Part shown: positions 1 to 64,000 of the stretch, piece after piece | Layout of the letters: each line of letters opens with the position of its first letter | Numbering within the stretch: the stretch's first letter is position 1 | NCBI GenBank assembly: GCA_950097015.1 | Contig: CATNEN010000033.1 | Location: forward strand, 5,208,001-5,272,000 | Length of the DNA stretch: 64,000 bases | From: Macrostomum hystrix | Lineage: Eukaryota; Animalia; Platyhelminthes | Direction: 5' to 3' | Notes under the pieces: generated by a model | Seen by the model: only the letters and a program-made list of their open reading frames with translations | Told to the model about the DNA's origin: nothing | Databases searched by the model: none | Position numbers and translations under genes: made by a program

Positions 1-470
1 CCTGACAAGCCTATGCTCACAGCTATTTACACCTGACAAGCCTATGCTCACAGATATTCACACCTGACAAGCCTATGCTCACAGCTATTCACACCTGACA
101 AGCCTATGCTCACAGATATTCACACCTGACAAGCCTATGCTCACAGCTATTCACACCTGACAAGCCTATGCTCACAGATATTCACACCTGACAAGCCTAT
201 GCTCACAGATATTCACACCTGACAAGCCTATGCTCACAGCTATTCACACCTGACAAGCCTATGCTCACAGATATTCACACCTGACAAGCCTATGCTCACA
301 GATATTCACGCCTGACAAGCCTATGCTCACAGATATTCACACCTGACAAGCCTATGCTCACAGATATTCACGCCTGACAAGCCTATGCTCACAGATATTC
401 ACGCCTGACAAGCCTATGCTCACAGATATTCACGCCTGACAAGCCTATGCTTAGAAGATATTCACAGCTG
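1..470. repeat. 31-bp minisatellite (cctgacaagcctatgctcacagatattcaca), about 15 copies, cut by the window start
   Basis: Direct 31-bp periodicity; ends just before the acceptor ctttttttcag at 511. Confidence 0.95.
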
Positions 471-511
471 ACAGTCTGAGGCTCACATCTCTATTAAAAA
501 CTTTTTTTCAG

Positions 512-1351
512 GCGCCTCTTCGCTTTCTCTCTGCGGCCGTCGCCAGTTTCAGCCGCCTCGGTGGCTCCGCCGGCTTCCTTCAGCGCGGGCCTAGGACCGT
601 CGCCTCATTCAGTTCCGCAGCCGCCGACGAAAGCTACCAACCTGACGGTCAGCAGCAACAGAAGAACACTCGCCGAGTAGCCTTGGACTTCAATGAAGTT
701 CGCCTAGTCGGTCGAGTCAACAAGGTGCTAGACCTCAGCGCATCCTGGGCCACCTTTCTGCTGTCTACAGAGAGGCGGCTGCGAACCAGAGCTCCGGACG
801 GGCAGCAGCAGGAGGAGCAGCAGCAGCAGCCTGCTGTGCGTATCGAGCGTGCAGTTCATTTAGTAACCGGGCCCATCGTCAGCGCCAATGAAAGCAGCGA
901 GTCTGCCGACGCCTCCCAGTATCTGTATCCGGGTAGCCGGCTTGAAGTGGTTGGCCAGCTGGCCTACCGCCCGCTCCGCCGACGTTCGGCCAGCGTAGAA
1001 GCCGCTGAATCCGACGCCGCCGATGATGCCGAGACCAGCCAAGCTGACGGCCCGGTGGCCTTGAAGTTCGAGCCAATCATTCGCATCGCCCGGCTGGTTC
1101 CCCTGGCTCTGACTGACCGCGCCGGCGGCAGGGTCGACGCCTCGTCCGCTCAGTTCGATGCTCAACAGCGCCGGCCGCAGCGTCGGCAACGTCGACAATT
1201 TGAAGACGACAACGTCCGAGGTAACAATCAGGTTGAGGAAGTCAGTCAGGCCGATGACGGCTGGGCCGACGAGAGTCCCAGCGTCAGGCGCCCAGGCGGC
1301 AGGCGGGGCGCCCCGCAGTCGGACTCCTGGGGTGACAGCAAGGACTTATAA
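512..1351 (+). CDS. Mitochondrial SSB-like OB-fold protein 1; 5' end lacks an ATG (open from the acceptor at 511)
   Basis: Frame open from 512: APLRFLSAAVASFSRLGG... (Arg/Ser/Ala presequence-like), then NEVRLVGRV..ATFLLSTE..H..YLYPGSRLEVVGQLAYR, matching the SSB pattern N.V.L.G....F.LAT...H....L.KG..V.V.G.L; long low-complexity C-terminal tail. Confidence 0.6.
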   Translation, partial: APLRFLSAAVASFSRLGGSAGFLQRGPRTVASFSSAAADESYQPDGQQQQKNTRRVALDFNEVRLVGRVNKVLDLSASWATFLLSTERRLRTRAPDGQQQEEQQQQPAVRIERAVHLVTGPIVSANESSESADASQYLYPGSRLEVVGQLAYRPLRRRSASVEAAESDAADDAETSQADGPVALKFEPIIRIARLVPLALTDRAGGRVDASSAQFDAQQRRPQRRQRRQFEDDNVRGNNQVEEVSQADDGWADESPSVRRPGGRRGAPQSDSWGDSKDL

Positions 1352-1841
1352 ATATGAGGCTTTGCATTTGATTCTGCAGCTTCTCTCACTGCCCCATCTA
1401 GCTGATGTGGCCTTGTTTGAATGAGTGTCTATATCTGAGCCACGGCCTGTTTTACCTGGAAAGTAGACACTATCGATACTATTACTGTTTACCAGTTAGG
1501 CCGCTAGAACTGTCACTCCATCATATGCTAGCTAATACCAGTTGTTAGTATTTAAAATATTTTTTGTTAGCACAAATTGTTAAGAACCTTTGTTCTTGGT
1601 GGCGTGTAAGAAGCTGTTTCTGAAAACAAAGTCTTTTTAATTTTGCTACTAATTTTATTGTTTTTTACGGCTTTTTTTATTTGTTTTGAATTATTTAATT
1701 GATTGAAGCTAAAGATTAAACTTGTTTATAGTAGATTAAGCCCAAGAGACTAAAAATTAACTAGCAGCACATTTACTTTACTTCCCTACTTTCAGTAGAC
1801 AGACGCATCGCGTCGTACAAAAAAGAATTTAACAATCAGAC

Positions 1842-3550
1842 ATGCTCTCGACGGCTAGCAATGCAATTGCGCGTCGGCTTCTGCAGCAGCAGCAGCAGCT
1901 GGTGCCGCTCTGGTCGGCCAGCTTGTACACCTGGAATGGAAGGAATACCAACAATGACTCGAACTGGCAGCGATCCGGCGCCGGTGATTCAACTGGCCAG
2001 TTCCGCAATAGTCCGCTGCCCCGCGATCACAATGAGATCCGGCTGCGCGGCACTATCACAAGGGTGCGGCTGGGACTGCGTGTTTTTTACTATTTTACTA
2101 ATAATAATTTTATTTAAGCTTATCTTAGGAAAATATTGCCTGGTGTATGCAAGCATATTCCCAGTAATTAATGCCAGCCTAAGGGAAAAAATTGTGTCCT
2201 TGAATAAGGCAATTAATTTCCTAGTGCTTCAGTTCAGCTTTCTGTAAATGGCATTTGGTGGACAGCCCCCAGTCCATGGACTGAACAGCTGTACGCAACA
2301 GCTGCTTCTGTGCTCCTGGCTTTTCGTCTGGTCCACTGCACTAGGCAAGGTTTCTGCACTCCGTCCTAAATATTTAGAAACACGAAAACAACTAACTGGT
2401 AATTGCGAAAAGACTATAAATGTCAGCCTTATCAGTTACAACCTGCTACAATTGGGAATGCGCATGTGGGCAGTCAGTTGTGCAATCACATCCGCTTCTA
2501 GCGCTAATACCCACCAATTCGAGGTGTCCCAAATCTTTAGAAACATCCAAGCACAATCGATGTATTGTGTATTTCATTGCTTTGATTGCTACAAATTCAG
2601 TTAATCTAGCGTATAATAACTTTAAATTAACATTTGCATCTCATGCTCTCCACTTTGAGGAATTCAGAAATATGAATGCAGTAGCAGCTAGCCATTCAAT
2701 TACGGCCATGCCCCACGACACTAAATTGTCTACTGCTGAACAGCAGTTCCTTTTTGGGGCACGAATAGGCGACAATCGGGCTCGGAGATTCTTGCGCAGC
2801 CTCCGCAACTTACTGCAATAATACCAAGGAATCGTACAGTAATCAGTACAGTGTCAGTAATCAGAAACTTATTGGCTGACCCTGACCACTTAGTGAATTC
2901 TCAGTCAGTTGTTGCATGCTGGTCGACCTTCACAGACACCGAGCTAGAGAAGCTCGCTGACTCTGTGTTTGACTGAGCTATCAAAGTTCTGCAGGCAAAC
3001 GGTGTAACTTTTTGCTGAGAAGTATATAAGTATCAATTGTTTCTAAAGATACGGAACACCCTACGGCCTACAATATACTATTTTTGGCATTTTTTACAAA
3101 AACGTACTTTTTTCCATAAAGTACACAGAAATATAGATTAAAAGTACATTGTGCTCTATGAACTTTATGGTTAGTGAATCTGCTTCTCCTACCTTGCAGG
3201 TGCTGCAGGCCAACAATAGATTCTGCAGTTTCGTAATCCGCACCAAGAAGCTCTACAAGCGCGTGAATCCCGGCGGTAGCTGGCGCTGGGCAGAGTCGGT
3301 CACCAGCCACACAGCCTTCGGCTTTGGCGCCAATCTGCCCAGCTTCCTTCCCGTATTGTCTGTCGGCGCCCGGGTTGACATGTCGGCCATGATACAATAC
3401 CAGAATGCGGTTAAAGGCAAGGCAGCGGAAGACGCATCTACCAATGCAGGCTCGGGTGACAGGCGAGTTCAGTTGCGAGTTGTATGGATCAAGCCGATCG
3501 AGGAGGAAGAGATGGTCGATGTCAACTTCGATGTGCAGCTGGATCAGTGA
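1842..3550 (+). CDS. Mitochondrial SSB-like OB-fold protein 2 (exons 1842-2063, 3200-3550; 190 aa)
   Basis: Presequence-like MLSTASNAIARRLL; the phase-0 GT-AG join gives HNEIRLRGTITR|VLQANNRFCSFVIRTKKLYK...HTAFGFG...LSVGARVDMSAMIQYQ, an SSB-type strand pattern. Confidence 0.6.
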
Positions 3551-3972
3551 ACGGACTGCTGTTTTTTTATTGTGTTTTGCTTCTCTTTAATTACTCGTAT
3601 CAAAAGCAACACCATGTGCGGTTGGCCCTGCACTTCAGTGAACATCTGCAGGCATTTATCTTGTCCTAGGTAACTAAATTAATGTTAACTGAGCGACTAC
3701 CTATGAAGATATCTGCTATCTTAGTTAATTCTAATTGTTAGTCATTAAACTGATAGCTAAATAGCAATTGGCGCTAATTTCTACGAGCCAAAAGCAGCTT
3801 GAATTCTCGACTTCCTTATTTTGCAATGTCATTTCAGAGCTCCTACTACTCGTACTATAGTTTCGCTGATTTTTTAGAAAGCGCCTGTGTTAATTATTTT
3901 TTTAATTTCCTTCATACTTTCAGTCTTCGTGTTGATCTCGCCAAGTATCTAGCCAGCTAAGCAACCAGCATT

Positions 3973-5918
3973 ATGTCCAGCAGCGGTGCCGACAGCGGCA
4001 GGACCAGCTGGCAGCGTCAGTTGCTAGGCAACGCGCACTGGGAGAATATGGCAGCCGGCATGACCGGCGGCCTGCTATCGACGCTGGCCTTGCACCCGCT
4101 CGACCTCGTCAAGGTTCGCTTCCAGGTCTGTTGAGAAATTTAGGATTACCGGTTAATGATGCGGTTGTAGGATTAATCTAAATTCTGAAAAACCCATTTA
4201 GAATAGTCCCTGTTCCCAATGACCATTAAGAGTAGTCCCTGATCCCAATGACCCTTTCACAGTTGTCTCTAATCTCAATGACCAATTTAAAATAGTCCTG
4301 GATCCCTATAACCCAATTCCATCAATCCCAGTTGCCAATGGCCCAATGGGATCAATTCACAGTTCCCAATGGCCCAAGTCGATTGATCCCCAGTCCTATT
4401 GTCTATATTTATTTCTCCCATCCCAACCAAGGTGGACGAAGGCGTCGGGTCCAGCGGCCGGCCGAGCTCGCGCCCAGTCTACCGCGGCCTGCTGCACGCC
4501 ATGACAAGCATCTACAGGAGCCAGGGCCTGTCCGGCCTGTACGCCGGTGTGGTTCCCAACCTGTGGGGCGCCGGGGCAAGCTGGGGCCTGTACTTTCTGT
4601 TCTACGAGGCTGCCAAGGTGCAGCTGCAGGGCGGCGATCGGACAGCCCGGCTTGGCGCCAGCGAGCTCATGGGAGCCGCTGCCGCGTCTGGCGCCATCAC
4701 TCTGGTGTTCACCAATCCCATCTGGGTGTGCAAGACCCGGCTGTGCCTGCAGTACGGAGGCGGGCCCACCGTGTACAACTACCGCGGCATGCTGCACGCG
4801 CTCTACTGCATTGCCAGGTTTGAAGGCTTGGCCGGCTTGTACAAGGTGAGAATCACAGTTTCTAGGACCCTCAAATCCTCAAAATATCCCATCTTAAATC
4901 TTACAGGTGTGTCCCATTCTTGATCCCCATATTTTGTTCCATCCCAGATCATCAATATCTGTCCCATTCCAGATCCTCATAATCTGTCCCATTCCAGATC
5001 CTCATAATCTGTCCCATTCCAGATCCTCATAATCTGTCCCATTCCAGATCCTCATAATCTGTCCCATTCCAGATCCTCATAATCTGTCCCATTCCAGATC
5101 CTCATAATCTGTCCCATTCCAGATCCTCATAATCTGTCCCATTCCAGATCCTCATAATCTGTCCCATTCCAGATCCTCATAATCTGTCCCATTCCAGATC
5201 CTCATAATCTGTCCCATTCCAGATCCTCATAATCTGTCCCATTCCAGATCCTCATAATCTGTCCCATTCCAGATCCTCATAATCTGTCCCATTCCAGATC
5301 CTTATAATCTGTCCCATTCCAGATCCTCATTATCTGTCCCATTCCAGATCCTCATAATCTGTCCCATTCCAGATCCTCATTATCTGTCCCATTCCAGATC
5401 CTCATAATCTGTCCCATTCCAGATCCTTATTATCTGTCCTTATAACCTGTCGTGAATCCTCATTAACCCCTGAATATGAGGGATTTTATTCGGCTCACAG
5501 CGCCAAATCCTTCATCCCAATTCAGGGCTACGTGCCAGGCCTGCTTGGCGTCTCCCACGGAGCCATCCAGTTCCTGGTGTACGAGAAGATGAAGAATGCT
5601 TACACGGCTTCCAATCAGCTGCCAGCCAATGCCAAGCTGCCCACCTTGGTGTACCTGGGCTGCGCTGCCCTGTCAAAGATTGTGGCAGCCGCCACCACTT
5701 ATCCCTACCAGGTGGTGCGCTCCCGCCTGCAGGAGCAGCACCGGGAGGCCCGCGGAGCCCTCCGCGTCTGCCGCGACCTGCTGACAGTTGAAGGCTGGCG
5801 CGGTTTCTACAAAGGCCTGCTGCCGACACTGCTCAGGGTCACTCCGGCCTGTTGCATCACATTTGTTGTCTATGAGCATTTTGCCACCTTCCTGATGCCA
5901 TTTCGGCACGCTACGTGA
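3973..5918 (+). CDS. SLC25A32: Mitochondrial folate/FAD carrier, SLC25 family (exons 3973-4125, 4432-4845, 5526-5918; 319 aa)
   Basis: Three carrier signatures ([32 protein letters not shown]), GASWGLYF motif, consistent GT-AG phases. Confidence 0.9.
4957..5430. repeat. 25-bp intronic minisatellite (aatctgtcccattccagatcctcat)
   Basis: Direct periodicity inside SLC25A32 intron 2. Confidence 0.95.
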
Positions 5919-6811
5919 CCGGGGCTCGCAAGTGCGTGTTTGCCGCAGTCGTATAAATTAGCTATTTAATATTTTAAAACTATTTGACGTCAAATTTGTT
6001 GTTTATTAGAACCATTGTCGGCGATTTCTGTTGAATAATTGGCATTTCTCATGGCTTGTTTTGTTTTGCACTGCTTTTTTAGCACCTTCGGCACACTATT
6101 ATGCACTTCCAGCTATTCGCGAATATGCCGACATTTCTGATTTGATTCATTATACTCGTCATCTATTTTGTCTATTTTACCCTACACCCTGGTGAATTGC
6201 AGTGCTGTATTTTCTGATTATTGTCGAATCATTGCTTCTTGTGTCCCACATCTCGTGACAAATACATTAGCATTCTATTGTGCGTTTTGTTCACAAGAGT
6301 TTTTCATTTATCAGCTATTACGATCGATACTGTGATACTATTACATTTCTATCTAAGCCAATCCTGGTACCCATTTTAAGATTCTGAGAAGAACCATACG
6401 ACTGGCGGTTGGATTCTATGACTAATAACTTCTGTTCTGTTGCTATTTCAATTCTGGCACAATTAAAAAATGTGTGCGTGTGTCTCCGTGCTCATTCATC
6501 CCCCCCGCCCAATGGGATCGCTTTAGAACTGGCACGCAATGCACCACCTGCTCGCCCTGAGCCCCTCCCCTGCTCGTATATTTTCTCGGCTTCAATTCTC
6601 TCTTTATAATTCCTGGCCGCGTTTGCGCACGAGCACGGACTCAGTCGGGCAGGCGGACTGCTCAAAAAGGCAAACTCACACCCCCTCGGGGCGATTGTCT
6701 CTTAGATTAAAATAAATAGTGATGCTTTCTTATTAAATTAAGCCCAGCTCTGGCTTGTTCTCTGTGCTTTGCTGGACTGCTATAGCTAGTTTCTAGGACA
6801 AGGCTTTAGTC

Positions 6812-9656
6812 ATGCAGAAAGCTAAGCAGTATGACTGGAGGGATAGCAATCTGGCCCTGTTTGGCTCCGATTTGGATAGACAAGTGAAAAGTAAGCCTGA
6901 TTAAGCAACCAGCTTCTCTTTTGACTGTGTAAATCTATTTTGTTATTTTTTTCCAATTTCAGAAGAGTCTGCCGAAAAGGAGCCAGCCTGGACTCCGGTG
7001 CTGGAGAACAGGCGGCCTCACCTGTATGTGTGGCGGATTGAGGTGAGCATTGGAGCATGTTCCGTGTGCTTTCTTGCAATACTGAAACTGAAATACAATA
7101 CTTGCAATACTGAAATACTTTCTGCCGTTATTTTTATCTTCGATGTTCATTTTTTAATTAATTTTTACCTGAAAAGGGGCCCGTACTATAAAGTGTTCGT
7201 AATTTCCGTCGTAAGCTCTATCTTACGCAGGACAGTTAAGAACCGTCTCAGAGCGTTCTTAAGTGCGTTCGGTGAAACATTCGTCGATGCGTCTTAACTT
7301 AAGCAGTGGCTACGATCAAACTTAGGGATTGGTGCCTGAGAATTCACAAAGTTTCACCGAACGCAAAATTACGCGTCCGCGATGACTTAAGAAGCTACTG
7401 GAATCTAAGAACGATCTTAAGATACGATGGCTTCACCGAACATTTTACGACACAGTGCCAACGTAAGTTGTAACTTAAAGGATACGCAAGCTTGATAGAA
7501 CGGGCCCAAAGTTGTTACCGCCAAAGTTGTGAGTTTCAGATTTATGAAAAACTGTCTAAGCTAAAATCACAATCCTGGATTGTGAACTTACAATTAACAG
7601 TCTGACTCACTGGCTCTTAATCTCTCCCTTCTATATTTTGCCCTCTCCCCTCTCACTTCCCCTTTCCCTTCTCTTACCATCTCTCGTCTATTCGCCTCTC
7701 TCCTCTCTTCATCTCCTCTCGCTTCCCGTTCCTCTCTTCTCCTCTCCTCTTCGACTCCCCCTATCTCTCCATCTCTCGTAAGGAACGGCTCGGCCTTGGC
7801 CCTGTTGTCAGCTGAAAACTATAGGCAAATCGCATGCGCCAATGGCTTTCCCATAATCCGTGGCAACAAAGCACTGGCCATCGAATCTCGCCGCAAAATC
7901 CGCAGAACTTCAAAGTGGTGGAGTGGCCCAAAGAACTCCACGGAAAGTTCTACAGCGGCGACTCTTACATTATTCTGAACGCCTACCTGGAGAATGACAA
8001 GCTCTGCTACGATGTGCACTTTTGGATTGGCCGGGAGAGCACGGCAGACGAGTACGGCACGGCCGCCTACAAGACCGTCGAGTTGGACACCCTGCTGGAC
8101 GACCTGCCTGTTCAGCACCGCGAAGTGCAGGGCTACGAGAGCCAGCTGATGCGCAGCTATTTCCCTGAGATCACTTACCTGGCTGGCGGCTGTCCCAGCG
8201 GATTTCGCAATGTCAGAACTCGCGAGTACAAGCCCCGCCTGCTGCACTTTAAGGTGAGGGAAGGCATCATTTGCTGCAGGCCATAGGACCATAGACTAAG
8301 CGATTTTATCCTTCCAAATCCATAATTTATTCTCAGGGTGAGCGGCAGAACATTGAGGTGTGGGAAGTGGCCAAGTCGCGCAAATTGCTGGACAACACGG
8401 ATGTATATATCCTGGACCTGGGCGATCGCGCTATCCAGTGGAACAGCAAGGGAGCCAATAAAAATGAGCGCTTCAAGGCCGCCCAGTACCTGCAGGGACT
8501 CAAGAGCGAGCGCAACGGACGGCTGGCCTGCGAAGTTATTGAAGAGGACTCAGCCGACCCCACTGTGAGCTCGCCGTGACCGAATAAACCCACTGCCAGT
8601 TCACTCAATAAACCCACTGCCAGTTCACTGAATAAACCCACTGCCAGTTCGCTGAATAAACCCACTGCCAGTTCACTCAATAAACCCACTGCCAGTTCAC
8701 TGAATAAACCCACTCTCAGCCCACTGACAAACCCACTCTCAGCCCACTGACAAACCCACTCTCAGCCCACTGACAAACCCACTCTCAGCCCACTGAAAAA
8801 CCCACTCTCAGCCCACTGACAAACCCACTCTCAGCCCACTGACAAACCCACTCTCAGCCCACTGACAAACCCACTCTCAGCCCACTGACAAACCCACTCT
8901 CAGCCCACTGACAAACCCACTCTCAGCCCACTGACAAACCCACTCTCAGCCCACTGAAAAACCCACTCTCAGCCCCGAATCCCCAGCACACAGTCAGTCC
9001 CCATCGCCAATTTTTGCAGCACGAGTTCTACGCCTCACTGACCGAGGAGGAAGCCGAGGCCGATCAGCTTGGCCAACTGCAGCGGCAGTCCAGCCGCGGC
9101 ACCGAGAAGCGGATGCTCAGGTGAGTCCGGCAGCTTTGATGCCCGAGTTCTCACTCCTCTGTCCTGACCGCTCCTGAACTGTCACTCCCGCTTCGCCTCC
9201 ACGCAGACTGTCTGACGAATCCGGCCAGCTGCAGTTCGAGCAGATCCAGACCGACTCGCTGAGCCGCGGCGGAGTCACCGAAGATGTCAGTGTGATGACC
9301 AACTCCTTGTTGTTTCATGTTCTCTACTAGCCTACTCACCGAGCCCGTATAAGTAGTAACATGCGGATAATCTCACATTCACTCTGCAGGATGTGTTCAT
9401 CATAGACAACGGATTCGAAGTGTACGTCTATGTTGGCAAGCAGGCTTCGGTGGCTGAGCGGCGCAACGCCCTGTCCTATGCTCATGTGAGTTGCTTAAGG
9501 CAATTAATTAACTTGACACCCACCAACTCTAACATAATCTAATTAACCTGGTTTCAGACCTACCTGCAGACTAGCGAGAATCCGTTCGCCCCCGTCACTG
9601 TGGTCACTCCGGAGGCGCCCAGCAAGACCAAAGCCATATTTGAAGCCAATTTTTAA
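6812..9656 (+). CDS. Three-domain gelsolin/severin-like actin-severing protein (exons 6812-6890, 6963-7042, 7906-8253, 8337-8564, 9020-9120, 9207-9285, 9390-9485, 9558-9656; 369 aa)
   Basis: MQKAKQYDWRDSNLALFGSD, WRIE|NFKVVEWP..GKFYSGDSYIIL..YDVHFWIG..DEYGTAAYKTVELD..HREVQGYES; all joins are GT-AG and in frame. Confidence 0.92.
7177..7507. mobile_element. Non-autonomous TIR element (MITE, Harbinger-like ends) in gelsolin intron 2
   Basis: Ends gggcccgtactataaag / cttgatagaacgggccc (15/17 complementary), flanked by aaag on both sides; no ORF. Confidence 0.65.
8581..8975. repeat. Compound intronic minisatellite: 24-bp AATAAA-containing unit followed by a 23-bp variant
   Basis: aataaacccactgccagttcactg x6, then acaaacccactctcagcccactg repeated. 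Confidence 0.9.
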
Positions 9657-10049
9657 CAAGCTACTGCGAGTAGTGTGCTGTGCGCTGATTTGCGGTTAAT
9701 GTTATGTTTTTTATTGGAACTTTATTGCACTGTGCTATTCAAGGTGTGCTGTTGTGAGTATCAAATCATATATCTAGATTTTGCCATATCTGTTTGACCA
9801 GCTATTAAAGCGGTCTGTTTATTTGGCTTGCTGCTTTTGTTTCCAGTTGTTTATTCCGAAATAAACTCAGTAAGATGTGATTCTATTTCTCATGTCGCAA
9901 ATAACAGTTGTGACAGACTCAAATTGTTAAAGATTTTATAAAAAGCCTAGTCAAATATAGGTCTCACTTCTTACAAGAGAAGTTGTCAGATATCAGATGT
10001 AATTATTTTGTTAACCATTGCTAAAGCATTTTATTGCTAATTATATCTT

Positions 10050-10370
10050 ATGACCTCAAATACATTATCCACACAGCTCAGAGTAATCCGTTTTGTCTAC
10101 GGCCTCAACTACATTATCCACACAGCTCAGAGTAATCCGTTTTGTCTATGACCTCAACTACATTATCCACACAGCTCAGAGTAATCCATTTTTTCTATGA
10201 CCTCAACTACATTATCCACACAGCTCAGAGTAATCCATTTTTTCTATGACCTCAACTACATTATCCACACAGCTCAGAGTAATCCGTTTTGTCTATGACC
10301 TCAACTACATTATCCACACAGCTCAGAGTAATCCGTTTTGTCTATGGCCTCAACTACATTATCCACATAG
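10050..10370. repeat. 49-bp minisatellite upstream of VPS51
   Basis: acattatccacacagctcagagtaatccgttttgtctatgacctcaact, about 6 copies. Confidence 0.9.
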
Positions 10371-10488
10371 CTCGGAGCAATCCCTTCTATGGCCTGTCTA
10401 TGGCCTGAACTAAAATTTCCACACTGCTCAGAACAATATTTGTTTTTGTCTGTGGTCCGAAGTTCGAACCCCAACCAACCCATTGCAG

Positions 10489-13400
10489 GCCGACCCGGGC
10501 AAGCCCAGCCGCAACAGCCGGCTGCGCACATTCTACCAGCAGCGTCAGGGCGAGCCAGACGCCGTTGGCCTCAATGTCGATCCGTGCGACATCGATGGCG
10601 CCGGATTCGATCCGGAGATCTACTTGAGCAAACTGCTGCAGGAGCAGGCCCTGACTAGCCTGATGGCCAAGGAGCAGCAGATGGTTGAGCAGATTCGCCA
10701 GCTGGACTCGGACATGCAGACTCTAGTCTACGACAATTACTCCAAGTTCATCTCGGCCACCGACACTATTAGAAAGATGAAGAGCGACTTTCATCGCATG
10801 GAGCAGGAGATGAACAACCTGGCCGAGAGCGTGTCCGCCATGAGCCAGCAGGCCGCCGACATCCGGCAAGTGGTTGGCGGCAAGCGGGCCGAGCTGAAAC
10901 GCCTGGCTGGCGTGTCTGCCCTGTTGCGAAAGCTGCAGTACCTGCTGGACCTGCCGGCCAGGCTCACCGAGCTGCGGCGCCAGGGTGCTCACCAGCAGGC
11001 TATCCGGGCCTGGCAGCAGGCCGACCGGGTGCTCAGCCGCTACGCCGACTTGCCCAGCTTCCGGCCAATCAGGTGCCTCGATCTGTGCCGATTCAGGGGC
11101 CATGGATCTCTAAACGTAGAACCTAGAGAACAAGTGTCTCATATTGAGCTGGGATAATCGGGGATTCTGCTATACCTGTACAATATTGCAGAGCTGACTG
11201 TCTGGCAATCATGGCCGAACTACGAGCCCAGCTTTGGCAACGCTTCAACGAAGGCGGCAGCGGCTGCGGTGCGGGCGACAGTGTCGCAGGAGGGGGCGGC
11301 CAGGACGCCAGGCAGCTGGCTGAGCTGGTTGACCTGCTTGGTCAGCTTGGCGAGTCGGAGGCCGACCTATCCGCCGCATTCCTGCGTCAGGCCGACCCGC
11401 GGATGCAGCGGCTGCTGGGCGAGCTGGAGGCTCAGGCTGGCAGCTCGCAGGACGATGTGCTGCAGTTTGTTGATCATGGCTGCAATCACCTGGTGTCGGA
11501 GCTCTGCATCCTCATCGCTGTTTTCGGCGACATCTTTCCCAGGTTGGCATATTAGAAGCGGCTTATTGCCTTTCAATCCACTGGTTACTCAAATCTTAGG
11601 TTTTTGGATTAGAGGAATGTGCATGGCCGCTCCCCTTCTGTTCCGCAAATCCCCAGTCCCGAATCCCGCGCCAAGCTGGAGGCCTACCACGAATCCGTCA
11701 TGCGCTCCTACCTGTCCATTGTGTCCAAGCGGTTCTGCCTGGAGGCCAAGGGCAGCCAGCCCAGCCCAGCAGGCGACTCGCTGCTTGTGCGAGCCTGCGA
11801 CAGATTTCATAGAAAGCTGCAGGCGATGCACCGGCTGGTGACCGAAGGCGAGCTGTCTGTCCGCGCCCTCACCGTTGTGTGCGATGCTGCGGCTGAGCGA
11901 GCGGCTGCCGTGCGGGCTCAGCTGGACCTCAGGCTGGCTGCTGCCCTGAGCGGCTTGAGATCTCAGCTGGCTATAACCGGAGGCGGCCTGGGCGCCAGGG
12001 GCGGACTCAGCCTGCCCCAGCTGATGGCCGGACTGCTCAGGGAACTGGTGGACGCTGTCAAGGCTTCTCTGGCCGCACTGCAGGTGAGGAGCGGAGGCAG
12101 TGAGATTGGCATGATTTAGTGCTCATTCTTCATCAGCTCAACCTTCCCAAACCGCTCAGGCCTTCCTGGCCACCGATGTGAGCTTCTCCTTGAAGCCGGC
12201 TTTTCGCGAGCGCTTCTGCATCCGCGCCGTCAGGCAGAACCTTCTGGCCGGCTTCCTCACCCACCAGGCCGAGCAGTGCTCCCGCCTCGCCCAACTGTCG
12301 CCGTCGCCGCCGCCGCCGCTCCTGCTGCTGCTGCTGTCTCGCTATTGCTTGGACTTTCGCAATTCCTCCCTCCACTACCTGTGCACTCTGGCCGATGAGC
12401 AGTTTCTGGTGCCGGAGTCCACTCAGGCCGAGTCCCTGGTGACGCCCGTCAGCGAGCTGTCCGCCACCTACAGCGACTCGGCCTCGGCCCTCCTGCAGGC
12501 CTTCGTGTGCTCCAGCGGCGGCACTCTGGCCGGCATGCTCAGGAAATCTGTGGACGCTCGCGACTGGCTGCAGGTGGGAGCCGGCTATATCTCCCACCTC
12601 CTACAAATCCCATTCTCAGCTCCTCCACCCCATTCTCCCAAATCCCATTCTCAGCTCCTCCACCCCATTCTCCCAAATCCCATTCTCAGCTCCTCCACCC
12701 CATTCTCCCAAATCCATTCCTAGCTCCTCCATTCCATTCTCCCAAATCCATTCTCAGCTCCTCCATTCCATTCTCCCAAATCCATTCTCAGCTCCTCCAT
12801 TCCATTCTCCCAAATCCATTCCTAGCTCCTCCATTCCATTCTCTCAAATCCATTCCCAGCTCCTCCACCCCATTCTCCCAAATCCATTCCTAGCTCCTCC
12901 ATTCCATTCTCCCAAATCCATTCTCAGCTCCTCCATTCCATTCTCCCAAATCCATTCTCAGCTCCTCCATTCCATTCTCCCAAATCCATTCCTAGCTCCT
13001 CCATTCCATTCTCTCAAATCCATTCCCAGCTCCTCCACCCCATTCTCCCAAATCCATTCCTAGCTCCTCCATTCCATTCTCCCAAATTCATTCCCAGCTC
13101 CTCCATTCCATTCTCTCAAATCCATTCCTAGCTCCTCCATTCCATTCTCTCAAATCCATTCCCAGCTCCCAAATCAATCCCTTCTTCAAAATACATTCTA
13201 TCAAGTCCTCCAACCCTCTTAAAATCCTTGAAAGGGAATCGAGCCGCGGTCGGTGCGCGCAGTTGTAAAGCGAGTCGTCGAAGACTTGGCCGGCATCAAC
13301 GCCTCAGTCTCCAGCCTGTACGACGAGGCTCCCAGCGGCGGAGGTGGCGGCCGCGGCGGTGGGGACAAGTCCTCGGACAGCAGCGCCAACCGGCTGCCGA

Positions 13401-13789
13401 TCGGCAGGCGACCCCCGGCACCCGCCCTCAGTGGCTGGTCGGCCACACCGTCAACCCTTGGCAACAGCCTGCTGCACCGGCTGTTCAGCGACAAGGTCGA
13501 CCTGCTGGGCCCGGCGGAGTTCGGTCGGGCCTCGGTGGTGTCCGGCATTGTCCGGCTGGCTCTGAAGACCCTGCTGGAGTGCGTCCGATTGAAGACTTTC
13601 GGTCGCTACGGACTGCAACAGGTGCAGGTGGACTGCCACTACCTGCAGACTTTTCTGTGGCGCTACGTTGCAGACGACAGCGTGGTTCGCTTCCTGCTGG
13701 AGGAGATTCTCGCCAGCGCCGCCAACCGCTGCGTTGATCCCGTCTTCATGGAACAGTCCGTTGTGGAACTCATTGTCGAGCGGGACTAA
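10489..13789 (+). CDS. VPS51: GARP/EARP subunit VPS51 (exons 10489-11072, 11192-11542, 11657-12083, 12160-12573, 13235-13789); no genomic ATG at the 5' end
   Basis: FDPEIYLSKLL...QIRQLDSDMQTLVYDNYSKFISATDTIRKMK and C-terminal LKTLLECVRLKTFGRYGLQQVQVDCHYL are hallmark VPS51 segments; the spliced product is 776 codons. Confidence 0.93.
12590..13170. repeat. 34-bp intronic minisatellite (aaatccattcctagctcctccattccattctccc)
   Basis: Direct periodicity in VPS51 intron 4. Confidence 0.9.
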
Positions 13790-13829
13790 GTCTGATCTTT
13801 GATCCATTGATCACTAAACCCTTTTTCTT

Positions 13830-14190
13830 TGATTCCCAGATCCTTTGATCCCTAGATTCTTTCATCCCTAGATCCTTTGATCCCTAGATTCTTTCATCCC
13901 TAGATCCTTTGATTTCTAGATCCTTTGATCCCTAGATCCTTGGATCCCTAGATCCTTTGATCCCTAGATCCTTTGATCCCTAGATCCTTGGATCCCTAGA
14001 TTATTTGATCCCTAGATCCTTTGATTCTTAGATCCTTGGATCCCTAGATTCTTTGATCCCCAGATCCTTTGATTCCTAGATCCTTGGATTCCTAGATCCT
14101 TTGATTCCTAGATCCTTTGATTCCTAGATCCTTTGATTCCTAGATCCTTTGATTCCTAGATCCTTGGATCCCTAGATCCTTTGATCCCAA
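13830..14190. repeat. 16-bp minisatellite (gatcctttgatcccta) just after the VPS51 stop
   Basis: Direct periodicity. Confidence 0.9.
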
Positions 14191-14716
14191 ATTATCGGTC
14201 ATTGTTTCATTATAGATCCGTATCTCAATACCCCTAAGTTTAATACAATCCTTGTAGCCAATCCAGACTACTGTTTAGCTATACTTGTAGTTTTGTCTAT
14301 TGCTAACTGCCTTCCGTTTCTTGCTTATCCTCCCGCGTTTTGCTTTGGTTGATGGTGATAGTAAAGCTCGTATTCCTGTTTTAGATTTGATGTTTTGATT
14401 TTTGTCATTAGATCATTATAGGAATCTCCCTTTATTGATTAGATTTTCATTCTACTAACAGTAGTATTTGATTCCTATCCAGAATTACTCCAGTCAGTTT
14501 TATTTTGCGCTAATGTTAATTAATATAGCCTCATTGCCGCTAATGTCATGACATAAAGCTAACTAAATACATGTTTATTAACTTTTGAGTAGCTGTTGTA
14601 TTTATCATTGATTGCCATCAATTGATTTGTATTTGCTTTTCTCCAATACGAGTCCATTTTATTTAAGACGAAGAATATTTTAAATTTCGAATTGCAGAAA
14701 GAAGCAGAATAAAACA

Positions 14717-17700
14717 ATGGAAGCCCTGCAAAAGCCGCGCCGCCGCGTCCTGCTCAACCTCAGCTGCCCGCCCGCCCTGCTGGCTCGCCTGCCTCGCTTT
14801 GCCAAAGCCGCTGCCGCCATCGTCGAGACGCCGTCCGCCAAGTCGGCCTCTCATCGCTCGCGCCGCCGCGCCCTGTCCAAGAACAAGCCGGAAACCATGG
14901 AAACCGATGACGCCGCAACTGGGGATGGGGGAAAGCCTGGCGCGGGCGGTGAGTTCGCCTCCGCCTGGCCCTGGTACGAGCAGCAGGCGACTCGGGTCCT
15001 GGCCGAGTCCAACGCCGACATCTGCGCCAAGCTGAGCGGCTTTCTGGCCGACAATCAGAGGGACTGGCTGGCCAGATGGCACCAGCTGGCGGCCGCCACT
15101 CAGCCTGTTCAAGCCGCTGCTCACCTGGCTGGCCGGCTGCCGTTCGCTGCCCTGCACTCCGGCGTCAACACGCCGGATCGGGACGCCATGCTGGCTGGTC
15201 TCACCAACAGGCTGGCGGCTGACGGCGGCTTCAGGCTGGCTCAGGTGTCACGACTGTTCTCAAATTGGATCGATTGTTGAAGCTGGGGATTGTCTAGATT
15301 TGAGACTGTTCTCAAATTGGACCGATTGTTGAAGCTGGGAATTGTCTAGATTTGAGACTGTTCTCAAATTGGATCGATTGTTGAAGCTGGGAATTGTCTA
15401 GATTGAGACTGTTCTCAAATTGGATCGATTGTTGAAGCTGGGGATTGTCTAGATTTTAGACTGTTCTCAAATTGGACCGATTGTTGAAGCTGGGGATTGT
15501 CTAGATTTGAGACTGTTCTCAAATTGGATCGATTGTTGAAGCTGGGGATTGTCTAGATTTGAGACTGTTCTCAAATTGGATCGATTTTTAAGAAGGGCAT
15601 TCTGCAGATTTAAGAATGTTCTTAAATAGATCAATTGTTATATAAAAGCAGTGGATTCTGTAGATTTGGGATCGTTCTCAAATGTGATCTATTGTTAAAG
15701 CTTAATAATTAAATATATATTTAGTCTTTATAAAAGTCAATGCTGTGTTGCCTTTGCAGGTGGACTCGGGCGACCTTTTGTCGGCCACCCAGCTGTTCTC
15801 AAAGGCGTTGGCTCAGTGGCTGCCTGAGATGTCAGCGGCTGCGCAGGCTCGCAAGCTTTCTGGGAGTGTGAAGCACTCCTTCCTCCTGGCTGCTGAGGTC
15901 TACCGCAGCGCGTTCGAACTGCCGGACAAGCAGCAGCAGCCTGCAGCTCCGCAGCTGGTGCTGCTGATTCGTGACTTCGACGAGGCCTCCAGCAGCAAGG
16001 CCCTAAACAAGTTCATTCTGGTGGGTCAGCGGCCAGTAACGGAGGGCGGATGGCCTGAATGTAGAGGCTGAGTTGTCATTGTAGAGGCTGAGTTGTCATT
16101 GTAGAGGCTGAGTTGTCATTGTAGAGGCTGAGTTGTCATTGTAGAGGCTGAGTTGTCATTGTAGAGGCTGAGTTGTCATTGTAGAGGCTGAGTTGTCATT
16201 GTAGAGGCTGAGTTGTCATTGTAGAGGCTGAGTTGTCATTGTAGAGACTTTGTTGTGATTGTAGAGGCTTTGTTGTGATTGTAGAGACTTTGTTGTGATT
16301 GTAGAGACTTTGTTGTGATTGTAGAGACTTTGTTGTGATTGTAGAGGCTGAGTTGTCATTGTAAAGGCTTTGTTGTGATTGTAGAGACTTTGTTAGTATT
16401 GTAGAGGCTGAGTTGTCATTGTAGAGGCTGAGTTGTCATTGTAGAGGCTGAGTTGTCATTGTAGAGGCTGAGTTGTGATGCCTGAATGTGCAGGCTGAGT
16501 TGGGATAACTTGAGACGCTACTCCACTTAACTGAAAGACTTACGTGGAATCCCTAACTACTGTAATCCTCCAGGTGAGCAGTCACTACTCAGCCGAGCTG
16601 CCCGTGGCCATTGTGTGCAGCCTGTCCAAGACTCCGGCCAGCCTGCAGTCGCTGCTGTCAAGCCGGGCCCTTGCCCGCCTGTCTGTCCGGTTCTTCCAGT
16701 CAGCCGCAGCCGGCGTCCTGTTCGATCGGCTGCTGGATCGGGTGCTCATCAACTGCCCGGAGCGGCAACTCAGACTTAGTAGGGCCACCTTCGACTGCCT
16801 GGTGGAGGCGTTCGAGGACACCGAGTTCTCCATCTCCGCCTTCATGCTGCGCCTGAAGCTGGCTTTGCTCTGGCACATCCAGCGTTGCTCCCGGCACCAG
16901 GCGGTTGATCCGGCTCACATTCGCCATCAGCGGGCGGCTCCGCTGGCCATCCGCCTGCTGGACTCGCTGCTTGACTGGCGCTCCAAGCGGCTGATCTACT
17001 CCCTGCTGCTTAGCAACGGCGGTCACCTGGTTGACGACCCGGATTTCAAGGAGCGCCTCGCACGCTTTCTGGAGCTCAACACCGAGACTGTGCTGGATCG
17101 GGTGAATGCCACCAGGCTCATGCTTCAGCGAGCCAAGCAGCTGGACGATGACGCTGTCAATCGGTCCCTCATCTCCGGCTGGTTTAGGCGACTTGGATCC
17201 TCTGGCCAGCGATTTGGCCAAGCGGCTAGAGGAGACTGCTGCGGCTGCAAATTCGTCTTTGTCAATGGAGCTGCCAATGGAGCTGACCTCAGGCAGTGGC
17301 GGCGGCGAGGACGGCTACTCGCCTCAGAAGGTCAGAGAATACCGATATAATAAATAAACTGTTTTCTGACCCAATCAGGTGGTCAATCAATCAGTAGGTT
17401 GCGTGCAACCAGCGGGGCCAATCAGTGGATCAACCAATCACTAGGTCAACCAATCAGTTGGGTTAATTAGTATTGAGTTCAAACGCGCTGAACCTCATAC
17501 TGTGCTCACCTGCCACCTTTCCTTTGCAGCTCACCCGCCAGATGCAGCGCCAGAACTTTGCCGCCGAGGTGAACAGGCGCGCCGAGCAGCGCCGAATTGG
17601 CGCCAATTTGCGCGCCCGCCTGGCCGCCTGCCTCATCAACCGTCTGCGCGCTGATCTGCCCGCGCCCGCCTCGCTGCCCGACAGCGGCTCCGTGTACGCC

Positions 17701-18084
17701 GACTGCCGCCCCATGCTGATCGCCGCATTCGCCGCCGATCCGGCAGGCCGTCTCGAGCGTCAGCTGCTGCAGGCGGCGGAACCGGATTCCTCAGCCGGCG
17801 TTTCCGTCGGCCTGACGGACCTCGGCGTGGCATTCCGGCTGCACAAGGAGTGCCGCAAGCTGATTCGCATTGTGGATCTCATGCGAGCTTTCGCCACCTG
17901 TCGGCGAGACGGTGACGACAAAGACCACAACGATGCCGCGGACGAAAATCCAGCGTGTTCGTCGGCGCCGTCTCCGATGATGCAGGTCAGATTCCTGCGG
18001 GCCTGCGCCCAGCTACAGCTCATGGGCTACGTGCGCCTCACCAGGCGGAAGCCCGACTTCATGACCCGCCTGACTACCGCCTGA
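14717..18084 (+). CDS. ORC3: Origin recognition complex subunit 3 (exons 14717-15244, 15760-16020, 16574-17330, 17530-18084), with one apparent extra base near 17183
   Basis: LPFAALHSGVN..D, LVLLIRDFD...KALNKFIL|VSSH...ELP, and the winged-helix end RFLRACAQLQLMGYVRLTRRKPDFMTRLT; the exon sum is 2101 nt (3n+1). The start codon is uncertain. Confidence 0.85.
15252..15590. repeat. 52-bp intronic minisatellite
   Basis: gactgttctcaaattggatcgattgttgaagctggggattgtctagatttga, about 6.5 copies in ORC3 intron 1. Confidence 0.9.
16061..16495. repeat. 20-bp intronic minisatellite (gtagaggctgagttgtcatt and a variant)
   Basis: Direct periodicity in ORC3 intron 2. Confidence 0.9.
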
Positions 18085-18109
18085 AGGACTTGCCTATGCG
18101 GATCTGTGC

Positions 18110-19250
18110 AGTTCAGCTTGGGTCATTGTGGATTATTTATTACAGGATGAGCTTGGTTCATTGTGGATTATTTAATCCGGGATCAGCTTGAGTCATTGTG
18201 GATTATTTAATCCAGGATCAGCTTGGGTCATTGTGGATTATTTAATCCAGGATCAGCTTGGGTCATTGTGGATTATTTAATCCAGGATCAGCTTGGGTCA
18301 TTGTGGATTATTTAATCCAGGATCAGCTTGGGTCATTGTGGATTATTTAATCCAGGATCAGCTTGGGTCATTGTGGATTATTTAATCCAGGATCAGCTTG
18401 AGTCATTGTGGATTATTTAATCCAGGATCAGCTTGGGTCATTGTGGATTATTTAATCCAGGATCAGCTTGAGTCATTGTGGATTATTTAATCCAGGATCA
18501 GCTTGGGTCATTGTGGATTATTTAATCCAGGATCAGCTTGGGTCATTGTGGATTATTTAATCCAGGATCAGCTTGGGTCATTGTGGATTATTTAATCCAG
18601 GATCAGCTTGAGTCATTGTGGATTATTTAATCCAGGATCAGCTTGGGTCATTGTGGATTATTTAATCCAGGATCAGCTTGGGTCATTGTGGATTATTTAA
18701 TCCAGGATCAGCTTGGGTCATTGTGGATTATTTAATCCAGGATCAGCTTGGGTCATTGTGGATTATTTAATCCAGGATCAGCTTGAGTCATTGTGGATTA
18801 TTTAATCCAGGATCAGCTTGGGTCATTGTGGATTATTTAATCCAGGATCAGCTTGGGTCATTGTGGATTATTTAATCCAGGATCAGCTTGGGTCATTGTG
18901 GATTATTTAATCCAGGATCAGCTTGGGTCATTGTGGATTATTTAATCCAGGATCAGCTTGGGTCATTGTGGATTATTTAATCCAGGATCAGCTTGGGTCA
19001 TTGTGGATTATTTAATCCAGGATCAGCTTGGGTCATTGTGGATTATTTAATCCAGGATCAGCTTGGGTCATTGTGGATTATTTAATCCAGGATCAGCTTG
19101 GGTCATTGTGGATTATTTAATCCAGGATCAGCTTGGGTCATTGTGGATTATTTAATCCAGGATCAGCTTGGGTCATTGTGGATTATTTAATCCAGGATCA
19201 GCTTGGGTCATTGTGGATTATTTAATCCAGGATCAGCTTGGGTCATTGTG
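18110..19250. repeat. 35-bp minisatellite 3' of ORC3 (ggatcagcttgggtcattgtggattatttaatcca), about 32 copies
   Basis: Near-perfect periodicity. Confidence 0.95.
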
Positions 19251-19862
19251 AATTTCTTAAGTGCTATCTGTTTTCACTAAATGCATTTTTAACTTTGCAA
19301 ACTTTAATGAAATGTATATTTGTTCATCTTGTCTGACTTGCATTTTTAACGCAATTATATCTGTATTTATATGATTTTGCTTAATTCGGCCTCTTACATT
19401 GTTTATATAATTTAAAATTTAAGCATTTGATCTCGCTTTTCTGCGAATTAATTCTGTAATTTTATTCTTTCATGTCGTCACCTCTCAAAGTGTGGAATCT
19501 TTCGAAAATATTGCCACACTGCTACTAATCGCGCATGCTTAAACTACTACTGTCATCCTCTCTCAGTAACATGTGCTGCGCATTTTTCTCGATAACTCCT
19601 TCTGTGGTACCGCTTTGCGCTGCTAAATTTTAAGTACAGAACATTGTGTTTCATGCCCATTTTTTGAAAAGCATTTTACGAATACTTAACATGGTAATCC
19701 TTGTACTTTTATTTACTTTGCACTGTGCCATGAAGACTAAAAAAGCGACAAATTTTTATTGGCCAGCGAGCCTCCGTTGCTTAAAAGCGCTTCCATTTAT
19801 CTTCGGTGCTTTCACCTAGCCATTCGAAATTTTGCGCAGTCGATGTTTTGGTCACCTGAATA

Positions 19863-20596
19863 GGGTGTATCAATAGGATCTGCAATCCTAGGCACAGGTG
19901 TATCAATAGGATCTGCAATCCTAGGCACAGGTGTATCAATAGGATCTGCAATCCTAGGCACGGGTGTATCAATAGGATCTGTAATCCTAGGCACAGGTGT
20001 ATCAATAGGATCTGCAATCCTAGGCACGGGTGTATCAATAGGATCTGCAATCCTAGGCACGGGTGTATCAATAGGATCTGCAATCCTAGGCACAGGTGTA
20101 TCAATAGGATCTGCAATCCTAGGCACAGGTGTATCAATAGGATCTGCAATCCTAGGCACAGGTGTATCAATAGGATCTGCAATCCTAGGCACAGGTGTAT
20201 CAATAGGATCTGCAATCCTAGGCACGGGTGTATCAATAGGATCTGCAATCCTAGGCACAGGTGTATCAATAGGATCTGCAATCCTAGGCACGGGTGTATC
20301 AATAGGATCTGTAATCCTAGGCACAGGTGTATCAATAGGATCTGCAATCCTAGGCACAGGTGTATCAATAGGATCTGCAATCCTAGGCACAGGTGTATCA
20401 ATAGGATCTGCAATCCTAGGCGCAGGTGTATCAATAGGATCTGCAATCCTAGGCACAGGTGTATCAATAGGATCTGCAATCCTAGGCGCAGGTGTATCAA
20501 TAGGATCTGCAATCCTAGGCACAGGTGTATCAATAGGATCTGCAATCCTAGGCACAGGTGTATCAATAGGATCTGCAATCCTAGGCACAGGTGTGA
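19863..20596. repeat. 33-bp minisatellite upstream of RPL35A
   Basis: gtgtatcaataggatctgcaatcctaggcacag, about 22 copies. Confidence 0.95.
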
Positions 20597-20672
20597 ATGA
20601 GCTTATATCTAAATTAAAGGCCCTCTAAAAACGCCGTCTTGCAGCAATAGCAACCCCAGCAGCAGCAGCGCA

Positions 20673-21056
20673 ATGTCTGCCGAACAGTCCGCCGCCAAGA
20701 AGTCGTTGAAGCTGCGGTCCCCTGGCCGCCTGTACGTGAAGGCCGTGTTCACCGGCTACAAGCGCGGCCTGCGCAACCAGCACGAAAACACCGCCCTGCT
20801 GCGCATCGATGGAGTCGAAAAGCGCGAGAATGTGGACTTTTACCTGGGCAAACGGTGCGCCTACGTCTACAAGGGCAAGCGGCAGACGCCTGTGCCCGGC
20901 AAGGGCAAGGAGAAGTCGCGAGTTCGCGTCATCTGGGGCCGGGTGACCCGGCCGCATGGCAACTCGGGCGCTGTGCGGGCCAAGTTCAACACGAACCTGC
21001 CGCCCGCCGCAATGGGCAAGCGAATCCGGGTCATGCTCTACCCGTCCCGTGTCTGA
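20673..21056 (+). CDS. RPL35A: 60S ribosomal protein L35a (eL33); CDS is a single exon
   Basis: [30 protein letters not shown]...[12 protein letters not shown]...[38 protein letters not shown]. Confidence 0.97.
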
Positions 21057-21250
21057 GCAGCCTATGACTTTGCATTGTTTGCTATCTGTCCTTGCTTTGG
21101 GCCCGCCTCGTGTGTTCTGACTGACTGGGTCTAAATATACTCTGTTTGCGTGTGCTGCAGCAAGGCAGTGGCATCACGCCTCTGTTGGCCTGTGCTGATC
21201 TGGAACTTGGATTAAAACTGCTTTTGTGCTCATTGTGGCATTCTTTTTCT

Positions 21251-22376
21251 TTGGGTAGCTGCTTTCCTCTGATTCTCCCTTGGGTAGCTGCTTTCCTCTG
21301 ATTCTCCACTTGGGTAGCTGCTTTCCTCTGATTCTCCACTTGGGTAGCTGCTTTCCTCTGATTCTCCACTTGGGTAGCTGCTTTCCTCTGATTCTCCACT
21401 TGGGTAGCTGCTTTCCTCTGATTCTCCACTTGGGTAGCTGCTTTCCTCTGATTCTCCACTTGGGTAGCTGCTTTCCTCTGATTCTCCACTTGGGTAGCTG
21501 CTTTCCTCTGATTCTCCACTTGGGTAGCTGCTTTCCCTCTGATTCTCCACTTGGGTAGCTGCTTTCCTCTGATTCTCCACTTGGGTAGCTGCTTTCCTCT
21601 GATTCTCCACTTGGGTAGCTGCTTTCCTCTGATTCTCCCTTGGGTAGCTGCTTTCCTCTGATTCTCCACTTGGGTAGCTGCTTTCCTCTGATTCTCCCTT
21701 GGGTAGCTGCTTTCCTCTGATTCTCCCTTGGGTAGCTGCTTTCCTCTGATTCTCCACTTGGGTAGCTGCTTTCCTCTGATTCTCCACTTGGGTAGCTGCT
21801 TTCCTCTGATTCTCCCTTGGGTAGCTGCTTTCCTCTGATTCTCCACTTGGGTAGCTGCTTTCCTCTGATTCTCCCTTGGGTAGCTGCTTTCCTCTGATTC
21901 TCCCTTGGGTAGCTGCTTTCCTCTGATTCTCCCTTGGGTAGCTGCTTTCCTCTGATTCTCCCTTGGGTAGCTGCTTTCCTCTGATTCTCCACTTGGGTAG
22001 CTGCTTTCCTCTGATTCTCCACTTGGGTAGCTGCTTTCCTCTGATTCTCCCTTGGGTAGCTGCTTTCCTCTGATTCTCCACTTGGGTAGCTGCTTTCCTC
22101 TGATTCTCCACTTGGGTAGCTGCTTTCCTCTGATTCTCCACTTGGGTAGCTGCTTTCCTCTGATTCTCCACTTGGGTAGCTGCTTTCCTCTGATTCTCCA
22201 CTTGGGTAGCTGCTTTCCTCTGATTCTCCACTTGGGTAGCTGCTTTCCTCTGATTCTCCACTTGGGTAGCTGCTTTCCTCTGATTCTCCACTTGGGTAGC
22301 TGCTTTCCTCTGATTCTCCCTTGGGTAGCTGCTTTTCCTCTGATTCTCCCTTGGGTAGCTGCTTTCCTCTGATTCT
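21251..22376. repeat. 29/30-bp minisatellite 3' of RPL35A (ttgggtagctgctttcctctgattctcc(a)c)
   Basis: Direct periodicity with two length variants. Confidence 0.95.
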
Positions 22377-22819
22377 ATTTCTCTCTGATTCTTTCTGTTC
22401 AGTCACGGCTCTTCCTATGCAACTTTAAAATGGTGACTAAGCCATTTTTAGAAACTTGTCGATTATCTTTTTACATCTTATGGGCTTTGTAAACTCTGTC
22501 ACGCGGCTTTCACAGCCACTTAGAATTTCCTTTTTAAACTACGATTTATTTCTCGCTTGTTGGGGCAAGCTTGACAATTTCCAAGTGCGTCAAATGTATC
22601 AGCATATTTATTTTCGTTGCATCCTTCATCCGTAGCAGATTATTTTCTCGCGTCAAAGTCATGAGCTAAACATCTGCGAAATAATCGGCTTTGACACATT
22701 TAGCACGAGTATGGCTAATACATGTTACATGTAGACACAAACGCATACACACTTGTAGATAATGTTGGTTACGATATACAATCGGCTGTAAATAAACACA
22801 CACATTTACATGAGGTTTG

Positions 22820-24590
22820 AGATCACTGATCTATCAACGAGATTCGGATATCATTGATCTAGCAACGAGATTCAGAGATCACTGATCTATCAACGAGATT
22901 CGATGATCACTGATCTATCAACGAGATTCGATGATCACTGATCTTTCAACGAGATTCGATGATCACTGATCTATCAACGAGATTCGATGATCACTGATCT
23001 TTCAACGAGATTCGATGATCACTGATCTTTCAACGAGATTCGATGATCACTGATCTATCAACGAGATTCGATGATCACTGATCTTTCAACGAGATTCGAT
23101 GATCACTGATCTTTCAACGAGATTCGATGATCACTGATCTTTCAACGAGATTCGATGATCACTGATCTATCAACGAGATTCGATGATCACTGATCTATCA
23201 ACGAGATTCGATGATCACTGATCTATCAACGAGATTCGATGATCATTGATTTATCAACGAGATTCGGAGATCACTGATCTATCAACGAGATTCGATGATC
23301 ACTGATCTTTCAACGAGATTCGATGATCACTGATCTATCAACGAGACTCGGAGATCACTGATCTATCAACGAGATTCGATGATCACTGATCTATCAACGA
23401 GATTCGATGATCACTGATCTTTCAACGAGACTCGGAGATCACTGATCTATCAACGAGATTCGATTATCACTGATCTTTCAACGAGATTCGGAGATCACTG
23501 ATCTATCAACGAGATTCGATGATCACTGATCTTTCAACGAGACTCGGAGATCACTGATCTATCAACGAGATTCGATGATCACTGATCTTTCAACGAGATT
23601 CGGAGATCACTGATTTATCAACGAGATTCGGAGATCACTGATCTATCAACGAGATTCGGAGATCACTGATCTATCAATGAGGTTTTGAGATCGCTGATCT
23701 ATCAATGAGGTTTTGAGATCGCTGATCTATCAATGAGGTTTTGAGATCGCTGATCTATCAATGATGTTTTGAGATCACTGATCTATCAATGAGGTTTTGA
23801 GATCGCTGATCTATCAATGAGGTTTTGAGATCGCTGATCTATCAATGATGTTTTGAGATCACTGATCTATCAATGAGGTTTTGAGATCGCTGATCTATCA
23901 ATGAGGTTTTGAGATCGCTGATCTATCAATGATGTTTTGAGATCACTGATCTATCAATGAGGTTTTGAGATCACTGATCTATCAATGAGGTTTTGAGATC
24001 GCTGATCTATCAATGAGGTTTTGAGATCGCTGATCTATCAATGATGTTTTGAGATCACTGATCTATCAATGATGTTTTGAGATCACTGATCTATCAATGA
24101 GGTTTTGAGATCGCTGATCTATCAATGAGGTTTTGAGATCGCTGATCTATCAATGATGTTTTGAGATCACTGATCTATCAATGAGGTTTTGAGATCGCTG
24201 ATCTATCAATGAGGTTTTGAGATCGCTGATCTATCAATGAGGTTTTGAGATCGCTGATCTATCAATGATGTTTTGAGATCACTGATCTATCAATGAGGTT
24301 TTGAGATCGCTGATCTATCAATGAGGTTTTGAGATCGCTGATCTATCAATGAGGTTTTGAGATCGCTGATCTATCAATGAGGTTTTGAGATCGCTGATCT
24401 ATCAACGAGATTCGATGATCACTGATCTTTCAACGAGACTCGGAGATCACTGATCTATCAACGAGATTCGGAGATCACTGATTTATCAACGAGATTCGGA
24501 GATCACTGATCTATCAACGAGATTCGGAGATCACTGATCTATCAATGAGGTTTTGAGATCGCTGATCTATCAATGAGGTTTTGAGATCAC
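22820..24590. repeat. 28-bp satellite in alternating variant blocks
   Basis: A = gatcactgatctatcaacgagattcgat, B = gatcgctgatctatcaatgaggttttga; order A-B-A-B. Confidence 0.92.
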
Positions 24591-24881
24591 TAACATATCA
24601 GGTTCAACGTGTTTGTGTTGGAAATAAGCATTATGGCGTGTGCAGTTTAAATTGCCTGTGATGAAGGGATTGAAGCCTGGACTGTTTTGAGGGGGCGGCG
24701 CCCAGCCAATGAAAAATGACGAACTGCCTGCTGCTAATATAAAGGTGCACACTGGCTGGCAGGTGCAAAGAGAATCAAGTGTGTTAAATACATCAGTTGA
24801 TTTGTACTGCTAAAGAAGCCAAGCATGCGCGCCAAGGCTTTCTGCGGCCGTGGCCGTTATCAACTGACTGCCGACCTTCTG

Positions 24882-25905
24882 ATGCTGACTCTGCTGCTGT
24901 TGACTGCCTTCTGCTGTCTGGCAACTTCAGAGAACGACTGCAGCGTGAGTTTGTGGGGAGCAATCTTAACTTTCGAAATTGCGACTCTCTTTAGAGAGAT
25001 TCTCCTTGGTGCGATTCTCCTTGGTGCGATTCTCCTTGGGGCGATTCTCCTTGGGGCGATTCTCCTTTTCTTCGAGCGATTCTTCTAATTGGAGCGGTTC
25101 CACTAGGTGCGTCTCTCCTTGGTGCCGATTTTCTTTAGGGCTTGGAGCGATTCTCATTCGAGCGATTCGTGGGACGATTCTCCTTGGTACGATTCTCCTT
25201 GGTGCGATTCCCCTTGGGGCAACTCTAGTTGGGCCGATTCTCCTAGGGCCGATTCTCTTTAGGCCGATTCTCCTTGGGGCAACTCGCCTTGGGCCGATTC
25301 TCATTTGGGCAACTCTCCTTGGGGCAACTCGCCTTGGGCCGATTCTCATTTGGGCAACTCTCCTTGGGGCAACTCGCCTTGGGCCGATTCTCATTTGGGC
25401 AACTCTCCTTGGGGCGATTCTCCCTTGGCTTAGAGCTATTTTCCTTGGGGCGATTCTCTTCGATTCCTTGGGCCGATTCTCTTTGGGCTGATTCTTCTTG
25501 TGGCTTGGAGCGATTCTTCTTGAAAGCCAAGATTCCGACCCGCACAGTTTCCAGTATCGGTCGCTCCGGTTTCAGAATCCAGGGCTGTGTCATGTGGGGT
25601 CACCAGGGAAGCAGGAAGCGAAGAGTGACTCTCGTTTCTGTGCTCTGTGCGCGATGGAACTGATTGCTGGTTTAGCGGGGCCCGCTGCTAGGAGATGCAG
25701 ATAAATATTTCTTTAGACAAACAAGCAGTTATCAAGTGATAGCGAGCCAGATGACAGATAAAACATGCGAATCGGCACAGCCGCCACAAAACACCGCAAA
25801 CACAGCCGCGCAGTGAGCTTTGTAAACTGTGCGAACAAAGTTTCAGAATTTCACTTGTGCAACAATCATCTATCAGGAAAAGTAAAGGAAATGAATTAAC
25901 AGCAC

Positions 25906-25984
<79 letters not shown>

Positions 25985-28900
25985 CGTTAGGTTCGCCAGC
26001 ATCGTTAGGTGTGCATTTGTAAATGCATTATCCTGTCTGTGCGTATTGGCATGCAAAGAACCATACTGACAATGAGTGTAGGGCCTCTGACTAGCTTTTA
26101 TTTTTAACAATATCAAGCCCACCGACTCGTGCTTTGTTTGTGGGAATTTTTCCCCGTTCAAGAAGTTCAGCTCCAATTTCTAAAGTGAATAGTTCAGTCT
26201 GCTTCCCAGTGTTTACAATCGGCACAATGGGGCTCAACAGCCCCCCACTTGCATCCGGGTCCTGGCTGGGACGCGAATTTTTTTTAAAAAGGTCTTGGCT
26301 AATTAGAGCGAGTCAGTGGGACAATACTCGCACATACTATCATAGCTAGCTAATGGAAAGAAACTCTCAAATTCTTGTGCACCTGTCTGTTCACAATGCG
26401 CTGGTTTATGGTCAACAAATTCGGATCCCTAATTATTGAGCAATTGGACTGAAAGCGAATCACAATGAGATGAGGAGGCGTTCGAAGTTTCGCCAAGATG
26501 TGCTCAGATTTTGCACCCACTTCGTGTCTAAATGTGGGCTGTGGCCTGTTGGCCGAGGAATAAAGAATAGGAATGGGAGAGAAGGGAGAAGGAATGGGAT
26601 AAAGAGGAGAAGGAATGGGATAGAGGGGAGAAGGAATGGGATAAAGAGGAGAAGGAATGGGATAGAGGGGAGAAGGAATGGGATAAAGGGGAGAAGGAAT
26701 GGGATAAAGGGGAGAAGGAATGGGATAAAGGCGAGAAGGAATGGGATAGAGGGGAGAAGGAATGGGATAGAGGGGAGTAGGAATGGGACAGAGGGGAGTA
26801 GGAATGGGACAGAGGGGAAAAAGAATCGGACAGAGTGGATTAGGAATGGGATAAAGGGGAGAAGGGATGGGAGAGAAGGGAGAAGGAATGGGATAGAGGG
26901 GAGAAGGAATGGGATAGAGGGGAGTAGGAATGGGATAGAGGGGAGTAGGAATGGGATAGAGGGGAGTAGGAATGGGACAGAGGGGAAAAAGAATCGGACA
27001 GAGTGGATTAGGAATGGGATAAAGGGGAGAAGGGATGGGAGAGAAGGGAGAAGGAATGGGATAGAGGGGAGTAGGAATGGGATAGAGGGGAGTAGGAATG
27101 GGATAGAGGGGAGTAGGAATGGGACAGAGGGGAAAAAGAATCGGACAGAGTGGATTAGGAATGGGATAAAGGGGAGAAGGAATGGGATAGAGGGGAGTAG
27201 GAATGGGATAGAGGGGAGTAGGAATGGGATAGAGGGGAGTAGGAATGGGACAGAGGGGAAAAAGAATCGGACAGAGTGGATTAGGAATGGGATAAAGGGG
27301 AGAAGGGATGGGAGAGAAGGGAGAAGGAATGGGATAGAGGGGGGAAGGAATCGGATAGAGGGGAGTAGGAATGGGATGGAGGGGAGTAGGAATGGGATGG
27401 AGGGGAGTAGGAATGGGATGGAGGGGAGTAGGAATCGGATAGAGGGGAGAAGGAATGGGATGGAGGGGAGTAGGAATGGGATAGAGGGGAGTAGGAATGG
27501 GATAGAGGGGAGTAGGAATGGGATAGAGGGGAGTAGGAATGGGATAGAGGGGAGAAGGAATGGGATAGAGGGGAGAAGGAATGGATAGAGGGGAGTAGGA
27601 ATGGGATAGAGGGGAGTAGGAATGGGATAGAGGGGAGTAGGAATGGGATAGAGGGGAGTAGGAATGGGGTAGAGGGGAGTAGGAATGGGATGGAGGGGAG
27701 AAGGAATGGGATAGAGGGGAGTAGGAATGGGATAGAGGGGAGTAGGAATGGGATAGAGGGGAGAAGGAATGGGATAGAGGGGAGAAGGAATCGGATAGAG
27801 GGGAGTAGGAATGGGATAGAGGGGAGTAGGAATGGGGTAGAGGGGAGTAGGAATGGGGTAGAGGGGAAAAGGAATGGGATAGAGGGGAAAAGGAATGGGG
27901 TAGAGGGGAGTAGGAATGGGATGAAGGGGAGTAGGAATGGGATGGAGGGGAGTAGGAATGGGATAGAGGGGAAAAGGAATGGGGTAGAGGGGAAAAGGAA
28001 TGGGGTAGAGGGAGTAGGAATGGGATGGAGGGGAGTAGGAATGGGATAGAGGGGAAAAGGAATGGGGTAGAGGGGAGTAGGAATGGGATAGAGGGGAAAA
28101 GGAATGGGTTAGAGGGGAAAAAGGAATGGGGTAGAGGGGAGTAGGAATGGGGTAGAGGGGAGTAGAATGGGATAGAGGGGAGTAGGAATGGGATAGAGGG
28201 GAAAAGGAATGGGGTAGAGGGGAGTAGGAATGGGATGAAGGGGAGTAGGAATGGGATGGAGGGGAGTAGGAATGGGATAGAGGGGAGTAGGAATGGGATA
28301 GAGGGGAGTAGGAATGGGATAGAGGGGAGTAGGAATGGGATAGAGGGGAGTAGGAATGGGATAGAGGGGAGAAGGAATGGGATAGAGGGGAGTAGGAATG
28401 GGATAGAGGGGGAGTAGGAATGGGATGGAGGGGGAGTAGGAATGGGATAGAGGGAGTAGGAATGGGATAGAGGGGAGTAGGAATGGGATAGAGGGGAGAA
28501 GAATGGGATAGATGGGGAGAAGGAATGGGATAGAGGGGAGTAGGAATGGGATAGAGGGGAGTAGGAATGGGATAGAGGGGAGTAGGAATGGGATAGAGGG
28601 GAGAAGGAATGGGATAGAGGGGAGAAGGAATCGGATAGAGGGGAGTAGGAATGGGATAGAAGGGGAGTAGGAATGGGATAGAGGGGAGTAGGAATGGGAT
28701 AGAGGGGAGAAGGAATGGGATAGAGGGGAGTAGGAATGGGATAGAGGGGAGTAGGAATGGGATAGAGGGGAGTAGGAATGGGATAGAGGGGAGTAGGAAA
28801 TGGGATAGAGGGGAGAAGGAATGGGATAGAGGGGAGAAGGAATGGGATAGAGGGGAGTAGGAATGGGGTAGAGGGGAGTAGGAATGGGGTAGAGGGGAGT

Positions 28901-31900
28901 AGGAATGGGGTAGAGGGGAAAAGGAATGGGGGTAGAGGGGAGAAGGAATGGGATAGAGGGGAGAAGGAATGGGATAGAGGGGAGTAGGAATGGGATAGAG
29001 GGGAGTAGGAATGGATAGAGGGGAGTAGGAATGGGATAGAGGGGAGTAGGAATGGGATAGAGGGGAGTAGGAATGGGATAGAGGGGAGTAGGAATGGGAT
29101 AGAGGGGTGAAGGAATGGGATAGAGGGGAGTAGGAATGGGATAGAGGGGAAAAGGAATGGATAGAGGGGAGAAGGAATCGGATAGAGGGGAGTAGGAATG
29201 GGATAGAGGGGAGAAGGAATCGGATAGAGGGGAGTAGGAATGGGATAGAGGGGAGTAGGAATGGGATAGAGGGGAAAAGGAATGGGATAGAGGGGAGTAG
29301 GAATGGGATAGAGGGGAGTAGGAATGGGATTAGAGGGGAAAAGGAATGGGATAGAGGGGAGTAGGAATCGGATAGAGGGGAGTAGGAATGGGATAGAGGG
29401 GAGAAGGAATGGATAGAGGGGAGTAGGAATGGGATAGAGGGGAGTAGGAATGGGATAGAGGGGAGTAGGAATGGGATAGAGGGGAAAAGGAATGGGATAG
29501 AGGGGAGTAGGAATGGGATAGAGGGAGAAGGAATCGGATAGAGGGGAGTAGGAATGGGATAGAGGGGTGAAGGAATGGGATAGAGGGGAGTAGGAATGGG
29601 ATAGAAGGGGAGTAGGAATGGGATAGAGGGGAGTAGGAATGGGATAGAGGGGAGAAGGAATGGGATAGAGGGGAGTAGGAATGGGATAGAGGGGAGAAGG
29701 AATCGGATAGAGGGGAGTAGGAATGGGGTAGAGGGGAGTAGGAATGGGGTAGAGGGGAAAAGGAATGGGATAGAGGGGAGTAGGAATGGGATGGAGGGGA
29801 GTAGGAATGGGATGAAGGGGAGTAGGAATGGGATAGAGGGGAGTAGGAATGGGGTAGAGGGGAAAAGGAATGGGATAGAGGGGAGTAGGAATGGGATTGA
29901 GGGGAGTAGGAATGGGATAGAGGGGAGTAGGAATGGGATAGAGGGGAGAAGGAATGGGATAGAGGGGAGAAGGAATCGGATAGAGGGGAGTAGGAATGGG
30001 ATAGAGGGGAGTAGGAATGGGATAGAGGGGAGTAGGAATGGGATAGAGGGGAGAAGGAATGGGATAGAGGGGAGTAGGAATGGGATAGAGGGGAGTAGGA
30101 ATGGGATAGAGGGGAGTAGGAATGGGATAGAGGGGAGTAGGAATGGGATAGAGGGGAGAAGGAATGGGATAGAGGGGAGAAGGAATGGGATAGAGGGGAG
30201 TAGGAATGGGGTAGAGGGGAGTAGGAATGGGGTAGAGGGGAGTAGGAATGGGTAGAGGGGAAAAGGAATGGGGTAGAGGGGAGAAGGAATGGGATAGAGG
30301 GGAGAAGGAATGGGATAGAGGGGAGTAGGAATGGGATAGAGGGGAGAAGGAATGGGATAGAGGGGAGAAGGAATCGGATAGAGGGGAGTAGGAATGGGAT
30401 AGAGGGGAGTAGGAATGGGATAGAGGGGAGTAGGAATGGGATAGAGGGGAGAAGGAATGGGATAGAGGGGAGTAGGAATGGGATAGAGGGGAGTAGGAAT
30501 GGGATAGAGGGGAGTAGGAATGGGATAGAGGGGAGTAGGAATGGGATAGAGGGGAGAAGGAATGGGATAGAGGGGAGTAGGAATGGGATAGAGGGGAGTA
30601 GGAATGGGGTAGAGGGGAGTAGGAATGGGGTAGAGGGGAGTAGGAATGGGGTAGAGGGGAAAAGGAATGGGGTAGAGGGGAGAAGGAATGGGATAGAGGG
30701 GAGAAGGAATGGGATAGAGGGGAGTAGGAATGGGATAGAGGGGAGTAGGAATGGGATAGAGGGGAGTAGGAATGGGATAGAGGGGAGTAGGAATGGGATA
30801 GAGGGGAGTAGGAATGGGATAGAGGGGAGTAGGAATGGGATAGAGGGGAGTAGGAATGGGATAGAGGGGTGAAGGAATGGGATAGAGGGGAGTAGGAATG
30901 GGATAGAGGGGAAAAGGAATGGGATAGAGGGGAGAAGGAATCGGATAGAGGGGAGTAGGAATGGGATAGAGGGGAGAAGGAATCGGATAGAGGGGAGTAG
31001 GAATGGGATCGAGGGGAGTAGGAATGGGATAGAGGGGAGAAGGAATGGGATAGAGGGGAGTAGGAATGGGATAGAGGGGAGTAGGAATGGGATAGAGGGG
31101 AAAAGGAATGGGATAGAGGGGAGTAGGAATCGGATAGAGGGGAGTAGGAATGGGATAGAGGGGAGAAGGAATGGGATAGAGGGGAGTAGGAATGGGATAG
31201 AGGGGAGTAGGAATGGGATAGAGGGGAGTAGGAATGGGATAGAGGGGAAAAGGAATGGGATAGAGGGGAGTAGGAATGGGATAGAGGGGAGAAGGAATCG
31301 GATAGAGGGGAGTAGGAATGGGATAGAGGGGAGTAGGAATGGGATAGAGGGGAGTAGGAATGGGATAGAGGGGAGTAGGAATGGGATAGAGGGGAGTAGG
31401 AATGGGATAGAGGGGAGAAGGAATGGGATAGAGGGGAGTAGGAATCGGATAGAGGGGAGTAGGAATGGGATAGAGGGGAGTAGGAATGGGATAGAGGGGA
31501 GTAGGAATGGGATAGAGGGGAGTAGGAATGGGATAGAGGGGAGTAGGAATGGGATAGAGGGGAGAAGGAATGGGATAGAGGGGAGTAGGAATGGGATAGA
31601 GGGGAGAAGGAATCGGATAGAGGGGAGTAGGAATGGGGTAAGAGGGGAGTAGGAATGGGGTAGAGGGGAAAAGGAATGGGATAGAGGGGAGTAGGAATGG
31701 GATGGAGGGGAGTAGGAATGGGATGAAGGGGAGTAGGAATGGGATAGAGGGGAGTAGGAATGGGGTAGAGGGGAAAAGGAATGGGATAGAGGGGAGTAGG
31801 AATGGGATTGAGGGGAGTAGGAATGGGATGGAGGGGAGTAGGAATGGGATAGAGGGGAGAAGGAATGGGATAGAGGGGAGAAGGAATGGATAGAGGGGAG

Positions 31901-33292
31901 AAGGAATGGGATGAAGGGGAGTAGGAATGGGATAGAGGGGAGAAGGAATGGGATAGAGGGGAGAAGGAATGGGAGAGAGGACACCAACCAACCAACAACG
32001 CCCCTGAATCGCCCTTTCCTGACCGCAGGTGAATAGTGTCTCATCGAACTGCTCATTCCAAAATGACTGCTCAGTGCTGAGCGGCAGTGTGTCAGGTAGG
32101 CGATTCTTTTAGCCATTTCTAATTGAGTATTTTGTGGAAGGCAAGCTGGTAAATTAAAGAAATATTCGCAGCATGCACTGAGAGTAGCGTGTATTGCGTA
32201 TTGTGTTAAGTTTATTACATAATGGTGACTTCTCTCATTATCCGAAGAGTGCACCTACTGCCTGGCAGCCAAGGATTCGAAATCTGCCAGCCCGCTGACC
32301 TCCACGCTCTTGAATAGAAGCGGTGGGGGCCATCTCAGCTGGACTACAATGGACCTGGACCTCGGCAGCATCGAGTCCACCGACTGCCTGGCTGTGAAGC
32401 TCATCGAATATATTAAATTTGCGCAAGAGAAAGGCTCCGTCAAACTGTTCAACCTGTGCGGCTTGCCACGGCGAAGCAGCCGGCTGCTGCGGCTGAAGCT
32501 GCTGCTGAAATTCGATGCCTCACGATCGGCCTCGGTGGCGGTTCTCACCGAGAAGTTCCACCGGCAGCGTCTGTGCAACCAGTCCGTGTGCGTCAGGCGA
32601 GCTCACCTCAGGCTGCTCGGCTCTCCTCCTGAGCCCAAAAGCTGCCCTCGTCCAGATCGGCTTCGACAACGTCAGCTGCCTGAGCAGGTCGAGCGACAGC
32701 GTCTGCAGCGGTCTCACGGTCGGCCAGCTCGGCTGCGGCTCGGCCCGCTTCGAGCTGAACTTCGACCAGAGCCATGAATACGCCGAGGTGGGCATTCAGG
32801 GCGGCGGAACCAATCAGGTGAGTTCGGCTGCTCACTGGCCACATTGAATTATCAAACCAGCGAGCTGTTATAACAAAAATAATAAACCGAATCTCCACCT
32901 AGACTGCCGGCTGGGTGATCAAACAGGACGTGAGCATGATGCCTCCAAGCAGAGGAAAAAAGGATTACATCATTTTCAAAGTTGAGAAGGTGAGTAGCGC
33001 TTTGTAGCGAGTCTCTAGTTACCATGGTTACCATAAGGCTTATTAACTAAAAACGGCACACAACATTTAGACTTTTTTTTTAATCCTTCAGTACAAAAAA
33101 GTTTACTGGCTCGCCGACGATGACATGTCGAATAACTTCGAGCACAACCTGCTGAATGCCGTCGGCTACGCTGTCGCGGACGCCTGTCCCGAGACTGACC
33201 CAGCGGACACTGCGACCACGGCAAAACTACTGACGGCGCAGAATATGGGTTCCGATTTCTCTCCACTGACCCTGCCTCTGATTTCAGTGCTG

Positions 33293-33329
<37 letters not shown>

Positions 33330-33829
33330 GGCTACTTCCTCCGGCGTCGATGTCGTCAACGCGGCCTCCGCTGCTGCTCATCGCGGCTTCCGCGGAGCTT
33401 CTTCGACACAGGGCGGCCGTCCAGCTGCGCAGCCGCCTGCAAGGCCGCTGCCGCCTGCGCATCCTGCGTGCCGGCCTGAGCCAACTCGCCCCCGGCATGG
33501 CCCGCTCCTGCCAGCTGCTGCTCTTGCTCAGCACCGACGCCAGCTTCGGCGACTTCCGCCTCGATGAGTGCCCCTCCGAGCAGGCCAGACGCGAACTCCT
33601 GACCGTCCTGCACACTGAGCGGCACCGGATCTGGCGGCTGCACCTCGGCGACGGCGGGCCGAGCCTCGGTGACCCGTCGGCGCAGCTGGGGCCGGCAGCC
33701 GATGACAGGCTCGTGCGGCTGGACGACTCGGCCGAGTTGGCGGCCAAGCGGCTGATCGGCGAGCTGCTGCAGCCGCTGCGGGCCGTCTGCCCTGCGGAGT
33801 TGAGCTCAGGGCTGGGGTTTTTTGTGTGA
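24882..33829 (+). CDS. Putative IL-17-receptor-like type I membrane protein with a SEFIR/TIR-like cytoplasmic domain (exons 24882-24944, 32029-32095, 32248-32591, 32656-32817, 32903-32989, 33092-33829; about 486 aa)
   Basis: Signal peptide MLTLLLLTAFCCLATS; phase-consistent GT-AG chain; Cys-containing ectodomain (NCSFQNDC...HLSWTTMDLDLGSI); Leu-rich TM; tail LLLIAASAELLRHRAAVQLRSRLQGRC.L.IL...SCQLLLLLS. The exon1-exon2 link spans 7 kb and the 32592-32655 intron boundaries are inferred; an in-frame ATG at 24825 is an alternative start. Confidence 0.6.
24985..25520. repeat. Degenerate 15-bp minisatellite (gcgattctccttggg) in receptor intron 1
   Basis: Direct periodicity starting shortly after the donor at 24945. 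Confidence 0.85.
25905..25982. repeat. (ATCT)n microsatellite
   Basis: Perfect tetranucleotide run. Confidence 0.95.
26571..31980. repeat. 5.4-kb purine-rich 21-bp satellite (ggaatgggatagaggggagta), intronic
   Basis: About 250 units; + strand almost free of C; ends about 50 bp before the acceptor at 32028. Confidence 0.97.
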
Positions 33830-34271
33830 TAATTCACTGACCTGATCGTGGCCGCTAGCTTTGCTGAGGAACACTTTTATGGGAGTTTTATCAGTTTTTT
33901 ATTCGCTTTTCAAACTGCGATAAGTACATTTTTCTGACTGTACATTTGTACGGAACAGTACGTTTCCTTAGTAGTTTATTCACGCGAATTTTTTTCCTAT
34001 TGAGATTTTTGTTTCTGCTTCGTGTATACCGACAAATAATAAATAAATTACCTATTGAATATACCTGCCAATCGGTCACGCTGGTATTCGCTGGCTCTAA
34101 CAGGAGGGGTGGCGTACGATAAGACAAGAGGAGGGGTGGGTGCGTGACTTGGAAGGGTAAGAGAATTCAGCTACGGACCAATCAGAAGGCGGTGAGGGGA
34201 GAGAGATCAAAGACAAAAGTGAGGGGAGGCTAGACAGAACAGCTGTCTGCCTGTGAGAGCATCGTGTAGAG

Positions 34272-35382
34272 CAGGGGTCGGCAAACTCCGGCCCGCGGGC
34301 CAGATGCGGCCCTCGAAGCTCCCAAATCCGGCCCGTTGCCCCTTCTGACATCTACAGTGCAGTCCTTTTTCATCTCTCTCGTGTCTAATCTCTCCCGTGT
34401 CTAATCTCTCCTGTGTCTCATCGCTCGCGTGTCTAATCTCTCCCGTGTCTAATCTCTCCTGTGCCTCATCTCTCCCGTGTCTAATCTCTCCCGTGTCTCA
34501 TCTCTCCTGTGTCTCATCGCTCTCGTGTCTAATCTCTCCCGTGTCTCATCTCTCCTGTGTCTCATCGCTCTCGTGTCTAATCTCTCCCGTGTCTCATCGC
34601 TCTCGTGTCTCATCTCTCCCCTGTCTCATCTCTCCCGTGTCTTATCTCTCCCGTGTCCTATCTCTCCCGTGTCTTTTCTCTCCTGTGTCTCATCGCTCTC
34701 GTGTCTCATCTCTCCCGTGTCTCATCTCTCCCGTGTCTTATCTCACCCGTGTCCTATCTCTCCCGTGTCTTTTCTCTCCTGTGTCTCATCGCTCTCGTGT
34801 CTCATCTCTCCTGTGTCTCATCGCTCTCGTGTCTAATCTCTCCCGTGTCTCATCTTTCCCGTGTCTTATCTCTCCCGTGTCCTATCTCTCCCGTGTCTTA
34901 TTTCACCCGTGTCCTATCTCTCCCGTGTCTTTTCTCTCCTGTGTCTCATCGCTCTCGTGTGTCATCTCTCCCGTGTCTCATCTTTCCCGTGTCTTATCTC
35001 TCCCGTGTCCTATCTCTCCCGTGTCCTATCTCTCCTGTGTCTCATATCTCCCGTGTATTATCTCTCCCGTGTCCTATCTCTCCCGTGTCTTTTCTCTCCT
35101 GTGTCTCATCGCTCTCGTGTCTCATCTCTCCCGTGTCTCATCTCTCCCGTGTCTTATCTCTCCCGTGTCCTATCTCTCCCCGTGTCTCATCTCTCTCGTG
35201 TCTTATCTCTCCCGTGTCTAATCTCTCCCGTGTCTAATCTCTCCCGTGTCTCATCTCTCCCGTGTCTCATCTCTCCCGTGTCTCATCTCTCCCCTATCTC
35301 ATATTTATACAGTCAATGCGGCCCGCTGTCGTCTTTTAGGTTCTCTCTTTGGCCCGCCAGCAAATAAGTTTGCCTACCCCTG
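34272..35382. mobile_element. hAT (Charlie/Buster-type) MITE with an internal CT-rich repeat expansion
   Basis: TIRs caggggtcggcaaact / agtttgcctacccctg, GGCCCGC subterminal motifs, perfect 8-bp TSD gtgtagag (34264-34271 and 35383-35390) of nnnTAnnn type. Confidence 0.92.
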
Positions 35383-35819
35383 GTGTAGAGGGACGAAATC
35401 TTAACAGTAGAGCTACCAAAGGGAGAATTGCCCCCCCCTGACAAGCAACGCAAGCGTACGAAACTCAAATTGTTTATTTTGAAACAATAATCAAGCCGTC
35501 AGCGGTTCTGACTGAAGGTCAGATTTTTCCTTAAGAGCTAGTGTATTTCATACACCCCTATACACGAATTCGTACTGCGCCTAATCACCGGGGTCGGTGT
35601 CCTACCCTGGGTTTGGTAGCTGTAGCGGACTGAAATAAACAGCGTAAATAAAAAAATTATGAATAATAAAAAATATCTAAGAAAAAAATAAAATAATTAA
35701 AACTAAATAACTGAAACAACAATAGAGTGCGCAAAAGTGACATTCGATTTAAGCCTATTCCGCTGACAACTGAGCACACACGCACACAGATACCGTAAGG
35801 AGTCACACACTAACAGAGA

Positions 35820-35965
35820 AGTGTCCATCCGCCCTGACTTTATCATCATCAGGCGATATACACTATCACTGCATGTTGCTTGGAGTTTGCCCCTCGATGG
35901 CATAAATTGCACGACAAGCCCACAAGCCAATTCTCTCCTCGGCTGCGCCGCAAATGAATGTTTGC
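35820..35965 (+). repeat. Dispersed repeat copy 1 (homologous to 39560-39745 and, inverted, to 51005-51125)
   Basis: Shared cores cctgacttt.tca and aaattgcacgacaagccc.caagcc..tctctcc. Confidence 0.7.
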
Positions 35966-36004
35966 CAAAGAAAAATAGTTAGCCCATATCGCATTCTTAT
36001 TGGC

Positions 36005-36170
36005 CGCAACTCCAGAGCTCGGGGTAGAGTTGGCGGGGTGGTTGGTGTCTGGCCTGGACCGGTCCATTCTGATTGGCCGGAACTCTAGAGCTCGGGGTAG
36101 AGATGGTGGGGTGGTTGGTGTCTGGCCCGGACCGGTCCATTCTGATTGGCCGGCACTCTACAGCTGGGGA
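36005..36170. repeat. About 76-bp tandem duplication (2+ copies)
   Basis: agagctcggggtagag..ggtggttggtgtctggcc.ggaccggtccattctgattggccgg occurs twice. Confidence 0.8.
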
Positions 36171-36481
36171 TAGAGTATTTGTGAAGTGACCTCTAGAAAA
36201 GCTGTTCTAAAAAAGAAATAATTAAAAAACACATATAGTAGGCAAAGTGGTTTTGTTACTATATGGCAATGAATGGGCAGGTTGAGCCAAGATATTAGAA
36301 ATATACAAGTCAATTCTCTCCGTGGGCAAAATTGATTGCAGTTTTGGGAAACTACTCGTAGATTGCAAAAAGGTATATTTTTGCTTTTATTTTCACTCTG
36401 GATATGAAAGCTAGCTCGTAATATTGAAAATAAAGTTTTGTATTGTCTATGGCTGCTGGGGGGTTAACCAATTGTAGCTGG

Positions 36482-37283
36482 TCAGCCAGAGCCGCTGCGA
36501 TTGGCTGGGACGGCGCAGGACACTCCGAGCCTCGCGAAGCCAAGCTCCAAGTTGCCGTAGTCCACGGTCTTGAGCACCCAGATGGGCATCTGGACTGGCT
36601 CCTGTTCTGGACACGGACAGCGGACATCCGGCATCAGCCGCGGCAAGCCGTTCGTCATCGGCGTTGATAACGAAGTTCGGCTGCGACTGGAGCTTGCTGA
36701 ACTTGCTGTTGCAGCTGAACTGCTGGTAAAGATAGCTGCCGCAGCCCAGCATGGCGTTGATGCTCTGCAGGTCCGCGGCCGTCAGGCGCTCCGGCGGCGA
36801 CGGTGCCGATCGATTGTGCAGAGTCACGCAGCCGACATCAAAGAGCTCAGTTCTCAGCTCCAGCTTCGTACCGTTGCCCACAGCAGCAAAAAATGAAGCA
36901 GGCAGGCGGGCCTTCCGGCAGTCCAGCAGCAGCTCGGAGGCCATTTTCTTGATGGCGCTCCGGTTGCATCGGCACTCCGACTGCAGGCGCTTAGCGGGCA
37001 GCGCTGCGGGCAGGCCGAACGCGGTCGTCAAGTTGACTTCAGAGAAATAGTCGTAACAGACCCGTTCTCTATTCTCATCTGGGTCTTGGTCCTGGTTGTA
37101 CATCGAGTCGTGGCTTTGATCGCACTTTCTGTCAATCACGGCATACGGTGTGGTCTCACTTAATGCGCCCCAGCCGCAGATTTTCTCAGCGGGGACATGG
37201 CGCAGCTCCGCAGTCAGCAGCAGAAGCGGCAGCAGCAGCAGCGGCAGCGGCAGCAGCAGCGGAAACTTTAAAGTTGCAGACAT
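36482..37283 (-). CDS. Secreted tandem (two-domain) IL-17-like protein A; intronless, 266 aa after removing one extra base near 36645
   Basis: Signal peptide (LLLPLPLLLLPLLLLTA); domain 1 ...QSECRC...DC...FDVGCVTL; domain 2 PNFVINADDER(L)PRLMPDVRCPC...VQMPIWVLK...RLGVSCAV (last part in the shifted frame, stop at 36482). Confidence 0.65.
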
Positions 37284-37799
37284 TGTGGGCAGTTCTTGCA
37301 GATGGCAATGCTGCATCTGTGTCTTATGAAAACTGGTTCAGTACCGTAGATTGAAAACCGCAGACTCGCATGCATGATATTTATATTGATTATTTTGTAC
37401 AGTCGTGTCATTAGCGGGTGGAACTTCCTGAATATTAGTAACTCTCACTTTCCATAACTGCTAAATAAAGCCCACAGTGTCACATTTCTAGATGAGGCAT
37501 CATTTTAGCGGCTGTGGCTGCGGCTGAGTGAAAGGTGTGAACAGATATTGCGGCCCTTAGAAGAACAAAGTACTTCCGCAACTTAAAACATTTTGCCTTA
37601 TTTTAAGCTAAACATTAAATAGAAAGAAAATGTAAGACATTTAGTCACGGAAAAGGATTTCATTGTATGATTCGATTGCTAAAATTAATTTTGCAGCTAA
37701 AAACAGATTTCAGTGTTAACCACTTTTTTGGCTATTCGAAATTAACCTCGACACTAAAAAAATGTTTCTAATCTAATCAGTAAAGCGTGCTAAAGACTA

Positions 37800-37955
37800 T
37801 GAGGAGGCTGTTCTCAGAGGAGGCTGTTCTCAGAGGAGGCTGTTCTCAGAGGAGGCTGTTCTCAGAGGAGGCTGTTCTCAGAGGAGGCTGTTCTCAGAGG
37901 AGGCTGTTCTCAGAGGAGGCTGTTCTCAGAGGAGGCTGTTCTCAGAGGAGGCTGT
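37800..37955. repeat. 16-bp minisatellite (gaggctgttctcagag)
   Basis: Direct periodicity. Confidence 0.9.
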
Positions 37956-38032
37956 TAATCGAGCAGCTAACTGCGGTGTAAAACTGAAGCAATGCACTTG
38001 CAGCAAGCAAAAGAGAATTGCGTCTGTGATAC

Positions 38033-38910
<878 letters not shown>

Positions 38911-39559
38911 CTGCAAACGTCAACATCGGTACGAGTGTTTCCACCTCAAACGAGAGCGTCACCAGCCATAAAAAGCATCTGTGTGTGAAAACACAAATTC
39001 GTCACTGTTTTCCAACTGCCACTTTGAGAACTGCACCGTCAATTTCAATAAGTGAAAGTGAAAGAAAGTATAAAATGGACAAACTGTGCGTAGCACAAAC
39101 ACTAAATCTGGTTGAACGCTGTTCCTTGTTTCCATTTCAAGCTCCTAACACTGTTTGCTTTGTTTCGTGTTTTTCTTGGATTTTTTGGGTTGAAGTTAGA
39201 GCACTGAAATAAATCAATCAGACCATAGTCTATGGTCAACACATATTGAACGTGTGACAATCAGAAGCATTGCTAGTAGGCTTTGTCTATGTGACGATTA
39301 AGAATTAAGAAGTCAAAGTTTAAGTTTAAGTCTTTAACTTTAAGCCATGGACTTTAACCGAAGCAGCGAAATTAAACTAATTTGGCTGAACTATAGTTCA
39401 ATCAAGAATACAGGTTTTACCATAGACTATTCAGAGAGAATAGTCTATGGTAAAAATAAAAACTAAAAACTTCAACCAAATTGTTGAAACAAAAGTCAGA
39501 CGTTGCTGATCTTTCAGTCGACCCGCTCGCTACCCACAGATACTATCCGCACACACACA

Positions 39560-39745
39560 CAGGTGTGTACACCTGCCCCTGACTTTCTCAACGTCAGGCA
39601 GTGTACACTCTCACTGTGCCTTGGAGGTTGGCCCTCAAATTTCACGACAAGCCCCAAGCCATCTCTCCGCGGCTGGGACATTGGCGCGAGAGTTGGGTCC
39701 CAGAAAACATGGGAGAACTATCCCGAGGCTATGGCTGACTAGCAA
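39560..39745 (+). repeat. Dispersed repeat copy 2
   Basis: cctgactttctcaacgtcagg hairpin plus aaatttcacgacaagccccaagccatctctcc, as in copies 1 and 3. Confidence 0.7.
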
Positions 39746-40105
39746 TTTTCAAGTCATGTTCAGCCATGAGCCTGCTCATTTTCTGGTTCGGCGCCGAGGC
39801 TGACTGACAAGTCAAAGCAGTTTTCTCAAATTTGAAAAATGTCGGAAGGAAGTGCGAAGATTTCAGCACCGCCTCGCAAGAGATTTTCGAATGGATCTGA
39901 CTGAAATATCCCAAGATTGATCCCCCTTCCGGCAGGTTCGCCCTCAGGGTGGGAAGATTGCTCAGGTGCGATAATTTCTCATGAGCGCCTATAAAGCTGA
40001 GCCTGGGGACAGCTGAGGCTGCTCTCATTCAGCTGGATCTCAAGGCACCGAAGCTGACAGACGGTCTCTCTGACAAATAAACAAAGCCTTATCAACTGCA
40101 GCACA

Positions 40106-40470
40106 ATGATCGGCCTGAACCTCTGGCTTCTGCTGGCCCTGGCTGCCGCTGCCGCAGCGGCTCCGCCAGCAGTTCAAGAGGAGAAGGACGAGCTGATGCC
40201 CATGGACTTGTTCCCAATGATGCAGCCCTGGCAGAGGTGCCTGTACTTTTGCAATCACTGCTTCAGGACTCCGGCCCAGGTAAAATTGCGCCAGATTCCA
40301 CTCTGCTTTCAGTAGCTCAGGTATCAACAGCTCGCCATCATTTGCCCACCTCCCAGACTGTTGAGTTGCTTCACTGCGCCAACACTTGGTGCCTGAAAGA
40401 CCTGCTGAAATCGGGCGTCCTACCTAAGCAGGCCACAACCGACTGTCCAATCATGCGGCTGGTGCAGTGA
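40106..40470 (+). CDS. Eclosion-hormone-like secreted 6-Cys peptide (exons 40106-40279, 40357-40470)
   Basis: Signal peptide MIGLNLWLLLALAAAAAA; spliced core CLYFCNHCFRTPAQ|TVELLHCANTWC...DC = C-x3-C-x2-C-x12-C-x4-C-x17-C; TATAAA at 39990, AATAAA at 40582. Confidence 0.65.
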
Positions 40471-40719
40471 GGCTGGACTTGACTGCTCAGACTGCTCAGA
40501 CTGCTCAGACTGCTCAGACTGCTCAGACTGCCGGCAAAGGCGACATCTGTTACCGACTGAGTAGCGACTGGAACATTCATTAATAAAATACTGGAGCCCT
40601 ATGAAACACAAAGCCCATTGCTCATTGGCAAATGCTGCTTTAATTTCTAAACTGTTAAGTATCCGAAAACAAAATTTAAATCTGATTAAAAAGCTTCAGG
40701 AAGCTAAACGAGGTGTCAG

Positions 40720-41460
40720 GGAGCTTATAAAGATGTCCGGTAGCTTATCAAAGTGTCAGGTAGCTGAAAGAAGTGTCAGGTAGCTTATCAAAGTTTCAGG
40801 TAGCTGAAAGAAGTGTCAGGTAGCTTATCAAAGTGTCAGGTAGCTGAAAGAAGTGTCAGGTAGCTGAAAGAAGTGTCAGGTAGCTGAAAGAAGTGTCAGG
40901 TAGCTTATAAATATGTCAGGTAGCTTATCAAAGTTTCAGGTAGCTGAAAGAAGTGTCAGGTAGCTTATAAATATGTCAGGTAGCTTATCAAAGTTTCAGG
41001 TAGCTGATAAAGATGTCAGGTAGCTAAAAGAAGTGTCAGGTAGCTGATAAAGATGTCAGGTAGCTAAAAAAAGTGTCAGGTAGTTGATAAAGATGTCAGG
41101 CAGCTAAAAGAAGTGTCAGGTAGTTGATAAAGATGTCAGGTAGCTAAAAGAAGTGTCAGGTAGTTGATAAAGATGTCAGGCAGCTAAAAGAAGTGTCAGG
41201 TAGTTGATAAAGATGTCAGGCAGCTAAAAGAAGTGTCAGGTAGTTGATAAAGATGTCAGGCAGCTAAAAGAAGTGTCAGGTAGTTGATAAAGATGTCAGG
41301 CAGCTAAAAGAAGTGTCAGGTAGTTGATAAAGATGTCAGGCAGCTAAAAGAAGTGTCAGGTAGCTTATAAAGATGTCAGGTAGCTTATCAAAGTGTCAGT
41401 TAACTGATAAAAGTGTCAGGTAGCTGAAATAAGTGTCAGGTAGCTGATTAATGTGTCAGC
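40720..41460. repeat. 20-bp minisatellite (gtcaggtagctgaaagaagt and variants)
   Basis: Direct periodicity. Confidence 0.9.
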
Positions 41461-42109
41461 ATATGAGATGTCAGAAAATTTTCCGAAAATGAATAAAAAC
41501 TATGAAATCGAGTTCGCATTTCAATCTATACTTTTAGTTTTGTGCCGCAGTCGCTACCTATTGGTTTATTGAGATTTTTGTTAAACATTGCAATAAATTT
41601 ACTGCAACAATAACTCTATTAAAAAGCGGAAATATATTTAAATAAGCTCCAAAAACTTGAGTGGTACACAGAACATTGGCTATAGGAGCGATAAAAACAC
41701 CTGAAAAATTCATCTAAGGCCAAGACCAATTAGCTAATGCCATGCGGCTAGCATCACAGAGAAGAAATCACAAAAATAAATATTCGCATTCTCAGTACAC
41801 TACTGTTTGAGTAGGCTACTAAAGATAGAATAAAAGCGACTACAAGGAGACACGATGAGAAATAATCGATATCAAGGCATCCATCAGAGGCTTTCTACAG
41901 CAGCAAATAAATAAATAAAATAAATCAGAAGAATATATCAGGCACTAAAATAAACAAGAAGGCATGGGTTAAACACTGCACAAATTCAGAATACAGAATA
42001 ATACAGCAATATGAAATCAAGGCAAGGAAAATATATTTACACATTTACAAATATTTAGAGGCCAATTGCAGTTTCAATGGTTGGAAATAAACAAGACAGG
42101 CTTGATTTG

Positions 42110-43475
42110 TTAGGCAGTGCTCTGACCTGTTAGACAGTGCTCTGACCTGTTAGACAGTGCTCTGACCTGTTAGACAGTGCTCTGACCTGTTAGATAGTGT
42201 GCTCTGACCTGATAGACAGTGCTCTGACCTGTTAGACAGTGCTCTGACCTGTTAGACAGTGCTCTGACCTGTTAGATAGTGTGCTCTGACCTGATAGACA
42301 GTGCTCTGACCTGTTAGACAGTGCTCTGACCTGTTAGACAGTGCTCTGACCTGTTAGATAGTGTGCTCTGACCTGATAGACAGTGCTCTGACCTGTTAGG
42401 CAGTGCTCTGACCTGTTAGACAGTGCTCTGACCTGTTAGACAGTGCTCTGACCTGTTAGATAGTGTGCTCTGACCTGTTAGATAGTGTGCTCTGACCTGA
42501 TAGACAGTGCTCTGACCTGTTAGACAGTGCTCTGACCTGTTAGTCAGTGCTCTGACCTGTTAGATAGTGTGCTCTGACCTGTTAGTCAGTGCTCTGACCT
42601 GTTAGACAGTGCTCTGACCTGTTAGTCAGTGCTCTGACCTGTTAGACAGTGCTCTGACCTGTTAGTCAGTGCTCTGACCTGTTAGACAGTGCTCTGACCT
42701 GTTAGTCAGTGCTCTGACCTGTTAGTCAGTGCTCTGACCTGTTAGACAGTGCTCTGACCTGATAGACAGTGCTCTGACCTGTTAGACAGTGCTCTGACCT
42801 GTTAGTCAGTGCTCTGACCTGTTAGACAGTGCTCTGACCTGTTAGACAGTGCTCTGACCTGTTAGACAGTGCTCTGACCTGTTAGACAGTGCTCTGACCT
42901 GTTAGACAGTGCTCTGACCTGTTAGTCAGTGCTCTGACCTGTTAGTCAGTGCTCTGACCTGTTAGACAGTGCTTACCTGTTAGTCAGTGCTCTGACCTGT
43001 TAGACAGTGCTCTGACCTGTTAGACAGTGCTCTGACCTGTTAGTCAGTGCTCTGACCTGTTAGTCAGTGCTCTGACCTGTTAGACAGTGCTCTGACCTGT
43101 TAGTCAGTGCTCTGACCTGTTAGTCAGTGCTCTGACTTGTTAGACAGTGCTCTGACCTGTTAGTCAGTGCTCTGACCTGTTAGACAGTGCTCTGACCTGT
43201 TAGACAGTGCTCTGACCTGTTAGACAGTGCTCTGACCTGTTAGACAGTGTGCTCTGACCTGATAGACAGTGCTCTGACCTGTTAGACAGTGCTCTGACTT
43301 GTTAGACAGTGCTCTGACTTGTTAGACAGTGCTCTGACCTGTTAGTCAGTGCTCTGACCTGTTAGATAGTGTGCTCTGACCTGATAGACAGTGCTCTGAC
43401 CTGTTAGTCAGTGCTCTGACCTGTTAGACAGTTCTCTGACCTGTTAGATAGGTTAGACAGGTCAGAGCACTGACC
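42110..43475. repeat. 20-bp minisatellite (cagtgctctgacctgttaga) ending in one inverted unit
   Basis: About 65 units; acaggtcagagcactg at about 43457 is the reverse complement. Confidence 0.93.
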
Positions 43476-43854
43476 TGTTAAAAGGGGTCTCAAAAAGGAT
43501 TTTTTCCCAAAATATTCCCGCGAAGCTCATTTAGCACACCTAAACAAATAATATGTCTGACAGAAACAATCAAAACAGATAATCAAGCACAGCAATGCGG
43601 CTTTGTCTAAAAGGAAATAGCTATTGAAGATGAAATTGAAATCGTGAAATGAGGTAAAATGCCTCGTATGATAAGATTAATGTAAAAAAGCAAACGAAAA
43701 GAAACAGAAAAACCAAGTGTGCCCTTGGTGAGTGTTTTTAAAAGCAGCTGCTCTCCATGACTGAACGGTGGGAATTCCTAAATGGGAAACTTCAAGCTCA
43801 TGCACCTTGGACCTCGGATTGAGCTTGCGATGGGCGCGAGATGAGGCTGAGATG

Positions 43855-44375
43855 GTGTGGGATGGGACTATAATATGTGTGGGATGGGACTATAATATGT
43901 GTGGGATGGGATTATAATATGTGTGGGATGGGACTATAATATGTGTGGGATGGGATTATAATATGTGTGGGGGGCGGGACGATAATAGGTGTGGGATGGG
44001 ATTATGATGGGTGTGGGATGGGATTATGATGGGTGTGGGATGGGATTATGATGGGTGTGGGATGGGATTATGATGGGTGTGGGATGGGATTATGATGGGT
44101 GTGGGATGGGATTATGATGGTTTTGGGATGGGATTATGATGGGTGTGGGATGGGATTATGATGGGTGTGGGATGGGATTATGATGGTTTTGGGATGGGAC
44201 TATGATGGGTGTGGGATGGGACTATGACGGGTGTGGGATGGGACTATGATGGGTGTGGGATGGGACTATGACGGGTGTGGGATGGGACTATGATGGGTGT
44301 GGGATGGGATTATGATGGGTGTGGGATGGGACTATGACAGGTGTGGGATGGGACTATGACGGGTGTGGGATGGGG
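43855..44375. repeat. 22-bp G-rich minisatellite (gggtgtgggatgggattatgat)
   Basis: Direct periodicity downstream of FoxJ2/3. Confidence 0.9.
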
Positions 44376-44726
44376 GACGTTTTACGCTAGCAAAGGTCAT
44401 AGAAATTTACAATCGCACATAAATATGAATCCAAATGAGACATTGTAATTTACAATAAAATTGACAGAAGTTGCACAGCTATCAGCAAAAGTTATACAGC
44501 CAAGGAAATTATCTGTACAGTTTTGGTGATAGATGGTTTCAAAGCAAAATTTTGCATTGCAAGTCGACAGGCAGGTTGGCATTTGCTGCGTCCAAGAAAA
44601 ATAAAATTAATAACTTGGTCACATCTCACTAGTGCTGTTCTGATTGCGATATTTTGCAGTTCTGTGAGTTGCTTGCGCCATTCGCTTGGTCTGTGAGCAC
44701 GTTGCCGGCATCCTGTTCTCAGATGC

Positions 44727-47471
<2,745 letters not shown>

Positions 47472-49558
47472 TCTTAATAAATATATTTTTAATGAGGCTT
47501 CTGTGAATTCTGACAATCCTACGTGCACCTTTTAATTAGCGTTTTTGCATATTTAACTGATATTACTATAAATAAAAATGCGCAGTTCAAGCCGTAGAAA
47601 TACGAAAATCGAACTAAATACGCTTCTAGAAATTAGGGCTTTGGCTACAATGAAAATAAAAAGGACGTATAAAATGCAAGTTAAAGCAAGGGATCAAACT
47701 TAAAGTAATACAAGTTAATTCGTTTTTACAGTCGGATAAAAATGAATACCGTTTAAATGTATTTTTTAAGGAACTTCATAGCCCTCCAGTTTTGCCTCTG
47801 AAAAAATAATTTTTTTTTTTGTTTAAATTGGGATCATCGTTGGAATTCCGCGTGTTCCGTGTGAAGGGGTGGACAGAAACTTCTTACGCTATTCATTATC
47901 ACAATTAACACGGGTCTTTACCTTCTAATAAGGTCATTGAAGAGCCAGCTTTTATTTCAAAATAGTATAACTTTACAATGTGTTCCTCAATTTAGTTGCT
48001 TTTTTGTATTTGCTGCTGTATCCTTATTGTCAGCAATTGTTGCAGACCTCTTTCGTTATACTATTATATTTTACTTAATAATATTAATACTGCATTAATA
48101 TTCTCTTATTTATTTATCTAATAACTCCAGTCACTTGTCCGTGACTCAGTTAGGCATCATACACACCCTTCTAGCTGGTCGAACAAACTATTCTGATAGT
48201 TTGGGTAGCGTGGCGTTTCTACACGATAGATTCTGGCCTCTTGCAAGTGGTTTTCTAGATTCTGGATCTAGCTTTATTTCTAGAGATATCAACCTCTGAG
48301 TGCTTCTGAATACTTCAGATATGTCAGGCTCTCTGTCCTTCTCGGGCTTTCCCCGGATCGGTGTTAACAGCTTTCACTCACTCAGAAATATGTATAATTA
48401 GGCTTTGGAATATGCTCACGAAGAGACTTAAACTGTTTAAGCTTCCAATTTACTGGTTGGCCCAACGGTTAGCTTCCTATATAAAACCCCCTCTATATTT
48501 ATACTAAAATCCTATTGAATACTCCCAGTATATTTTAGTGGCGTAAAACAAATATTATCTATAGATATTTGTAGCACATAAAATAATATATAAAAATATT
48601 TCGCGCGCTAGTTTGATTTGACCAATTAGGCCCTTTTACACAATGTTGACAGTGTCAGCGATTAATTAGTCGAGATGAAATGGGATCGAGTAAAATAATC
48701 CATGCTCGAATAGGTACGCGGCCGAACTGTCTATTATACAAAGTCGAGTGTAACATATTTTAAAACAAAAATGTTTTTTTTTAATACACTACACTTATAG
48801 CTATTATATTTAATTTGTGCTCGGAGTGCATTAAGAGCTATTAAATTAGCTTAAACACTCGGACAAATTTTGTTCACTTAATAACAATTGTGAAGGATTT
48901 AATAGATTTAATAGAGGCAAAACTATTTCTCTTGCATTATCTTAAGAGTTATAAAGACCACACATCATGATGCATCAGTCCATCAACATTGCATATAATG
49001 AATTAATTTTATAGTTACACATCTGAGCGTATGTTGCTGTATGATCAATGGCGCGTTCGTCCATGCAACGTATGAATACAAAATGTATTCTTGCTAAATG
49101 ATTAATTGTTGGCACTGTAAAGTAATCGCTGCTAACTGTGCGTAAACAGAACTGGCCAAATATAGGTCTCGACGATATGTTGATCAAATTGAATATACAT
49201 CTGCTACTACGAGTATAATAATATAAGGAAGCCATTGATAAAATTAACAGAATGCTGAATTATAGATTTGTCAAGCCATGTGTTAAAGTTGTTCCTTAAT
49301 TTACATGTTTCCCGTGTGCTGCTGGTTTAGGGCAGCCAACAATAAAACCTTGTTGCCGGCATAACAAATTTAGTCACTTCCAATACACTCATTAAGCGTG
49401 CAAGAGTCAATGCTAAATTAGTCTAAACGGTCGCTTCTGTGGCAGCCGACCAGCAGGCTACAGACGCATAAATACAAGTGAACTGTCACAGGAATCACCA
49501 GCAAAGGTGTTTAAGAACTAAATTTGTCCGTTAGTAGAGAAAACTAGCTTAGTTTGCT

Positions 49559-50369
49559 ATGACGATGCGGCCTTACATACTGCTGGTCCAGCTGCTGCGG
49601 CCGCTGCTGCTGTTGCTGCAGGCTTGGCCGAGCAGTTGTTATCGAGTCGATGAATATCACGCATGCGGCTGGGGTGTCAACAGCAAAAACCTGACCTTCG
49701 CCGCTTATTCAGGTGTGGCATATACCCAGCCTGAAGCTTGCGAGACCAGCAGCATGGGCGAGACCAAGCAGGACTACCCAGACATCCCAACTGACAACAG
49801 GAGACGCCTGTGCCCGGACCTGTTCTGGCCAATCGAGAATCCTGCGCCAACGCTGCCACGGCTGCGCTACGAGTCCGGCTGCCAGTGCAACACGAGCCAG
49901 AACCCGGAGCTAAACCTGCACATGCAGTGCCGGACCTTCCAGCTGCCCGTGGCTTCTCTGGAGCCCGTTGGAAACAGCTCGACTCTCCGGCTGGTAACTC
50001 GACTGATGGGCGTCGGCTGCGCCGCCCTGCTCAGCCTACCGCGGTCTCGCCGGAGCCCGGAGCCGCTAACTGGCAGCGACCTGCGCCGCCTCAATGCCAT
50101 GCTGGGCTGCGGTCGCTCCGTCTACCAGCCCGTCAGCTGCAGCGCCATCGCCAACCAGTCGCAGCCGGCGTTCGTGATCAACGCTGATGACGACCGGGTG
50201 CCGCGGCTGCTGCCGGACGTTCGCTGCCCGTGCGACGGCCAGGAGCTGGTGAAGTTGCCGCTCTGGGTTCTCAAGCAAAAGAAAGACGGGCAGCATGGTG
50301 CAGGAAATCGCTAGTGTTGGGGTGTCTTGTGCAGTTTGTGTAACGTGGAAGCTGCTTTGCTCACTCTGA
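49559..50369 (+). CDS. Secreted tandem (two-domain) IL-17-like protein B; intronless, 269 aa after removing one extra A near 50282
   Basis: Signal peptide; domain 1 RLCP...LPRLRYESGCQC...QCRTF...MGVGCAA; domain 2 PAFVINADDDRVPRLLPDVRCPC..LVKLPLWVLK..(shifted frame)SMVQEIASVGVSCAV; clear paralog of 36482-37283. Confidence 0.68.
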
Positions 50370-51004
50370 CACATTTCATTGCAGCTGGGTCAATGCAGCT
50401 TAATAAATGTACATTCAAGAGCATCATGCTTACCTGTAAATTTCATACATGTTTTTCTTCATTCTTCTATATATATATTATAACCGATTACCTTTTATCT
50501 GAGATGTGTATCACGCATGTACTCGAAATCATTATAAATATTATATTCTTTTGTTCATGATCGCATTCAAAACTGCGAGGTTTTTTAGTCAAACTTTCAA
50601 TAGAGAATACCTTGATGGCGATGCTTTTAACTGGCTTGTTTCATTAAGAAATACCGATTAATACGGTGTTGCAGAGAGCGGTATAACGTGTGCGCCTCTC
50701 GCACCAAGGTCCCTGTGAGAGATACAATTCAGACTACTGACAACAGTAGAAAAGCAAAGACTTGGCTGCAAAACTCTCACATAACACTAAAAAAGTATTG
50801 CCATAAAATAGCAAGGTTAAATGAGACTTTTGTGCACACTAAGAGTGGTGTGCACACTAAGAGTGGTGGGAGAGGGACTGTGTGTGGCTATGGCTGACTG
50901 ACGAAGGCAAACAAGCCAGAGACCTGTCTCGGTCTGCCAGTGCGAGGTTCGTTCCCCACTTTTAGTGTGTTACAGTCCCTGAGCTAGATATTACGCTTCG
51001 AGGC

Positions 51005-51125
51005 CACATTCATTTGGGGCACAGCCTCGGAGAGAAGGTTTTGGGGGCTTGTCGTGCAAATTAGATCCTTGGATGGCACCTCAAGGCACAGTGATAGTGT
51101 TGAGAAAGTCAGGACAGGTGTATAT
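51005..51125 (-). repeat. Dispersed repeat copy 3 (inverted)
   Basis: acattcatttggggcacagcctcggagaga..gggcttgtcgtgcaaatt..gagaaagtcagg aligns with the reverse complement of copies 1 and 2. Confidence 0.7.
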
Positions 51126-52704
51126 ACATCCTTATGATGGGATTATAAGTGTAAGTGTTTGACTACAGCTTAGCAGCTGAAGTAAAGTTATATGTCTACT
51201 TCAGTTGTTCTTGCCAATATATATGCATTATGTATGAATCAATGCAAAATGCTGGGGCATTCGACATATCCATGCCAGCTTAATTGTACGACGATTTGCA
51301 GCCTGCTCATAGAATAACGATCGAGAATCATCAATCTCAATCCTCCAAATTGTAATTGGACTCAGCAAATTATATTTTAGTCTCCACGTTGATCCTCAAA
51401 TGCCATAATCCTGTTAAAGACCAGGAATTAAGTTAAGAAGTCAATTTACAGGAAAATGCAAATGGGTGCAGCCCTGTTAGAAGAAAAACGGCTATAAAAT
51501 ATAATTGTACTAAGGGCGACGTAGCTAGGGAACTTTTTTATCTGTTGCGCTGCAGATTTACTTCTCCACGATCTACTAGAATCTAAAAAATAGTGGACTC
51601 GCCCGAAATAAGTCGGGAAGACCTAGACCAAGTCTAGTCATCCTGGCGGCAAACTAAAAGCTATGTAAAAATGCCCACCTATTTGAATATAAGAGCGTAT
51701 AGTTCACAAATTTGCATTTCCAAGAACTTTAGACACTAGACGGGTCACGGCGACAATGATAATTATAATTTATATATAACAAAAGGTTATAGAATGATTT
51801 TAGTTTTTTTTCAAGCAAAATTAAACTAACTAGGCCTAGATATATTTTCATATAAGCTTATAGTTAAGATTAATTGAAAGTTTATTGATCGTTTTATTCC
51901 AGTTATGTACTTATGTCATTTATGGCATGTACTGAGATATTGAGATTTTTGATGGCTTTAATTTATATTTAAACAGCCACTAATTCTGAAAATTTGACAT
52001 GTTTTAATGTGATGCCATAAAGTCCAATCATAGTTAGCTAGGCATAGCTATGTTATGAACTGCTTGATAAAAATCTGATAGGCCTATTAGGAATATGCCT
52101 TGGTCTTTTTATATGCTCCTTTTTAGTGCATACTATAATGAAACTGTCACCAAGCCTATGATTAAATGATTAAAAACCTACAATTTCTCTTCTCTCTTTC
52201 ACTTTGGTTTTGGCCATAGACATAGCCATGCACTTGTTCATTCAAAAACTCACTTGAGTAGGCCTAGCTAAGAAAGTCATTAGGCCTATCTTTCATAAAG
52301 TAATTAAAAAAACAAAACTTGAGGATTGCCATATGGTTTTATTTTTCAAGAAAAAAAGTATGTCAACTGAAAACTATTTTTTCAATTCTAGATTTAAAAT
52401 TGTTTTAATTAAGTCTTTAACTACAAATCTTAGCTAAATAGAGCTTGAGCCTATATATATTTATACATAGTTTAATACAGTGTTATAAAGAGATAGAATT
52501 AAATGTTACTGACTATGAGAAAGCTAAAAACTAATAGAATTTTTTAATTACTACTAAAAATAGAAGAAAAGTTGCACAGAAAAAAAGATAAATTTAACAC
52601 AGATATAGCAATGAATCCATTTTTTTCTGACTGAGCATGCAGTGATATGCTTAAAGGTAGAGCTAACAAAGGTCTTACAATGCATATCAGTGTACGGCAT
52701 CATC

Positions 52705-52890
52705 TAATCAGCTCAGCTATCAGCTCACTCTCTCTAGCTATCAGCTCAGCTATCAGCTCACTCTCTCTAGCTATCAGCTCAGCTATCAGCTCACTCTCTC
52801 TAGCTATCAGCTCAGCTCTCAGCTCACTCTCTCTCTAGCTATCAGCTCGGCTATCAGCTCACTCTCTCTAGCTATCAGCTCTATCAGCTG
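52705..52890. repeat. 33-bp minisatellite flanking the LTR insertion
   Basis: atcagctcagctatcagctcactctctctagct, about 5 copies. Confidence 0.85.
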
Positions 52891-52971
52891 GGCAGTGTCC
52901 TCTCTCCTCTCTCCCTCTCTCTCTCTCTCAACGTGCATTCTGGGAGCTTGTCTAACTCTAAGAGAAATACA

Positions 52972-53355
52972 TGTAACAGGGCTTGTCTCTCTACTTTTCT
53001 CTCTAATGGTAGCGTATCACTCGGCACGAGCGGTTTAACCTTTTAAGGCACTGGCTTACTATTCTCCAGTCTTTGCTGGGCGTTTTCTGTGGATCAGAGG
53101 GTCACAGCCTCAAATAACCAACTCAACACTTTTCTTCTTCAGTAATAGCTTATTTGCTTTTCGCCACACTGGCACGTTGATTTGTCTCAACTGAATTACA
53201 CTCGTTTATATACACAAAAGAAAATGTTTGTTAAAGTAAACGAATTTGACAAAATATTTAAAATATGTTACATATAAAAAATATTTTGCGCATTCAAACA
53301 AAAAGCATAGGCACGAATTTGACTTAAAAGAAATAATAAAAGCATCCCTACTACA
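52972..53355 (-). repeat. 3' LTR (384 bp)
   Basis: Identical to 59091-59474 except 53267 G vs 59386 A. Confidence 0.95.
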
Positions 53356-53370
53356 ACTTGCCTTCCCTAA
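53356..53370 (-). promoter_or_regulatory. Polypurine tract
   Basis: ttagggaaggcaagt on the minus strand, immediately before the 3' LTR. Confidence 0.75.
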
Positions 53371-53514
53371 AATAAAAATTGAATAAAGCATGAGTGATAT
53401 TTTTAGTAATAATATTATTTAAGCCGCATGAGTCAATTTTACTTTATGTAGCATCAGGTCACCGTCCTCAGTCCCGTCGCCTCTGCTTCTTTGCCGATGC
53501 TGCTGCTGCTGCCG

Positions 53515-56500
53515 TCACTGGTAGTGGGAGTACCGCTTCCTTGGCACAAAGCCATACTTGTTAGGCTTACGCGGTGCCTCCCTGCGATTCGCGACAGGTG
53601 TCGGACCTGCTGGCTCATTGATGACTGTAGGCTTTCTTGGCCGAAGGTTGTACTGCACCTCTCGCCACTGAAGTGGTGCTGCCGTTCCACTGGCTACATC
53701 CGGTCGGTCCTCAGCCTCCTCCTCACAGGCTGGTTCCTCCACAACATCATGGTCTGGTGGTTCAGCTTCAGGTTCTTCTTCGTTATCTTCTTCCGACTCT
53801 TCTAACTCTTCCTCCGTTTCCGTTTCAGAATCTTCGATAAGTTCTGCCGAACTTCCGGAATCTGTGTCAGAGTCTTCATCAGTTTCTTCAATCTCACTTC
53901 CACTTATGTCTGTCTCTTTGCAAGCTCTCCATTGAATTCTTTCCTCTTCTGAGTCAGAGCTTTCTTCTTGCTCGATTTCTTGAACTGCCTTTTTCAGAAT
54001 CTTAGGTTGCACTTCCTTTCTTTTCTGGATCTTCTGGGCAGTCTCCTGCCTTCCCTTATCTGTTGGTTCTCTCTTCTCCATGTCAGAACTTTCGGGCATG
54101 CCCGTGGCTTTGACCGAGTTCGGTACAGGAGTCAGATTATTCCGGTGTACCAGCATCATGGCACCGATTAGTTTTCCATTCTCCTCTTTCTGGACTCTGA
54201 AAACTGTGTCCGAAAGCTTAGCCAACACTCTGTAAGAGGCTCTCTTCTTTCGGTGAAATTTATTGCTCTCGTCACCATGCAACTGTGAATTGTTTATCAA
54301 TACGAGACCGCCGATTGGCACGGCCTTGGTGATCACTGTCTCAGCAGCCTGCTCCCCGACGGTCTCGCACCTTTTCTAATTTCTTCTGAACCACCTTCTG
54401 CATCTCCTCAATTCTTTTAGCATGATCAGCTACATAGCTAGGATAGTCGTAGTACAATCTGGGCCTTTTGACAACACTGTCTATTGGCAACTCCGCCTCA
54501 CGTCCGAACAATAGATAATGTGGAGTGAATCCTGTTGTCTGATTTACACTCGTTCGAACAGCCACTAAAGCTGCTGGGATCAACAGGTCCCAGTCGGAGT
54601 GGTCTTTCTCAACTAGACAGGTGATGATGGACTTTATCTGACGGTTAAATCTTTCTACAAGGCCGTTGCTTTGCGCATGATATGGCGTCGTGCAGGTATG
54701 CTTGATACCATACAATGTACAAAACGCCTGGAACTGACGGCTCACAAAAGTTTTCCCGTTGTCAGTGTGGATCCAACGGCACTGACCATACTCGCTAAAA
54801 ATTCTTTCTTGTAGGAGTTTTATGACTGTGTCCGACTTTTGATTTCTGATTGGAAATGCAAACGGGAACTTAGTAGTGCTGTCGATGACTGTCAGCACGT
54901 ACTTGTGTCCTCGTCGGCTTTCTTTAGAAATCGGCCCAATCAGATCAATGTGTAGGCGATGGAATGCCTCGCACACAGGAAATGTTTGCACCGGTGCCTT
55001 CACCTTATTGCCTGCTTTACTCTCGAGGCATGGGATGCACTCGGCCACATAATTCTCTACAGTAGTAACTAGGCCAGGTTTCCAGAATCGCTCTCGTACC
55101 TTTTGTACGGTTTTATCTCGTCCAAGATGTCCTGCTAAAGGACTGTCATGCAATTCTCGGAGGACCTCTTTTTCTATTCCACTCGGAAGTACTACTTTCC
55201 GGGTACCGTCAGTCACGATGGTTAACATTCCATCCTCAATCTTCATCTGCTCGTATGATTTGATCATCTTTTTCAGCTCGTGGCTAGCCCCTGTGGGTAA
55301 TTCTGGCCTCAGTATTCCTTGTTCCTTCCACTCAATCAGGATTTTAACGTCCTGATCCTCTCTCTGTGCAATAACCAGCTGTTCCTTCGTCAGTGGTACT
55401 GACAGGAAATCTGTTAATAATTTTCGGCATGCCGTTGTCTCTTCCAATTCCTCATCTTCGAAATAGTCTCTTGCGTCCACGAAAATTTCATTCGCATCAT
55501 CATCATCTGTATCGATGCCACTGTCTGTCTGACAGCTCTGACTCATCATGGCTCGTCCAGTGATTTGACTTTGGTTAATCTTTGCTTCAGAAGCCTCTTT
55601 AATTTCCGATGGTCTTCTAGACAAGCTGTCTGCATTGCTATGCTTAGCTCCGCTTCTATGCTGGATCTCGTACTGAAACTCACTCAACCGTTCGATCCAC
55701 CTTCCTAAAATACCCTGGGCTTCTGTTTGACGTAGTAGCCACAGGATCGCTTTGTGGTCGGTACGTGCCAAGAACTTCTTCCGATCAAATAGAATCGGAA
55801 GTGTTTCATACCATCCACCAAGGCGAGCAATTCCTTTCGTGTTATCGGATATCGTTTTTCAGATTCCGTCATTGCCCTGCTGAAATAGGCGATTGGTCTT
55901 TCTACTCCATCTGCCTGGATTTGTCCAAGACAGGCTCCTATCCTTCCTTCGGATGCATCAGTGTCTAACACCATTTTGACATTTTCATATTCTGAAAATT
56001 CGGGATAAGCCAACACATCGGTGGACATCATTTTCTGTTTTAGAAGTGCAAACGCCTCGTCATGTTTCGAGTTCCATTTCTCCTTAAAGTTCGTTATACC
56101 CTTTTTGGTTAACTGAAACAGCGGATGCGCTGCTTCGGCATAGTCCTTAACGAATCTACAATAGTAGTTGCATAGGCCCAAGAAACTTCTTAATTCCTTG
56201 ACGTCTTGCGGAGTAGGCCATGATCGGATGGCTTCGATTTTGGCCGGATCTGTTCGAATTCCATTTCGGCCTACTATGTGGCCTAGATATTTCAGTTCTT
56301 CTTGAAACAGATTACATTTTCTTGGTCTCAATTTCAGTCCAGCTTCGGATAATCTCCGGAACACTTCTCGTAGGTGACACAGATGTTCATCGAATTCCTT
56401 CGAGTAAGTAACGATATCGTCGATGTACGACATCGCGAACTTGTGTTGAATGCCGATCAACACAAGGTTCATCAACCTCTGGAAGGTTCCAGGTGCATTT

Positions 56501-58130
56501 GACAAGCCTTGAGCCATTACTTGGTACTCAAACTGGCCCCTAGTTAATGTCGAGAATGCCGTCATATGTTTGTGTTCTTCTTTAATTGGGACTTGCCAGT
56601 ATCCAGAGTTAAGGTCTAAACTGCTGAAATACTGACTTCCAGTAAGGTGAGAGAATGTCTCCTGAATATTAGGTAACGGATACGGATAGTACTCCACACG
56701 AGAATTCAGTACTCGAAAGTCACTCACGATCCTTATTGTACCATCCTTCTTTGGTACTATGACCAAGGGTGTCGAATAGGTGCTATAACATGGCCTAATC
56801 AGGTTTTTGGCCAGCATGTCATCAAGCAAATCATCCACCTGTTTTTGCAAATGAGGCGGAATTCTGCGAGTCGGTATTCTGACTGGCGTAGTATCTTTAA
56901 GAGCAATTTCATGCGTCACCAAATGTGTCAGACCCATATCTTGCTCGGTCTGAGAGAACGCTGCTCTGTTCTCTTTCAGCAATTGTATAACTTGTTCCTT
57001 TTGTTTCCGAATTCATCTCTCCGATGTTAACCTCCTTGATCCATTCATCAATGTCCTTTGAGGCTTCCTCTCTCTTTACAGCATTGACTTGTCCGGTATT
57101 TTGACTCGAATTGATTGAATTAACAAAATAATTCAAGTTCTTCGCTGTTAATGGCTTGGCATAGCCAATAAGAGCTGCTCCTTTCACTTTGACTTCTCTG
57201 TTCTGTTTATTGACTAGTTCTATGACTCCAACTCCTTCGTTCAAGGTTACTAATGCTGGTACTAGCTCCAGATCATAACCTTTGGCTGCAATATAGCCGT
57301 CATTAGTCTCAATCACCATGGGAGTACCGTAATTAGCTTCGGCATTTTCTCCCAATCGGATTGGCACTTTCAAAGCACTATTCGCTGGTATCGTGATCTG
57401 ATTCTGGCAATAGACTCGTCGAATTCGAACAGGTAGTCTTGTGAACTGAATTGGGATGCAGATCCCATCTTTCAGTACCAAGACTCCTTTACTGAAATTG
57501 ATACCATCACAGTAGTCTGTGAGAAAGTCCATTCCAAGGATGTCGTCACAGTCGTGGTCACACAGAAGAAATCTTGTCTCAATCTCAATTTCTCCGAACT
57601 TCACTTTAAGCATTGCTTCACCTCTAAGTGACACAACTGTTCCGTCAAACGTGGTGACTCTCAAATTGCATGGTTCTATCTCGTCGTCCACAAACCACTC
57701 TCTTCCATGAACTCCTACTTAAGAAGTTGTTTCCGGCTCCTGTGTCTATCAAAAACATAATATCTCGCTTTCGTATCTTTCCATTCACAATTGCTTCCTG
57801 ACCTTTCTTGACCGGCTCTGGGATTCTGATCGTCTCAATGGGTGACTCACTTTTAATTTCTTTGCTAGCGGCTTTCTGACCTGTTTCACATGGTGTAACT
57901 GGTGCTTTCGCATGTGCTTGCATTTTTGCAGTGCTGGGTGCATACGCATGGTGCTGTCTCATTTCTTGCGGCTGATTAAACTTGTTGAAATAATAATTAT
58001 TTTTCTTGTAAGCAAAACGTTGGTTATCAATTTTATACGCACTATTTACAAACTCTGAGGCCTGGAATTTGTTAAAGGATTTTCCGGAGGAACGGGGCCT
58101 CGACTTACGTCCCTCGTATTTTAGTTTCCC
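53515..58130 (-). CDS. pol: Pol polyprotein (protease, RT, RNase H, integrase, acidic tail), broken by four single-base indels
   Basis: FLIDTGA; SSLDLNSGYWQV, QGLSNAPGTFQR, YIDD; LDTDAS; HDSPLAGHLG..CIPC, HIDL, TDNG, NGLVERFN. Confidence 0.93.
58057..58130 (-). promoter_or_regulatory. Predicted -1 ribosomal frameshift signal (G GGA AAC plus pseudoknot)
   Basis: The heptamer directly precedes the gag TAA; the -1 frame stays open into the protease; 8-bp stem 8 nt downstream. Confidence 0.75.
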
Positions 58131-59030
58131 TGGTTCTGGAAGTTCTGCTGACCGTTGCCCATCCTCATAGGACAGAATCTGGCAATATGGCCGAGTTTTC
58201 CGCAGTTGAAGCAGGTTCGGTTCTGGTTCAAGAATTGCGGCCCATTGTACTGCGTATTCTGCTGTTGCAGGAACTTAGGTACATATGGCTTCCTTGGTAC
58301 GTACTGTTTCTCAGCCATTTTGCTGGTGAGCTCCTGCAAGAGTTTCTGCTGTCTTTCAATTTCTTCCTTCTGCTTCACAATTGTTGCCCTTAGAGACTCC
58401 TCTTCCTCTTCACCATTTCTGGTAATCCTTACTCCGGCACCTTTGTGTGTCATGCTCCAGGCGGCTTCCAACCTTCTAAGCATTCTCTTTAGTTCCTGTA
58501 GATTGGCAGGCTGAGCAAAGATTAGTTTCTCCCTCATGTCAGCGGATATCTTGGCTCCCTTGATGTATTGCTCAACCAGTTCATCTTCTCGTTGCTCCAT
58601 TGTCATGTTTGGGAAGGCTCTGGCAGCCAGTTCAATCAGACTATCTGAATAGGCTTCTACCGATTCATTCTTGCCTTGCATTCTTCCTCGAAACTCTTCT
58701 CTGAATTCTGCTGGGCTTCCAGTTCGTCCGAATCTTTCTGCCATCCGCTCCTTGAATTCTTCGTAGTCAAGGTTTTTCTGGGAGGTTCATTCTCTGTACA
58801 GAGGCAAATACTGTGGACAAGTCCAAGTTGGCAAGCAATTCCTGCTTTCGATGGTCCACATCAATTCCTTCTGTCTCGCATCTTTGATCAAATGCGGTGA
58901 GCCACACCCGAATATCCTGATTAGGTGTGAACTTTTGGATCTTCACATGGCGTGTTGGAGCAATCTCCAACCGATTTCTCAGCTCTTCCGCGAGTACAGC
59001 CATCAAATCTTGTACTTGAGCTTGATCCAT
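58121..59030 (-). CDS. gag: Gag with a CCHC zinc knuckle; one extra A near 58770
   Basis: KFTPNQDIRVWLTAFD..., ESVEAYSDSL, CFNCGKLGHIARFC. Confidence 0.88.
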
Positions 59031-59072
59031 TGTTACTCCTCAATGGGGTTATTTCGCTGTTTCTCTGATCCT

Positions 59073-59086
59073 TTCCGCTGCCACCA
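59073..59086 (-). promoter_or_regulatory. Primer-binding site, tRNA-Leu type
   Basis: tggtggcagcggaa, 4 nt inside the 5' LTR boundary. Confidence 0.75.
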
Positions 59087-59090
59087 AAGT

Positions 59091-59474
59091 TGTAACAGGG
59101 CTTGTCTCTCTACTTTTCTCTCTAATGGTAGCGTATCACTCGGCACGAGCGGTTTAACCTTTTAAGGCACTGGCTTACTATTCTCCAGTCTTTGCTGGGC
59201 GTTTTCTGTGGATCAGAGGGTCACAGCCTCAAATAACCAACTCAACACTTTTCTTCTTCAGTAATAGCTTATTTGCTTTTCGCCACACTGGCACGTTGAT
59301 TTGTCTCAACTGAATTACACTCGTTTATATACACAAAAGAAAATGTTTGTTAAAGTAAACGAATTTGACAAAATATTTAAAATATATTACATATAAAAAA
59401 TATTTTGCGCATTCAAACAAAAAGCATAGGCACGAATTTGACTTAAAAGAAATAATAAAAGCATCCCTACTACA
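59091..59474 (-). repeat. 5' LTR (384 bp)
   Basis: Pairs with 52972-53355. Confidence 0.95.
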
Positions 59475-60857
59475 TACACATAATGAGCTTTTTCATTGCA
59501 TGAAGCTCTCACTAGACCAGAGTAGGCCCATCCAATGCATGTATACACTGCACATGTCATCTCAGACTGTCATGTCTTGTCAGACTGTATTCATGTATTT
59601 CTTTTCTCCTTTTTTCTCGGATAGAATTGAAATGACAAAATATTAATTTTGGCCTTATTGTACTGACAGCCCATAGTGTAACATTTTTTTCATTCAGACT
59701 CGGTTTCATCTGGATCTAGACCTACGAGTATTAAGGAAGCAAATTCTTTGAAGGCACTTGGCCCTCCTCCTTCTGCATGTAAAGTTGCATTAGGCGTATT
59801 CAGCCAATACCTCTATTTATATAGTAGTAGGTTTATTATTGTAAATATTGGCATTTAGCAGTAGGCGTGTGGGCCTAAGCTTATTGGCAGCCATCAGCAA
59901 ATGGCTCGACAGTTCGGTAATAAATGAGAATGAGCAGCCTAGCATGAATGCCCTGGGTTTCTTGACACTTTTTGGTTAGGCAGTCGGCAGGTGGCAGGCG
60001 GTAGGTGCCGGTAGTCTCTCTGAAAAAGAGAGAATAGGTCACAGAAGTTAGTGGTGGCTCTTTATGCTACTGTAAGTAAAATGTAAAGTAAAATGAACAT
60101 TTTTTCCGGAGAATTTGCGAATCCGAATTGATACGGAAGTTGTATATTATACGTAAATTTATAACAATTTTTTCTTGTTTTATTGTCAATTTATTGGACT
60201 GACTAGCTATGATATAGCGTTTTTGTCATTTAGAATTGCTTTTTAAGCAATAAATGCGCAATAGATAGACTTATAAAACAGTTTTTTTCCCCGTTCGGTT
60301 GATGATTCTCTGTTCGGTTTGATGATACAATGAATTTGAAAACCGAACCGAACAGCAAAAATTATATCATCAACCGAACGGAAGTGTTTGCAAAGCAAGT
60401 GTCAAACTTTTGATGTATTTGTCTATAACAAACAAAAGACAAATTTATAATGAATTCAACGAGATGCTGGGTTTGCAAATTGACGAAGAAATAAAATTGT
60501 TATAAGACTTTTGCCCACTCTTATGAAAAGCATTAAAACTTCAAAAAAACTTGCTTTTGCGATAAAAATTTCTACTAAAACGTCCATATCTTTCTTTCCT
60601 CTTAATGCTTCATTGCATGTAATGCCTCAGCTTGTAGATAATTTCTTCGACTTTCAAATTAGTTGTTCTGTGAAACACAATAGCTTGTTTCTGTCTTGCA
60701 CGAGACCAAGGAAGGAGACAAAATTCTTGTTCGGTTTTGAAGATACACTGTTCGGTTGATGATACATTACCCTAGTACTTGGCGATTCTGTAAATTCAGG
60801 TTGTGATAAATATCTTTTTTCAAGCATTTTCCTTTTTTATTCCACAGCAAACAATTG

Positions 60858-63513
60858 ATGTCAGCTGGATCAGACACTGAACAGCTGCCTGTGGTGATCT
60901 GCGGAGCTGGCATCATTGGCTGCTCACTGGCCTATTATCTGGCCAAGCGGGGTGTGCGCAGCATCCTATTGGAGCGAGTGGCCATCGCCAGTGCAGCCTC
61001 TGGCAAGGCCGGCGGCTTCCTGGCTCTGGACTGGTGTCGCGGCCCACTGAATGCGCTGGCCAGAGAGAGCTTCCGGCTGCACAGCGAGCTGGCAGAGGAG
61101 CTGGGCGCCGAAGTGATCGATTATCGGTGCGGCCTGTTTTGCGGAGGTGTTAAGGCTGATTATAGAGGCCTGTTTTATGGAGGTGTTAAGTATGATTATC
61201 GAGGCCTATTTTATGAAGGTGTTAGGTATGATTATAGAGGCCTGTTTTATGCAGGTGTTAAGTATGATTATAGAGGCCTGTTTTATGAAGGTGTTAGGTA
61301 TGATTATAGAGGCCTGTTTTATGCAGGTGTTAAGTATGATTATAGAGGCCTGTTTTATGGAGGTGTTAAGTATGATTATAGAGGCCTGTTTTATGGAGGT
61401 GTTAAGTATGGTTATAGAGGCCTGTTTTATGGAGGTGTTAAGTATGATTATAGAGGCCTATTTTATGAATGTGTTAGGTATGATTATAGAGGCCTGTTTT
61501 ATGGAGGTGTTAAGTATGATTATAGAGGCCTGTTTTATGGAGGTGTTAAGTATGATTATAGAGGCCTGTTTTATGGAGGTGTTAAGTATGATTATAGAGG
61601 CCTGTTTTATCGAGGTGTTAAGTATGATTATAGAGGCCTGTTTTATGGAGGTGTTAAGTATGATTATAGAGGCCTGTTTTATGGAGGTGTTAAGTATGAT
61701 TATAGAGGCGTGTTTTATGGAGGTGTTAAGTATGATTATAGAGGCCTGTTTTATGGAGGTGTTAAGTATGATTATAGAGGCCTTTTAGATTCAAAGAATC
61801 AGAGCTCGTTCGCCAAATCCCACCAGACGCCTGGACACTCTGTCGGTTGAGTTCGGCTCCAGCGATGGCCAAACGAGCCAGAGCAATCCCGACCTGCCGG
61901 ACTGGGTAACTGGGCCGGTGTCCGACTGCGGCCACCTGGGCAGTACTCAAAATACAGCTCAGGTGCACCCGGGAAAGCTGACTAAGGCGCTGGCCGCTAA
62001 GGCTGCCGAGCTCGCAGGCACCGAGGTGAATAAAATTTCCTCAGCTTTGAACTAGCGCTTACAATGAAAATTTGTGTGGTATCGAGACTAAAATCATATT
62101 ATTTATGACCAATACGTTAATACGAATGACCAATACTTTAATACGAATGACCAATACTTTAATACGAATAACCAATACTTTAATACGAATGACCGATACT
62201 TTAATACGAATGACCAATACTTTAATACGAATGACAAATACTTTAATACGAATGAACAATACTTCTGGTGCGAATGACCAATGCTCCTAATGCGAATGAT
62301 CAATCGCCACGCCCAGGTCCGCATCGCTACGGTGACGGGCCTGCAGTATTCCTCCGAGCCGGATCCGGACACTGGCCATCTGCGCGTCAGCCACGTCCTG
62401 GTCGCTGGCGGTGGCCCGCCGGTGCCCTGCTCCGCCGCGGTGCTGGCCATGGGGCCCTGGACCGACGTCGGGCTCGCCTGGCTGGGCCAGCCGCCTGGGC
62501 AGGTGCGAGGCCACCGGGCTCACTCACTGGTTGTGCAGCCGGCCGAGCCAGTGTCTCCGCACGCCCTGTTCACCCAAATGGACGCCGGCCGGGCGTCGCC
62601 AGAGTTTTACCCCCGGCCGGACGGCACCGTCTACGTGTGCGGCCTGGGCGACGATCCGCCACTGCCGGAGTCCGCCGATTTGGTTAGTTGCGTATTGGTT
62701 TTGTTTGGCGGTTGCTATGGCCTGACGGATGGTTACTATGGCCTGTGGGATGGTTGCTATGGCCTCTGGATGGTTGCTATGGCCTTTGAGATGGTTGCTA
62801 TGGCCTATGGGATGGTTGCTATGGCCTCTGGGATGGTTGCTATGGCCTCTGGGATCGTTGCTATGACATCTTGGATGGTTGCTATGGCCTCTGGGATGGT
62901 TGCTTTTAGCCTCTGGGATGGTTGCTATGACATCTGGGATGGTTGCTATCGCCTCTGGGATAGTTGCTTTTAGCCTCTGGGATTGTTGCTATGGTCTCTG
63001 GGATCGTTGCTATGGCCTGCGTGATCGTTTCTACTGCTTGTGGAATCGTCGCTTATGCTTGTGGGATCATTGCTACGGCCTTTAGGACCGTAGTAGCTAA
63101 GGCCTGTGGAATCGTTATTACAGCCTAGAGAAGGATTGTAATAGACAAAAAAGTTTTTATAGGGGCAGCTTACTGTGTTGCCAATCCTGTGCTTCCTGCC
63201 AACCCTGCGCCCCGTGACTGATTGACAGGTGACTCCGGACCAGGGCCGCAGCGACCGGCTCTGGTGCCTGGCAGCGGCCTGCTCGGACCGGCTGGCCAGG
63301 GGCCGCATATTGGCCAGCCAGGCCTGCTACTTGCCCCTGGCCGAGCGCAACCTGCCTCTGATTGGCCGGGCGCCCGGCCGGCATAACGCATTCGTGGCTG
63401 CCGGGCACAGTTGCTGGGGCATCCTGAATGGCCCGGCCACCGGACGCATGCTGGCCGACCTTATCATTGACAGCCGATGCGACTTCATCGATTCCAGGCC
63501 GTTCGCTCTCTGA
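60858..63513 (+). CDS. FAD-dependent oxidoreductase, DAO family (yeast TDA3-like) (exons 60858-61126, 61827-62025, 62317-62682, 63229-63513; 372 aa)
   Basis: VVICGAGIIGCSLAYYLA, ASGKAGGFLALDW, TAQVHPGKLT, PEFYPRPDGTVYVCG, QACYLP...PLIG...AAGHSCWGILNGPATG; all joins in frame. Confidence 0.9.
61130..61785. repeat. 36-bp intronic minisatellite (gattatagaggcctgttttatggaggtgttaagtat)
   Basis: About 18 units in oxidoreductase intron 1. Confidence 0.93.
62105..62300. repeat. 21-bp intronic minisatellite (atacgaatgaccaatacttta)
   Basis: Direct periodicity in intron 2. Confidence 0.9.
62710..63080. repeat. 21-bp intronic minisatellite (gggatggttgctatggcctct)
   Basis: Direct periodicity in intron 3. 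Confidence 0.88.
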
Positions 63514-64000
63514 CGTAGCGTCGAATTTCTAGGAAATGTACTCGTATTTTAATTTCGCGCTAAGAAAAAATAAAAAAAATGTTTGATAAAAGCCTTCTGT
63601 AGATTCAATTTTGCGTTGCGCAATTCGTGTGTACTTTTACTTCAGATTTTTATGGAATTCGTCTAAGAGATGTATCAGGGTAACTTCAAATTCATAGTAT
63701 TTCTCACTTTTTGTGGTGACGAGTCAAACTGCTGTTAATTGGAATTAAGAAACTCGTGGACTCAAAATAGATTATTCCATTGCCTGCGAATATAAATCAC
63801 TTGGCTAGATCACCTAGCTCTAAATAGACGGCGCTTTCAGAAGAAGTGTTTGCTTTTCTTGTGGCTTATTTTGCTAGGTTCATTCTGCTATTTATTTTCT
63901 ATTTCGTGTTTTAACAGCATGTACTACTGTCAGTTTAATGATGAGTAGTACCTGGTTTTTATTCTGTAAATTGTTAAAAGCTATCGCAAAGTCATATTTT

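Follow-up and report, generated by a model that had tools for sequence, protein, structure and literature searches.

A probable two-domain IL-17-type ligand gene of Macrostomum hystrix, apparently frameshifted by a single base in the genome assembly

Within a window of 64,000 nucleotides of the Macrostomum hystrix genome (C33:5208001-5272000; the assembly comprises 220 Mb in 42 contigs) we identified a gene, here designated A, which in our judgement is probably intact and consists of a single exon. Its product is predicted to be a secreted precursor of 266 amino acids carrying two tandem IL-17-type domains, which may pack on each other like a dimer. From the N- to the C-terminus, the protein would comprise a signal peptide, an extension of ~45 residues, a first domain (D1), a linker of ~28 residues and a second domain (D2). 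In the assembly gene A appears frameshifted, which would be explained by one T that is either spurious or private to the assembled sequence.

Results

Gene A and its reading frames

The features of gene A and the position of its paralog B are given below (window coordinates).

36482..37283, minus strand: coding region of gene A in the assembly, with the ATG at 37283 and the stop codon at 36482-36484; a single exon plus one extra base.
37283 to a stop at 36447, minus strand: long open reading frame of gene A; an alternative in-frame ATG lies further upstream, at 37316.
Stop at 36482-36484, minus strand: second open reading frame of 58 codons, overlapping the end of the long one.
36645..36646, minus strand: extra frameshifting base, TT in place of the single T in every other source (alignment with the second genomic copy, L003, and with contigs of public runs).
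37200..37283, minus strand: predicted signal peptide, approximately residues 1-28; its hydrophobic core, rich in Leu and Pro, was judged by eye from the translation.
36813..37073, minus strand: D1, residues 71-157, a putative IL-17-type cystine-knot module with Cys76, Cys104-x-Cys106, Cys122 and Cys152.
36729..36812, minus strand: interdomain linker, residues 158-185, delimited by alignment, with an N-glycosylation sequon and Cys181 and without a dibasic site.
36485..36728, minus strand: D2, residues 186-266, the putative second module of IL-17 type, containing Cys191, Cys222-x-Cys224 and Cys256, which the assembly splits over two frames.
36386..36391, minus strand: AATAAA polyadenylation signal of gene A, read from the sequence; contigs of runs X2 and X5 stop 14-18 nt downstream, at 36372 and 36368.
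49559..50348, plus strand: paralog B, which shares the two-domain layout of A and is ~44% identical to it (A' versus B').

The N-terminal extension of ~45 residues lies between the signal peptide and D1. It contains a stretch (residues 35-64; window ~37100-37180, minus strand) that reads C-G-W-G ... T-P ... D-R-x-C ... H-D ... Y. The resemblance of this stretch to the calcium-loop/active-site signature of secreted phospholipase A2 (PDB 2not, E=0.79) is probably due to chance, as paralog B retains no more of it than C-G-W-G. Gene A is flanked by long satellite and microsatellite arrays (window 26350-32000 and 38100-38750), which are composed of a ~930-bp unit present on many contigs with 85-91% identity, plus runs of the (CTGT)n type.

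A second copy of the region lacks the extra base

According to a search of the whole assembly, contig C10 carries the region once more, in inverted order. DNA alignment over 1801 bases showed 99.1% identity between the window and the copy of gene A located there (L003). In this alignment, the window reads GGCTTGCC where C10 reads GGCTGCC, i.e. there is one extra T at window position 36645/36646, which is exactly the place (about 36645) at which the preliminary description of the locus had suspected a 1-nt indel. Apart from the indel, the coding region of A differs from the C10 copy by two substitutions, at 37162 and 36551. The C10 copy encodes an uninterrupted frame of 266 amino acids (L003:1465-2262) and thereby reads into the C-terminal tail that had been predicted to be hidden by the indel, the sole change within the tail being an N/K allele at 36551. 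The tail had also been said to align with paralog B. Indeed, both open reading frame pieces of A match paralog B (49559..50314, plus strand) without a change of frame (tblastn E=4.9e-28 and E=5.6e-10), which shows that the tail beyond the shift is no product of chance but conserved protein sequence.

Paralog B was likewise compared with its copy on C10 (L002; 99.3% identical), revealing two extra G residues in the window, at 50288 and 50347. The former resides within GACGGGCAG and shifts the frame of the last ~20 codons, while the latter converts the true TGA stop codon to TGGA. L002 encodes a protein of 262 amino acids, which ends with V-S-C-A-V-C-V-T. The neighbourhood of A and B is thus represented twice in the assembly: window ~30000-38550 corresponds to C10:3110179-3118799 (inverted), and the genes are also found at C10:3095236-3095970. 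Between the C33 and C10 copies the genes are 99% identical and the flanks 93-95%. These copies may represent uncollapsed haplotypes or a recent duplication accompanied by gene conversion.

Public sequencing runs across the extra base

Eight public runs, derived from one organism and two studies, hold part of the window stretch, and contigs of four of them (X1, X2, X4 and X5) were aligned to positions 36000-37800. All contigs of these four runs, which represent both studies, that cover 36645 lack the extra T; by depth this amounts to 85/85 for X1, 15.9/15.9 for X2, 4.6/4.6 for X4 and 5.4/5.4 for X5. X1, a WGS-like run, carries the C10-type letter at every differing site, and the other runs show mixtures. 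At 36551 and 36468, X2, X4 and X5 agree with the window, yet they lack the T, and an X5 contig of 444 bases is identical to the window apart from this base. Therefore, the window haplotype exists free of the frameshift, and the runs do not simply reflect the C10 form. Most likely gene A is intact and the extra T is a consensus error of the assembly or a private variant; a T in the assembled animal would be compatible with these contigs.

The latter case, i.e. a real T in the assembled animal, would imply that the C33 copies of A and B are a decaying duplicate or a null allele, the C10 copies alone being functional. We regard this as quite improbable. It would fit with the fact that both A and B carry +1 insertions in the window relative to their C10 copies, that contigs demonstrate presence rather than absence of a sequence, and that the exact sequence of the window occurs in none of the listed runs (best word share 0.75). 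However, three runs lack the T while carrying the window-type alleles at both 36551 and 36468, and the coding region of A is only two substitutions away from its C10 copy when the indel is disregarded. Moreover, the insertions are changes in homopolymer length (T to TT, GG to GGG), and such changes are typical consensus errors of long reads in duplicated regions that are hard to polish.

Two further explanations were dropped: programmed ribosomal frameshifting, as the extra base is missing from all public contigs examined, and an intron behind the frame change, as the C10 copy differs by exactly one base at this site and the contigs show no joints. From the lack of joints it also follows that gene A has no intron. 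The contigs of X2, X4 and X5 amount to 42-44 Mb per run and, at this locus, are confined to 36318-37212; a single contig of X2 (36372-37089) extends from D1 across the linker into D2. Because of this limited coverage and, in X2 and X5, contig ends located just past the AATAAA signal, these three runs look like transcript assemblies. Gene A is probably expressed, a reading that takes the kinds of the runs from guesses ('DNA?', '?').

Family members and internal duplication

A third two-domain gene (L005) is located 711 kb upstream and shares 23% identity with A' at the protein level. Hence, three paralogous genes of this genome, A, B and L005, exhibit the two-domain layout. A Leu-rich hydrophobic N-terminus is common to all three, as judged by eye. 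According to the alignment, the linker of B contains RSRR, and dibasic sites are absent from those of A and L005. In addition, there is a single-domain relative of D1 (L013, C30:1430521-1430865), a 168-aa open reading frame with 7 Cys residues following the signal peptide. Two canonical single-domain IL-17 genes, 16 kb apart, are also present in the genome (L007, C38:1181602-1181847; L008, C38:1165061-1165294). They score 32.1 bits and 20.9 bits, respectively, against the Pfam IL17 family (PF06083), whose gathering score is 24 bits. Accordingly, the flatworm has ordinary IL-17 ligands beside the tandem family.

D1 and D2 have diverged to about 25% identity, and their profiles match with E=1.8e-4 in hhalign. 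Alignment of the seven family domains revealed seven invariant columns (C, P, C-x-C, P, V, C), four of which are Cys. Taken together, the profile match and the seven-domain alignment indicate that the internal duplication is real. The preliminary description had noticed that an earlier unit in A repeats the layout of the tail, and the invariant columns confirm this observation. Its proposal that two domains are fused in one chain agrees with the uninterrupted frame on C10, the X2 contig extending over both domains and the homology of D1 and D2.

A contains 12 Cys residues, 7 before the linker and 5 from the linker onward, i.e. an odd number in both halves. In the numbering used for the IL-17 knot, disulfides link Cys 1/4, 2/5 and 3/6, and the types T1A/B/C, T2 and T3 are distinguished (PMC11087794). 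The T1C type, which is found among invertebrate IL-17s, has lost Cys3/6 (PMC11087794). D1 possesses Cys1 (C76), Cys2 (C104), Cys4 (C122) and Cys5 (C152), but neither Cys3 nor Cys6, and has an additional Cys at +2 (C106). D2 possesses Cys1 (C191), Cys2 (C222), Cys5 (C256) and the +2 Cys (C224), but lacks Cys3, Cys4 and Cys6. As had been stated before, and as is read directly from the sequence, both domains lack the Cys at +5 as well as the second Cys after V-G/S-C. Of the canonical knot set, which combines Cys2/Cys3 (C-x4-C) of strand 2 with Cys5/Cys6 (C-x-C) of strand 4, both domains thus have Cys2 and Cys5 only. The idea that one disulfide pair was coherently lost holds insofar as Cys3 and Cys6 are missing in both domains, but this is already-known variation, namely type T1C (PMC11087794). 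Since T1C is known among invertebrate IL-17s, the absence of Cys3 and Cys6 leaves membership in the superfamily possible. The cysteines of D1 would conform to this known type plus the extra +2 Cys, with disulfide pairings as predicted from the Cys positions.

Relationship to IL-17

The family likely belongs to the IL-17 branch of cystine-knot cytokines. All tests agree in this, each of them being weak: Pfam, PDB and structure comparisons favour the IL-17-like identity that had been assigned by inspection, but none does so at a conventional threshold (15.8-21.4 bits, E=0.019 and Z 3.8, respectively).

Against the Pfam IL17 model, the score of A' was 15.8 bits (E=0.019), with residues 94-153 aligned to model positions 15-78, and that of B' was 17.6 bits (E=0.0051) in two stretches, including a D2 fragment on model positions 7-29. 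The closest family member is L013 with 21.4 bits (E=3.3e-4; positions 1-78 of 81). None of the three reaches the gathering score of 24 bits, and none of them yielded a Pfam family other than IL17. A seven-domain profile that contained no canonical IL-17 was compared with 177,635 PDB sequences. All hits (21/21) were human IL-17A, the best with E=0.019, and the alignment, covering 63 profile positions, includes the P-x-R-x-P ... C motif, the strand preceding the hairpin turn and V-G-C. No IL-17 was hit in PDB sequence searches when the D1 profile, the D2 profile, A' or L013 were used separately. Within the genome, the D1 profile aligned with the two canonical IL-17 domains over 32 columns of motif 1 (hhalign E=9.1e-5). 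This motif (C/S-P-W ... R-x-P ... A-x-C), located upstream of strand 2, is matched by the D1 profile. The merged profile aligned with the canonical pair with E=6.8e-4, and the D2 profile gave no significant match to the canonical domains (hhalign E=0.1). Neighbours in a protein language model, to be taken as a lead only, were IL17, NGF and Spaetzle clusters at 0.84, with the IL-17 domain cluster being nearest to D1.

When A', L013 and the L007 domain were used as queries in word-based protein searches, no relatives outside of this genome were retrieved, the searched libraries evidently not containing this species. As the A protein failed to find even itself in these libraries, the absence of relatives is no sign of restriction to a single lineage. 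An exhaustive profile search of 1.84 billion representatives gave a single hit, a HYR-repeat protein, which was dismissed as spurious. Because no outside relatives could be collected, the alignments used for structure prediction were thin.

An AlphaFold2 model of D2 based on the seven-domain alignment reached a pLDDT of 68 (core 72-86) and displays one long hairpin, the IL-17 fold being a cystine-knot growth-factor fold with two long beta-hairpins. In Foldseek, the first 50 rows for this model were almost all IL-17A/F/25, with E-values of about 0.6-2. An exhaustive comparison with 48,161 chains by VIA-align yielded 17 chains with Z>=2, and 17/17 were cystine-knot cytokines. IL-17A ranked best (Z 3.8, 64 residues, rmsd 4.2), followed by NGF (3.3), IL-25 (3.0) and, lower, Spz (2.5) and PTTH (2.5). 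Structure prediction had been expected to show IL-17-like domains. The D2 model resembles IL-17A first, at the scores given above; the model of full-length A (pLDDT 37) is unusable and gives no structural support to D1. A two-chain prediction of D1 with D2, for which the family alignments were not used and in which the fold of the partner was uncertain, gave an ipSAE of 0.00 and is evidence in neither direction. A fold search of the ESM Atlas returned only unrelated bacterial and viral proteins with TM values below 0.5 and was discarded.

The domains could also represent another branch of cystine-knot cytokines (neurotrophin, Spaetzle, PTTH or trunk-like) or a secreted, Cys-rich family restricted to this lineage, and the receptor would then not be of the IL-17R type. 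NGF comes within one Z unit of IL-17A (3.3 versus 3.8), the language-model neighbours are mixed (NGF, Spaetzle, IL17), and the Pfam IL17 scores stay under the cut-off. Receptors of IL-17 combine FN3 ectodomains with a SEFIR domain, and a search of the genome for SEFIR (PF08357) came back blank, although such a blank is uninformative. Even so, we consider a different branch rather improbable: the sequence searches return IL17/IL-17A only and never NGF or Spaetzle, D1 aligns over motif 1 with the canonical IL-17 genes of the same genome, and its Cys pattern fits the T1C type of IL-17 (PMC11087794).

Discussion

IL-17 cytokines are dimers of separate chains, and whether a homo- or a heterodimer is formed decides which receptors are engaged. 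In gene A, D1 may pack on D2 in the manner of the paired chains in an IL-17 dimer, and this pairing would create a single-chain, asymmetric ligand for IL-17-type receptors. As the linker of A is free of dibasic sites, A would stay one chain. B, with RSRR in its linker, could in contrast be cut into two chains.

Alternatively, the two IL-17-type domains might not pair within the chain at all. They could form a swapped dimer or a chain-like oligomer, or the product could be a polyprotein that is cut to give two single-domain ligands. The furin-type RSRR in the linker of B and the existence of the single-domain relative L013 speak for such a scenario, as does the odd number of Cys in both halves of A (7 and 5), with which inter-domain or inter-chain bonds are possible. 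However, the linkers of A and L005 have no dibasic site, and the ~28-residue linker and the ~15 residues that precede the D2 core provide sufficient length for the domains to pair intramolecularly. On balance, we find the absence of intrachain pairing somewhat unlikely. Going beyond the preferred reading of paired domains, the single-chain IL-17 ligands of Macrostomum might be obligate asymmetric pseudo-heterodimers of two diverged domains, with a stoichiometry and asymmetry that are set by gene fusion rather than by the pairing of chains, and with furin turning B into a two-chain form. We put this forward as a speculation whose correctness is doubtful; if true, these ligands would be the equivalent in nature of the single-chain cystine-knot hormones that have been engineered.

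Among known systems, the invertebrate ligands of type T1C (PMC11087794) come close to D1: they are secreted, have a core formed by a long beta-hairpin, contain motif 1 (C-P ... P ... C), keep Cys1/4 and Cys2/5 and have lost Cys3/6. They differ in having one domain per chain and dimerising, whereas gene A encodes two domains in one chain. Gene A moreover has the extra +2 Cys (CxC), its D2 lacks Cys4, and it does not reach the Pfam IL17 cut-off. Human IL-17A (e.g. PDB 5vb9, 8dyf) is the only PDB protein matched by the family profile and the top structural match of D2. Identity amounts to about 17-24%, and IL-17A differs in possessing C-x4-C and C-x-C (type T2) and in forming homo- or heterodimers of separate chains through interchain disulfides. 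Neurotrophins, Spaetzle and PTTH have the cystine-knot growth-factor fold in common and stand just behind IL-17A in the structural list of D2, but at the sequence level neither their Pfam families nor their PDB chains were matched.

A search for other two-domain IL-17s had been suggested, and B and L005 share the layout. The arrangement has some precedent: sea-urchin gene models with two (SPU_022838.1) or three (SPU_019350.1) IL-17 domains were mentioned in 2015 (PMC4517768). Like gene A, these models have more than one IL-17 domain per predicted protein, a likeness that is one of description alone. The models were produced automatically from tandem gene arrays and received a passing mention (PMC4517768). 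In gene A, unlike in these models, both domains reside in one intron-less frame, one contig extends over both, and the layout recurs in three paralogs. Our literature search retrieved nothing linking Macrostomum with IL-17 and no description of a characterised single-chain IL-17.

For annotation, the data suggest that real genes of the duplicated C33/C10 region are truncated by erroneous insertions of single bases. For the biology of the family, flatworms would join the map of IL-17 evolution. If the proposed pairing is true, A, B and L005 would fix a heterodimer genetically and would thereby provide a simple system to study how IL-17 receptors read the asymmetry of their ligands.

Follow-up and report, generated by a model that had tools for sequence, protein, structure and literature searches.

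Gene B, which lies at 49559-50349 on the + strand of the window (the whole 64,000-nucleotide stretch of DNA analyzed here), is probably an intact, intronless Macrostomum gene encoding a secreted protein of 262 amino acids with two IL-17-fold domains, the early TAG in the assembly being due to the insertion of two G residues. The two domains would form a pseudo-dimer and may be separated by cleavage. The protein is predicted to begin with a signal peptide, followed by two divergent IL-17-fold domains (domain 1 and domain 2) that a proline-rich linker of 29 residues connects.

As assembled, the gene was read from the ORF list and the sequence as an intron-free frame of 251 aa (49559-50314, + strand) closed by TAG at 50312-50314. 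An in-frame stop lies immediately 5' of the ATG. By inspection, the protein starts with a hydrophobic stretch rich in Leu that would direct the product into the secretory pathway. The gene and its parts were placed as follows.

49559..50349, + strand: true coding sequence of gene B; 789 nt after subtraction of the two surplus G's, 262 codons plus TGA, intron-free.
49559..49636, + strand: probable signal peptide, aa 1-26, whose Leu-rich core is specified by a CTG/GCT repeat (sequence read by eye; AF2 helix at 5-22).
49790..50032, + strand: core of IL-17-like domain 1, aa 78-158, running from an RLCP motif through GCQC to GVGC.
50021..50107, + strand: inter-domain linker, aa 155-183 (Cys154 to Cys184), placed by the three-paralog alignment and of low pLDDT in both models.
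50054..50345, + strand: IL-17-like domain 2, aa 166-262; the C-terminal strand hidden by the assembly belongs to it.
50402..50407, + strand: AATAAA, a likely polyadenylation signal 53 nt 3' of the true stop, read from the sequence only; the contig of run X1 ends at 50488.

The coding sequence was defined from a second genomic copy of gene B on contig C10, which is 99% identical to the window and holds an uninterrupted 262-aa ORF (L002:1521-2309, - strand); the read contigs concur. With both G's dropped, the frame of gene B continues through ...LKQKKDGSMVQEIASVGVSCAVCVT to a stop at t(50346) g a(50349), giving 262 aa, the length of the C10 ORF, and the true protein ends in ...KKDGSMVQEIASVGVSCAVCVT. 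In the window as assembled, TGSMVQEIASVGVSCAVCVTWKLLCSL is the translation of the + strand frame of 50286-50369, which is closed by a stop at 50367-50369.

Contigs of four public runs (X1, X2, X8 and X9, from three studies) were aligned to 49400-50500. Such contigs are evidence of presence, not of absence, rare variants being dropped. Together with the C10 copy they located two surplus bases in the contig that carries the window (C33).

50288..50290, + strand: surplus G, the first frame break; GGG in the window versus GG in X1, X2, X8 and the C10 copy.
50347..50348, + strand: surplus G that masks the true TGA; GG in the window versus G in X1, X2, X9 and the C10 copy.

The first G was missing in all three runs covering 50288 and the second in all three covering 50347. 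The sequence-only reading had restored the frame by deleting one A in aagcaaaagaaag, near 50282. That position was wrong, as the run contigs and the C10 copy put an extra G at 50288-50290, and a single-base repair overlooked the second insertion at 50347-50348; a one-A deletion is thus ruled out. The KK-TGS junction which it produced becomes KKDGS in the corrected frame. From its proposed C-terminal extension the GVSCAV strand survives, carried by the other frame, while the WKLLCSL tail and the end at 50369 are artefacts. The TAG at 50312, which the same reading had allowed might be the true stop, is out of frame in every covering run. An intron or a programmed frameshift was also ruled out; the frames abut with no room for an intron, and the contigs are simply without the bases. 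The restored strand goes beyond chance, V255, C257 and A258 being invariant in three two-domain paralogs and the V and C of the last strand invariant across nine IL-17-like domains of the genome.

The C33 and C10 copies of gene B differ by three substitutions (49599, 49990 and 50096) and the two G indels, with no other defect. The contig of run X2 is of the C10 type and is not independent of that copy. A 725-nt contig of run X1, by contrast, has zero substitutions relative to the window over 727 positions (49762-50488), including the window alleles at 49990 and 50096, two of the SNPs that separate C33 from C10, yet lacks both G's. The window haplotype therefore exists without the insertions. 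In the adjacent paralog A, the frame break in the window is a surplus T (TT versus T at 36646), which is absent from the C10 copy, where the ORF of 277 aa is intact. The indels specific to the window, three in genes A and B together (TT, GGG and GG), are thus all +1 homopolymer insertions relative to C10. An insertion of this kind is the typical consensus error of long-read assemblies. Since all three breaks are such events on one contig, consensus error is the simplest reading, and the early TAG in gene B is most likely to be explained by errors in the consensus of C33.

It is very unlikely that gene B on C33 is a genuine frameshifted pseudogene allele of the assembled animal, with the C10 copy alone functional. 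C33 as assembled does have two insertions in B and one in A, and a mutation private to that animal could be lost from public contigs that report presence, not absence, and drop rare variants. However, the X1 contig matches the C33 alleles without either insertion, the breaks are all of the homopolymer +1 type, and apart from the indels the C33 copy is only three substitutions from C10 and otherwise undamaged. Read as consensus errors, the indels amount to about 1 per 500 bp of genes A and B on C33, and reads should be checked for other "frameshifted" genes of this genome before these are called pseudogenes or recoded genes.

The extents of the public contigs, none of them from a run recorded as RNA, were suggestive of transcription. 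Run X1, whose contigs total 43 Mb versus a 220-Mb genome and are transcriptome-like, had zero depth over 49400-49510, and its two contigs jointly span 49537-50488. The contigs of X8 and X9 start at 49545 and 49522, respectively. Run X2 gave even coverage across the whole of 49400-50500 and by its size looks like genomic DNA. The CTG/GCT repeat at 49585-49621 draws contigs from many unrelated loci (depth up to 38,000 versus 70 alongside); because these pile up there, depth and variant calls within the repeat are meaningless.

Two other kinds of sequence were recorded around the gene. A Ty3/gypsy-type retrotransposon (53515-58744, - strand) lies 3 kb downstream of gene B; judged by eye from the ORF list, its gag (CCHC), protease, reverse-transcriptase and integrase ORFs are open. 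Long satellite arrays of short period occupy 19781-22406 and 26350-32254, and because several of their frames are open, spurious ORFs as long as 1882 aa result.

Two IL-17-like domains in one gene B chain had been proposed from the sequence, and profiles, the match between the domains and the model of domain 2 all agree with this. Formal membership in the Pfam IL17 family (PF06083) was not reached. The window ORF scored 19.1 bits (E 0.0018, best stretch aa 99-155), under the 24-bit gathering threshold, as did the intact 262-aa protein (17.6 bits) and domain 2 alone (13.3 bits); every two-domain member was sub-threshold, and no family other than IL17 scored at all in the Pfam scan of gene B. 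Alignment of nine IL-17-like domains of the genome, among them two classical IL-17 domains, gave the invariant series C (of the CP motif), P, C, P, V, C. Searched against 177,635 PDB sequences, the profile of this alignment matched only IL-17A, IL-17F and IL-25 (best E 0.0035). The profile of domain 1 with the single-domain relative D matched only eight IL-17A sequences (E about 0.8), and the domain-2 profile alone gave zero matches among the PDB sequences. Domain 1 aligns with this relative (L020). The two domains of gene B are about 25% identical and were aligned by hhalign over 65 columns (E 3.5e-4, probability 37%) with the Cys, LP and GV.CA positions in register. The cysteines invariant across the nine domains are those of the CP motif, of the inner strand and of the last strand. 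Whereas the IL-17 family is marked by C-x4-C with C-x-C and by an invertebrate third pair at the CPW motif, the candidate knot cysteines in B are spaced as C-x-C on the inner strand, with one Cys only on the last strand of domain 1.

Domain 2 was modelled by AF2 from the nine-domain alignment with a pLDDT of 73.5, reaching 80-94 in the hairpins and core, and the corrected C-terminal strand falls inside a confidently modelled hairpin. The top 50 Foldseek matches of this model were all IL-17A, IL-17F or IL-25 (E 2e-3 to 9e-3, TM about 0.5). VIA-align returned structures of the same three cytokines only, human IL-17A at Z 7.5 and an rmsd of 3.2 A over 67 residues; a Z below 8 is middling, and the classical IL-17 domains in the alignment may bias the fold. 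Within this model, domain 2 has the predicted IL-17 fold, with two long beta-hairpins joined at the cystine-knot end. The full-length AF2 model, built from three sequences, had a pLDDT of 38.9 and is unusable for packing, linker exposure or disulfides. Gene B is classed as an IL-17-fold protein that falls short of formal Pfam membership.

Broader protein searches were silent. A word-index search with the intact gene B protein gave zero matches, and a profile of the A, B and C alignment gave a single match among 1.84 billion representatives, a 601-aa HYR-type repeat protein hit in six stretches and judged spurious. Both libraries apparently are without this genus and failed to return the query itself, and their silence says nothing about orthologues in other flatworms.

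The family might instead comprise cystine-knot hormones or neurotrophin-like factors, comparable to crustacean female sex hormone (CFSH), PTTH and Spaetzle, that share the fold without being immune cytokines, in which case convertase cleavage, if any, would serve to process a prohormone. The language-model neighbours of B come from IL17, NGF and Spaetzle clusters alike (0.88), a lead-level observation, and CFSH and PTTH are reported to bind IL-17 receptors, so that the pathways intertwine (PMC11087794). A search of the genome for Pfam SEFIR found no match, a result that counts as uninformative, and the neighbouring candidate receptor ORFs had no Pfam support: the ORFs at 24979-25488, 32310-32774, 33125-33826 and 38036-38743 gave no match, nor did an IL-17R-like receptor at 24882-33829 receive any. 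Against this, all profile and structure matches in the PDB were to IL-17A, IL-17F and IL-25, with zero to NGF and zero to Spaetzle. We consider the hormone-like role unlikely; it concerns role and not fold, and is compatible with gene B being an IL-17-fold protein. Two of the ORFs, 33125-33829 (+ strand) and 38033-38743 (- strand), flank paralog A and share, in inverted orientation, a nearly identical stretch of about 100 aa that runs from ...QLAPGM.RSCQLLL to ...GPAADDRL; neither ORF has a Pfam match.

Protein searches of the genome (G000) found two copies of paralog A, two of B, one further two-domain paralog (C), the relative D and two classical IL-17 genes.

36482..37283, - strand (window ORF 36447-37316): paralog A, 44% identical to B and with the same two-domain plan.
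L010:1204-2052, G000:C33:4495985-4496746: paralog C, two-domain, 27% identical to B, 254-282 aa, frame intact.
L020:1483-1980 (G000:C30): relative D, single-domain, 165 aa, with a C-terminal GVGCAFIAD that resembles the domain ends of A, B and C.
L018 and L019, G000:C38:1165061-1181847: two classical IL-17 genes, 16 kb apart on opposite strands.

Paralog C lies on the same contig as the window genes, about 760 kb upstream. One of the classical genes exceeded the Pfam cut-off, at 32.8 bits, and the L019 protein has R-R-L-R-N-R directly before its CP motif. The family appears to be small and lineage-specific, with the two-domain A, B and C and a single-domain relative that shares their terminal GVGCA motif. 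An IL-17 domain of the invertebrate type probably gave rise to it through duplication in tandem and fusion.

Paralogs A and C resemble B in having a signal peptide, domain 1, linker and domain 2, and the three proteins have ten cysteines in common, the domain-1 half contributing six and the domain-2 half four. A and B have two further cysteines, C36 and C184, one per half, without equivalents in C; another two, C27 and C260, again one per half, occur in B only. Such coupled presence and absence is the pattern expected of inter-domain disulfides and, among three paralogs, hints weakly at them: C36-C184 in A and B and C27-C260 in B may bridge the two halves. The two domains would pack like the protomers of an IL-17 dimer, forming a built-in 1:1 pseudo-heterodimer.

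The linker of gene B reads LSLPRSRRSPEP and contains one candidate cleavage site.

50042..50053, + strand: RSRR, aa 162-165, the minimal furin/proprotein-convertase motif, with Ser at P1', Pro at P2' and Pro at P5.

The P1, P2 and P4 positions are all Arg, and the motif is the sole R-X-[KR]-R in the protein, eight residues past Cys154, where the cysteines of domain 1 end, and nineteen ahead of Cys184, the first in domain 2. When the mature protein was shuffled 100,000 times, R-X-[KR]-R occurred anywhere in 12% of the shuffles and within the linker in 1.3%. The sequence-only reading had set this motif against the LHNRSAPSPP of paralog A, which has no such site, and both were read as described at matching positions. 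Conservation, which it had proposed as a check, was found only in sequences about 99% identical to the window, namely the C10 copy and a contig of organism C (run X9, 49977-50198), in both of which RSRR is unchanged; the contig of run X8 (organism B) covers a region that excludes the site. R-X-R-R is absent from the linkers of paralogs A (N-R-S-A-P) and C (E-S-H-G), so by parsimony the motif is a novelty of the B lineage. In A, an N-R-S glycosylation sequon occupies the exact position of RSRR, and A and B may therefore differ at the linker by a glycan versus a cut. The site falls in a proline-flanked linker, the least confidently modelled stretch, within a full-length model that is unreliable (pLDDT 38.9). 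Other basic pairs in B are RRR at 82-84, RR at 176-177 and KK at 241-242. RRR 82-84 was rejected as a pro-peptide site since a cut there would lose the conserved Cys61; it looks structural, an R-x-R before the CP motif recurring in the classical IL-17 domains of the genome.

Convertases are encoded in this genome: thirteen P-domain matches above the cut-off were found at at least six loci, and one ORF (L014), with an S8 pro-domain, Peptidase_S8 and a P domain, gives an E of 5e-146 against mammalian furin. A furin-like convertase of the secretory pathway would cut R-S-R-R/S-P (slash, cut) to give two chains that stay associated, while A, with its N-glycan sequon at that place, and C would stay single-chain. 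The chances that RSRR of B is cut by such an enzyme are judged slightly below even. The proposal of a two-chain heterodimer for B versus a single-chain A was partly supported; its basis is a four-residue motif conserved in close copies only. In its fullest form, B would be matured as a two-chain hormone, with RSRR cut, the two IL-17-fold chains held by the inter-domain disulfides C36-C184 and C27-C260, the latter a B-specific staple joining the N-terminus of chain 1 to the C-terminus of chain 2, and the site and the Cys pair gained together. This combination is rather doubtful. If true, B would be the first IL-17-fold ligand in which proteolysis of a single gene product yields an obligate heterodimer, and the uncleaved A and C would be its natural controls.

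An evenly balanced alternative is that B remains a single chain like A and C, RSRR being a neutral or chance basic patch, or a site shielded by burial or by glycans on the Ser/Thr/Pro-rich linker and never cut. The motif is not in the paralogs and is kept solely in 99%-identical sequences, and chance would supply it in 12% of mature shuffles, in 1.3% within the linker and in about 4% family-wise over the three paralogs. Dibasic pairs, moreover, are common in B (RRR 82-84, RR 176-177 and KK 241-242), and the full-length model that would show exposure of the linker has a pLDDT of 38.9. The placement of the site speaks for cleavage instead, exactly between the domains, flanked by prolines and in the least confidently modelled stretch, as do Arg at P1, P2 and P4 with Ser at P1' in a genome that has furin-like enzymes; in addition, an exposed site that harmed such a secreted protein would be expected to have been purged.

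The precursors of NGF and of BMP4/TGF-beta carry R-S-[KR]-R/S upstream of their cystine-knot domain, and the pieces can stay associated; the furin site of BMP4 is R-S-K-R/S-P and that of NGF is R-S-K-R/S-S. What lies N-terminal to the cut in those precursors is a pro-domain with a different fold, whereas both pieces of B would be of the cytokine fold. Among invertebrates, CFSH is an IL-17-domain precursor in which a dibasic convertase site is processed (PMC6056722). B resembles it as an invertebrate IL-17-domain precursor with a convertase site, putative in the case of B. Cleavage at the KR site of CFSH, unlike that proposed for the linker site of B, detaches a precursor-related peptide from the N-terminal side of a lone IL-17 domain and does not split two such domains apart. 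For sea urchin, gene models that encode two or three IL-17 domains (SPU_022838.1 and SPU_019350.1) have been reported (PMC4517768). Those models were exceptions in a survey of tandem arrays and were possibly fused, whereas gene B is one uninterrupted exon and single contigs span its linker.

Flatworms and furin are unmentioned in two papers on IL-17 evolution (PMC11087794 and PMC8353272), and nothing relevant was found in the literature on IL-17 ligands with Macrostomum, planarian or flatworm. Since papers on flatworm IL-17 ligands were not found, the gene family described here adds to the map of the IL-17 pathway in Lophotrochozoa. Paralogs differing in a convertase site would show activation logic diversifying within a cytokine family. 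Two different IL-17-fold domains hard-wired in one chain would constitute a natural single-chain heterodimer.

IL-17 cytokines act as dimers, and the choice of AA, FF or AF alters receptor use. In the vertebrate IL-17A and IL-17F dimers (PDB 4hr9, 1jpy and 5n92) each protomer has the two beta-hairpins and knot with which domain 2 of B was modelled. The Cys pattern of B departs from theirs, with C-x-C on the inner strand and, in domain 1, one Cys only on the last strand. In the vertebrate cytokines the two chains are made separately, from the same gene or from two genes, and no convertase is involved, whereas the domains of B are fused in one ORF. Where IL-17A and IL-17F need two protomers side by side, the two-domain chain of B would supply both.
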